The notes under the pieces were generated by a model, which saw nothing but the letters and a program-made list of their open reading frames with translations, searched no databases and was not told where the DNA came from. A stretch of DNA of 64,000 bases. Origin: Eledone cirrhosa (lineage: Eukaryota). The stretch's first letter is position 1; each line of letters opens with the position of its first letter. Of the stretch, positions 1 through 64,000 are shown one piece after another. The stretch spans positions 41,354,001 through 41,418,000 of the forward strand of contig OZ024749.1 of the NCBI GenBank assembly GCA_964016885.1, written 5' to 3'. The position numbers were made by a program, and so were the translations under genes.

Positions 1-53
1 TTATTCCTTGTTATTGAATTGAATGTATTGTATTGTAAATTGTGTTTTCCCAG

Positions 54-139
54 GGAATCTGGACGTAGTTTCTCCAGTCATGATTATGATAGAGGTGTGG
101 ATCTTTCTCCTCGTGAATACGACTCCTACAGAAGTTATG
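54..139 (+). CDS. Internal coding exon of an SR/G/P-rich RNA-binding-type protein (RBMX/hnRNP G-like, tentative)
   Basis: Acceptor ttttcccag|54 and donor G|gtgagt at 140. Encodes ESGRSFSSHDYDRGVDLSPREYDSYRSY and ends in phase 1, compatible with the exon at 3665. Confidence 0.75.
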
Positions 140-484
140 GTGAGTTTATCATTTCTTTCTATTTTCTAAAATATAAACTTCACCGTAAATCTATTCGGTT
201 GCTAAACTCTGTGTGTGTTGCTGTAACCAAACACCTGTGTGTGGATGTAGATATGTTTCATTTTTTATGCTAATTTAATGTCAACTTAACAAGTAAAATT
301 GGTAGATGTTAAGAATTACTTTAAAACAATATATATATATTTATATATTTATTAAAATAACAGATTAAAGTTTAAGCAAAGAATCGCTGCTTTCACCCTT
401 AACGGGATCTTCTGAAACTAACAAAGTCAATCTGTAAACGCAGAAGTGGATATTTCAAAAAACGTTGCTATATATATATATATA

Positions 485-865
485 GCGTGGAAGATAGACG
501 TTAAACGATGATGATGATTGTATAAATGTGGTTGGCAGTTGGAACGGCATCCAGCAGCCGTAAAAACACAGCCCCACTATGAGCAAGGCATGACGCGTCT
601 AACTGGCCCGACCTTCCTCATAATGGGGTCACCCAGTTCCACACTCTGTGCTTGGTTGGTATTAGGAAGGGCATGCAGCTGTAAAACATCCCAGCCAAAA
701 TACAGTTCTGTTTGAGCGAGGTTGAGCTGGCCAGACCTCTCATAATGGGGATGACCTGTCCAACCCATGCAAGCACGGAAAAATAGATGTTAAATGATAA
801 TGATATATATAGGCACAGTCTAACCCATGCTAGCGTGGAAGATGGACGTTAAACGAGAATGATGA
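485..865 (+). mobile_element. Cluster of SINE 3' pieces with RTE-type tail
   Basis: Repeated GGAAGGGCATSCAGCYGTAAAA and GGACGTTAAACGATGATGA-like motifs; related pieces at about 1650-1820, 5690-5935, 8220-8385 and 13130-13250 (-). Confidence 0.6.
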
Positions 866-2145
866 CAGGCATTGCTTCGTGGTTATGACGTTTTCTTTGT
901 AAGTGCATGGTTTTGCGTTTTACTATCACTGCGTGATACCTTGTACATATGTCTTCTACTATTGCCTTGAGTTGACCAATACCTTGAAAGTGCAGTTTGT
1001 AATCAGAAACTGTATAAAGAATGTCATACATATATATATGTGTGTGTTTTTGTCTCTGTGCCTTTGCTTCACATTCAACCTCAACTAATTGTGGCATTTC
1101 CCTTATATCTCATGTAACCAAGTTCTCTGGTTCAGCAGAAAAAGAAAGGTTGACTTCAGAAAGGAGATCTGGCAATGGATATACTACCTCAAAAAATCTT
1201 ATCCAACCCAGGCTGACATGGAATAGGGGGTGTAAAAATTATGATGGTGAAATGTAAAAATGAAATTTACAGTTCAAACTTTTGTAAGTTTGACTGGCCT
1301 CCTACAAGGTTACATTTCATAGAATTCTTGGGTCTTTTTAAGAATGGAGACCCCAATCTTATCTTGAAATGCAATGTGAAATGAAGTATCTTGCTCAAGA
1401 ACACATGTCACATGGTTTAGGAATTGCACTCACAACCTTATGATTGTGAGTCCAGCACCCTAATCATTAGGTCTTCCCTTGGTTTATAGTAGAAGTTAGC
1501 CATTTGATGTTACAGCGTCACATATGCAGTCTTATAAACATAACAGATTTACAACACTGTTATTTTGTAATTCTGAATTTAATATTTCACTACCTGTGTT
1601 CTTCTGCCTTAAACACTGATGGATTGTTAATTAGCTCTGATGTCAGTGAAGTTAGTAATATGAAAGGCACCCAACTGTAGAAACCATGCCAAAACTGGAA
1701 CTATATAAGCTAGATATCTCTGGCTCATCTAGGAGGACTAGCTCTGATTAAGTAATGGCTTGGTCTGTGATGGTCTGTCCAGCCTATGTAAGCATAGAAA
1801 AAGACATTCAGGCAAGATGTATTGAGTTTAAACAAAAAAAAATGGCTTCATCAATTTATATATTAAAAGCGTGTGTGCGTGTGTGTAAATATCTGAGCAG
1901 GTTTTGTTGGTTAACAGATTTTGTTTTTAATTGAAATTTAAAAAAATCAAGCAAATTAAGTTTTAAAAAAAAGAATGTTGAAAAGCTATCTACTGTATTT
2001 TTCCATTTATAAGATGCATTTTTTACTCCAAAATTGTAATGTCAAAATCTCTTTCCAATACACTAAAGCTCTTTTTGACCCCATAAAAGATTTTCTACTC
2101 ATCTTGTGGTCCTTTTTATGGCCAGAAGACATAGGTAAAAATATT

Positions 2146-2393
2146 TTAGTCCTTTTGCTACCAAATCATCTGGAGATGCCCCTTGTTCTATGACAAAAAA
2201 GTGCATTTGTTTTAAAATGCTCATATTTAAATTTAAACTTTCCATAATAATTTTAAGTAAGAATCTTTTCTTAAACATCAGCATAATAATGAGCAAGTCA
2301 TAACTAAATCACTTAAAATTTTTCATTATTTAAAAAAATATTTAAAATATGCAAGCAGTGTCTTTCATTAGAAATATGGTAACAAAATAGTTA
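2146..2393. mobile_element. piggyBac-like MITE
   Basis: Degenerate termini TTAGTCCTTTTGCTACC ... GGTAACAAAATAGTTAA. The same end sequence recurs at 52419-52610 and 30769-30798; related copy at about 14158-14407. Confidence 0.5.
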
Positions 2394-3319
2394 AATACTG
2401 TTATAACTTTTTCTTCTTATATCCCGAAAAATACAGTAGATATTCATCCAATTGACTGTTCTATTTAATTTATCTATTAACAACATGCAGAGTATGTTAT
2501 GATGATGTTTGTTTTTAAATCATTTTGCTATATTAACTCTTGGTTTTGGCATTGGTCAAACCAAACTGGGTTAATCTATTTCTTAAAAGAACTCCTTGAA
2601 AAATCTTTAATCTTCATATCCTCAAATACATTCCTTGTTGTGAATATGCCACTGAAATCATCAAAATATCTATCCCCTTCATCCATCCATACTTTTTGGT
2701 GTTGTGGAAACCAGTACAGCCTATGAAATACAGCTGGTGTAACTAATAATAAGAGTATCACTATTACCAAATATGGACGTGAAACAACCTCTCTCTGCAG
2801 CCTTAAAAATATAGAATATTGAAATGTGTATATTTAAGGCCAAGATAAGTTTTCAGCATTGTGCAGTGTAAACTAGAAACCAAATGTGATGATACTATTC
2901 TATCTTGATCAAACTAACAGATGCCTACATCTGTTTTGTGTAAAGTTTTCATACAAATTTTTTCACTGATTAGAAAATGTGCTATATAACTGTATTCTGT
3001 TCTTGGAAAAATGAGCAAAGTACCGCACCAAAGTCTCTGCTACTTAATCCAAAATGTTTTTTGAAGCAGCCAAAATTTATGAATAAACTAGAAGAAATAT
3101 AAATATTCACCACAAAATGAAAAACCTACAGGATAAATTGGACCAAGAGAAAGTCTTTAACAAATATCATTGGAATCGTAAAAGAAAAAACTATAATGGG
3201 ACCCCTCCTTGGGTCATTGGAACATGTTCTTTTGAGGGATTAGGGTGGGATTTATTGTGGGGCAGTCCCCTGAACAATTAAAATAGATGATTTGATTTTT
3301 GTTTCAACTCTGTCTTCAT

Positions 3320-3457
3320 CAGTGTTTCTCAACATTTTTTGTCCTATGTCCCACGTCAATTTTTCCCGCAAATGACCACGGCCCTGTGATTAGACAAAGT
3401 TTACTGCGTAGTATATACGCCCTATTCTGAAGTCATGCCCCACTTTGAGAAACACTG
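3320..3457. mobile_element. hAT-type MITE (138 bp) in the last intron
   Basis: Perfect 13-bp TIRs CAGTGTTTCTCAA/TTGAGAAACACTG; imperfect 8-bp TSD gtcttcat/gtttgcat. Confidence 0.75.
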
Positions 3458-3664
3458 GTTTGCATCCACTTTTAAATTGGTTATTTTGTTTTCTTTTCTA
3501 ATTAACCTAATGTGAAATTTTAGATTTATCTTGTTTAATTGTCTTTATCTCTCGCTCTCTCTCTTGTTTGCATTTAAAACAAATGTTCTTTTGTTTCCGA
3601 ACTGTTACATGCAATACTTTAAAGCGACCTCTTCTAGTTGCACGGTGATATTTGTAAATTCTAG

Positions 3665-4071
3665 GTCCTCGCAACACTCCGAATCCAAACAGAGGACCTC
3701 CATCCCGCAGTTACTCCTCCTATGGACCTTCTTCCAGCACACATCGCAGTTACATATCTAGCAGTTCACGAGGAGGACCATCTTCATCCTGTGGTCCACC
3801 TCCAAGCATGTCCTCAAGGGGTCCAGCCCCACCTATCTCTTCTAGAGGGCCACCACTCTCCTCCAGAGGGCCTCCACCCATGTCGTCTCGTGGTCCACCC
3901 ATGTCTCGTCGAGGTTCCATTGGTAGTGATCAACGTGGAGAATACAGTCGTGAAGTCTATCCTTCTGGAAGCCGTCGCCCTGCACCCCAGGACTCTAGAG
4001 GGCCATCAGCTAAACGTCCAAGAGGTGCAGATGGACCACCGTCAAGAAGTGGACCGCCATTCAGGCGTTAA
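3665..4071 (+). CDS. Terminal coding exon of the same gene; low-complexity SSRGPP-repeat C-terminus resembling RBMX/hnRNP G
   Basis: Acceptor aattctag|3665. A phase-1 join gives GPRNTPNPNRGPPSRSYSSYG...MSSRGPAPPISSRGPPLSSRGPPPMSSRGPP...SGPPFRR*, in frame with ORF 3808-4071. GC-richer than its flanks. Family assignment rests on composition only. Confidence 0.8.
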
Positions 4072-5561
4072 ATTTTCCTTATTTCAAACCACTTATAGTC
4101 AAAAAGAATATTTTAGTTTATTAAATATCTTTTACTTGATATTTGCTGTTCTTTTTGAGAAAAAAACCCAACATTTTTACTTGTCATTCTCCAAATTATT
4201 TCTTCGTGCTCCACTTAAACTCATTGTCTCAAAAAACCTAAACACGTTGACATTAGAACTTCTACAGTTTGGTGTACTACCTCCTGCTCCTCCTCTTTCT
4301 AATGGATTGTTTTATCAACTTGTTACAATTGAACCTCAACTGATGAAGCCAATCTGACTCTTCATTACAACATTTTTACTTCATGTGTGTGTCTCATTGG
4401 TTATTTAATGTTGGAACTATATCACACCTTAAACCCACATGAGTGGTGACTGGAATTTCCTTCAACCAACCAACTCCAAACTTAACTTTGTTTCCTGAAA
4501 CAGTTGATGGATGAACATAATTTAAACAACCTGAATACATTTAAAAAATCATTTACTGATCTTTCCTTTGACCGACTATTTAAACCATCTGTGCTATTCC
4601 AGTGGAAATACTTCAGACCAAATAACATTTAAACTCTTGCCTACAACTGGACATCGATATATATATATATATATACATATATATAATATCCTGTCTCTCT
4701 GATCAAGACAACCCACCTGAACATTAATAGTAACCTCTGCTGTTGTCATCAACTTACACACTATTGTTTCTTACCTTAATTAACTTTTATCTTCTCACCT
4801 TTGTAAGCCTCATTTAACATTTTGTGTGTTGCATAGTTTCATGCAAATTAAACATTGAATTGGAGACAGCCATGACTTGGGATTGGTTTAAAAAAAAAAA
4901 AATTTAAACCAAATTGTACTACCAATAAACCTGCTTTCCCTTCTGTTCACTTGGCCCCAACCCTGGCTAAATCACAAATAATGTGAGTTACTGGTCTATT
5001 TCTCAGATCTCATAATCTAAAATAGAAAATCTACTAGCCTTTTTCGTTCTTTCTTCTTTTTTTTTTTATTTAATCACACGTGTTTTGTAAGTTGTAAATC
5101 TTTGCTTAGTTATTTTAAGAGATTTAAATTTCCATTGTTAATTTAAAATTAATTTGTAATACATTTGATATGTATTATTATTTTAAAACATGTTAGTGCT
5201 AAAGTGTGTATCTCTAGAAAAGTAAGTTTTGGTCCTGAAAATAACATGCTGTCCATTCTAATTAATGGCAATGAAGGAAGAAAGAAATAATTAAACCTCA
5301 CTCTCTATCCCTCTCTCACAAACTGCTGTTGCATTATAAATCTTTTATTGAAGAAGTATCAACATATTTGGCATAATGATAGTTCTTTAAGGAAACCTCT
5401 TTAACTTCTGTTTGCTGTCTACAAATAACCAATCCTTAAAAGTGAACTTGACAAATGTATTATGACAAGAACTCCACAGGGCATTAAGTTTATGAAGTAA
5501 CACACTGATGGATTAGAATACATTTCCTCTCTACAAAGAACAAACAAGTCTTTGTATTTTC

Positions 5562-5567
5562 AATAAA
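5562..5567 (+). promoter_or_regulatory. Candidate polyadenylation signal of the + strand gene (alternative AATAAA at 4924)
   Basis: AATAAA followed by T-rich sequence, at the end of a long repeat-poor, 3'UTR-like stretch. Confidence 0.4.
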
Positions 5568-6832
5568 ATCCTGCTCAACAGTTGTAAATCTATTTTGTTA
5601 CTCTTAATTCCTTGGGATATGACACATTTATGCCTGAAATATGTGAAGACTGAACACTAGCCAACTAGTGTATTCAACCTCCTCCGCAATAAAATGCACC
5701 CAGTACACTCTGTAAGGTGGTAATTCAGTTGGTGCCACAACAAAATGCATCCAGTACACTATAGTGTTAGTGCTGCATGCACCACAATAAAATGCACCCA
5801 GTATATTCTACAGAGTGGTTGGCATTAGAAAGAGCATCCAGCTGTAGAAACCATTCCAAAATATGGATCGCATGAGCAAGATATGGTACTCTAACCCATC
5901 CAACCCATGGCAGCATGAAAAGCAGATGTAAAGATGAATTATTTGTTAAATATGGAAAATCTTCAGTCATTGAATTTGGTTTTTAGTTGTAAATACCTCT
6001 TTTGTATCTTAAATATGTATAAATTAAATTAAGTTAAAATAATTTCTCTTATCAGAGATCTGGTGAGCATCAAACGGCCTTAGTTAGCTGACCTTGTGTC
6101 TTCAGTTGGAAAGTAATTGGCCTTAAAAACCAAAAGCACTCATGAACATTGTCAAATACCAACTGAAATATGTGCATGATGTTTCATACACTGTTGTAAA
6201 TGGAAATAATGAATTAGTGCCTTCAATCTCACAAGACCCTTTCTCAGTGGATTAATATACTTGGTAACCTGCAGTGTTTGTGGAAGAGAAAATAATTTAA
6301 ACTGGAGTTCTGAAAATCCTTTCCAGTTGTATAGCCTCTTTCTGGAGAAAATTTCACCTAAAACTTGTCAATATATAGTTATGAAATGAAATTGAAATTT
6401 ACAGCTCACACATAAGCAGGTTCAGCTGGCCTCGTGAAGTCGAATCTCATAGGTTTTTTTAATGATAGTGGCCCCGGTCCTATCATGACAAGCAATGTGA
6501 AATGAAACATCCTGCTCAAGAACACAGCCTATAGCCCAGTCCAGGAATTGAACCCACAACTTAATGATTGTGAGTCCAACACCCTAACCATAGACCACAC
6601 AGTGTATAGTAATGGAAGAAGTATGAATGTCTCAGATGGCCAAAAGAGAAACTTTATTTTTTTAAATAAGTGTTCATTAAATGATTTTTTTTTTTTAACT
6701 TGCATTTAGTTTAATTGCCTGTGATTCACCTAATAAAAATGAGCTGAGAAAATCATTTTAACCAAGAAGTTTATTCAGAAAGATAACTTATTCAACATTT
6801 TAAAGCACAATTCAAATTAATGCCAAAAAATG

Positions 6833-7465
6833 GTTTCTAATTTAGGCCACAAGACCAACAATTTTTGGTGGGAATGGGAAAGTCAATTATATTGATCCCA
6901 ATAATTAACTGGTTCTTTTATCAACCTCAGAAGGATGGAAGGCAAAGTTCACCTTGGTGGGATTTGAATTCAGAACGTAATGAGCCGTAACTAAATACTA
7001 CAAAGTATTTTGTCTGATACAGACATGATTCTGCCAGTCCACTGTCAATTTATGCAGAATAGTGAAAACAAAGTTTTACAGCCACAGCATACCCACGTAT
7101 TTTTAAGATTTAAATTATCAGCCAAGCAAAACTCCTGGTTTGGTCTCTCAAGCTGTGACCACTTCTATCTCAATGATACATTTATATCAAGCCTACATAA
7201 TGAATCTCACTGATACATGAGATTTAGTCATCACATTTTAATGATAATAATGGTTACTAATTTAGGCAGAAGACCATCAATTTCAGGAAAGGGGGAAAGT
7301 CGATTAAATTGACCCCAGTACATGACTGGTTCTTTAATTTATCGATTCCTAAACGATGAAAGCCAAAGTTAACCCCCAGTTGTATTTGAACTCAGAAATG
7401 TAAAAGGTTGTAACGAAATACCACAAAACATTTTGTCTGACGCTCTGATGACTGCGCCAATCCAA
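6833..7465 (-). mobile_element. Two diverged tRNA-derived SINE copies (family A): about 6833-7040 and 7250-7465
   Basis: Reverse complement of the B-box GAGTTCAAAT plus the CTTTGCCTTTCATCC...GATAAA..GTACCAG central domain. Confidence 0.7.
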
Positions 7466-8539
7466 TACTCTAGAAATTAAACAATCTGTTGTATCTAAAG
7501 AATCGTCTTTGGTTGAAACTGTTGTTTATTTGTCTACAATGTAAAAGACGATGGTGTTACATAAATCAGTCATTCCAGCTTTATTTACAAGTTATTGAAG
7601 CAGTTACAGAACTCTATCTGGCAAGATATATAAAACATCTGGTATTACATGAAGCAGTTATTTCAGATATATTTACAAGTTGTTGAAGCTATTACAGATC
7701 TCCACGTTGCAAGATATAAAATCTCGAAGAACCTTCTAAATTGACCAAATTAGATGTTGCAGTCACAATCAGAATATCAAACCTCAATATCATGAAATGT
7801 TGTTCAACAGTTGGTAAATTTAAGAGACAGCTTTGAAACATGGTCCTTATCTCTTCATAGCTAGGTTTTGTTAATGCTTAACTCAGTTTAGCTTTTTATT
7901 CAAAATACTTTTCTTAGTGTTAACTCCACTCTGAAGACCTTTAACAAAATGTAAGAAAAGAAAAGTAATAAATCACCAGATCAGACTAAGGAAAACAATG
8001 TTTCCATTGCTGATATTATGTCAGAAGCTGCTGGAAAAATCCCCATAAAATTCCTGATTCTTTCATTCTGTGATTTTTACCAAACTGAGCATCTACAAAA
8101 CATGGTGTTGAACCAGAAAAGAAGAAAAAAACCTATTTCAAAGCAAAATCTTAAATTAACCAAAACTTGAAGAGCAAATTTTTAAACAAGATGAAAAGGG
8201 AATCATACTTTGTTCAGGCCAATCTGTAAAGTGGTAGTGATGGTACAGTGATAGAATACACCTAGCAAAGTCTGTAAAAGTGATAGTGCAGGTGCTGTGA
8301 TAAAATGCATCCAATACACTCTGTAAAGTGGTTCATATTAGGAATGACAACCAGTATGGAAAATGGACATAAAATGATGATGATATAAAAAGTGAAGTTT
8401 ATATATATATATCACTTGGGTAGGTATACAAATTTCCAGCCATTGAAAACCACTTCCACATGCTGATAGGTTGACCAATAATATTGGTTGGTACTTGGTT
8501 GCCATCTCGTCTGCTTCAGGATTTATGGATATCTTTGTG

Positions 8540-9450
8540 TTTCCTGCTAAAAATAGCCAAAAAACTTACCACGATAAACATTGTCTTGTAAAGTCAGTAT
8601 CAGGCAAGCAAGCTCCTCTCGTATCTGTATTCACTCAGTTTCACTAAAGTTTCCTGCTAAAAACAAGCCAAATAACTCAAAAAAATCTTGCTGTGTTAAA
8701 AATTAGGTATGTAAAGAACTGTATTGGTTGTGGAAACTCCTCTTTCTTTGTACCTTTGTACTCCCTCAGTTGTAAACTTTAAGCTAAAGTAACTAAAAAC
8801 TGCCAAATTATTCGGAAGTTTACCATGTTAAACTCTGAATATTGTAAACAGTATTGGTCTTGTAATTCCCTGGCTTTGAGCAAAAGTTTTCTGCTAAAAA
8901 TAGCCCACCCATCTGTTGTCTATTGTCTACCATGTAGTAGACAATAGTATAACATAAACCAGTCATTTCAAATATTAACAAGCTTCTGTATCTGGCAGTA
9001 TATAAGCACCTTATCTTAAACCTTTGAAATTGGCCAGATTTCACTATTGGTTGTGAAAGCCCCTTGTTTTGTACCTTCATACTGACTAATTTCCAATGCT
9101 AAGTTAACATTTCCAACTAAAGCAGCCAAATAACCCAGAAAATTCTTGACATGTTAAACATTTGGGTATTATAGAGATTTCAAGATTGGTCATGCAAGTC
9201 CTTGGCTTTTTTTGTATCTTTGTATCCAGTCAGTCATTTCCAAACTTTATGCTAAAGTTACACCTACTAAATACAACCAAATAATTCAGAAGAATCTTAC
9301 CTTGTTAAACATATCAGTGAGAGTATTGTAAAGATTTCAGTACTGGTCAAATATTTAAAACTTTTAAGCTAAGATTTCTCACTAAAAAACAGTCAAATAA
9401 CTCAGAGGTTTTCCAGGTTAAACACCAAATGTAAAAATATCAGTATCCGT
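8540..9450 (+). repeat. Diverged tandem array of about 110-150 bp units
   Basis: Recurrent CTGCTAAAAATAGCCAAAT...GTTAAAC...TGTAAAG..CAGTATTGGT motif, about 7 units. Confidence 0.55.
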
Positions 9451-11688
9451 CCTTCAAGTCCTCTTTGTAGTGATGTCACTCACCTCAGCACCAACTACCA
9501 AAGTCAACACCAAAATGTTTGAAAGCAAATAATTAATAAAAGCACCAGGAACTTGAACAAAGAAGACAAATGCAAGGAATTTCTCTAAATGAAAGGAGCC
9601 AATGATACATTCTACAGCAGAAACTAACAGAATCAACATGGACTGGATCAGAAGAAAGTGTTTTGGTAAGTATAGTCTAGAGGAATGGCTAGCAACTGCT
9701 GAAATATAGATCTTAGCAGCTTTCAGGTGGAAAATAACATCTTCTACACCACTGGTTCCAAAACATATTCTGTTGTGGAATTCTTCAACAGTTAACCCAC
9801 TCACCCAAAAGTCACAAAACCCCCCACACCTTATATTTTACAGGTAACCCCTACACCACCTTTAAAGAGAGAATTAATTAATTTTAGGAAAAAACAATTT
9901 TATCAAGTGAAGACACTTTCTTGCGGAACCTACTTTAGGAAACAACTGCTCTACATGAATGAATGAATTCTTCACGTTCTATCTGGATCTCTCTAATCTC
10001 TCTATCACTCACAGCAGTTAGCTTGCTTTTCAAATCTCCCTCATCTCTACACATCCTCATACATAACCATGTACAGATTTGTCTCTTAATTTGGATTATG
10101 TCTTATTTCAGGCCATACATTGGATGTAGTCTGTCTGTCCACCTACCTACCATGGTGCTTCTTATGGCTAATATATGCATCAAGCTGCACTGTGTTTCTG
10201 CTCATGGCCTCCCTCTCGTCCCACTGTCTTCTATTGCAACATCTTGACTTAACAAATTGTGGTCTCTGGTGTTTTGTTTTTTTTTCCACAACATTTTCCC
10301 AATTTTGGAGACTGGGAATGATGTCTGTTCATCACCCTTTGCTAGAATGCTGGCCTGTCAACTTTGCCATTTGCCATCCTGGTCAGAAATCCCCCCTAAA
10401 GTCAAGTGAATCCATTTACATGGGTTCACAGTCTGTTAGGCTGGTTCCACTCTTTTGTGGATGGTGACTATTGGGTGAGTACTAGGCCTTCGTGGTTTAT
10501 CTATTTCCAAAATCTGAAGGTAGGTTTTTTTTTTTTTTCCATGTATCTATCTACTATTCTCTCTGAGTTCCAACTATTTCAGATCACCTCTGATTCCTCT
10601 GTTCCAGTAAACAACTGAAGGTAATATTCAAATTTTAGAAGTTTGCTTTTTTTTTTTTTTTTAAATAATTTCTTTTTCCTTTCAGTAATAAATATTTTTG
10701 TATGTAGTTATTTATTTTCTAAAATAATAAATATTTATTGCGATTATTTTTTGTGTTATCATTTTTTATTTAACACCAGATTATTATTATTATTACAAGT
10801 GTGATGGATTGGTAGTATCAGTAGAATGTTGGACAACATGCTTTCCTATAAGTTTTGAGTTCAAATCCTGCTGAGGTTAGCTTTGCCTTTCATCTTTCCA
10901 TGGTCAATAAAATAAAGTACCAGTAAATAGATATTCAGTTATATGATTAATTTAACTTCATACTTAGCAATTACATATTTTATTCTGTTAATTTTTCTAT
11001 TCTGTAACGAGAGCTCGAAATGCTAGAAATAGCAGCCAAATTTCACTGAAATAATTGGAGCCTATCATGTTAAATAAGAGAAATAGACTTTGATTTTAAT
11101 TGTTTAATTAGAGAGGTTGGTGGGGGAGGAAAGCATTTTCAAACTGGAGACCTGACCTGAATGCTTCCAACAGAGTGGTCTCTGCTAAACAACCAAGGGC
11201 CTATACATCCCTTAAAAGGACATGATGGACATGACTAGAATACATTTGATCAGTTAGCCTTGGACTAGAGTAGAGAGTGTGAGAGTATGTATATGTGTAT
11301 CAAGTGTCAGGCACAGCCCTATTTCGCATTTTCTCCTCACGTCTGTTCTCTGACTAAATGTCAACAGAATTAATCCCAGCATGAGTCAAAAGACAGCCAT
11401 ATTACTGTGAAATGATAGGAACATTATAGTCACATTAGACAACACCAGCATGAGTGTGTCACATGCAGCTCTCTCTCTCTCTCTCCAGTCATCATGACCT
11501 ATGGTTGTGTTCTGTAACTCTTTTAATGATTTCACTCATATCAACCTTCTTTTAAGTCTGGTACTTATCTTAGCAGTTTGATGAAAAGAACTTGATAAGT
11601 TACACGACACAGGCACAAATGTAAACATTGGCCTGGACACATTTCTGTTGTTTCTGTGTATGTCTGTCTACACACGTGTGTGGATAGG

Positions 11689-11731
<43 letters not shown>

Positions 11732-11933
11732 TATTTTTTTATTGCTTCTATGTATGTGTGTGTATATATGTCTGTGTTGGTGGCTATGTATTATCTATAG
11801 AGGGAAGCTTTTGTGTGTGTTTGTTTGGGTATGTCTATGTGAGTGTGTGTTTATATCCACGTGAGTGTTGTGGTTGGCTTTGGTCAGTAGTGGAAAGATT
11901 TTATGTACGTGTGTGTAAGGGATGGGTATGTCC

Positions 11934-11966
<33 letters not shown>

Positions 11967-12505
11967 GTCATCATTTAAGGTCTGCTAGCAAGGAAAACAA
12001 ATGTTAAATAGACTTTTGCAGTTTAGGTCTAACAAATTTCACTCACAAATATAAATAAATCCTTTTTTTTTTTTTCACAATAGTTTTTCTGTAATAGATG
12101 TATATCTGATTTATTCCTAGTGTTGTTAAATACCAGAAATAGCAAAGTACCAGAGGGAATGACATTTTGTTAAGTACCTTTTATATTCTGGGGTCAAACC
12201 TTATTGTAGTTTTATTGGTATTCTTTCTACTGTTCATTAAAATGAGTAACAATTAATTACTGGGCTTGATTACTCTAAATGTGTGTGAACTAACGACATT
12301 GTAGGAAAACGTGCGTGTGGGTAAAAAAAGAAAATGTCAAATATTTAGGTTCAAAATCGAGGTAGGATTTAATATCCTGCTGCTTGTGATTCAATGAGAA
12401 ATTTATCAACACTTTTCAATAATTCCAATGATTTTGTTTTTGTTAAAATTAATCCAGAATATGATAGGATTTAGCAATATATCTATTTCATTATTACTCT
12501 ACTTA

Positions 12506-12692
12506 TGGTGGTGGATTGGCAGTATCGGTAGAAGGTCGGACACCATGCTTTGCAACACAGAGTTACGGCCCTTTATGATCTGAGTTCAAATCCCGCCGAG
12601 GTTAAATTTGCCTTTCATCCTTACGGGGTCGATAAAATGAAGTACCAGTAATGTACTAGGTAATTGCTGGTCTTGTGCCAAAAGTAGAAACA
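12506..12692 (+). mobile_element. tRNA-derived SINE family A, full length with TSD
   Basis: A-box TGGCAGTATCGG, B-box GAGTTCAAATCC; 16-bp TSD attattactctactta. Confidence 0.9.
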
Positions 12693-12964
12693 ATTATTAC
12701 TCTACTTAATGATAAACAAGATGCTGTACATTTCAGGGGCAGATAATCTGGTGTAAAATTGCTGTTTTAATTATCTCCCATGTCTTATTGACAATGTTTA
12801 CTCTTTACATTTTCTCTATTAGTTTTTAACTATAAATTGAAATGTCAAATGTATTAAAAGAAAACGGCTATATATATATATATATATATAGTGGAATGTG
12901 ATGATGGTGGTTTTGTTGCAGTTATTTAGTTGAATCTCTATTAGTCTGAAAAAAAATGTATGTA

Positions 12965-12998
<34 letters not shown>

Positions 12999-13269
12999 GA
13001 GAGAGAGAGTCTATATAATAGAGAACATCTGGTTGATTGTTTTATATATATTAGATTCTATGAAACTGTATTCTAATAGAAAACATCTGGGTTGATGACG
13101 GTGGGGATGATGAATAGTTTGTCTTCTTCATCATCATCATCATCATCATCATTTTTTACGTCCGCTTTTCCCTGCTTGCAAGGGTGGGACGGGAACTGAT
13201 TCTGGCTTGATTTCTACAGCTGGATGCCCTTCCTAACACCAACCTCATTTACAGTGGAATGATAGGGAC

Positions 13270-13428
13270 CCCAGTCCCTATCATCTCATTTCTACAGCTG
13301 AGTAAACTGGAGCAATGTGAAATAAAGTGTCTTGCTCAAGGAAACAACACATCACCCGGTTTGAGAATTGAACTCACAACCTTTCGATTGCAAGGTCAAT
13401 GCTCTAACCACTAAGCCATGTGCCTCCT
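13270..13428 (-). mobile_element. tRNA-derived CORE-like SINE (family B)
   Basis: Minus strand GGCACATGGCTTAGTGGTTAGAGC...GAGTTCAATTC...CCTTGAGCAAGACACTTTA. Other copies at about 1370-1470, 6490-6600, 29730-30020 and 47312-47525. Confidence 0.8.
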
Positions 13429-15199
13429 TCAGTAGATATTAAAGAGAATCTGTGGCACTGATATAATAGACGGTCTAACTGATGGTGGTGGTGGTGGTTA
13501 TATCTTCTGTAGATATTAGAAAGATTTTAAGCTGGCAAAACCAAATGTTCTTTTAATAATTCTACAACACTAATAGGTCAGAAATTGGTAATATTGATTT
13601 CAGGTCACTGAGTACTTTGTGGGTGTGTCTGTTATGCCACTCTATCATCTTCATTTAACTTTTGTTTTATGTGCTAGCTAGGGTTGTGCATGTGTGTGTG
13701 CAACATGGGGAGGGCAGAGGGTTCTGACACTCCACCATTAGATACAGTTTATCTGTCAGAGATGAGACGAATGAAACTCTGGAAGGGATATATATAAATA
13801 TATGATGATGATATATTATCTAGTGTTAAGCATAAATATAACCTTTCCACTGTTGGAGTGATCATTCACATTTGTCTGTGTACGGTTTAGCTTTAGCCTA
13901 CCTAATTATCTCACACACATATGTGTTTGTATGTATATATATATATTGTTTTTTACACCCATATGCTCTTCTTGGTACCAACCCTTTTTAGTCATCTCTT
14001 ATGACACACCTTGATATGGGTTAACTATTTTAAAAACTGGGATAGACAGATATTTATATATATATATATATATATACATACACAGATGCAGTCATATTCT
14101 GATATACAAGTTATTGGTGGGTTCTGTTTGTTTTTTTTAATTTTATTTTCTGTCTGTTTAACTGTTGATACCAACCTGGTCCAAACCAGTTCTAATTCTA
14201 TGAAATAAAACCACACATTTTAAAGGGTTCCAATTTAAATTAAAATCTTCCACCCTAATTTTATATAACAGCTATATGTTAAATTACTAACTTTGTAAAG
14301 AAATAATGAATAATTTTAGTAAATCCTTCAAAATTCTTCATTAATTAATTGAAATCGAAATAGGGCTAATTAGTCATTAAGATGCTGTTGAAAGTTATGG
14401 GCTTAACCTATGTATTGAGGAGTTAAGAAGTTAAAACAACTCACAACTTTCACTAGAATTGTTCCCGAGGTCTTCTTAAATTAGAAATATGCACACACAC
14501 ACATGCTCTCTCTTTCTCTCTCTCCCACACAAACATACACTATCTTTCTCTCATTCACTCCCACAGAAACATTCTCTCTCTCACATACACACACACAGCT
14601 ACACACTTTCTCTTGGTCTTTGTGAATGAGTATAGTTAGAGACATTGTGCACCAAATCTGCACTTTAGTAGTGTGTGTATCAAACTGATTATCTCTTTCT
14701 GTCTCTGGTGCACACACATACACTGGCATGGTTAAGAGCATGTAAACACACACATCTTGTAGTGAGCATACCCTCACACAGAAACATTATTTTGTAGTGC
14801 ACTTACTCATACACTCTGGTGTAGTGACAACATACACACATACACGTTTATTTGAGTCTATGAACTGCAGCAGGTCTGCATGTCAAGTGCATTGTCTGGC
14901 TATTTTTAGTCAGACAATATTCTCTTTCTCTCTCTCTCTCTAACATACAGATAGATAGATAGATATATATACATGCACACATATATAGATATATACACAG
15001 TTTGTCTTGAGTCATAACAACTGCAATTGGACACATGTCACTGTAATGACATTCTGGGATGACTAACAACAAAACAACAACAATAATTACTATGATTTCA
15101 TACGTTGACACAAGGTCAGAAATCTGTACAATAGGGGTTAGTTTTTAGTTAGTTTTTCTTTACCCCAGTACTTAACAGGTATTTTATTCTATGAAATAA

Positions 15200-15420
15200 T
15201 GTTTTCTAATTGAAGCACAAGGCCATCAATCCAGGGTGAGGGGAAAGTCGACTATCGACCCTAGTATTTGACTATTACTTTATTTTATCGACCCCCCCCC
15301 CCCCCCCCCCCCCGGGCTGAAAGGTAAAGTTGACCTCGGCAGGATTTGAACTCAGAATATAAAAAGCCCAAACAAATACTGCTAAGTAGTTGTCCGGTGC
15401 TCTAACGATTCTACCAGTCA
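15200..15420 (-). mobile_element. SINE family A
   Basis: Reverse-complement match to the copy at 12506, with an expanded poly-C. Confidence 0.75.
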
Positions 15421-15800
15421 ATGACATATCTATGATTTCATACATTAACACGGGATCAGAAATCCGTAGAAGGGGTTAACTGATCTCTTTCTCCCTATTA
15501 CATAACATGTACGTATCCTCTGAAATCTCACACACATGGTTGAAAGGCTCTCCCATCAGCGGGGTTTGTAGTCAGAATATAGAGACAAAGCAAAAAGCAG
15601 GAAAAAAAAAACCTTGTTTATTTTGTCACACAACCTTTATTGTTATGAGTTCGAATCCTGACGAGATCAACTTTACCTTTCATCCAACCCGATGTCATTA
15701 AAATATCGTACGAGTCATGTATTGTGGTAGTCTAGTCGAACCCCACCTCAAGTATTGCTGACCTTGTGTCTTAATTAGAAAGCATTATTATAGAAATGGT

Positions 15801-15985
15801 AGGGCGGTGGATTGGCAGTATCGGTAGAGGGTCGGACGCCATGCTTTCCAGCATAGTTACGTCCCTTTACGATCTGAGTTCAAATCCCGCCGAGGTTGAC
15901 TTTGCCTTTCATCCTTAAGGGTCGATAAAATAAAGTACCAGTAATGTACTGGATAATTGCTGGCCTTGTGCCTAAAGTAGAAACA
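15801..15985 (+). mobile_element. SINE family A, young copy with TSD
   Basis: A and B boxes; 17-bp TSD attattatagaaatggt (15784-15800 and 15986-16002). Confidence 0.9.
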
Positions 15986-17054
15986 ATTATTATAGAAATG
16001 GTGAAATCGGAAGAGTTTGAGCCAATCCACAAGCATGCGCGCATGCACACACACACACATATATATATATGCATACATACACGTATATGACACACGCACA
16101 CCTATTTTTGTATAGATGTATGTGGTTCATTAGATGGTCTTTCGATTCTGACGTCATTACACTGTCTATCCTTATACGTAACTACCCCCTCTCTCTCACA
16201 CCTTCGCTCTTTACACGGTTATAATTTGTATGTCTACTGAAGTATAAGATATATACACATATACAATTATAATTTCTATTGTACATATACATCTATATAA
16301 ACAGGAGTGTAAGATAATGTACACACTCACACACCTAGATATGTTCGTTGTTCGTGCAGACTGAGCTCAACTATATTTCCGTTCTTGTTGGTAATGATCA
16401 TTAACTAGCAAACGAGCTGAAAATTTCTTCCGGTCTATCAGTATCAATATGTATGTGTGTGTGTATTTATGTATGCCATCACCAACAAGGAATGGCGAAT
16501 GCATACATACATGTTTATGTATGCCATCAAAGAATGACGGTGTGTGTATGTGTATATATATATATATATGAATATCATCACCGATCGAAGGAACAGTTGT
16601 ATGGATATATACATACGTGTTTATGTATGTATTCCATCAGTCGAAGGAACGACGGTGTATATACACAAAAAATAGATGTGTCATCACCACTGGAAGGAAC
16701 GAGGGTGTATATATTTAGTATGTATACATATCTATATACACACACGCGTGCCTAGTTTGCTCATCAAACCCACGAGGTAACCGCAACCCCTACACGGTCG
16801 TTCGACATGCTGGAAATAGCAACCAACTCTGCTTCAAGTCAGACTTTTTTTTAAGGAAGGACGTTATATATTTAAGCAGTCTTAGATATATCAATGGATG
16901 GGATGGTCATGGTTGGACCAGGTTGTGTCTAAAAAACATCCACCTACGAAATCGTATATATTTATTACTTGACGTAGCCAGTTGTAGCCGAAACTTCGAA
17001 GTCACTGTCGACTTTTTTTTTTAATAAGATGTGTTCATGCAGTAAATTTTTAGA

Positions 17055-17088
<34 letters not shown>

Positions 17089-20000
17089 TGTGACAGTGTG
17101 TATAGACTCACGTATACGCGATATTTAGGTTTAAAAACGTGGTGACGAAAGTTTGCCACGGTGTGTGTCTGTGTTTTCACAACGATCGACGCCTCAAAGT
17201 TACTCGGTCAGTTTCCACAACTAAAACACCAAACAGAATTAGTCATTATCACAGGAACTGTGTTAATGAACCTAAGAGCATCATTCCAGGCACTCAGCAA
17301 ATAATATATATATATATAATGTACGTATATATAGGCGCAGTAATGTATGTAAGAAGTTGGGCATGTCGTGGTGGGTGGGGGAGATTTGTTAGACGGAATC
17401 TGTATGAAAGCCCGTCATACATATGCGTCCCTGTGTTTACGTTTGTCTCTGGTTATGTCTCGTAACATAAGTGGATCGGCAAATAGAAGTTGTATAGTTT
17501 CACGCTTGTTGTAAAAAGAATGCCTCTGGAAAAGTAAAGTTAGGAGAAAGCAGAGGTCTTGTCTGATTATACTGTGAGTACACAGGTGAGAATCCAAAGT
17601 ATATAGATATATATAGTGACGTTTCCCTCCATTCGTAATTGTCACTTTTGTCTTTCCCTACCTGGTTATCACGTATTTCTAAACAACCAGTCCTGTAAAG
17701 TGAAAGAAACTCACTGGCAAGAAAAGTCACGCTTTTGGCTTCCCAAAAAAGTGTTAAAACATGAATTTAAGTGTATAAGTTTCCGCTGTTTTAAATAAAT
17801 TACTTATAATATATATATATATATGTGACATTTGGGGGGGGGGGGGGATTCGCCGAATTTCCCTCAAAATCTTTAGGAAAGGGATGAACGCCACAATTTG
17901 ACGAGAAAATATTTGAAAACATCATGCCGCATATTTATTACAATGTCAGTCTTTTTTAATGACACATTAGCTAATCCTAAATTGATAGGATGGTCATGTC
18001 AATAATGTAATTTCAATTATAGATCTGCTGGTCGAGGATTTCGTTTTACTTAGGAGCTAAACAGCTCGAGGCAGTTAAAATTCTTTCATCGTAAAATATA
18101 AATCAAATGAAATATTTTTAATATTTGAAAAGGTAAATTTATTCAATACACGAGTCACATAGAATATATTATAAATATATTTATTTAATCAATTTAAACG
18201 TCCGTATAGAGCTAGTAAGTGTCGTGACCGACTGGGGGGGGGGGGGGGGGCTCTAGTACCTTAAGAATAAAAAACAAAACGGGAGTGCATAAAAGAAGCA
18301 TGGATAAGATTTTTAGAATAGTGAAAAACAAGGGTAGCTATAAAGTAAAATTTTCGATTCCATTATTTTATTAATTCTTCCATCCATTTATTCTGCGAGA
18401 TGGCTTGGATCTACGCAGTTAAATTATCCTATCTGCCATTTAAGTTCTCTCATCATCCTACTAAACACTGGAGCTGGATCTCTAGTGGAGGGTGAGTTGC
18501 TTGTTGGCAAAGTCATTAGAGCGTCTGACAAAATGCCACGATTGTTTACGGCTCTTAACATTTCAAGTTCAAATCTAGCCGAAGTCGATTTTTAAAAAAC
18601 TTTCTTAAACACCCCCTATTTCTTTTTTAGGTGGGATTCCTAAAATGTCGACTGAATCAGGGCTGCTGCCCGCCCGCTCCCTCTAAAATATGATCGACTT
18701 AATTTGACTGAAACCAATAAAAGAGTAAATTTGTGTTTTTATTAAGACATTAGATAATGTGTTAGATAACTATGATGATAGGTTTCGGCCAGTATTGGCA
18801 TAACCTGATAACACTATCTGAATTTAAAAGGAAACAAAAAAAAGGCAGTGTGATCATAGTTGGAGCGCTTTGGACAGCAGGTCTTCAGAGAAGAACCCCC
18901 ACTCCCCTCTCAAGCAAGTATCTCGGCCCTTACTTAAATTTAGTGTGTGTGTGTGTGTATATATATATGCTGCCATAAATAGACGGTTTGGAACACCGGT
19001 TTAACACGATACAAAAAGAAAATATTCTCACAACCTTTACTATCGCTACCAACATCATCATCGTAGTGGTGTTTTTTTTATGAATGTACGTGTTTAGAAA
19101 CGACGAACGAAATTTGAAATCTGAAAAAAGAAACTTTATATAATGGGGTTTATTATTTAGACTCTTTTTCTATAGTAAAAAAATCGATGAAGCTTCCAAC
19201 TTTCACGTAAATTATATATATATATAATATATATTAGAATTGGTGCTCTGAAATAACAATGTTTGTTGAAAAAAGAAGTAAGTGACATAGTCACTACTTT
19301 AAAACAACAGCGTAAGGTCTTCAAAATACTTTTAATTAAGCATACAGTGTTTTACCAAATACACTATATATACATTCATATATATATCTAAACGAAAATA
19401 GAGAAAATATATATATATCGTCTAGACAATGGTTCCCGTTTTTATTCAATAAAATTTATTAATAAACTGTCTTACTAAGAAAAAAATATTTAAGCAGCTT
19501 CATCTACTGTCAATGTCTGCCATGCTAGATACAGATGTATCTTTGAAGGAAACTGATGTTTAAACTTTCAAACTCCCTTACACACACTCTCGTTTTCGTA
19601 CTCTGATACACTAAATTCCTTTATGCACACACTCTATCTCTCTTTACACTAAATTCTTTTATCTAGACACATTCTATCAACGAAATATAGTTAACATCTC
19701 GCAGTTTAAGGGTTAGTACGCCTCGTGGTCCCTTATATATAATATACACTCACTCTGATACACTAAATTCCCTTACACACACACATATTTAACATCCTTA
19801 CCTACACAACTCCCTGCAGTCTTTCTATTTTTCTCGCTCGCTTTACGTTCAGAAACTTTTAAAACTTCTAAAACAATGTTTGTCTCCCATTGTATTCATT
19901 TATTAGTTTAATAAAATATACTGTTTTTATACTAAAAATACTATCTATGCGTGCGTGTATGCTATATATATATATGTGTGCGTGTGCATATATATACATT

Positions 20001-20269
20001 TATACGGGAGGGGGGTATTAAGTAATTTTGTTGTAGACTATGCAGAGTGTATTTTACGATATTATGGAGGGGAGGGGGAAATTCAAATTACTGAGATTTA
20101 TCCTTGAGTTCATTGTATTATACTCTCATTCTATCTATATCTCTCCTCTCTTTCTCTCAATAAGACTCTTTCTCTTTGTATGTCTTACTATCTATCTCTG
20201 TCTGTCTTTCCTCCTCTCTTTGTATATCTCTATCACTTTAAAAACTGTCACCTTTTGACATCACGTGAA

Positions 20270-20480
20270 GCTAATAAGAGCGACTCCACATAGTGACTCA
20301 ACCTGCTAGAAATATCAGCCAAATTCCTTCAACTCGCACTCTCTACTGACTTTAAAAAACAATACATGAAACAATGCAGTCCTAGAATCCCTAAAGAGAC
20401 AGGATGGTCTTATCTGGAAAACCTTTTATCTTATTAGTTGTGTTCAACCAGGTCTTGACCTAGGGTTAAACAAGATAAAG
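20270..20480 (+). mobile_element. Dispersed repeat family C (SINE-like)
   Basis: CTGCTAGAAATAGCAGCCAAA...GGATGGTCA..GCTGGAA...GGGTTAAACAA motifs also at about 11020, 16800, 25700, 26445, 26690 and 32370-32490 (-). Confidence 0.6.
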
Positions 20481-20714
20481 TTAAAAAGTACACACACAGA
20501 CAGTTCTTTATATATATAATTTGGTAAAAGTATGTCGCAGCACAAAACAAACGACAAGATGGAGTAGCAGATTAAGACCAGAAAGAAGAGGAGACACATC
20601 TAGTAATAAAGATAAAGTGCAAATCATATGATGAGTGTGTTTCTTTTTATTGACAATACTGGCAACATGACCATTCCTAAATATAGCAAAGAATCTTGCA
20701 AAACAAATACATAA

Positions 20715-20749
<35 letters not shown>

Positions 20750-20925
20750 CACACGTGTGTGTGTGTGCATGCAGTTTGTGCCACAACAGTATATAACGTA
20801 ATCTACAGAAGTTGTAAAACCATTCAGCCTTTTGGGTTACCGATTGACCAAGGATACTGATTAGCATTGAGTTTATATCTTTACCAGGACATATTTGGTG
20901 AACTCCAATATAACGTATACTATAT

Positions 20926-21450
20926 ATATTGTTATACTTTGGGAGGGTCATGTTGCCAATAAGAAACACACGCACCAGTTGCTTTCACTTCAATTTATTA
21001 TAATAAATTTATAACTTTCCGGTTGGTTCCACAACCAGATGGTTGTTTATATATTGTCAAAGCTCTTTCGTCACACATTATGTGACCTCTTCAGTGACTG
21101 GGGTTTCTTTTCTTTGTTTTTTGTGCCTCTCCTTTGTTCTGTCTTACGCCATCTTGTTTTTGTGTGTGTGTTGTGTGCTTAGTTTGCGCATGTGTTACAT
21201 CTGGGTGTCTGTGTGTGTTTATATTCGTTTATTTATTTGTTTATTTACATGTTACTGGTTGGTTGTTCTATGTGCGTGTGTGTTTTCATTTTGTCCTTAA
21301 TTGTAAGTTGTGATGTTGCTGTTCCACTCATGTTTTCTATTTAATTTATAATTTCCTAAATTTATAAATTTATTATAATAAATTGAAGTGAAAGCAACTG
21401 GTGCGTGTGTTTCTTATTGGCAACATGACCCTCCCAAAGTATAACAATAT
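20926..21450. repeat. 89-bp inverted repeat (20926-21014 / 21362-21450) with a 347-bp spacer
   Basis: The arms read as exact reverse complements; a diverged third copy lies at about 20630-20715. Confidence 0.85.
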
Positions 21451-22789
21451 CGGTTTCAACACACGTTTTCAGATAAAGAATCTTGCTAAACAAATTCAGA
21501 AACGATATATATATATAATGTATTGCATAGAATAACAGGGCGTATAATCCCACTGGATGGGAAAAGATGTGTATCAGCATAATTTTCCATTCAGTGGGCT
21601 TATACACCCCGTTATTATTAGACTATTCTATTTAGTCAAAGTTACGGCGAAGTCTTCTAATTCAATTTTCAAATTCCGTTCTGGAAGAAGAATCGACCCT
21701 AGAACTGGATTGATATTTCATTTATTGACACCGACATGATTTGAACTCAGAGTGCAGAGAATTGCTACGAATACCGTAGAGCATTCTATATATATTACAG
21801 ACCTGCCCTCCTCTAAAAACCAAAGTGGGGAGATTTTACATAATAAAAGTTATACCCATTTTCACAGGAGATATCCGCGTCGGGCGGGGAAAGTTAACAG
21901 GTCTGATATTATTATAGCCATGAAGCTACACTAATGCCAACAACATACAAAAACAACTTTGTGAAAGACGTTCAGCTGACAAGGAGAGTTCAGAGAAGAA
22001 AGTGTTACCAATTAAAACCATTACAACAGATTTCTTGGTGAAACCAGCATATCAGAATGAAATGACACATAAAATGTAATTCTCATTTCAACTGGTAATA
22101 GGTTCAGGCCAGATGTTAAATATAGGCAGTTGTTTGAAACGACTCGTGAAATGTTTAAATAATCAATGTTACCATTATGAGTTACATGTATGAATATACA
22201 TATAAGCTGTACACGATGTACTTATAAGGAACAGAACAATATGAGAACTTATGTATATAATGTTCTCTTACTGAACAAGATGATATATATATATTATTCA
22301 AAATATTAATAAATGAAAAATATTCTCATAACCAAAATATATATTTTATTATACATATATTATAGTTTAGATTTCAAAGGTACAATGGTGTTTCAGTGCG
22401 TATGCGACATTCCGCTAAGGTTTTGATTATTCAATTCCTATATAATCAAAATTTACATTGAAAAAAAAAAAATCGTCTACACATGCACACGTATACATTA
22501 CAAACTGACATTGCCGTATTGAAGTATGAAATTAGAAAAACAGACGTTTTGGACCTGAACAGCTTTCACAGTTCAGTTGTGTGGTAGGTAAATGGTTATT
22601 ATGTTTGTGCGAGTGTATATTGTTGTTATTGGACCTCCGTCGGATGTGACAACGAATGTTCCAGTTTATTCTATCACGGAACAGCCTGCTCTGGTTGAGC
22701 TTTCCGCAGACGTGTATACCTAAAGCAACGTAACTCACTTTTGGCAGTTGAGTTGACTGGAGTAACGAGAAATAAAGTGACATTATTAC

Positions 22790-23225
22790 AGGATTGGCAG
22801 TATCGGTAAAGGGTCGGACGCCATCCTTTGTAGCATAGAGTTACGCCCATTTATGGTCTGAGTTCAAATCCCGCCGAGGTTAGCTTTGCCTTCCATCCTT
22901 ATGGGGTCGATAAAATAAAGTACCAGTAATGCGTTGGTGTCGATTTAATCGACTTTCTCTCCCCCAAAATTGTTGGTCTTGTGTCAAAATTAGAAACAAT
23001 TACTATTATAATAGATTGGGCGATGCATTAGCAATGTCGGTAGAGCGTCGGACAACATGCTTGGTGGCATAGTTACAGCCCTTCACGTTCGGAGTTCAGC
23101 TTTGTCTTTCATCTTCACGGGGTCGATAAAATGAAATACCAGTAACATACTGGGATCGATTTATCCGACCCCCCCCCCAAAAAAAAAAATGTGCTGGCCT
23201 TGTGCCAAATATAGAAACCATTATT
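22790..23225 (+). mobile_element. Two tandem SINE family A copies (22790-23005 and 23015-23225)
   Basis: A and B boxes, central domain, and TGCTGGCCTTGTGCCAAA..AGAAAC(ATT)n-like tail. Confidence 0.85.
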
Positions 23226-23539
23226 AATATATCATTGATTTGTGTTCGAGCTAAATTGAAGACCAGTTTATATTTGTATTTAATTATTCTGTTCTATTTC
23301 ACGGGAGGTCAGTGTATATAGTAGGCAAATCTATAATGGACATGTGTGTGCATTCTTTTTAATCATTACTTTCTAACTAATCCAAATGGGAAAGTATTGA
23401 CAAGATTTGAAGCGTGTGGAACGAAACTTTAATAATTTGGAAAGGTAAAAAAAAATTATTTAATCGATTCTGTTTCCCTAAGAGACGAGTTTCTCGTACG
23501 TGGAGTTAGCGTAGCCACGCTAAACCATCACCAGTTGTA

Positions 23540-24125
23540 AATGGAAAGACCATCGCGAAAGTGAAAATTATGTGTATCTCAGAAAGAAGATTTCAATAGA
23601 TGGTTCCCTACTTCCGGAGGTCAAAAGAAGTATTGTACTTGGCTGGGCGGCTTTTGGAAAAATTTATAACATCATAAGAAGTCCTATGTCAACAATCGAA
23701 ACCAAAAGAAAGCTGTTTAACGAATATGCTCTGTTGGTGATGACAAGGGCATTCAACACCACCACTGCAGAGACTCTTGCAGTGGCTCAACATAAAATGG
23801 AGCGGATCACGCTCGACATCACATTACGTGACAGGGAGAGCAACATCTGGATTCGATAGTAGACAGGATTGAAGGACATAATTTAGACCATCAAGAAGGT
23901 CAAACATAGATGGGCTGGCCACCTCTCTTGTTGCAGAGACAACAGGTGAACTATTAGAGTGACAGAGTGGACACCAGAGGGCGGCCAAAGCTCAAATGGC
24001 GCGATGATCACACCCGATACCTCGGCCCCACATGGCCCAATATACTCAGAGATAGGAAGTGATGGAGATCAACCAGTGAGGGGTTCCTCAAACAGGAGTG
24101 AGAAGGCCCTGGAGTTTGATTTTGG
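23540..24125 (+). mobile_element. Decayed RTE-clade LINE 3' fragment
   Basis: GWAAFGK...LFNEYALLVM...LAVAQHKMERITLDITLRDRESNIWIR...KHRWAGHL is typical of the RTE ORF C-terminus; in-frame stops present. Confidence 0.8.
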
Positions 24126-24135
24126 ATGCTATGAA

Positions 24136-24169
<34 letters not shown>

Positions 24170-24252
24170 CTGTAACATGTACCTTTTCTTACGAAATTTT
24201 AAAACCTGGTAGAGCTCATCCCCTCTCTCGGTCTGAACACAGCCAATTTCTT

Positions 24253-24291
<39 letters not shown>

Positions 24292-25118
24292 CAAAAGAAG
24301 AATCGATCTCTGTAGTGGAGTCGTACATTTTTTATCGGCCTCAAAAGGATAAAAGGCAAAGGTGACCTCGGCGTGGAAAGTCGAAATAAATACCGCAAGG
24401 TATTCTATCCAAGGTTCTAACGACTCTGCCAATTCACCGCCCCATGAACATCACACAACCGCATATAGTTACCCCACTACTCACCCCTTTCATTGTGTGG
24501 TCGTATACATCCTAACAAATTGTTATATCCGTTTAAACTATAGATATATATTTTTTCATTTTTCTGGCCTCAGTCATTAAACTGTGGCCGTGCTAGGAAA
24601 CTTGCCTTAAAAAGATTTTAATCGTACTTATTTATATATTTTCCAAGTCTGGTACTTATTTTATCGACTTATCGAAACACTAAGTTATGAGACATGGGCA
24701 AACACTCATATATATTTTCTTTAACGCCCATTTTACCAGGTGTATGTGTGTATATATATATAGAGAGAGAGAGAGATAGCTAGATGTGTGTGTGTGTGTC
24801 CCTTTTTGTGACAGCCTGGTGTAATTTGAAGTTCGGCTGCTATTTCTTACATGTCTTTGTCTGCACGTAGTAATGGTGGTGGCAGTGTTGATTACACTGT
24901 CCATAAAATGTAGTTGTGTTAAGAAAAACTATGTGATCTTTATTTATTTATGAGAACGTAGATTGCATATATATATATATAAATTCGAACGGTTAAGATT
25001 TCATAATATAATTATTTATATTTATATATAAACAGTCAGACTGGAGGAAGTAAATATATGGTTGGTGGATCGGTTGTCGGTTGAATGGCTTTGATCTTTT
25101 TTCTTATCACCTTGCCAG

Positions 25119-25289
25119 TTATTTGTTGCTGTCTTTTTTTGTTTGTTTTTTGTATTTCCCGCTTAACACAGTTAAGTGAGCGGGAGATTTGAAAGTAACC
25201 ACAGTACAACGCCCTGATATTATCTTCACTGCCACTAGTACTACTACTACAACGTGGGAAGGGATTCTTAGTGGTCGTTCGATTACACC
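25119..25289 (-). CDS. Possible terminal exon of the minus-strand gene
   Basis: Acceptor gtgtgcag|25289; phase-0 reading GVIERPLRIPSHVVVVVLVAVKIISG...DSNK*. An alternative frame is also open, so the call is uncertain. Confidence 0.3.
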   Translation of the reverse strand, partial: GVIERPLRIPSHVVVVVLVAVKIISGRCTVVTFKSPAHLTVLSGKYKKQTKKDSNK

Positions 25290-27017
25290 CTGCACACACA
25301 CATACAGTTATAGAGAAAGGCACGTTGGACAATGTTCTTGTTTTTCTTGCTTATATGGAAAAAGAAGACTGGATGATTATGGCTGGAATGCCTTTGATTA
25401 TTAGGCCTGACCTGGACCTATACCCACCACAACAAACATTAGTAATAAGCGACCTTCCGGATTAACACGGCTAGAATACTTTTGGTTAAGACTGATCTGG
25501 TGCTAAATAAAAGTACTTAACGAGCTTCAACGATAGTTTTCTTTTGTATTTTGTATATTAGTCAATGCGATGCCTCTCTCAATATAGACATGTTTAGTGG
25601 TAAAAATACATTATGTAAAATTTAGGAAAAATAAAATGCTCCTTCACCCCCTTATTCCTGGAAGGGATCATTTAAAACCACTGCTCTGGTCGCTCAAACC
25701 TGCTAGAAATAGCAGCCAATATCACACCCGATCATTAAAAAAAAAAAAGACGGACACATTGAGTGTGTAATTGGGATTACAGAAAAAGATAGATGGTCAC
25801 GGTTAGAATTTCTTTGATAGGTTTACTAAATCAAGGCCGACTTATCTACTTGGTTGCTTTATATATTTTAAATCATCGATATTTTGAAACTAGCCGTTGT
25901 TGATCCTCTTATCTCAGAATCAAGTTTGATGTTGAGAATTTCAATTTATAGCCATTGAAAGAGTAGGATTAAGATTAATTCGGCAAGAGAAAATTGGTTT
26001 CTTGCGTTTCTCTCATTCTTTTTACTGATCTCAGTCATTAGACTGCGGTCATGCTGGGGCACCGCTTTAAATCGAACCCATTAATTAACTTTTGGTCAAA
26101 ACTGGTGTTTATGGGACATAAATACACGACAGGCTTCTGTAGTTCCAGCCCCTCTACCAAAACCGATCTACAAAACATTGGTTTACCTGGAGCGACATTA
26201 GAAGACGCTCTAGATGTGTTGCGGACACCTTAACTACACAGCCATACCTGTTGTCAACTTTTACAGTGCTATTTTTTTCTGAAAGAATTTGTCCAAGTTA
26301 TATCCTATATATTTAGTAAGAGCTTTGAAAATTTCAGAAGAGATTTCACTGTTCAGATTTGAAGATTAAATTGTGAAATAAACGTTTTTAAAATCAAAGA
26401 ATAGAAGTCGGGTGGGGACACAACCACAAGTCAATCAACAAGTTAGAAATAGCAGCCAAACTTCCATCGTATCAAAATTCTTTTTGTCATCTTAAAAAAG
26501 AGGAAAGACATTATATAATGTAATTCCTAATATACAAAAAGTCAGGATGGTCACAGCTGGAATGCTTTTTTTGAAAAGCCTGTCCGATCGCGTTGACCTA
26601 GGGTTAAACAACAACGCAATCACCGTTTATCAATCTCTCACTACTACAGATATAACACAGAATAGTGGAGCTCTTATATGGTCTTCGACCTGCTAGAAAT
26701 AGCAGCTAAATATCCCTTAAATTGCACTTGTCTTATGAATGTAAAATGTACTCTTAGAAACATACTACTCGACAGGAAGACGGGATAGTCATGACTGGAA
26801 CACCTTTGATCATAATGTCTCTTCAGTTATGGAAACTACCGTATAAAATCATCTAATGTCTATAAAAACCATCTTACACCAGCTCCTCCACTATAAAACC
26901 GTCAAACACTATCACCGCCGCCACCAACATTATAATCCTACTATTACAATCACCACCAACACTCTAAACCTTCAACCGTTCCTACCTCAAGCCCTATCAT
27001 AACAACCTTCACCTTAC

Positions 27018-27084
27018 AGTTGGCCGTTGCCAGATCTGTCCTTTGTTCGTCTCTTCAACTTTGGCGCCAATATTCAAACGTCTC
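27018..27084 (-). CDS. Internal exon, uncharacterised minus-strand gene
   Basis: ttgttgtgaaag| ... |gtaagg; phase 2 to 0; (Q)RRLNIGAKVEETNKGQIWQRPT. Confidence 0.6.
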
Positions 27085-28378
27085 CTTTCACAACAAAACA
27101 AATCTTGTTTATTTATTTATTGCTATAAGATTTTCTTATCCTATTTATCAAATTTCCTTTTCTTTCTCATTAACCTATCAAATTATGTCATACAAATATT
27201 CTACACCAGCTTGAGAACGTTTTTGAATTCTTTTTATTTATTTTCAAACTTAGTGTATATTTTTAAATAAAATAAGACGAGATAAGACACGAGATACTTG
27301 TAAATAAACACTCAATAACTAAGACAATTACTACTAATTAGTTATATATTATTTATTGTTCTTGCTATGTGCTGTTACTTATGTTGGTATTATATTAAAA
27401 TAAACCTTACTAACATTGTGGCACGAAGCCAGCAATTTGGAGGAAGCGGAAAGTTGATTATCTCCATTCCAGTACTCTATTTTATCGACCTAATAATAAT
27501 TTTTAAAGGATTCCTTTTCATTTCTGTAACGTATGCCTACCACAACACGCGGACTAAGTACCTTACATAGAATTTAAATTCATTCTCTACATTCCTAAGT
27601 TCAAATCCTATCAACATTAGATGTTTTCAAACTTTTGTCACTCCGATGGGGTTACGGTTGAAATAGAGTACTAATTACTATAATCCCCAATTTAAACAAC
27701 TGTACTATACGAAAGCCGCACGAAATACTTTTAAGAAGGGCATGAATGGCACAAATTCACATTGCTTCTTTTTAACCACGGATATTAGGCAAGTCCAATT
27801 CCTATATTTTAAACGGTGAACAGAAATAAAATTACAGAAAAAATCACACAAATAAATTAGTCTTTTTGATGATATTGGAATAAAATGTGACTTCTTTTCC
27901 TGGTTTCGTTTTCTCTTTACTAAAGATAATTAAGGCCGTTATAAATTTAAATTAAATAAACCAGAAAAAGTACTTTTAGGGATTGCGGGTGTGTAGTAAT
28001 TTAGCTTCGTCAAGTCACCCGATGTAGAACAGGGTCTGACAGTCTCTTCAATTACAGACACACATACACACGCACACTATCTATCTATCTATTTATCTCT
28101 ATTTGCTGTACCTATTTCTTATTTGTCGGTAATCTGACAGCCTTTCTATTCAAAATTTATAGATAAGTTACCCTTCCTCTATAACCGTTTTATTTATCTT
28201 TTTTTTTTGTACGTTTTTTTTTATAACCGCCGACTTCCCTTTCTCGAAAGATACGATCGTGATACTTTTTTCACCACCACAACCACCAACAACAACGTTA
28301 CTAATTCGTTGTACCTTATCCCATATATCTTACCACACATTGTTTACAATTACATGCATACATACAATATATAAACAT

Positions 28379-28419
<41 letters not shown>

Positions 28420-28428
28420 AGCGAGTAC

Positions 28429-28496
28429 TGCATGATGTTTCCTTGTTGGTTGAAACGGTTGGCGTCATCTTTCATACAGCGTATTGTCTTCATTTT
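28429..28496 (-). CDS. Internal exon, uncharacterised minus-strand gene
   Basis: ctaat..tttgccag| ... |gtactc (weak donor); phase 0 to 2; KMKTIRCMKDDANRFNQQGNIM(Q). Phases match both neighbours. Confidence 0.55.
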
Positions 28497-28655
28497 CTGG
28501 CAAACGCATAATTAGATGTAGATTTAAACTATTGTAGTGTGTCGATTATATACACTCACACACACACACACACGTATATATATATGTGTGTATATATTTA
28601 TGGATACATATACAGTGGAACGAATTAAGTTCCTGAACCAAGTGTCTCTATTGTA

Positions 28656-28686
<31 letters not shown>

Positions 28687-28687
28687 G

Positions 28688-28870
28688 GGACCCCGACGGC
28701 CGAGCTCCTGCCGTTTCAACCGCTAGATCGGAACAGTTCGGATCTAGCTGTTGAAACAGCAGGAGCTCAGCCGTCGGGGTCCCGAATCCTTCAAAGTACA
28801 CACTCTATTGCCCCAAGTATCGAGTACTCTGGGGAGTAATGGCCGAACTCGTTTTTACTACAGCCATTAT
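28688..28870. mobile_element. Fold-back element carrying the 3' half of a hammerhead (family G), between (TA)n runs
   Basis: Palindrome GGGACCCCGACGGC...GCCGTCGGGGTCCC. Relatives at 31930-31985, 39430-39580, 42975-43135, 59683-59775 and 60380-60570. Confidence 0.7.
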
Positions 28871-28871
28871 G

Positions 28872-28937
<66 letters not shown>

Positions 28938-30247
28938 ATGAAAACAAATTCTAGAGCAACTGCTGCTGATTTTATGATACAAAACGGCAAGAAAGGGTTG
29001 AGCCTTGTTGTAGCTAGCCAAAGGGGTGGCCTTCTTTTGTCAAGGGTTTATTTCCGTTCACCATATTTAGAACCAAAACAGATACTGCGAGGTATGTCAT
29101 CCAGATGCTCTAACAATTCCACCGATCCCTCTTTATTTATCGAACCTTAGAAAAAAAATGGAAAAAAGGAAAGTTAACGTTGGTTTCTGAAATAAACACT
29201 TCATGGCGCTTACTCCGATGCTCTACCTACCGTGCCAACATTCCACTACAGTTCTAATAAAACTCTAATGTTGACTTGTGTTTATCGTTAAACACCTGTT
29301 CAATAAAGTTCAAAAATTGGTATAATAAACCCATGTCACCACTTTCTGAACTATAATGGACTGATCAAAGTGGAAAATTAGTATTTGAGGAAGTTAATAG
29401 TGGTTTTTGTTGGCAAATACTAAATAGATTTTTTTAATGCACATTCGTCGGTTTCCACGATGAGTATTCCAGTTGTTCGATCAACTAAACTAAACAATTC
29501 ATTGAATTAAGTACAGGCTTGACTCCGAGATAGATAACTACTCCACTTTAATAACAACAACCAGCATCAACAACAATATGTAAAGTTCATCCACCTCTGC
29601 TCATGGCTTGAACGCTTTTGGTCATAACTGTCTTTTGTGAAGCCTGACTGACCTGTGATTAAACAACATATACAATTATACTAATAAGTAGTGCGGGTCG
29701 GTGGTTGGTTTACGGAATATAAAAAAAAAGCTAACATCTGTCACGACCCCGGTAGCTCATCGGGCCGGTGCTTATCCCGGTTTCTGTGGCGTGAAACGAC
29801 TGAGAGTACAAGACTTCCCTGGACAGGACGCCAGTCAACCGCAGGGTTAACCCCCCCCCCCCTCCCCCCAGCTACTACTGGTACTCATTTTCAGCTGAAT
29901 ATACTGGAGCAACATGAAATGAAGTGTTTTGCTCAAGAACACAACATACAACCCAGTCCAGGAATCGAACCCACTACATTATGATTGTAAGTTCAACACC
30001 CTTACCACTAGGCCACATGAATTTTACGGGTCTGGAAAATTGTTGTCTGAAATCTGGTATAGGTATTGAGTTTATAGTTGGCTTTGATTTTTGTTAGTGT
30101 ATTGTTTACGTGTTTGGACATCCGAAGCTCTTATTTCATAGATAACTTAGGGTTTGTTCTAGATGTATTCACGCTCAAGTTTTAAGTATTTAACGGTCTT
30201 GTTTTCGTATATATCCACACCACTTACTTTACTCAACGTAGGTTTAC

Positions 30248-30455
30248 CTCTCCAGGAGCCGAGTTACAAGTCTTAACGACTTTTTCTGTGTTCACATTGC
30301 TCAGGTTACACGCAATCTCATATTTCTTTAGTTTGGCGCGGATTACTTCGATTTTCGAGAGATGTCCGTTGCTGTAAATATTGATTGAATGTTGAATATT
30401 GATAGACACGGCCTTCTCGCTGTGTGGTAATTTTAACGGGATGACCTCACAAATT
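30248..30455 (-). CDS. Internal exon, uncharacterised minus-strand gene
   Basis: Strong acceptor tctttctatttctccccttccag| and donor GAG|gtaaac; 69 open codons ICEVIPLKLPHSEKAVSINIQHS...CNSAPGE; phase 2 to 0. Confidence 0.65.
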
Positions 30456-30970
30456 CTGGAAGGGGAGAAATAGAAAGATTAAAATATACAGTAGGGGCGA
30501 GAAGTAGACCCTTTGATGGGCCTAGCACATGACAAATGTTTCTGATAGTTTGCCCTCCACAATAATAATCGGGTTCTGATATTTAGCTATTCCCAATATC
30601 AATCAAACATCAGATATTTCTCTGATTGTTAGCCACCCACAATAACCATCAAACAACATGACTCTCTGATTGTTAACTAACCACACGCATCTCCTTTACC
30701 ATCCTCCGGGGAAACGCCTTCTCCGTTCTGTCCGCCAGGGCTGTGGGGAAGCCATCAATGTGATTACTTAACCCTTTCATTACCATATTTCTAAAGACGT
30801 AATATATATTGAGGAGTGACATAGAGACTGTTAGTATCTTGACTAACGAGACAGACACACAATACTGACCTAAGGGAAATATAAATAAATAAATAAATAT
30901 ATACACTGGAACCATCAATTGACTTTCTTTAGCCGATTTGACTTGTATCCCCACCAAAATGGGATTTTGG

Positions 30971-31004
<34 letters not shown>

Positions 31005-31046
31005 GAGAGTAAAACAAAGAAGCCTTCAATACATCAAAAGTCTTTA

Positions 31047-31089
31047 TTAGCCGACAATGTTTCGTCCTATTAAGGACTCATCAGGGCAA
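31047..31089 (-). ncRNA. Type I hammerhead ribozyme (minimal), left arm of an inverted pair
   Basis: Exact reverse complement of the motif at 31354-31396. Confidence 0.85.
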
Positions 31090-31353
31090 TTAAAACAACA
31101 AGAAGTAATATCGTAATAGAAGTAATATATTACATTGTATTATATATAATTCCTGCTCTGTTTAGCTCTAGGTTTTTTTGCTTTGGACTATATTTGTAAT
31201 ATGGTTCTTAATGTTATATACATCCTTAGTAATTTTTATTATATATTTTTATTATTTTTATTATATATTTTTGCAATACTTTAGTGTATGTACACTCCAT
31301 ATTCTTCGGAGCTTCCGGCTTGTATCTGCCGATATTACTTCTTGTTGTTTTAA

Positions 31354-31396
31354 TTGCCCTGATGAGTCCTTAATAGGACGAAACATTGTCGGCTAA
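31354..31396 (+). ncRNA. Type I hammerhead ribozyme (minimal)
   Basis: Stem I GCC/GGC; core CTGATGA 31359-65; stem II GTCCT-TAAT-AGGAC; GAAAC-ATT-GTC; predicted cleavage after GUC at 31390. Confidence 0.9.
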
Positions 31397-31589
31397 TAAA
31401 GACTTTTGATGTATTGAAGGGTTCTTTGTTTTACTCTCTTAATTTTTCGGCTCTGTTTAACTACATTGAGCTATACCTTTTACTGTCATTTCTATAATAC
31501 GAAGAGGGTGTTTAACTCCAACACGCTCCAGTATTTTAACCCTTATATATATATATATATATATATATTTATTGTTTGACCCGAATTAC

Positions 31590-31735
31590 TTGGTCGTTTG
31601 TTTTGGCTGTGCGGATGATATGTTTAACCATCATCTCAGTGTGTTTGGCCCTTAACGTATGTTGTAGCTCTGATTCACATGAATCATTGAGCGCTTGCCA
31701 CACATATCGGATGTTGATTTTCGTTAATTCCTGAG
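31590..31735 (-). CDS. Internal exon, uncharacterised minus-strand gene
   Basis: tatttcag| ... CAA|gtaatt; single open frame QELTKINIRYVWQALNDSCESELQHTLRAKHTEMMVKHIIRTAKTNDQ. Ends in phase 0, so a linking exon to 30455 is needed. Confidence 0.5.
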
Positions 31736-31755
31736 CTGAAATACGATTCTCGCTA

Positions 31756-31806
<51 letters not shown>

Positions 31807-32057
31807 GATTAAGAATTGCAGATTTTTGTAAACTTACATATTACATATTACAATTAGGTTTCATATCGATCAGCTCGGGTGTGATCATGTGATTGGATCC
31901 TGACTCCTAATATATATATTATACTAGTAGGGAACTAGCTGTTGAAACGGCAAGAGCTCGGCCGTCGGGGTCCCGACTCTTTATGACATATGTATATATA
32001 TATTTATATATACACACAATGATGCAATATGAGAGGAGGTAAGGAGAGGATGCTCAC

Positions 32058-32127
32058 ACGAAAGTAAGCTGTCATGTTTATTTCCACCAAATGAAACATT
32101 CGGTTTCAGATTTGATTTTGGCGGTTT
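32058..32127 (-). CDS. Possible upstream exon of the minus-strand gene
   Basis: Donor |gtgagc, weak acceptor; KPPKSNLKPNVSFGGNKHDSLLS; its phase-1 end matches the exon at 31735. Confidence 0.35.
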
Positions 32128-32957
32128 CTGATTGTTTTCACACCACCACCACCTTCAGTTTCACCTAATCCACGCCACCGCCTCCACTACCACCAACAAC
32201 ACCTTAGATATATACCTTCATTATACACTATCACGTTACTACTACTACTACTACAGCGAATAACAACCCCCCTCCACTAGATCTAGGCCAAATTCCTTCA
32301 GTTTTTTTTCCAGTTTATTGTTAGATGTTAACATAAAAAAATACCAACTGTCAACTTTGTTGATGTTATTGTTTAGCCCTAGGCCGGCCTACGATCAAAA
32401 GCATTCCAGCCATGACCAACAACCCGTCTTTTCATGGGTGTAAATTATCCACGGTGAGATGTGATTTGAGGAAAGATTTCATTGCTATTTTTGTTGTTGT
32501 TGTTGTTGATAGGGTTGGTGGTGGTGCGGTTGTTGTTGGTGGTGATGGTGGTGGTACGGTTGGTCGTGACGGTGTTGCTGTTGTGTAAGGTTTTTGTTGT
32601 CGATCGTAATGCTGTTGGTGTTGTTGTCAGAATTTATCTGCAGTAAAAGTTGACCTAATCTTGACAGTATGCGCTTAACCTAGATACGACTACTAACTAC
32701 TATTGCTAATACCACCACCACTACTACTACCTCAACTACTGGTGATGTAGATATCACTTTAAAAGATAGTCAGATGAACTGATGATCTCTATCGGCAAGA
32801 AATTAGAAGCGGAAGTGGTGTATATTGTGCTCTAGGAGCTGGGAGAGAGGCTCATGTTTCAGACAAAATATACATTACTTCAGTCTCTAACTACTACTTT
32901 ACCGATCTATATTTTACACACATGCTCAGAGAGAGAGAGGTGGGGAGGAGATAGATA

Positions 32958-33448
32958 TATTTCTTTATTAGCCACAAGGGCGCACAAGAAAAGGGGACAA
33001 TACAAAGACATGCCGGGGATTTTACATACAGTCGTGTAAAAAATATAAAAACAAACAATTACAACAATCGAAATCCCCAATAGGGGGGAGGCGCCACAAA
33101 TGGGTTGTTTAATACCCCGTCGATAGAACAACCCTCAACTCCAGGAGCGTGTTGTGCAAGTGCTCCTTTCTTCCTTTTGCTCTCTTCTTCAACCTACAGG
33201 CTTATAAACAGAGAAGGCCCAATCACTCGGGCCATTTTCGCTTCATTCACCCACCTTTCAGTAAATTTACTGGGGTGCAGTGCCTATCTCTCCACCCTGA
33301 TTCTCCTTCTAAAGTGATACTTAAAGAAGGGAATCAATTGTTGTCCGGAGAGAAAGGCATCTGTCCTCAGTCCTCTCAATCTCGTCCACCATATAACTTC
33401 TTTCACCATAGCCACTGTACAGAGGAAAACCGCCTCTCTTTCGTTTTT
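32958..33448 (-). mobile_element. 5'-truncated Tx1-type LINE 3' end (diverged subfamily)
   Basis: Homologous to the ORF end and 3'UTR of 39622-41362; GATA repeats on both sides. Confidence 0.8.
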
Positions 33449-33689
33449 ATAGATAGATAGATAGATGAATAGATAGACAGATAGAGAGAGAGAGAGTGAC
33501 TCGGTTATCCAAACAAGCCAAGTAGCGATTAGTGTTTTGTTCGGTTAATTGATCTGAACGTAAACATAAAGAAAGAATCCAGACTGAAACATTTTATATA
33601 ACTGGATATTTATAAAGATTTGACAGTCTTTACGGGTGTCGACTTAAATGTCTTGGCATTTTTTTCTGGCTCATTGTATATTCTGAGTT

Positions 33690-34207
33690 TAAAATCGCAG
33701 CAGAGATAGTAAAGGCGTCCAAAGTTAAGACATGGAAGGTTAAGCTGGAATTCGGCTTCAGATCAGCAAATAAAGTGTTCTAGCAAACCATCCGCCGACT
33801 TCGTAATAAGAAGTCCTCATCCATACCTGCTATCAGGAACGCATCTGGGGTTCTCTCTGAAGAACCTTACGATCTGGAGAGAATACTTTGCTGATCTACT
33901 AAACCCGATGACAACAGCATCTTCTGATGTACACGATTTGGGAAGGATGAGTAATCTCTAGGAGGCTGAGGTCACAAGGTCAATTAAAGAGCTCAAATGT
34001 TGCAAGACTATTGGGAAGGATGAAATTCGGCCCGAGATATTAAAATCCTTAAATAGAGAAGGTATGCCGGGCAACCAAGATCTCTGGAAGGGCACCCAAG
34101 CACTGAAAATCAGGAGTGATAATCCCAATTTTCAAAACGGGAGACAAAAGAGATTGCCCCAATTATAGAGGACTCTCATTGTTTAGCCGCCCCGATTAGA
34201 CTATGCT
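33690..34207 (+). mobile_element. Decayed RTE-clade LINE fragment (RT N-terminal region)
   Basis: EAEVTRSIKELKCCKTIGKDEIRPEILKSLNREG ... GVIIPIFKTGDKRDCPNYRGLSLFS, a non-LTR RT motif, with frameshifts. Confidence 0.8.
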
Positions 34208-34241
34208 AAGTAAACATGCCAGGAAATACGATATGATATAC

Positions 34242-34290
34242 ACGTCTTCTGATGAGGGTTCAATAAAATTCGAAAATCGATTAAAGATGT
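34242..34290 (+). ncRNA. Type I hammerhead ribozyme (minimal, palindromic stem III)
   Basis: Stem I ACGTCTT/AAGATGT; CTGATGA 34249-55; stem II GGGTT-CAATAA-AATTC; GAAA-ATCGAT-TA; predicted cleavage after UUA at 34283. Confidence 0.85.
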
Positions 34291-35836
34291 TTATAATGTT
34301 TTTCAATTTACAGGGAATTTCGTATTTTTTGGCATGTTTACTTGCCTACAAATGAGATATATCTATATATTTATTCACGTTATTGCAATCCTGGTTACAC
34401 ATTCAGTATTGTACAGATATAACTTTATCTGAAACGTTAAGACTCTTTTCCTATTATGTCAAACGTTAAACTAATATATTTCTTCATTGTACACTGTCGT
34501 TGTAATTGTTTACCTTTTACACACACACACAACACACATATAAATAAAAAATAGGAAAGTCCATCATCAGTAGTCTGCTGATTATCATTGGTATTTCTTC
34601 GCATTAAAGACTTTTTATTCATATGTTCATATTCGCAACAACGAAGCACGCCATTTCATTTATATATATATTTATATATATATATATATGTATGTATGTA
34701 TATACATACATACACATATCTGTATTTATAGAAAATGGAAGTAACTGAGACTGCTTAGATGTGTATATAAATTTACACCTTTTAAGTATATAGACAACAA
34801 ATATACGTACTTCCCTGTAAATGGAAAACAAAATGGTAAAATGGTGTATATACATACATACAAAGTAGTGTGAACATAAATATCCCTTTTGTGTTTTATC
34901 TAGTTTTTTCAAGGTCTCACCTGATTCTATCATTAACATTCCAGCAAGGGTAGGGTTTTTTTTTGGGGGGGGGGGATCCAGAGGGACAGGGAGGAATGGG
35001 GTTATTTGTGGTGGTAGTTGAGGGTCTCAATACTGAACGCAGTTGTATCTGTGTTGGGTCTCCTTGTTCGACATAGCAACACGGGTAATATTGGGGTGGG
35101 TGGGGTGCATTTTGTGGGATGGTGGGGCGTTGTAGGTTAGAGATGATGGAGTTGGTGATGGTTTTGATCGTGGTGGTGGAGGTGGTGGTAGTGATGATGG
35201 TGGTGGTGGAGTTGTTGCTTTCGATGACGGTGTTCGTGTTGGTGCTGCTGACGATGGTAGTGGTGGTAGTGATGTGGTGGTGTTGGTGCTGTTAGTGGTG
35301 AATGGGTGGTAATGTTGGTAGTGGTGTTGAGGTTGATGCCGTTGTTGAGGTGATGTTGCGGGGGGGGGGGGATAATGTTGGTAGCGATGCTGGGGGAGGT
35401 TCTTGTGTGTGTGTGTGTGTGTTTGTATGTACATGTGTATGTGTCTGAGTGTATGTAGGGTCTCCCTAGTGTTTGACAGCATCACGGTTAATAAAGTTTG
35501 GTTGGGAGGGTAGAAAGGAGCAGCGAGGGGCTGTTATGGTGGGTATATGTGTGTGTGAGTGTCTATATGTATGTGTGTGTATGAGTATGTATGTTCCATA
35601 TCCACCCTTTCCACCCAGAATGTTATATGTTGGGTGATCAGTCACTCCAAATAGAGCCTCTTATATATATATATATACACACATACATACACCATTACAC
35701 ACCATCACCACCACCACCACCACCACCACCAGCATCTCCACCATCACCATCACCACCACCTCCTCCCCTATGAAGCCCAGCCCCTCAATTGTTTATCCAT
35801 GATGCAATATCTGACATCTTAGGGAAGACCCCCCCC

Positions 35837-35885
<49 letters not shown>

Positions 35886-36013
35886 GTAGGAGGTGAGTTT
35901 TATTGTAGTACAATAAAGCTATGCAGATATCGGATAAGTAGCACTCTACAGTTTGTAGGACTGGAGTATAAATAATATATAAGATCAAAAGATGCTTAAA
36001 AGAGTTCCATGTA

Positions 36014-36066
36014 TTTGAAATGCGCATAATAAAATACATGGAACTCTTTTAACCATCTTTTGATCT

Positions 36067-36134
<68 letters not shown>

Positions 36135-36187
36135 AGATCAAAAGATGGTTAAAAGAGTTCCATGTATTTTATTATGCGCATTTCAAA
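36014..36187. repeat. 174-bp palindrome centred on (TA)n; arms are the 3' half of the 42.8-kb hammerhead family
   Basis: TTTGAAATGCGCATAATAAAATACATGG...(TA)n...CCATGTATTTTATTATGCGCATTTCAAA; a further inverted piece at 35885-36015. Confidence 0.8.
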
Positions 36188-36214
36188 TTTCCACACACTC
36201 ACACACACATAAAT

Positions 36215-36322
36215 TTCCACACACTCACACACACATATAAATATACAGAAACACACACTCATATATATATATATATGAGTGTGTGTTTCTGTATATTTAT
36301 ATGTGTGTGTGAGTGTGTGGAA
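36215..36322. repeat. 108-bp palindrome centred on (AT)8
   Basis: The arms are exact reverse complements. Confidence 0.8.
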
Positions 36323-36445
36323 GCCGCTTATTGTGATTACTTCAGGTCTAAGCAATTTGTAAGCAAACGTAGAATTTTGGTATTCACTAATTTTGATATT
36401 GTACGCGATTATAAGCGGCATATACTATTTACTCTGTCTGTGTTG

Positions 36446-36607
36446 TATATATATATATATATATATATATAGTGTGTGTGTATATGTATATATGTGTGTG
36501 TGTGTGTATATATATATATATAGATACATACATATACATATATATATGTATATATATAGTATATATGTGTGTGTGTGTGTGTATGTGTGTGTGTATATGT
36601 ATATATA

Positions 36608-36639
<32 letters not shown>

Positions 36640-36888
36640 GATACATACATATACATATATATATATGTATATATATAGTATATATGTGTGTGTGTGTATA
36701 TGTATGTGTGTGTGTATATGTATATGTGTGTGTGTGTGTATATGTATATATGTGTGTGTGTGTGTATATATATATATATAGATACATACATATACATATA
36801 TATATGTATATATATATAGTATATATGTGTGTGTGTATATATATATCTATCTATCTCTATATCTATATATATATAGAGAGAGAGAGAG
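36446..36888. repeat. Compound (TA)/(TG)/(AG) microsatellite with higher-order duplication
   Basis: The block gatacatacatatacatatatat recurs three times. Confidence 0.9.
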
Positions 36889-37247
36889 GGTTCAGGAATA
36901 GACGAGACAAACACAGAGATGCAAAAGCAGAAAGTTATATAGACATCTGAGTGTGTTGTGCGTCTATATGTTTGTGTGTGTTGAAGACAAACATTACAGG
37001 TTTCAATACCATCACTACTGCATCACCAACCACCCCACACTCTACCCCATATACACTATCATCTCCCTCCGCATCTGTCACATCTACCACCGCCATCACC
37101 ACCACCGCCGCCGCCGCCATCACTACCACCGCCGCCGCCACCACTATTGGAACAGCTGGCAATATGCAATGTGTTACATGTCCATGTTTGTACACCTGAC
37201 CTTAAATATATCGTAACTCCGCCCACCCACACGCACACACAGCATAT

Positions 37248-37281
<34 letters not shown>

Positions 37282-37559
37282 CTACATGTACACGTACACA
37301 CATACATACAGACACATACACAACACACATACATGAGTCCATATATACACACACTACAAAGGTATGTACACATACATATATGTGCATTTACAGTATTTAT
37401 TTGGATATAAATCTGTCAGTCTCTCTCGCTCTCTCTCTCTCACTTTCTCTTTCTCTATCCATGTCTCTCTCGTGTGCTTCGGTTTTATGTCTATATATAT
37501 TCTATTGTTTGCCTGTCTCTTTCTTGCGATGTATCTATTTCACTACCCACCCACCCCCA

Positions 37560-37592
<33 letters not shown>

Positions 37593-37795
37593 GAGATGAC
37601 GAAGTTTCACTTTAATACGAGATTATTGAATATCGAACATTACATATGTTTCACAGATGATTGGCTCGAGGTTTTTATTGATGTGATAGATCTCTGACTC
37701 CAGCATCAATCAGCTCATTAGACGTATGGATTCAAATCAAAACATTTCCATCTCTAGAGCAACCGACATTGTACCGATATATATGTGTGCATGTT

Positions 37796-37873
<78 letters not shown>

Positions 37874-38957
37874 AATTTTAAGTTTAATCAATACATAAGA
37901 TATATAACAATAATGTTTCTCAGTACAATGCTCCATGAAACTTCAGTTTAGAACATCAGTTATACATGTTTAAACGATATATAACAGGATAGTGTCTATG
38001 TAAGTGTGGGCCATTATATTATATTGAAGTATGTATATTTGTTTACATATTTGTACTGTATGTAAGAAATACTAGATGTTTCTCAATCGATATGTATATA
38101 TATATATATATAAATACTATAGAACATCAAACTTTAACAGGAAACAATTGAATGCTCGGATTTAGTCCTTGAATTTTTCTTCGAGCTTATTCTACAGGTG
38201 ATAAGGCGTATGTTCGAGATTTTCTCAAACATGGTATCTATATTTTTGAATGTAATTATATATATATATATATTTATATATATTTATTACATAAGCATGG
38301 CTGAAGGAATTTCAAAAAAACAAAGACTTTTCAAACATGTACCGTCCTTTAGTTTCATCCGGCGTGTTTATGAGAGGTGAGTTTCATAGTGTCTGTCAGT
38401 TGTTTAACGCTACATAAACCTGGAATAAGCTCTGATCAGATAAACCTCGGTGGTGTAGGATAGACTTTAACTGTCGAAATGTTCTGAAATGATTCTAAGA
38501 GTTTTTTTCTTTGTGTTTTTAAATGGTTAAAATGCTAAAATGTCTCTCCTTGATGTAATTACTTCAGTTTCAACAGATGGAGTCAATTTACTTGCCAAAC
38601 AAGTACAGCAACTCCTCTGAAACACTCACAAAACGGTTATCATAAATAATTGAATAGATAGATATACAAAGTACGTAAATAAATAACATGTCCATATGTT
38701 CGTGTTTACCATTGTGTCTGTGACTGTGTTTTATGTTCAGTAACTTGGCAGTTACACAAAAAAAGAAAGAAAAAAAAGAGAAAAAAGAAAATGAAATAAG
38801 TACCAGACGAGAAAATAAATGAAAAAAAGATTAGTAGATCGATATGTTCGAATGTTCGACTAATTCAAAGTGGTGCCCCAACATGGCTGCACGCTTTCTA
38901 ATGATTGAAACCTGTAAAAAATATATAAAAATAAATAAATAGTACACACACACACAC

Positions 38958-39018
<61 letters not shown>

Positions 39019-39089
39019 AGTGAATTTCAAACCGATAAGGTATGATTTTCATGGATATGTCTCTATCTATATTTATAAAACAAACTTTG

Positions 39090-39154
39090 TATTTTATCTG
39101 ATGAAAGCGTACCAATGTTGTCTTGGTTGCCCTTGAAATATATATAATAAAATA
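39090..39154 (+). ncRNA. Type I hammerhead ribozyme (family H-A) in an element spanning about 39016-39290
   Basis: Stem I TATTTTAT/ATAAAATA; CTGATGA 39098-104; stem II AAG..ACCAA/TTGGT..CTT; GAAA-TATATA-TA; predicted cleavage after AUA at 39146. (TA)n on both flanks. Confidence 0.85.
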
Positions 39155-39292
39155 AATATGGTTTTATAAATACAGTTTCCATTTATTTAATATCATTGAA
39201 TATTTACCCCATTCAACTGTTGAGTGCTCTAAATCAGTTATAAACATTTATGTTTGTCGGACTTCCAACAAATTAAATACAACTTCTACTTA

Positions 39293-39339
<47 letters not shown>

Positions 39340-39621
39340 ATATGTATCTATGAATGAATAACAGGAATGTACGTCCATATATGCATATACACTTACACAC
39401 ACCACTCATATATATATATATATATACAACAAAGAAGGTGTGGTAAGATACCAGGTGGACCATAACGCACCAGGGTACTCGATACTTAGGGTAGTAATAC
39501 TGGTGGCTTAGTTCCTTAGTTCGCATCTAGCTGTCGAAAGGGCCGGAGCTCAGCCTTCGGGGTCCTGACTCTTTTCCTATATATAGAGATAGAAAGATAG
39601 ATATAGATATAGATATAGATA

Positions 39622-41362
39622 ACTTTCTTTTTATTTGCCACCAGGGCATCAAAAAGTGGGACAAGTACAATGGAGGGAGTTTACATAAAAAGGCGTCCTC
39701 AATAAGGAGGAGGCAATAACAAAATATAAAAATAAAATAAAATATAACAAAATAAATTTTATAACAAAATCCTCAATAAAGAGGAGGCGCCTTGGGGGTC
39801 GCACACACCCCCGAAAAAAAGTGTGCAACCCTTCTCCTCAGGAGCACAGAGAGGGGGTGCTCCCTTCATCTTTCATCTTCGTCACCTATAGTCTGATGTA
39901 GAGTGAAGGACAATTCACACGGGCCATTCTCGCCACTTTCACCCATCTTTCATAAAAACGGCTGGGGTGCAGCACCTCTCTCTCCATCCTGATCCTTCTT
40001 CCGAAATGATATCGGAAGAAACGGACCAGTTGTTGGCCAGAGAGAAAGGTGTCTGACCTCACTCCTTTCAGACGCGTCCACCATACAACCTCTTTCGCCA
40101 TGGCTATTACGCACAGAAACACTGCTTCTCCTTCGTTTTTGAAGAGGGGAGGCGGCTTGATCGTTACAATACACTCGGTGGTCAACCGGATCGGTCCCAC
40201 CCACTCGGTGGTCAACCGGATCGGTCCCACCCTTGACAGCAGTTGTTCGACATAGCCCCACAGATCGGCAGTGCCCGAGCAGTGTACCAATGCGTGTGCA
40301 ACGGTTTCCTCGTCGCACACGCATCTGGGACAGATCTTTTTCGAGGGGTCCCTACTCGGGCGCCCGTGTCTGTAGAGCCTTTCTCGAACGGGCAGAGCCC
40401 CTCGGTAGCACTGCCAGGCCAGGGACCTCTGGAAGTTATCCATGGGTCCCGGGCTGAATGTCCTACCGAACAGGTTGGCCAGTTCATCTTCCTCCATGCC
40501 TAGGGCTTCTCCGAGGGCGTCGTCGCACCTGCTAACCACCAGCCCTCTATAGAATGACGAGGTGGATTCTCCACTGACAGCCGGGTCCGCCTGCCAGAGA
40601 GCCGTGAGCGCCTGGGCACACTCGGTGTGCCAGGCGCCCAGTTTTCTCGGTCTTTGCTTGACCCAGGAATGCAGTTCGGCGAGTGAGACGAGTCTGGGAA
40701 AGGCTCGCCTCACAAACGGGGCCCACACCGGTTGACCGGTGAGGAATACCTGGAGGTGCCGTAGCCTTAATGCGTGTTTACGTATCATTAGCCACGGCAT
40801 TCCCAGCCCTCCTTTCGAAGGGTGTTGACAGCAGATGGATCTCCTCACCATAGGAGCCCGCTTCTGCCAAAGGAATTGGAAGAGTGCGCGCTCCATTTTG
40901 GCGAGCGTTTCCCTTGGGCAAGGCACAACGGTCAGGCGGTAGTAGATGATGGACGCTATATAAGTGTTCGCCACCTCCGCCCGACCTTTCAGGGACAGTT
41001 TGCACTCGGCCCACTTCTGGGTCAGTGCAAACACCCTGTTCGTTACCTCACCCCAGTTCTTCTCCACCTGGAGGTCTAGTCCGAACCAGACCCCGAGCAA
41101 CTTCACCGGGCCCTCCGTCCAGCGCCCGACGACGCCATCGGAGGGCATCGATCTGCCCCTCCACGTGCCGAGTTGCAGACCGATCGACTTGTCCCGGTTC
41201 AGCTTAGCCCCTGTAAACCTTTCGTACTCCTCCAGTAAGGTACCGATCGCCCCGATTTCCGAGGCCGTCGACACCATTACTGTTACGTCATCGGCGTAGG
41301 CCGACACCGCTTTCCGCAATCCCGGTTCCAACGGGATGCCCTGCAACAACTCCAACTTCCGC
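39622..41362 (-). mobile_element. 5'-truncated Tx1/L1-group LINE, young copy
   Basis: Open ORF2 C-terminus plus 3'UTR with AATAAA; candidate TSD agatatagata at 39611-21 and 41363-73. Confidence 0.92.
39886..41355 (-). CDS. LINE ORF2 fragment: RT C-half and zf-RVT-like CCHC finger
   Basis: AYADDV catalytic motif, GAKLNRDKS, LLGVWF, LSLKGR, KGGLG, CPRC..EETVAHALVHC; 30-nt in-frame duplication at 40172-40231. Confidence 0.9.
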   Translation of the reverse strand: MELLQGIPLEPGLRKAVSAYADDVTVMVSTASEIGAIGTLLEEYERFTGAKLNRDKSIGLQLGTWRGRSMPSDGVVGRWTEGPVKLLGVWFGLDLQVEKNWGEVTNRVFALTQKWAECKLSLKGRAEVANTYIASIIYYRLTVVPCPRETLAKMERALFQFLWQKRAPMVRRSICCQHPSKGGLGMPWLMIRKHALRLRHLQVFLTGQPVWAPFVRRAFPRLVSLAELHSWVKQRPRKLGAWHTECAQALTALWQADPAVSGESTSSFYRGLVVSRCDDALGEALGMEEDELANLFGRTFSPGPMDNFQRSLAWQCYRGALPVRERLYRHGRPSRDPSKKICPRCVCDEETVAHALVHCSGTADLWGYVEQLLSRVGPIRLTTEWVGPIRLTTECIVTIKPPPLFKNEGEAVFLCVIAMAKEVVWWTRLKGVRSDTFLSGQQLVRFFRYHFGRRIRMEREVLHPSRFYERWVKVARMARVNCPSLYIRL

Positions 41363-41660
41363 AGATATAGATAGATAGATAAATATACACGGGTGTGTAT
41401 GATTGTGTATAGAAGATTATATTAATAAAAGGAATTCCAACTTTGTCTGATTTACTCGTTTTATTTACAATCCTTTCAAATTTATAATGGTATTAGAATG
41501 AAATAGTATGGTAGAATATTAAATGCTAAGTGTTAATTGAACAAGTACTTTCATGCTTTCGCAATCTTCAGGTTCATAATGTGTGGTGACAGCAATTTTC
41601 AACTACAATATATATATACAATATATTAATAAATGGAAACTATATTTATAAAAACATAAT

Positions 41661-41726
41661 TATTTTATTATATATATTTCTAAGGCGACCAAGGTAAATT
41701 ATGGTGCGCTTTCATCAGATAAAATA
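41661..41726 (-). ncRNA. Type I hammerhead ribozyme (family H-A), left arm of an inverted pair
   Basis: Reverse complement of 41867-41932 with one change at the base of stem II. Confidence 0.7.
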
Positions 41727-41866
41727 CAGATTTGTTTTATAAATAAATATTGACATACTCGGAAAAAAGACAACCTCAACGGTTGAAATTCGCTGGATAG
41801 TGAATTTCAACCGTTGAGATTGTCTTTTTTCCGGTTATGTCAATATTTATTTATAAAACAAATCTG

Positions 41867-41932
41867 TATTTTATCTGATGAAAGCGCACCATAATTTACC
41901 TTGGTCGCCTTTGAAATATATATAATAAAATA
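41867..41932 (+). ncRNA. Type I hammerhead ribozyme (family H-A)
   Basis: TATTTTAT-CTGATGA-stem II (GCG/CGC, ACCA/TGGT)-GAAA-TATATA-TA-ATAAAATA. Inverted-repeat arms about 41614-41794 / 41799-41977. Confidence 0.8.
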
Positions 41933-42061
41933 ATTGTTTTTATAAATATAGTTTCCATTTATTAATATATTGTATATTTACTCCACTAACTTGTTGAGTG
42001 CTTTATATCAGTTATAAAAATGTTTAAGCTTGTTGAATCCCAACAAATTAAATATAACCTC

Positions 42062-42111
<50 letters not shown>

Positions 42112-42112
<1 letters not shown>

Positions 42113-42221
42113 AAATGATTTCTACATGACTAGAACTGTTTCATTCGTTTGAAATCCTCATATAGACACTCCTGATGATTTCATACGAATGAAACAGTTC
42201 TAGTTCTGTACAAATCATTTC
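42112..42221. ncRNA. Degenerate hammerhead in a short inverted repeat
   Basis: ACTC-CTGATGA(42172)-TTTC-ATAC-GAAT-GAAAC-AGTTCTA; an antisense arm at 42112-42160; stems I and III are disrupted. Confidence 0.55.
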
Positions 42222-42533
42222 TCTTTATAATAAAGATGCCTATACTGTACTAACGTATTGAGTACCTTTTTTAACTGTGGTTACCCCCTCCCACCGACAC
42301 AACTCCGGAACCTAGAACTATAGATGTGTGTGTGTGTGTGTGTGTGTGTGCATGTATGTATGTATGTATGTATGTATTACTCAGATGTCATAAATTTCAC
42401 GCAGGATGAAGGTCAAACATATTACTTCCTCTTTTCTAAATTACTTTTGAAATATATTTCTTGTTTTGTTTGTTGTAGTAGGTTTTTGTACGCCTTGCCC
42501 TCTGTTTATTGTCTGTATATATACACGTATGTA

Positions 42534-42564
<31 letters not shown>

Positions 42565-42586
42565 TATATATATATATATATATATC

Positions 42587-42661
<75 letters not shown>

Positions 42662-42770
42662 ATTATATATATATATTATATATATATATTATATATATAT
42701 ATTATATATATATATTATATATATATATTATATATATAAGAACAAAAGATGGTTAAAAGAGTTCCATGTA

Positions 42771-42837
42771 TTTTATTATGCGCATTTCAAAAACAAATAT
42801 CATCATGCAATAATATTTGTGTTTTCCTCAGATAAAA
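42771..42837 (-). ncRNA. Type I hammerhead ribozyme (family H-B, long stem II)
   Basis: Minus strand TTTTAT-CTGAGGA-AAACACAAATATTA/TGATATTTGTTTTT-GAAA-TGCGCA-TA-ATAAAA; palindromic stem III ATGCGCAT. Confidence 0.85.
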
Positions 42838-42932
42838 CAGGAAGACATGATATGAAGGTTAAAAAACACTTGTGGATAGTGCAGTTTTAAATCAACATTG
42901 CTTTATTGTACTACAATAAAACTCACCTCCTA

Positions 42933-42979
<47 letters not shown>

Positions 42980-43134
42980 GCACCAGAGTACTCTATACTT
43001 AAGATAGTAGAGTGGATAATAGGAAAAGAGTCAGGACCCCGACGGCTGACCTCCGGTCATTTCGACAGTTAGATCCCAACAGATCTAGCTGTCGAAACGG
43101 TCGGAGCTCAGCCGACGGGATCCTGACTCATTTC

Positions 43135-43176
<42 letters not shown>

Positions 43177-44007
43177 TGGAGGACTTGCCAGGTCGTAGTA
43201 CTTTATGGGTCAATGCAAAAATGTTGCTTTTCGTAGAAAATATCAGAAGTCCTAGGTAAAGAATCTAAAAAAATAAAAAAATAAGAAACAAAATGACAAC
43301 AAATACATACATATGTATGTATGTATGGTCACCAGTTGGTGCTACTGGTAACATGTATCCCAGTACAACCTGTCTCATGGTCAGGTCATTGGCGACTAAA
43401 CTGGCAACCCCACCAAGGTTTCTTGGTGAGGAGGGTGACTTTGGACATCCTGCAGGACTAAAAACAAAACCTGTCAAAGGGCAAAGGAGCTCTTAAGAGT
43501 CAATGGCCATCCAAAATCACCGGGAGAGATGACCCCTTAGCCTTTGTCAAGGCAGAATTCTAGGAGAAGGAAAACTCTGATATAACACCTGCAACCCTGA
43601 TGGTATCCAATGATGTTGACTTGTGCTTCTTTTTTGGTAAATATCATCTTGGTTAAGAGAGTGGGACTGGCTTTTGCAGTGCCTTTGCTCACTATAAAAG
43701 CTTTACGGCAAAGGCATTGCTTTATATCTGGAGATCTCTCTGCACTTGTCGTCACATGGTACCATGTGCCTGGCACTATGTGTTAATAATTGTCACAAGT
43801 GCAGTGTTTGTACCAGAGTTTTCAAGTCGCTGGCTGGACTAAAAAGTCACACTCGTTCAGCGCATCAATAGGGGTTCTCCTACATGGATATGAAGTAGTG
43901 GCCGTACTCGAAAATGAGTTGGCAGCCACCATGTATGTATGTATGGCCAATAAAGAAAATCTTTGATTTTTATCATCATCGTTATCATGATCGACATCAT
44001 TATTATT

Positions 44008-44195
44008 AGTGAATTGGCAGTATCGGTAGAGGGTTGGACGCCATGCTTTCTAGCATAGTTACGTACCTTTACAGTCTGAGTTCAAATCCCGCCGAGGTTA
44101 ACTTTGCCTTTCAGCCTTACGGGGTCGATAAAATAAAGTACCAGTAATGTACTGTGTAATTGCTGGCCTTGTGCCTAAAGTAGAAACAATTATTA
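44008..44195 (+). mobile_element. SINE family A (short subfamily)
   Basis: Close match to the copy at 15801. Confidence 0.88.
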
Positions 44196-44506
44196 TTAAT
44201 ATTGTTGTTGTTATCCAGAGTTACCTCGAAGCAAAAAGTAATTTTATTTTTAACGAGATTATTTTATTGAAAAATGTGTTGTTTTATTTTATTAATTTTT
44301 ATTATTGTTTGGGTTCATTTCACCAACAAAATGCTTCAGAATATTTGAACGCCCCCTTTCCCGTCCTCATTCATTACCTGAAGGGGGGGGGGGGATACCC
44401 CCAGAGGTTTGTTGACGAAATATTGGGATATTTACTTTTTCATACAGTATATATTTCTTCCAAAGGGCATTTCTAATATTTACTCACGTTACAAGATGGC
44501 TGATTC

Positions 44507-47100
44507 GGTGGTAGCAGGAAGAGGTTGAAGCTTTGCATTGGTGGTGGTGGTGGTGGAAGTGGTGGTAGCAGGAAGAGGTTGAAGCTTTGCATTGGTGGTG
44601 GTGGTGGAAGTGGTGGTAGCAGGAAGAGGTTGAAGCTTTGCATTGGTGGTGGTGGTGGAAGTGGTGGTAGCAGGAAGAGGTTGAAGCTTTGCATTGGTGG
44701 TGGTGGTGGAAGTGGTGGTAGCAGGAAGAGGTTGAAGCTTTGCATTGGTGGTGGTGGTGGAAGTGGTGGTAGCAGGAAGAGGTTGAAGCTTTGCATTGGT
44801 GGTGGTGGTGGAAGTGGTGGTAGCAGGAAGAGGTTGAAGCTTTGCATTGGTGGTGGTGGAAGTGGTGGTAGCAGGAAGAGGTTGAAGCTTTGCATTGGTG
44901 GTGGTGGTGGTGGAAGTTGTGGTAGCAGGAAGAGGTTGAAGCTTTGCATTGGTGGTGGTGGTGGTGGAAGTGGTGGTAGCAGGAAGAGGTTGAAGCTTTG
45001 CATTGGTGGTGGTGGAAGTGGTGGTAGCAGGAAGAGGTTGAAGCTTTGCATTGGTGGTGGTGGTGGTGGAAGTGGTGGTAGCAGGAAGAGGTTGAAGCTT
45101 TGCATTGGTGGTGGTGGTGGTGGAAGTGGTGGTAGCAGGAAGAGGTTGAAGCTTTGCATTGGTGGTGGTGGTGGTGGAAGTGGGGGTAGCAGGAAGAGGT
45201 TGAAGCTTTGCATTGGTGGTGGTGGTGGTGGAAGTGGTGGTAGCAGGAAGAGGTTGAAGCTTTGCATTGGTGGTGGTGGTGGTGGAAGTGGTGGTAGCAG
45301 GAAGAGGTTGAAGCTTTGCATTGGTGGTGGTGGTAGCAGGAAGAGGTTGAAGCTTTGCATTGGTGGTGGTGGTGGTGGAAGTGGTGGTAGCAGGAAGAGG
45401 TTGAAGCTTTGCATTGGTGGTGGTGGTGGAAGTGGGGGTAGCAGGAAGAGGTTGAAGCTTTGCATTGGTGGTGGTGGAAGTGGTGGTAGCAGGAAGAGGT
45501 TGAAGCTTTGCATTGGTGGTGGTGGTGGTGGTGGAAGTGGGGGTAGCAAAAAGAGGTTGAAGCTTTGCATTGGTGGTGGTGGTGGTAGCAGGAAGAGGTT
45601 GAAGCTTTGCATTGGTGGTGGTGGTGGTGGAAGTGGTGGTGGTGGAAGTGGGGGTAGCAGGAAGAGGTTGAAGCTTTGCATTGGTGGTGGTGGTGGAAGT
45701 GGTGGTAGCAGGAAGAGGTTGAAGCTTTGCATTGGTGGTGGTGGTGGTGGTGGTGGTGGAAGTGGTGGTAGCAGGAAGAGGTTGAAGCTTTGCATTGGTG
45801 GTGGTGGTGGAAGTGGTGGTAGCAGGAAGAGGTTGAAGCTTTGCATTGGTGGTGGTGGTGGTGGAAGTGGTGGTAGCAGGAAGAGGTTGAAGCTTTGCAT
45901 TGGTGGTGGTGGTGGTGGAAGTGGTGGTAGCAGGAAGAGGTTGAAGCTTTGCATTGGTGGTGGTGGTGGTGGAAGTGGTGGTAGCAGGAAGAGGTTGAAG
46001 CTTTGCATTGGTGGTGGTGGTGGTGGTGGTGGAAGTGGGGGTAGCAGGAAGAGGTTGAAGCTTTGCATTGGTGGTGGTGGTGGTGGTGGAAGTGGTGGTA
46101 GCAGGAAGAGGTTGAAGCTTTGCATTGGTGGTGGTGGTGGTGGTGGTGGTGGAAGTGGTGGTAGCAGGAAGAGGTTGAAGCTTTGCATTGGTGGTGGTGG
46201 TGGAAGTGGGGGTAGCAGGAAGAGGTTGAAGCTTTGCATTGGTGGTGGTGGTGGTGGAAGTGGTGGTAGCAGGAAGAGGTTGAAGCTTTGCATTGGTGGT
46301 GGTGGTGGTGGTGGAAGTGGGGGTAGCAGGAAGAGGTTGAAGCTTTGCATTGGTGGTGGTGGTGGTGGAAGTGGTGGTAGCAGGAAGAGGTTGAAGCTTT
46401 GCATTGGTGGTGGTGGTGGTGGAAGTGGTGGTAGCAGGAAGAGGTTGAAGCTTTGCATTGGTGGTGGTGGTGGTGGAAGTGGTGGTAGCAGGAAGAGGTT
46501 GAAGCTTTGCATTGGTGGTGGTGGTGGTGGAAGTGGTGGTAGCAGGAAGAGGTTGAAGCTTTGCATTGGTGGTGGTGGTGGTGGAAGTGGTGGTAGCAGG
46601 AAGAGGTTGAAGCTTTGCATTGGTGGTGGTGGTGGTGGAAGTGGTGGTAGCAGGAAGAGGTTGAAGCTTTGCATTGGTGGTGGTGGTGGTGGTGGTGGAA
46701 GTGGGGGTAGCAGGAAGAGGTTGAAGCTTTGCATTGGTGGTGGTGGTGGTGGTGGAAGTGGTGGTAGCAGGAAGAGGTTGAAGCTTTGCATTGGTGGTGG
46801 TGGTGGTGGTGGAAGTGGTGGTAGCAGGAAGAGGTTGAAGCTTTGCATTGGTGGTGGTGGTGGAAGTGGGGGTAGCAGGAAGAGGTTGAAGCTTTGCATT
46901 GGTGGTGGTGGTGGTGGAAGTGGTGGTAGCAGGAAGAGGTTGAAGCTTTGCATTGGTGGTGGTGGTGGTGGTGGAAGTGGGGGTAGCAGGAAGAGGTTGA
47001 AGCTTTGCATTGGTGGTGGTAGCAGGAAGAGGTTGAAGCTTTGCATTGGTGGTGGTGGTGGTGGAAGTGGTGGTAGCAGGAAGAGGTTGAAGCGTTGTAG
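44507..47100. repeat. Compound VNTR of about 50 units GGTAGCAGGAAGAGGTTGAAGCTTTGCATT(GGT)nGGAAGTGGT
   Basis: Near-identical units that differ by whole triplets, which keeps several frames open. Confidence 0.95.
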
Positions 47101-47759
47101 TTGTGGTGGTGGAAGTGGTTGAAACTTTGTAGTGGTGGTGGTAGTAGGAAGAGGTACCATTACCGCGATGGTGGTAGCAGCAGTAAGAGGTACTCATGCC
47201 ACAGTGGTGGTAGCGGCGGCGGTAGCTGTAAAAGGTACTAGCATCATTGCAGTGATGATACTGCTGCTGTTGTTGCTGCTGTTGATGATTGTAGTGATAC
47301 TCGTTATCATCTGACTGAGCTGGAGCAACTTGTGCTCAAGGACTCAACGTGCTAGCCGTTCTGGGAATCGAACCCACAACCATCTCATCCCAAACCCCCA
47401 TTACTTAAACATGGGTGGATCAACTTTAAATATCGGGGTTCACTGGCTGCAGCCCAATCAGCCTAAACCCCACCCAACCACCCAATCTGCCACTCACTCT
47501 AACCACTATGCTACTCGCCTTCACCTTTGCATAATGGAAAATATAAAAGTGATATTATGTATCATGATGACGATGATGATAGTGGTGGTGGTGGTGGTGG
47601 TGGTTGGTGGTGGTGGTGGTGGTGTTGTTGGTGTGGTTTGTGGAGGAGAATGTTGCTCTTTCCAGCAATTATCTCCAGTAACTTCCTATTACTTATAAAC
47701 AAGCCATTTACTGAGCACTGTGGCGACACCTACCAATTCCTTTCTGAATCCAAATTACA

Positions 47760-48215
47760 TTAACACCACCGCCACCCTCATTACCACCATCATCACCACA
47801 ACCACCACCATCATCACCACAACCACCACCACCACCACCACAAACACCACCAACACATCACCACCAACACCATCACCATCATCACCACAAACATCAGTCA
47901 CCACTACCACCCCCATCATCACCACCACCACCCCCATCACCATCACCCCCATCACCCCACCACCCCCACCACAACCACCACCAACATCACCACCACCACA
48001 ACCACTACCACCACCACTACAACCACCACCACCACCACAACCACTACCACCACGACCACTACCAACACCACCACCACCACAACCACAACCACTACCACCC
48101 CAACCATCACCCCCACCACCATCACCACAACCACTACCACCACTACCACCACCACTACAACCCACCACCACCACCACCACTACCACCACCACCATCACCA
48201 CCATCACCACCACTA
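47760..48215. repeat. Degenerate (ACC)n low-complexity tract
   Basis: Read directly from the sequence. Confidence 0.85.
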
Positions 48216-49615
48216 CAATTATGGGATAGAGAGATATGCATCCATAAGCTGAGCTCAATGAGAATCAACAGTTTAATCTTGATAAAATACAAAAACCCCC
48301 AAAAAAATCCTTATAAAACCCCATAAAAATCTATATCTGCCTTTTTTTTAGCTCAAAGATTAAGTTTGATAGCTGGAAGAGGGACAAGAGGATATAGGGT
48401 GGGCGGGAAGGGGAATATGGAGTGGGGTGGTAATAGGGGTGGGGGTGAGGGGCATATGGATAGTAATATGGAAGAGGGGGGGGGGGGGTAATAAGCGCTG
48501 GGGACATGAGTAGGGATATTGGGCTGGTTGTGATGGTAATAGGGACTGGGGGATATGGCTAGGAAGACGGGGGTGGGGATATGGCTAGGAAGACGGGGAT
48601 GGGGATATGGCTAGGAAGACGGGGGTGGGGAGATGGGTAGGAATATGGGGTGGTTGTAATAGGGGCTGGGGACATCGATATGGATATGGGTAGGAAGAGG
48701 GTGGGGTATTTTGGTAATGGTGTGTCGAGAGGGGGGTGGACAGGAAGAGGGGGGTGGTTGTTCTGGAAATTGGGTCTTGATTGAGAAAACCACGAAATCT
48801 AAACAGCAGCAACAACCATAGTTATTAATGTTGTATATAGGAGCAAAATATAGATTAGATGAGGTGGAGGGGGTTATATGATATATGATGAGGTTAAAAG
48901 TGTAGCCTACAGCGGATGTGATATCCGTGTGTGTGTGTGTGAGAGTGTGTGAGTGTGCGTTTGTTTGTATGTGTTGTTTAAACATACAGGCAGACAGACA
49001 GACAGACAAACAAACAAACACACATAGACATATAGACAGACACACTCAAACACATCCAGACAGGCACACAAACACATTCAGACACATACAGAGAGAGAGA
49101 GGGAGAGGGAGAGGGAGAGAGAGTGTGAGTGAGAGTGTGTGTGTGATAGAGAGGAAAGAGATATATGTAAAAATCGTCCCAGTGCAGGACTGGTAGCTTA
49201 TTTATCGACCACGAAGAGAGCTGAGGGGAGGAAAGTGTACGACAAAGCATTCTCTCCGACATTCTAACTACGTTGCCAAAGGTTGTATAGAGAAACATTA
49301 AAAACTAATTTTCTATAGATTTTCAAGAGAGATTGCTTCAGTGCATTAGAAAATAGGGTTAATAGTTTGTGTGAAGGAAATAGCTATTTGACTGTAGACC
49401 CCCTAAGGTTAAGAGAAATATTGAATATACTGACTGCAGACCCCCTAAGGGTTAGTGGGAATATTGAATGTACAATTTAACAGGGTTTCCCCTCCCCACC
49501 CTGCTGGGATACATGAAAAATAAATACAACCCACGTGAAGTTATTTAACACCACCGCAGCTCTGCATACTGCTGACATGGAAACTATCGATTACACTCTG
49601 TGTTGGAAAACTAAG

Positions 49616-49925
49616 GCCCACGGATCAAATCCAGCCCACGGATCAAATCCAGCCCACGGATCAAATCCAGCCCACGGATCAAATCCAGCCCACGGATCAA
49701 ATCCAGCCCACGGATCAAATCCAGCCCACGGATCAAATCCAGCCCACGGATCAAATCCAGCCCACGGATCAAATCCAGCCCACGGATCAAATCCAGCCCA
49801 CGGATCAAATCCAGCCCACAGATCAAATCCAGCCCACGGATCAAATCCAGCCCACGGATCAAATCCAGCCCACAGATCAAATCCAGCCCACGGATCAAAT
49901 CCAGCCCACAGATCAAATCCAGCCC
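49616..49925. repeat. 18-bp minisatellite GCCCACGGATCAAATCCA x17
   Basis: Read directly; three units carry a G>A variant. Confidence 0.95.
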
Positions 49926-50000
49926 GTGGACTTCAATGAATATTAATACAAAAAAAAAAAAAAGAGATCTTTTTACTTGGTAAAACAAAATTTGTCTAGA

Positions 50001-50259
50001 TGTGGGAGTTTAGCCTTCGACGTCCTGCACCACATGAAACCATCGTAAGACTTACTTGAAAAGTACAAAACAACATTATAATGTAACTTGTATTAAGCTA
50101 CAGTTTAGGTCTTATTTATTACACACACATGTACGCCAGGTACGAACACAGAGGGACCAAACTCCCACTGTCATCGCCTCCGTCTCTCTCGCACTTCCCA
50201 TCTCTCACTATTATGAGCAAATGGGGTCTCACGCGCTGGCCGCCCTGCGTGGGACCACA
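50001..50259 (-). mobile_element. Possible solo LTR nested in the hAT element
   Basis: TGTGG...CCACA termini, AATAAA on the minus strand, higher GC; no TSD found. Confidence 0.3.
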
Positions 50260-51182
50260 TTATGATTGCATGACAATTAAAAATTGAAGTCATTACATTA
50301 CTGTAAATTTTCACAACGATCTGACCACTGGTAAAGTTGCTATAAACATTTGATTTAACAAACCCGTTTTTAGATATTTTCTGCTAAATCATTACAGGGT
50401 GTTAAGAGATAATCTACACATTTTCACACCAATCTGATACTTTTGAGTGAAGATACTATAAACATTTTATTTAACAAACCCATTTTTTAAAGATATATTT
50501 TGCTAAATCGTTACAAGGTGTTAAAAGTGAAACAGTCAATATTTTCACTTTCCTTCAAGAATGGCACACAAAAAAACAAAAAAAAACTTTTATTTGATTG
50601 AAATTTTTTTATTTTATTCTTCATTAAAAACGTATATTGAAAATCACTTAAGAAACTAAAAAAAAAAAAAAAAGAGAAACCTTTTCCTTAGTTACACATG
50701 ATCAGGGTTTAGTTTTGGCTTTGGCCTTTAATACATAAAAACAATTTGTCTTGCCCCTATAAAAAGGTTTGTCGACCCTTGCATTATAAGGAGGAACAAG
50801 ACTGCTTCTGGGTCTTGGGGAGGTGGGATAGGTTTAGAGCTTCTTTCAGAAACAGGCCCTGATATTCTCCTCAACAGTGTGTGGTGTGTGTTAAAGTGCT
50901 AGAGAAGAATTTCTGGACTAAGAGGTATTTTAAAGTGTTGAAGAAAAGGGAATAGTGTGGGGTGGAATCAGAAAGAGAGAGAGAGGGGGAAGAAGAGTGA
51001 GTTAGAGAGTGTCAAAATTGTTATTGCTGGGAACGGTCTTTAAGTGAGTGTAAGATATTGTACCAACAAAGACCAGTTTGTATGAGAGAACACGACAGAA
51101 GTACTTAATGGATGTCTCGTGTGTTTACACAGGATGTATACGGTCGTCAGCCATACTGGGATGGTCTTTATCTAGCTTTCCT

Positions 51183-51213
<31 letters not shown>

Positions 51214-51468
51214 TATATATATGTGTGTGTGTGTGTGTGTGTGAGTGTATCTATCTATCTGTCTGTGTCTTGGAGATGTCGTTTCCTATCTCTCTCCCTC
51301 TTTCTCCATAAATGTGCTTCTCCCCCCCCCCCCCTTCTCTTCCTGGACAAATATAGATGTTGTCCTTGAACAAATCCCGGGCCACATCTGTCTTAAAAAT
51401 TATTTTAATTAATGTTAGGCCTAAATTACCATCTAAAGATTCTAAATATCTCTCTCTCTCCCTCTCCT

Positions 51469-51523
<55 letters not shown>

Positions 51524-51559
51524 CTTCCCTGCAATATGTATGCTTGTCTTGTGAATGGT

Positions 51560-51770
51560 AAATTGGCAGAATTGGTAGAGCGTTAGATAAAATGCCATTG
51601 CAGTATTTGTTCTGTCTCTTTACATTCTGAGTTCAAATCCCACCGAGGTCAAATTTTCCTTTCATCCTTCTGTGGTCGATAAAATAAAGTAGGGGTCAAG
51701 TACTTGGGTTGATTTAATTAACTTTGCACTTCCCTCAACATTTGCTGACCCTGTGCCTAAATTAGAAATC
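51560..51770 (+). mobile_element. SINE family A
   Basis: A and B boxes, central domain and tail. Confidence 0.8.
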
Positions 51771-52418
51771 AATATATGTGTTTATCTTTGGCTTTCTTTC
51801 TCATACTTACATCATTGATTCTCTTACCTTCCTGTCGCTACCCCCTTTCTCTCCCCTCCCTGCCGCTACTCCCTTTCTCTCCCCTCCCTGCCGCTACCCT
51901 CTTTTTCTCCCCTCCATGCCCGCTACCCCCTTTCAACCCCCTTCTCTCCCCTCCCTATTCCTCAAGACAGGTCAATTTATTCAAATATTTATCTGCTAAC
52001 TTCACACCCTTAGACCTCTACACATTCTTCTCTTTCCTTTCCCTTCATCCTCCCACTCTCTCTTTCCTATTCTCTATCTGCCTCTCTTTCTCTTCTCTTC
52101 ACCTCACTATCTTTCCTATTCTCTTTCTCTCTCTCCCTCATATTCTCTCTCTGTCTTGTTCTACAAAAATGTCAGTGAAAGAGGTATAACATGTCTACCT
52201 TATTCAGGTATTCCCAGTTCTATGTAAAGTGGACCAAACACAAAACCAAATAATACCCACGTACGTAAGATTTCACACACCCCAAAACCTTGACATTCAA
52301 ACAAACTCAATTGTACAGTAAAATCTAGAATACAACGAAAGTGATAAGAGTCGACTCTGTATCAACAATTGTGGTAGTAATAAAAATATTATAGAATACA
52401 GGTCGTTGTGCCAAAATT

Positions 52419-52610
52419 TAACCCTTCCGTTATCACATTTCAAATGAAAGACACCACCTATATCTTTAACCTTTTCGTTACCAAATTTTAGATGAAAGAC
52501 ACTGTCTATGTCTTTAACCCTTTCGTTACCATACTTCGAATGAAAGACAGTCTATGTCATTAACACTTTTATGACCATATTTCTAATGAAAGACACTGTC
52601 TATGTCTTTA
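52419..52610. repeat. About four tandem 47-50 bp copies of a piggyBac-like MITE terminus
   Basis: TTAACCCTTTCGTTACCA...ATGAAAGACACTGTCTATGTC-like units. Confidence 0.75.
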
Positions 52611-52648
52611 TATATATTGTGTAAAATGCATAGCAAGCTGACGTATAC

Positions 52649-52730
52649 CTTCCTTGGTACTCAGTTTCCTGAAGCGTGTTAATTTTGCCTCGTTCATCAG
52701 CCATAAAGTCACCGCTGATATATACCACAT
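52649..52730 (-). CDS. Candidate isolated exon
   Basis: gtcttcacag| ... AAG|gtatac; (D)VVYISGDFMADERGKINTLQETEYQG; neighbouring exons not identified. Confidence 0.3.
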
Positions 52731-53188
52731 CTGTGAAGACTGTCAACTACAGTTTGAAACTTGAGATGAAGAATTATTGTTTACTTTGATCAGCTGAAAT
52801 ACTGGGTGACCTGGTTGGTGACCTATGTCCGTAATAGCGGAGCTGTGATCTCTCGATTCTAAGAAATAGCTGCTGTACCTGGAGCAACTCTCCGATCAAG
52901 TAACGTTACTCCAAAGACCTCAACAAAAATAACATATATAGTATTGATATTAGCTAGTAATTAAAACTGTACTGCGTTGGTGTTATTGTTATTATTATTG
53001 TTGGTTGAGGTGGGTGGTGTTATTTGTGGTTGGTGACGTTGGTCTAGGTGGTAGGTGTAGACGCGGTGGTGTGAACGGAAATGAGGATACGGTGATTGTG
53101 TGAATCACTTCAAACCAGTCAAATCAGACAGGCAGTCAGCCAGACGGCCATACAACTTTCATTGGAAGTCATTCATTGTTAACCCTGC

Positions 53189-53360
53189 GTTAACCTCGGC
53201 GGGATTTGAACTCAGACCATAAAGAGTTACGGCCCTTTACAGCCTGAGTTCAAATCCCGCCGAGGTTAACTTTGCCTTTCATCCTTACGGGGTCGATAAA
53301 ATAAAGTACCAGTAATACACTGAAATAATTGCTGGCCTTGTGCCAAAAAGAAGAAAATGA
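53189..53360 (+). mobile_element. 5'-inverted SINE family A copy
   Basis: 53189-53224 is the reverse complement of the SINE's own B-box region at about 53234-53270. Confidence 0.8.
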
Positions 53361-54171
53361 TTAAAACTGCGTAGTAAGAGAACATGTGAATCCCTCGGCA
53401 CAAACACCATCAACATGAACAACAACAATAACACTAACATCACCATTACCATAACCATCACCACCACCATCACTACCTCCACCATTACTGCCCCCACCGC
53501 TACCACCATCACTATCACCGCCAATATCATCAACACCGCCGCTAACACTACACACAACCACACCCAAGCCCAGCCGCTGGTTACATCACCAGCATCGCCA
53601 CCACCTACATACGTCTAGGTAAGATGTCGGTGTGAGCAAGTAAAATATGTTGTTTACAGTTGTGATAGTGGTGATGGGTGGGAAAGAGAGAGAAGGAGAG
53701 CGAGAGTTACGTATCCGGGTAGCCGAATATGATTATATACACTAGTATGTTTGTGTCTTTGTCATTGTGTGTTGGTGTATGTATTAGTGTTTGTTTGTGT
53801 GTGTTGGTATGTGTAAGCATGACTATTTAATACAACCTACGTGTTGAGGTATACAGATCCGATTCGATTGTATACACTGTATTAAAAAATATTCAAATAG
53901 TATTTATGTGCATCTTTCTTTTTATAATTAGCATAATTAACAAAGAGAAGATAACGAATGAAAACAAGCAAAACAAAAAAAAATATATATTTTTAAAAGG
54001 AAAACATTTTTTGTTAAGATAAACTAAAGACACAGAACTCCAACGTGTCCAACTGTTGAGATGGACTTTGGCAGTTTCGACCCCTACCAACGGTATTGCA
54101 GGTCCACCCGGGGTGACAAACAAAACAAATCTCTGTCCGTGGAGTAGAAGACAAGATAAAACACACACACA

Positions 54172-54218
<47 letters not shown>

Positions 54219-54340
54219 GGACGGACGGAGTTACGACCGATAGATAGTATTAGCAATTGGAAAGACCAACGGAAACATTGTTTCCTCGGTCCGATTTGAC
54301 GAAAGTCGATTGTTCCTTTTATATATATATATATATATAT

Positions 54341-54545
54341 GCAAAAGTTCTATTTAAAATTGTTGGGATACAACAAGCAAATATTTTTATAACTGATATA
54401 AAGCACTCGACAAGTATTTGGAGTAAATATACGATATTAACAAATGGAAACTATATTTATAAAACCATATCTATTTTATTATACATATTTCAAGGATACC
54501 ATGTTATGGTTTTATAAATATAGTTTCCATTTGTTAATATCGTAT
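54341..54545. mobile_element. Family H-A element, inverted and truncated inside stem II
   Basis: Minus-strand 3' part through GAAA to ...GGTATCCTT, followed by a + strand piece ATGGTTTTATAAATATAGTTTCCATTT; (TA)n flanks. Confidence 0.7.
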
Positions 54546-54879
54546 ATATATATATATATATATATCACAGTCATTTGATTACAGTCATGTCGGAACACAA
54601 ATCTTAAAGAGTATGTTAGATGATTGACAACTAACAAAATTGTCACGAAAGACTGATGTCATAGCCATTGGATGAATATTGAAATGTTTGAGAGTTTGAC
54701 AAAATGGCTTGTGTCTTGTGCCTTCTGGTAATCAGTTCAGCTCTTTGTGTTCTGAGTTCAAATCTTACCCGGCTCGTGTATACTTTACACCTCTTTGGAG
54801 GTGGATAAGTTCTTAATTATAATATCAATCAAATACCGAGTTAATCCTTCTTACATAATTTTATTGATTACTTCATTAG

Positions 54880-54940
54880 AGTTATATATATATATTTCAG
54901 TGATATTTATTTGTAATACACACGACCTCATCAGACAGCT
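54880..54940 (-). ncRNA. Degenerate hammerhead-like motif
   Basis: Minus strand AGCTGT-CTGATGA-GGT..ACT-GAAA-TATATATA; stem I is imperfect. Confidence 0.45.
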
Positions 54941-54984
54941 ATTGTGTAAACTTTTATTCAATTAACAACCGATTAAATATATAT

Positions 54985-55252
54985 ATAACCCTAAGCCTAA
55001 TCCTAACGCTAACCCTAATAACCCTAACTCTGACACTAAATCTAATAACCCTAACCCTAATAACCCTAACCTTAATCCTAACCCTACACCTAAACATAAC
55101 TTTAATCCTAATAACCCTAACCCTAACTTTAACCCTAGCCCTAATCCTAATAACCCTAACCCTAACCCTAATCCGAACCCTAACCCTAACCTTATCCCTA
55201 AACCTAACCATAGCCTTAACCCTAACCCTATCCCTAATAACCCTAACCCTAC
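54985..55252. repeat. Degenerate interstitial telomere-like (CCCTAA)n tract
   Basis: Many CCCTAA/CCTAAT/CCTAAC units (TTAGGG on the minus strand). Confidence 0.8.
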
Positions 55253-55307
55253 ATACCTCAACCTACGTAGATAATTGGTTCCAGAAGTTAAGAATTAAGT
55301 AAAAAAT

Positions 55308-55339
<32 letters not shown>

Positions 55340-56403
55340 CGTGCGTATATATCTATATCTATATATTGTGTGTGTGTCTATTTACCCCAGTCAAGATATA
55401 CAATGATGATATTGCAAGTCAGTGGTGGCATCCGTCTCGTTTCGTCGCATCATTTGCTTATGTATATATCTATTTGGTTATAGTGATGTCAGCAAATAAA
55501 TCCTTCTTCCCCTCAACACCCCGGCACTAGAGAGAATGACACTAACAGAGAAGAAAATGTGAGAAAAATCGACTTTTTTCACATAAAAAATGAAGCTCGT
55601 TTCCTTCCGTTTTCACATTTTCAATAAGAATGACTCAGTTATCATATTTCTCTTTCTTTCTCTTCTCTCTTTTTAATCTCTTTCTCTGTCTTTCTTTCTT
55701 CCAACCCATCTGTCATTTCTTTCTACGCCATACTCTCTCTCTCTGCTTATCTGTCTTTCTTTTAGCATGTTTGTATCTCTCTTTCAGTCCATCTCTCTCC
55801 CTAATTACTACTATCGGGTCGGAGTTTGACCACCAGCAGGAGTGAATCGCGCGAGCTGAAATAGTTTATTTCAACGTGTCTCCCTCGTTATCCTCCGGAG
55901 TAACATTTTGCCCGTTGGGGCAACCCCAATGGTAAGCAATTGGGGTTGTGCACGCCAGAGGACGTTCTTTCCCACCAGCCGTTACACACAGACACAACAT
56001 ATCCAACAGAAAACGAGAGAGTAAAGAAGGTTTGAGAGATATACAAGCTGAAACCGCAGGGATCTCGATCGGACCTCTATCTCAATAATATACCGTTTCA
56101 CCATGCATTAAGTACTACAATGATTTGTGGTTTTCTCGGTTTTTGTACACCACAGACAGCCCCTCGCCTCTCTCTCTCTATCTATCTATATATATACACA
56201 CACACCCACTACATATATTTCATCCTTTAATCCTCAACAACGCCTGAACGTCACTTTTCCTCCCTCCCTTTTTTAGCATTTCCTCTTTGACACTTCCGTT
56301 AGTCTATCATCTCTCTCTCTCTCTCTCAATCCTCTCTCTATCTCTCATCATTTCCTTATGATTTCTCTTCTCCTCTTCCTTCTCTCTCACACACTATATC
56401 ATT

Positions 56404-56445
<42 letters not shown>

Positions 56446-57466
56446 TCCCCTCTCCCCCTCTCTGTATCTATCTTATCAACTTTCACATACTTATAGCTAC
56501 CGTTCTGCTGATTATCTTTCTACCCCTCTTTTACTTACTTTTCTTTTATCTTGTTTATTTCATTCAAATCTTTCCTTCTCTCTTTTTTATCATTCTTTTT
56601 CATCTGTTCTGTTCACTTCTCATTTACTCTCCCCAACTTTGCTACTTCGCTACATCTCATCCGTCTACCCATTCTCTAATTGTCTATCATTTAAACATAA
56701 ACACATTTTACCTTTAAAAAAAATCCCACTCGTTCAGTTTTTCAGTCTCTCAATACTTACCTCTCTCTCACTTACACTTCACCTACTCTTTCTTGTACAT
56801 TTATTCTTTCTCTTTCTCTCTCTCAGTCACTCATAGTCACTCGACGCTACTCTCACGCTCCCCTATATTGGTTTCTGATTTAGGCACAAGGCCAACAATT
56901 TTGGGGAGGGGAAAGTTACTAAATCGACCGCAGTGCATTACGGATTCTCTCACTCACAGACATTTTATTCCCCTCTCACTCGTTAACTTACTCACTCCCT
57001 CACTGAATCTTTTCTTTCTTTCTCTCTCTCTCTCTCCCTCTCTGCCTCTCGCATATGCACTCTCTGTCTCTCCGTCAACTTACTCCTTCCCTCAATGAAT
57101 CTTTTCTCTGTATCCCTCTCCCCTCTCTCTCTGTCTCTCGTACATTTACACAATCTTCTTTTCAGTTACTCTATCAAAATAGTCTTTCACAAACCTGCTT
57201 TTTCCAAAAAACGTCAGCCGACATTACTAACCTGAGTCATAAGCACTTTATAGTATTTTTTCTTTCGTCTACTGAGATGGCCATCGTCTGCCTCTCCTTT
57301 CTATTGCTGCCGTTCGCATGCAAGCTGCTCTTCTTTGAGAAGGCTGCATCTTTTTTTTTTTTTTTTTGCTTTAAAAACAGCTGCTGACATTGTGGCTGTT
57401 GTTGTAGTGGTAGAGTCTACATCTGGAGCAGCCGGCATTACTGCGACTTACCACCCTTCTATCATA

Positions 57467-58002
57467 AAGCCGCCTCCCCCCTTCAAAGATGAAGCAGAGG
57501 CGGTGTTTCTGTGCGTAATAGCCATGGCGAAAGAGGTTGTATGGTGGACGCGTCTGAAAGGACTGAGGTCAGGCACCTTTCTCTCTGGCCAACAACTGGT
57601 CCGTTTCTTCCGATATCATTTCGGAAGAAGGATCAGGATGGAGAGAGAGGTGCTGCACCCCAGTCGTTTTTATGAAAGGTGGGTGAAAGTGGCGAGAATG
57701 GCCCGTGTGAATGGGCCTTCTCTTTACATAAGCCTGTAGGTGGAAAAGAGGAAGGAACGAGGGAGCACCCCCTCTCTGTGCTCCTGAGGAAAAGGGTTGC
57801 ACACTTTTTTCGGGGGTGTGTGCGACCCCCCAAGGCGCCTCCTCTCTATTGAGGATTTTGTTAAAAATTTTATTTTTGTTATATCTTATTTTATTTTTAT
57901 ATTTTGTTATTGCCTCCTCCTTATTGAGGACGCCTTTTTGTGTAAACTCCCCCCTTTGTACTTGTCCCACTTTTGATGCCCTAGTGGCAAATAAAAGAAA
58001 CT
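57467..58002 (+). mobile_element. 5'-truncated Tx1-type LINE 3' end
   Basis: KPPPPFKDEAEAVFLCVIAMAKEVVWWTRLKG... is near-identical to the 40-kb copy; 7-bp TSD TATCATA (57460-66 and 58003-09). Confidence 0.9.
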
Positions 58003-58220
58003 TATCATATATTCTAAGACTGCTCTTATGGCTGCTGTGCTGCTGCCATTGTTACTGTCTATGTCTGTTGTTGCTGACGTTGCTGCTGCTGCTGCTCTGT
58101 CTGAGATTATCTTATCGGAGCTTTTGTATAATTTCAGTTTCTTCCTTTCTCATTCATTCTCATTCATTCACTCAATTGTCATCTGTCTATCTATCTGTCT
58201 GCCCCCCCCCCTCTCTATCT

Positions 58221-59482
58221 GTATATATATATATATATACATATATGTATATATATATACATATATATACATATATGTATATATACATATATATATATAT
58301 ACATATATATACATATATGTATATATACATATATATATATACATATATATACATATATGTATATATACATATATATACATATATATACATATATATACAT
58401 ATATGTATATTTATATATATATAAATATACATATATGTATATATATGTATATATGTATATATATGTATATATATGTATATATACATATATGTATATATAT
58501 GTATATATATATATGTATATATACATATATGTATATATATGTATATATATATATGTATATATACATATATGTATATATATGTATATATACATATATGTAT
58601 ATATATGTATATATGTATATATATGTATATATATATATGTATATATACATATATGTATATATATGTATATATATGTATGTATATATATGTATATATATGT
58701 ATATATACATATATGTATATATATGTATATATACATATATGTATATATATGTATATATACATATATGTATATATATGTATATATATATATGTATATATAT
58801 ATATGTATATATATATATGTATATATATATATGTATATATATATATGTATATATATATATATGTATATATATATATGTATATATATATATGTGTACATAT
58901 ATATATATGTATATATACATATATGTATATATATGTATATATATATATATGTATATATATGTATATATATGTATATATATATATGTATATATACATATAT
59001 GTATATATATGTATATATATATATGTATATATACATATATGTATATATATATATGTATATATACATATATATACATATATATGTATATATATATATGTAT
59101 ATATATGTATATATATATATGTATATATATGTATATATATGTATATATATGTATATATATATATGTATATATATGTATATATATATATGTATATATACAT
59201 ATATGTATATATATATATGTATATATACATATATGTATATATATATATGTATATATACATATATGTATATATATGTATATACATATATGTATATATATGT
59301 ATATATATATATATATACATATATGTATATATATGTATGTATATATATATATATATACATATATGTATATATATGTATATATATATATGTATATATACAT
59401 ATATGTATATATATATATGTATGTATATGTATATATATATATATAAATATATATATATAAATAAATATACATACATATATGT

Positions 59483-59529
<47 letters not shown>

Positions 59530-59643
59530 TACATACATATATGTATATATATGTATATATATATATATATAAATATATAAATAAATATATATATATATGT
59601 ATATATAAATATATATATATGTATATATAAATATATATATATG

Positions 59644-59682
<39 letters not shown>
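58221..59682. repeat. About 1.45-kb compound (TA)n/(TATG)/(TACA) microsatellite
   Basis: Read directly from the sequence. Confidence 0.95.
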
Positions 59683-59686
<4 letters not shown>

Positions 59687-59915
59687 AGATTCAGGACCCC
59701 GACGGCTGAGCTCCGGCCGTTTCGAGTACTCTAGTGGGTTATGGTCCACCTGGTATTTTACCACACGCTTTCTGATATATATAAGCAAAGAGATATTTAA
59801 TTTGTTGGTTATTCAACAAATTTATTTATAACAGATTCGAAGCACTCTACAGATTTTCTGGAGTATAATATTCAATGATATTAATAAATGGAAACTATAT
59901 TTATAAAACCATATT

Positions 59916-59976
59916 TATTTAATTATATATATTTCAAGGGTCCCAAAATTTTTGTGCGCCCTCATCAGATAAAATA
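59916..59976 (-). ncRNA. Type I hammerhead ribozyme (family H-A), left arm
   Basis: TCATCAG at 59962-68 and TTTC at 59932-35; reverse complement of 60084-60144 with a few changes. Confidence 0.7.
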
Positions 59977-60083
59977 CAAAATTTTTTTTGTTTTATAAAT
60001 GGTTCAGATTCAGTATCCAAACTGAACCTGAACCGATAAGGTCTGGTTTCTTGGATATATCAGCATTTATAAAACACATTTTG

Positions 60084-60144
60084 TATTTTATCTGATGAGG
60101 GCGCACCAAAATTTTGGTACCCTTGAAATATATATAATAAAATA
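60084..60144 (+). ncRNA. Type I hammerhead ribozyme (family H-A), right arm
   Basis: TATTTTAT-CTGATGA-GGG..ACCAAA/TTTGGT..CCCTT-GAAA-TATATA-TA-ATAAAATA. Confidence 0.8.
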
Positions 60145-60185
60145 AATATGGTTTTATAAATATAGTTTCCATTTATTAATATCAT

Positions 60186-60230
<45 letters not shown>

Positions 60231-60318
60231 TAAAATAACAGATTAAAGTTTAAGCAAAGAATCGCTGCTTTCACGTATCGAGCCCTCTTTGGATTTTAGT
60301 CTTCACATTTATTATTAT

Positions 60319-60377
<59 letters not shown>

Positions 60378-60832
60378 ACGATAGAAATGTGGTAAGGAAC
60401 CAGGTGGACCATAACGCACCAAAGTACTCAATACTTAGGGTAGTAGAGTGGGTAATAGGAACGAGTAGGACCCCGACGGCAGAGCTCAAGCCGTTTCGAC
60501 GGCTAATTCTAGACTCAGAATTAGCCGTCGAAACGGCTTGAGCTCTGCCGTCGGGGTCCTACTCGTTCCTATATATATATATATATAGAGAGAGAGAGAA
60601 AGAGAGAGATGTAACTCTTTATCTATCTGTTTGACTTCCTTTTATTCGACCAATATATGAATCACTCGTGTCCTCTTTACCTTTCACAATCAATCACAAT
60701 CCTTCTATCTCCCCCCCTTCTCTCTATTATCTATTGATCTGTATATTTATTCTGTCACGTTGCTATATACCCTGTTACTCATCGCTCTAGCCATCTGTCT
60801 GTGGCGGTGCTACCAAAGTCTCTATTATATGT

Positions 60833-60864
<32 letters not shown>

Positions 60865-61088
60865 CTCTACTACACCCTGGCTACGACATCACCACCCACC
60901 CCCTTCAACGCCACCACCTCCTGTTGAACTAACTTACAGATAGTATTCCAATATAGATAACTAATGGAATCAAATAGAGTCAAATATATAGAGCGATAAA
61001 GGTACAAACAGACAGTTATATATATATATATATATATATCACGATAAATTAACGGAGGCATAGGCCCTCGCTATTCCCTGTAAATAAT

Positions 61089-61229
61089 TGTTTCTATTTG
61101 AGGCACAAGGCCCGCAATTATCCAGTACATTACTGGTACTTTATTTTATCGACCTCGGCAGGATTTGAACTCAGATCGTAAAGGGACGTAACTATGCTGG
61201 AAAGCATATCCGACCCTCTACCGATACTG
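61089..61229 (-). mobile_element. SINE family A, internally deleted, with TSD
   Basis: 10-bp TSD tgtaaataat. Confidence 0.8.
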
Positions 61230-61436
61230 TGTAAATAATGTGCTCAAAGGAGAAGAGATCCTGAGCTCTTTAAAATACAATATGTTGAGAAGGTAACACA
61301 CCAGAGAGAGATATATAGTGCGTTATCAATAATACAGGGAAAAAAAACACCAGTGTATGGAATCTATAACCTGTGAAAAGCAGACTATAGACACGATAAT
61401 TAAAAATATAAATTAAAGCGTAAATAAATACCTCTA

Positions 61437-61474
<38 letters not shown>

Positions 61475-61668
61475 TATATATATATATATATATATATATG
61501 CATACGTACACATATATGTATCTGCTATGCTAGAGCGAGAAATAAAATTCTAATTTTATATATATATATAACACCACCAACAATAACTCTACCACTATAT
61601 CTCTCTTTGTGTGTGTGTGCGTGCGTGTATATATATATATATATATATATACACGCACGCACGCACGC

Positions 61669-61737
<69 letters not shown>

Positions 61738-61738
<1 letters not shown>

Positions 61739-62096
61739 TTCTTTATTAGCCACAAGGGCACAAAAGAAGGGGACAAATACAAATGGGGAGTTTACATACA
61801 GGTATATGAAAATAAAACTATTAATAAAATAACAAAAAAATATATAGATAGATATGTTTCTTTATTAGCCACAGGGGCACAAAAGAAAGGGACAAATACA
61901 AAGGGGGAAGTTTACATACAATAAAAACGTGTAAAATATTATCACAAATGCAATTTAAAAAATTAGTCGATTTTCCCCAATAGGGGGAGACAGTTCATAT
62001 GGGTAACACATACCCCCGGTAAAATGTGCAACCCTCATCTCCAGGAGTACGAAGAGTTTGTACTCCCTTCCTCTCCTCCTCCTTTTCCTCAACCTA
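61738..62096 (-). mobile_element. Two tandem Tx1-type LINE 3'UTR fragments (61738-61840 and 61855-62096)
   Basis: TTTCTTTATTAGCCACA..GGCACAAAAGAA termini as at 32958; flanked by (AG)n and (GATA)n. Confidence 0.8.
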
Positions 62097-63413
62097 GATA
62101 GATAGATAAGATAGACAGATAGATAGATAGTGGTGGTGATAGTGATGTTGTTGTGGTAGTGTTGTCGGTGATGTTATAGTTGTCGTGACACATACACGCA
62201 CACACATGTAGGGAAGTGGGGGGTGGTGGTGGTGTGTGTGTGGAGGTGTGTGTGTGTGTGTAAAGAGAAGTGAAAGTGAGTAACAACAAATATATGTGTC
62301 TTCAATGTCACTAGAACCTCACAACAGCTACAATGTCAAGTATTTAGCCACTGCGACAGTTTTAGTCACAGGTCCAGATGACCTCACAAAACATGGCTTC
62401 TCTTTTGATTTCATTTAGTTTTTTTATTTTATTTAGTTTATATTGATCTTTCTTTGTTTTTTTTTATTTATTTATTTATTTATTTATCTCTAATGAAGCT
62501 TCACTTGAAACAAAATAATATCCACTTGTTGTTGTTGCGGTTGCTGCTGTTATTAGTGCTTTTGTTGTTGTTGTTGTTGTTGGCGGTGTTGCTGCTGTTG
62601 CGACAAAAGAAGACAAACGTAGACTTTATAGGCTGCGGCAGCAACATCACCAACAGCAGCAACATAATCATCATCATCATCAGCAGCAATAATAACAACT
62701 GCAACAGTTAGGTCTCACTGAAAGATAAAAAGTTGGAGGAGAAATCGAACTTCCAACTTAATCCATCATATAACTCTTTTATGAATATAACTTAAAAAAA
62801 AAAATATATATATAATAATACAATATATGTATGTATATTCAATACCGAAGTAGAGTTTAAATATAGGACGGTAAATGTTAAAAATATGATGATAACAAAG
62901 ATGTTGGGATGTTACCTTGCAGTTCTTTGTAGGCCCTTATATATTTCGTTGTAAAATCCTTTCATCGAAAGATTAATAGAAGAAAGGATTTCGGACGTGT
63001 GCATCTTTTTTTTTTTTTTTGTCGTTCTTAAGCTACCATATTTTGGAATTTCAAAAATATATCTACACACAAAATGCTTCAAACAAATACCCTTTTATAT
63101 GTATGCGTATTTTCCAGTCTCCTTCTCAAGAAGGAAGATGAAAAAATCTTACTTCTTAATTTTAAATCTTTAATTTTTAGTTTTTAATTCTTATTAATTC
63201 TTTTTAATTGTAATACTCAACATTTGACAAGATGAATTTTACTAATACATCGAAACCGGTAATACTTTATATAGATTAGAAAACTCTTTTTTAAAAGAAT
63301 TGTCCCTCTCACTTTTTCAATCAAAGAAAGGAAATCAAAGAAAGGAAGAAAAAAAAAAAGAAAAACAAACCCTAAAATATATTTTCCGTGCTATTTCCAA
63401 TTTCACCCCTCTT

Positions 63414-63449
<36 letters not shown>

Positions 63450-63557
63450 CATATATTTATATATATATATATAATCATTAAAACACCCGAGAAACCTGTG
63501 ATACAAAACCTCATAGAAAGCTAGCTAAACCTACATAGGTGAGAGGGGTAAATTTCA

Positions 63558-63646
<89 letters not shown>

Positions 63647-64000
63647 ACCTTCATCTTATCTCAGTATGATTCATTGAATAGATACTTCTATCATGACGAA
63701 ACTTATCTATTAGAAACTTTTGATGGGTGTTGTCGTTACTGTTGTTATTGTTGTTATTATTATTGTCGCGTTTTCGGAGTTTGCTAAATGTTTGCGAAAT
63801 GACCTGGTCAGGTCACAGAAGAATCATTTGAACCATTCATAAAAACCAAACAATAACTTTACGTAAAGTTTGACACCAGGAAATGAATGATAAATGTAAT
63901 GTGAATTTAGTAACGCTGTAATGTTGTGTTGATATAGCTGTACTTACTATACGTGGTGTGTTAACATATCCATACTGATCTGTGCTGCAGTGGTACGTTG

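What the first reader, a model, noticed from the sequence alone, without database searches (positions are those of the whole stretch)
28688..28790. Family G: six copies of a half-hammerhead, three of them as fold-back palindromes
Seen: GAAAC-GGC(loop)GCC-GTC-GGGGTCC forms a long stem III with a GUC site. It occurs at 28.7, 31.9, 39.5, 43.0, 59.7 and 60.5 kb, and no copy has CTGANGA. At 28688, 43020-43135 and 60456-60571 the upstream side is simply the reverse complement, centred 15-20 nt 5' of GAAA. Inference: reverse transcription stops in stem II and the cDNA snaps back and self-primes. Alternatively, the catalytic strand is supplied in trans (a split ribozyme).
Basis: partly seen in the sequence, partly recalled or inferred. 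Interest (0 to 1): 0.7.

Follow-up and report, generated by a model that had tools for sequence, protein, structure and literature searches.

The report
Penelope retroelement ends cut inside hammerhead
These six repeats are short leftover ends of a known kind of animal jumping gene whose full copies carry the whole predicted self-cutting RNA motif; most copies in the genome stop at one fixed point inside that motif, likely because the RNA they were copied from begins there.

Summary
The six copies are real. They are 5'-truncated ends (pLTR plus tail) of a Hydra-clade Penelope-like retroelement inserted in (TA)n; five of six, not three, are head-to-head pairs. An intact copy has a 3,533-bp unit and a 724-aa RT/GIY-YIG frame. 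The missing strand is in cis, about 65 nt upstream: ACCCC-UUGANAA (published U3-A8 variant), with a long helix II that covaries between subfamilies; 6,184 exact matches genome-wide. No trans strand is needed and it is not a MITE. Self-cleavage is untested. What is new is a truncation wall: 76 of 120 sampled copies end 11-22 nt upstream of GAAA (mode -17), past the 3' strand of helix II, at a conserved TYAGTY motif; two other Penelope families in this genome show no wall. Best reading (about 50%): the template RNA starts there, inside the ribozyme loop, and reverse transcription primed at +43 and +122 from both target strands runs off its end. A stall is not excluded; no RNA run was available. 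The scan filed the Hydra/U3-A8 part before on other DNA.

The parts
28688..28734 (-). Copy 1 short arm: element positions about -17 to +30 (0 = G of GAAA), ending in (TA)n
28735..28871 (+). Copy 1 long arm: about -18 to +118, diverged tail, ending in (TA)n
31932..31982 (+). Copy 2: single arm, about -12 (possibly -19) to +39, no inverted partner found
39427..39496 (-). Copy 3 long arm: +54 to about +123 (tail only; does not overlap the short arm)
39497..39578 (+). Copy 3 short arm: -21 to +45, preceded by a short duplication of loop II sequence reaching about -31
42977..43080 (-). Copy 4 long arm: -17 to +87, then (TA)n
43082..43135 (+). Copy 4 short arm: -12 to +45, then (TA)n
59683..59725 (-). 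Copy 5 short arm: -2 to +44, next to the long TA-rich array
59726..59776 (+). Copy 5 long arm: about +65/+72 to +120 (tail only; does not overlap the short arm)
60378..60515 (-). Copy 6 long arm: -18 to +120, subfamily 2, young (97% identical copies elsewhere)
60516..60571 (+). Copy 6 short arm: -14 to +43, then (TA)n

Best explanation
The six repeats are 5'-truncated, mostly head-to-head ends of a Hydra-clade Penelope-like retroelement whose full copies carry the complete hammerhead motif in cis, and they likely lack the catalytic strand because the template RNA begins inside loop II of the ribozyme. Shown: parent element, ribozyme anatomy, two fixed 3' ends (+43/+45 and +120/+125), (TA)n target, and a wall of 5' ends at -17 to -21. 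Inferred: (1) transcription starts at the A of a conserved TYAGTY (Initiator-like, recalled consensus) at -18, so the 5' copy on the transcript is only half a ribozyme and cannot cut itself; (2) the endonuclease nicks both strands of (TA)n and each strand primes reverse transcription internally, one at +43 and one at +122, where the RNA has 3-4 nt of TAT/TTAT match to the target; (3) both cDNAs run off the RNA 5' end and are joined, giving the unequal palindrome; (4) the roughly one in ten long copies come from priming in the downstream pLTR, which holds the whole ribozyme. My odds by step: Penelope/Hydra remnant 0.97; hammerhead fold in the parent 0.9; self-cleavage active in vivo 0.5; two-strand priming 0.65; wall equals RNA 5' end 0.5.
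For: Parent: tandem copy with GAAA at 5354 and 8887 of L301 and an uninterrupted frame between, Met at +213; Hydra motifs. Ribozyme: 82 full-length arms collected; named structure 90.2% paired on 36 aligned arms, double changes at helix II columns 55/104 and 62/98, best of all slid controls; position 7 takes all four bases. Wall: 120 short arms sampled on a 3' anchor only; stop rate 13.6% per nt at -11..-22 against 1.7% at -1..-10 and 0.9% at -23..-64; 11 of 120 reach the core. 71 of the first 100 arms holding -18 lack the element's -19..-25 sequence (counted by eye). Of 51 distinct loci joined straight to (TA)n, 19 end at -17, 14 at -17 to -19, 10 at -18, 8 at -20 to -22 (by eye; the pattern could not see ends past -23 or short of -17). 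Short-read contigs show a tenfold rise in depth across the same place and strand-switch joints at -17/-18 (one sample). TYAGTY columns are 91% identical between subfamilies against 35% for the rest of loop II. Controls: family H 28 of 30 arms and family J 8 of 10 arms keep their core. Two-strand priming: 11 of 89 pairs have arms that do not overlap; both arms usually share subfamily marks (22 against 9 expected, 0 of 2000 permutations, subfamily 2); an anole PLE nicks and extends both strands and starts at two internal sites in vitro (PMC11167929). Penelope has an internal promoter (PMC2377424).
Against: No RNA data. The modal end is -17, one base short of the proposed start, and ends run on to -21/-22. 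An extra G (cap mark) precedes only 4 of 10 clean -18 junctions. I see no good downstream promoter element by eye, and a TATA-like run at about -31 from the site exists only in subfamily 2. TYAGTY could be kept for an RNA tertiary contact instead. In the range open to both arms, truncation is symmetric (13 against 12 of 59), so the 43-against-12 asymmetry is a sampling effect; later deletion at palindrome centres could also make non-overlapping arms. For the ribozyme: 24 of 100 cores have a C3-A8 mismatch; the double changes are one event between two lineages, stems I and III show none; RNAalifold prefers a rival hairpin over GAAA; all three helices exceed 0.5 pairing probability in only 12 of 82 decayed copies. 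Family J is a small sample chosen through full-length hits.
Confidence: 0.55

Rival explanations
1. Same element, but the wall is a reverse-transcription block: a tertiary contact of loop II (for example GUYC with the GGA upstream of stem I) or the bound element protein stops the RT at -17 to -21 on an RNA that holds the whole, uncut ribozyme.
For: TYAGTY conservation fits a structural role equally well; ends spread over several bases; the anole PLE ribozyme is protein-assisted and uncut RNA is its main substrate (PMC11167929).
Against: 92 of 120 arms pass the base and most of the 3' strand of helix II; no strong helix ends at -18..-22 in AT-rich subfamily 2 (folds); family J with a long helix II shows no wall in 10 arms.
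Confidence: 0.27
2. First reader's model, close to the published self-priming model: RT stops in stem II and the cDNA (or an antisense template) folds back and primes the second arm.
For: 36 of 89 pairs are near-symmetric with both ends in -22..-8; arms share subfamily marks; palindromic junctions were read as self-priming in rotifer Penelope (PMC3846280, passages).
Against: Does not explain the wall in copies with no inverted arm (28 of 120); the peak is past stem II; none of 120 has the whole loop II as spacer, which a stem II snap-back would give (by eye); 11 of 89 pairs do not overlap; one pair joins two subfamilies (L256).
Confidence: 0.1
3. The RNA 5' end at about -17 is made by processing: a 3' splice site (YAG before -16) or a nuclease cut in loop II.
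For: TTTAG/TTCAG is a good acceptor by sequence; in Drosophila Penelope an intron end maps at the ribozyme (PMC4209133); 6-8 of 104 ends fall at -16.
Against: More ends include -17 and -18 than stop at -16; no shared upstream exon appears among 100 junctions (by eye).
Confidence: 0.06
4. Split ribozyme: the half copies are substrates cut by a catalytic strand supplied in trans.
For: The two halves could pair in a two-strand format, and thousands of 5' halves exist.
Against: All 82 5' halves examined with context sit in cis with their 3' half (these were found through the 3' half, so free 5' halves were not sought); in palindromic copies the GUC is locked in a long duplex; long-arm ends at the cleavage site are 10 of 100, no higher than microhomology peaks at +14 and +20 (9 each, by eye).
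Confidence: 0.02

Closest known systems
Hydra clade of C-terminal EN+ Penelope-like elements (Craig et al. 2021, PMC8557442; section 11, passages and supplement part 2 of 59 read)
   Same: Single RT plus C-terminal GIY-YIG frame, DKT, RW(K/R), CxCX5C linker, CxxC and CxH flanking E and N, (TA)n target, inverted 5'-truncated copies, tail at one end, hammerhead in the pLTR with an unpaired step at the base of helix II.
   Different: Unit is 3,533 bp (listed Hydra families mostly under 3 kb); tail about 80 nt against the usual 30-40; core U3-A8 or C3-A8 whereas all listed Hydra ribozymes are CUGANGA; loop II about 30-40 nt against 3-10; helix III 5-6 bp with a palindromic loop.
Penelope-associated hammerheads incl. 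the U3-A8 variant of Schistosoma Cercyon elements (Cervera and de la Pena 2014, PMC4209133; parts 1-2 of 4 read)
   Same: Type I, in the pLTR, U3-A8 covariation, large helix II, short helix I, palindromic loop 3, mostly truncated solo or opposite-strand copies.
   Different: Here helix III is long enough to form in a monomer, loop II is long, and about nine in ten copies have lost the core at a fixed point.
PAc (Poseidon) element of Anolis, in vitro (Frangieh et al. 2024, PMC11167929; parts 1-2 of 4 read)
   Same: AT-rich target, both strands nicked and extended, two internal RT start sites that define the tail, uncut RNA as substrate.
   Different: There the start sites are not homologous to the target; here both have 3-4 nt TAT/TTAT match. 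A fixed 5' stop inside the ribozyme is not described in the parts read.
Drosophila virilis Penelope internal promoter (Schostak et al. 2008, PMC2377424; passages and section 15 read)
   Same: Transcription starts inside the pLTR from an internal promoter.
   Different: There the start is upstream of an intron whose end meets helix I; here the proposed start lies within loop II and no RGACGTGY element is seen.
MITEs
   Same: Short, high-copy, palindromic, TA target.
   Different: Arms of unequal length, variable centre, and continuity with an RT-coding parent; not a DNA transposon.

Membership tests
Penelope-like elements (EN+) | Single ORF with RT and GIY-YIG endonuclease | tested here: met
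   724-aa frame with YRDDG and VIY..YIG motifs; best homologue carries Pfam GIY-YIG. The element's own protein hit no Pfam family and no PDB chain, so the domain call rests on motifs and homologues.
Penelope-like elements (EN+) | pLTRs from partial tandem copies; inverted 5'-truncated copy; tail at one end | tested here: met
   L301 tandem with inverted arm; 89 of 120 short arms have an inverted long arm.
Hydra clade | DKT in place of DKG; RWK motif | tested here: met
   SDKTG present; RWR in this protein, RWK or RWR in 11 aligned homologues.
Hydra clade | CxCX5C linker; CxxC and CxH around conserved E and N; no CCHH | tested here: met
   CNCPDGSIC, CNLC..E..N..CKH; no CCHH set seen in the alignment by eye.
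Hydra clade | Insertion into (TA)n | tested here: met
   Both arm ends meet (TA)n (loose ends).
Hydra clade | Canonical hammerhead in the pLTR | tested here: not met
   Core is U3-A8 (74), C3-A8 (24) or U3-G8 (2) in the first 100 rows; a few CUGAGGA copies exist in an older subfamily. A variant of an accessory feature, not of the protein definition.
Hydra clade | Placement within the clade in an RT tree with reference elements | not testable with these tools
   Reference Hydra proteins were not available as tool sequences.
Type I hammerhead ribozyme | Core YUGANRA, GAAA, UH with 3-8 pair | tested here: met
   Met in full copies with UUGANAA; U3-A8 is a natural, in vitro active covariation (PMC3088659 section 8). 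Not met in the six window copies or in C3-A8 copies.
Type I hammerhead ribozyme | Three helices with covariation | tested here: inconclusive
   Helices 88-96% paired; double changes only in helix II and from one lineage split; rival fold predicted.
Type I hammerhead ribozyme | Self-cleavage after GUC | not testable with these tools
   Genomic proxy inconclusive.
MITE | Equal terminal inverted repeats, no RT parent | tested here: not met
   Unequal arms, variable junctions, RT parent.
Non-LTR retrozyme | Non-coding tandem units each with a complete hammerhead | tested here: not met
   The tandem unit is coding; short copies lack the core.

The most novel reading that the evidence does not exclude
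This Penelope family starts its transcript inside loop II of its own hammerhead, so each RNA begins with a disarmed half-ribozyme and ends with a whole one; internal priming at the 5' copy from both target strands gives run-off products like retroviral strong-stop DNA that insert as tens of thousands of small palindromes. The genome would thus record both the transcription start and the two-strand priming mechanism of Penelope inversions.
Probability: 0.4. Interest if true: 0.65.

Novelty: new variant of a known kind. Interest (0 to 1): 0.42.

Why it matters
How Penelope elements form head-to-head ends and what their hammerheads do are open questions in the papers read (self-priming was proposed in PMC3846280; ribozyme function is called unclear in PMC8557442). 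This family gives a sharp, countable genomic signal, more than 11,000 exact short-arm matches, and an intact frame to test with. If the wall is a transcription start, it shows one way an element avoids cutting its own 5' end. If it is a stall, it maps a strong RNA or protein block. The element and the U3-A8 core are themselves ordinary. A practical point: CUGANGA searches with short helix II miss this ribozyme.

Tried and rejected
CTGANGA within 6-34 nt of GAAA: 52 hits, read as chance or junction products. ACCCC-anchored search returned mostly palindromic arms. Pfam and PDB: no hit for the element protein. RNA: no RNA holder listed, so expression was not tested. Arm asymmetry as proof against snap-back: withdrawn after the matched-range count (13 against 12). 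Cleavage-site peak at +23: inconclusive. Cap-derived G: inconclusive. Loop II to stem I pseudoknot: only 3-6 bp by eye, no double change, not claimed. Family K as a control: output swamped by TA repeats, not used. Copy density from 20 random or neighbouring 10-kb stretches: only 2 arms, too few for a histogram. Short-read depth was not used as copy number. Literature: searches found no description of a fixed truncation point or transcription start inside a Penelope hammerhead; most were seen as listings only, subscription papers are not covered, and I read 1 of 59 parts of the Craig supplement plus one term search, so unread supplements may bear on this.

Full report
Numbering: 0 is the G of GAAA on the hammerhead strand; the predicted cut is after the C at +22. 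Counts marked 'by eye' were tallied by me from the rows a call listed.

Observation. The motif is real: 9 arms at six loci, against 0.14 expected. The window lies in a 3.0-Gb genome rich in (TA)n. Mapping each arm on real full-length copies shows five head-to-head pairs and one single arm. One arm ends at +43/+45 and the other at about +120/+125; both then meet (TA)n. No 5' core lies near any of the six.

Parent element. Walking upstream led to a coding element. L301 holds a tandem with GAAA at 5354 and 8887 (unit 3,533 bp, repeats 93.8% identical), an inverted truncated arm, and an uninterrupted frame whose first Met lies at +213. The 724-aa protein has 1,993 homologues at E 1e-30 or better among 7,998 scored and shows YRDDG, DKT, RWR, CNCPDGSIC, a GIY-YIG-type VIY..YIG, and CxxC..E..N..CxH. 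These match the Hydra clade as described in section 11 of PMC8557442. Pfam and PDB gave nothing for the protein itself; no tree with reference elements was possible.

The ribozyme. Long copies read ACCCC-UUGANAA-G, a short internal loop, a helix II of about 6-11 bp closed by a 30-40 nt loop, then GAAA, a 5-6 bp helix III with a palindromic loop, GUC and GGGGU. The 5' half has 6,184 exact matches; of the first 100, 74 are U3-A8, 24 C3-A8, 2 U3-G8, and position 7 takes all four bases (by eye). On 36 arms chosen from the loci to span subfamilies, the named fold is 90.2% paired, above all six slid controls (24-49%), with double changes at two helix II columns that separate the two main subfamilies. 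Against it: those changes are one lineage split; RNAalifold prefers a hairpin over GAAA; all three helices exceed 0.5 in only 12 of 82 individual decayed copies. U3-A8 is published for Penelope ribozymes (PMC4209133) and is active in vitro (PMC3088659); a 35-nt loop II is listed for a Selaginella element. Cleavage was not tested.

The wall. I sampled the first 60 of 946 subfamily 1 and the first 60 of 10,801 subfamily 2 short arms, using anchors that lie only 3' of +15; all 120 were scored. 76 end at -11..-22, 5 at -23..-64, 11 reach the core, 28 end before -11. The stop rate is 13.6% per nt in the wall, 1.7% just before, 0.9% just after. A stricter ungapped walk on the 104 arms without indels puts the mode at -17. 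Of the first 100 of 16,257 arms that hold -18, 71 lack the element's sequence to -25 (by eye). Copies joined straight to (TA)n show the same ends, so the wall does not depend on inversion. Short-read contigs from one sample show a tenfold depth rise across this place, joints at -17/-18, and loose ends at +42 and +122, which argues against an assembly artefact. The wall sits past the 3' strand of helix II, on a TYAGTY motif that is 91% identical between subfamilies while the rest of loop II is 35%. It is family-specific: 28 of 30 arms of family H, which has a compact canonical ribozyme, reach past their core, with ends spread from 13 to about 1,500 nt; 8 of 10 close arms of family J, a family with a canonical core and 38 nt between core and GAAA beside a Hydra-type frame, do too (small and partly selected; 9 more distant rows were left out).

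How the palindromes form. 89 of 120 short arms have an inverted long arm; 11 of these pairs do not overlap at all, which direct fold-back copying cannot give. The wider asymmetry disappears in the range open to both arms (13 against 12), so only the non-overlap counts, and later deletion could mimic it. Both arms usually carry the same subfamily marks in subfamily 2 (22 shared against 9 expected on 32 pairs); subfamily 1 was uninformative (2 against 1.8 on 17 pairs). Each fixed 3' end is followed in the element by TAT or TTAT. Priming from both target strands at two internal sites fits the in vitro behaviour of the anole element. Long-arm ends at the predicted cut site are 10 of the first 100 of 369, level with peaks at +14 and +20 (by eye), so cut RNA was at most a minor template.

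Mechanism. I commit to an RNA 5' end at about -18: an Initiator-like start (consensus recalled, not from a call) inside loop II, internal priming at +43 and +122 on the 5' pLTR, and run-off. Penelope promoters are internal to the pLTR and an Initiator-like sequence was noted in a rotifer pLTR. This step is inferred; a structural or protein block remains at about 0.27. No RNA run was listed.

Earlier scan notes, unchecked AI notes, had already filed a Hydra-clade U3-A8 ribozyme in this genome and an inverted pLTR remnant in another; I reached that reading before opening them. None of the 10 listed notes mentions the wall in the lines shown.

Verdict. A known kind of element with a precedented ribozyme variant. 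The fixed stop inside the ribozyme is a new, testable detail whose cause is open. Interest 0.42.

Noticed in passing
window 31002-31543: Second Penelope-like family (H) as an inverted pair in (TA)n with a compact canonical CUGAUGA hammerhead (Rfam Hammerhead_1, 31.7 bits, below gathering 34). 2,390 anchor matches genome-wide; tails run into a frame about 42% identical to the family G protein.
   Followed up: partly
L071 3269-3330 and L067, L128: Family J: canonical CUGACGA hammerhead with 36-38 nt between core and GAAA, upstream of a Hydra-type frame about 43% identical to family G.
   Followed up: partly
L099 1480-1560 (family G ribozyme): Helix II and helix III have near-identical strands (CGGCU..AGCCG), so they can swap partners into an inactive fold with a hairpin over GAAA; this is favoured in the C3-A8 subfamily. 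Could act as an off switch.
   Followed up: partly
L094 and relatives: A young subfamily carries CUGAGAA, a C3-A8 mismatch (24 of 100 rows), yet spread widely: either the ribozyme is dispensable or it reads as CUGAGA lacking position 7 plus an extra A.
   Followed up: no
L256 (same place as L123): One palindrome joins a subfamily 2 long arm to a subfamily 1 short arm through an A/AAT filler: two templates or a nested insertion.
   Followed up: partly
window 44507-47020: 54-bp tandem array, about 47 copies, strongly G-skewed.
   Followed up: no
window 54986-55251: Degenerate (TAACCC)n array, telomere-like, inside the chromosome.
   Followed up: no
window 49616-49925 and 58222-59682: 18-bp array of 17 near-identical copies; 1.46-kb TA-rich array abutting copy 5.
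   Followed up: no
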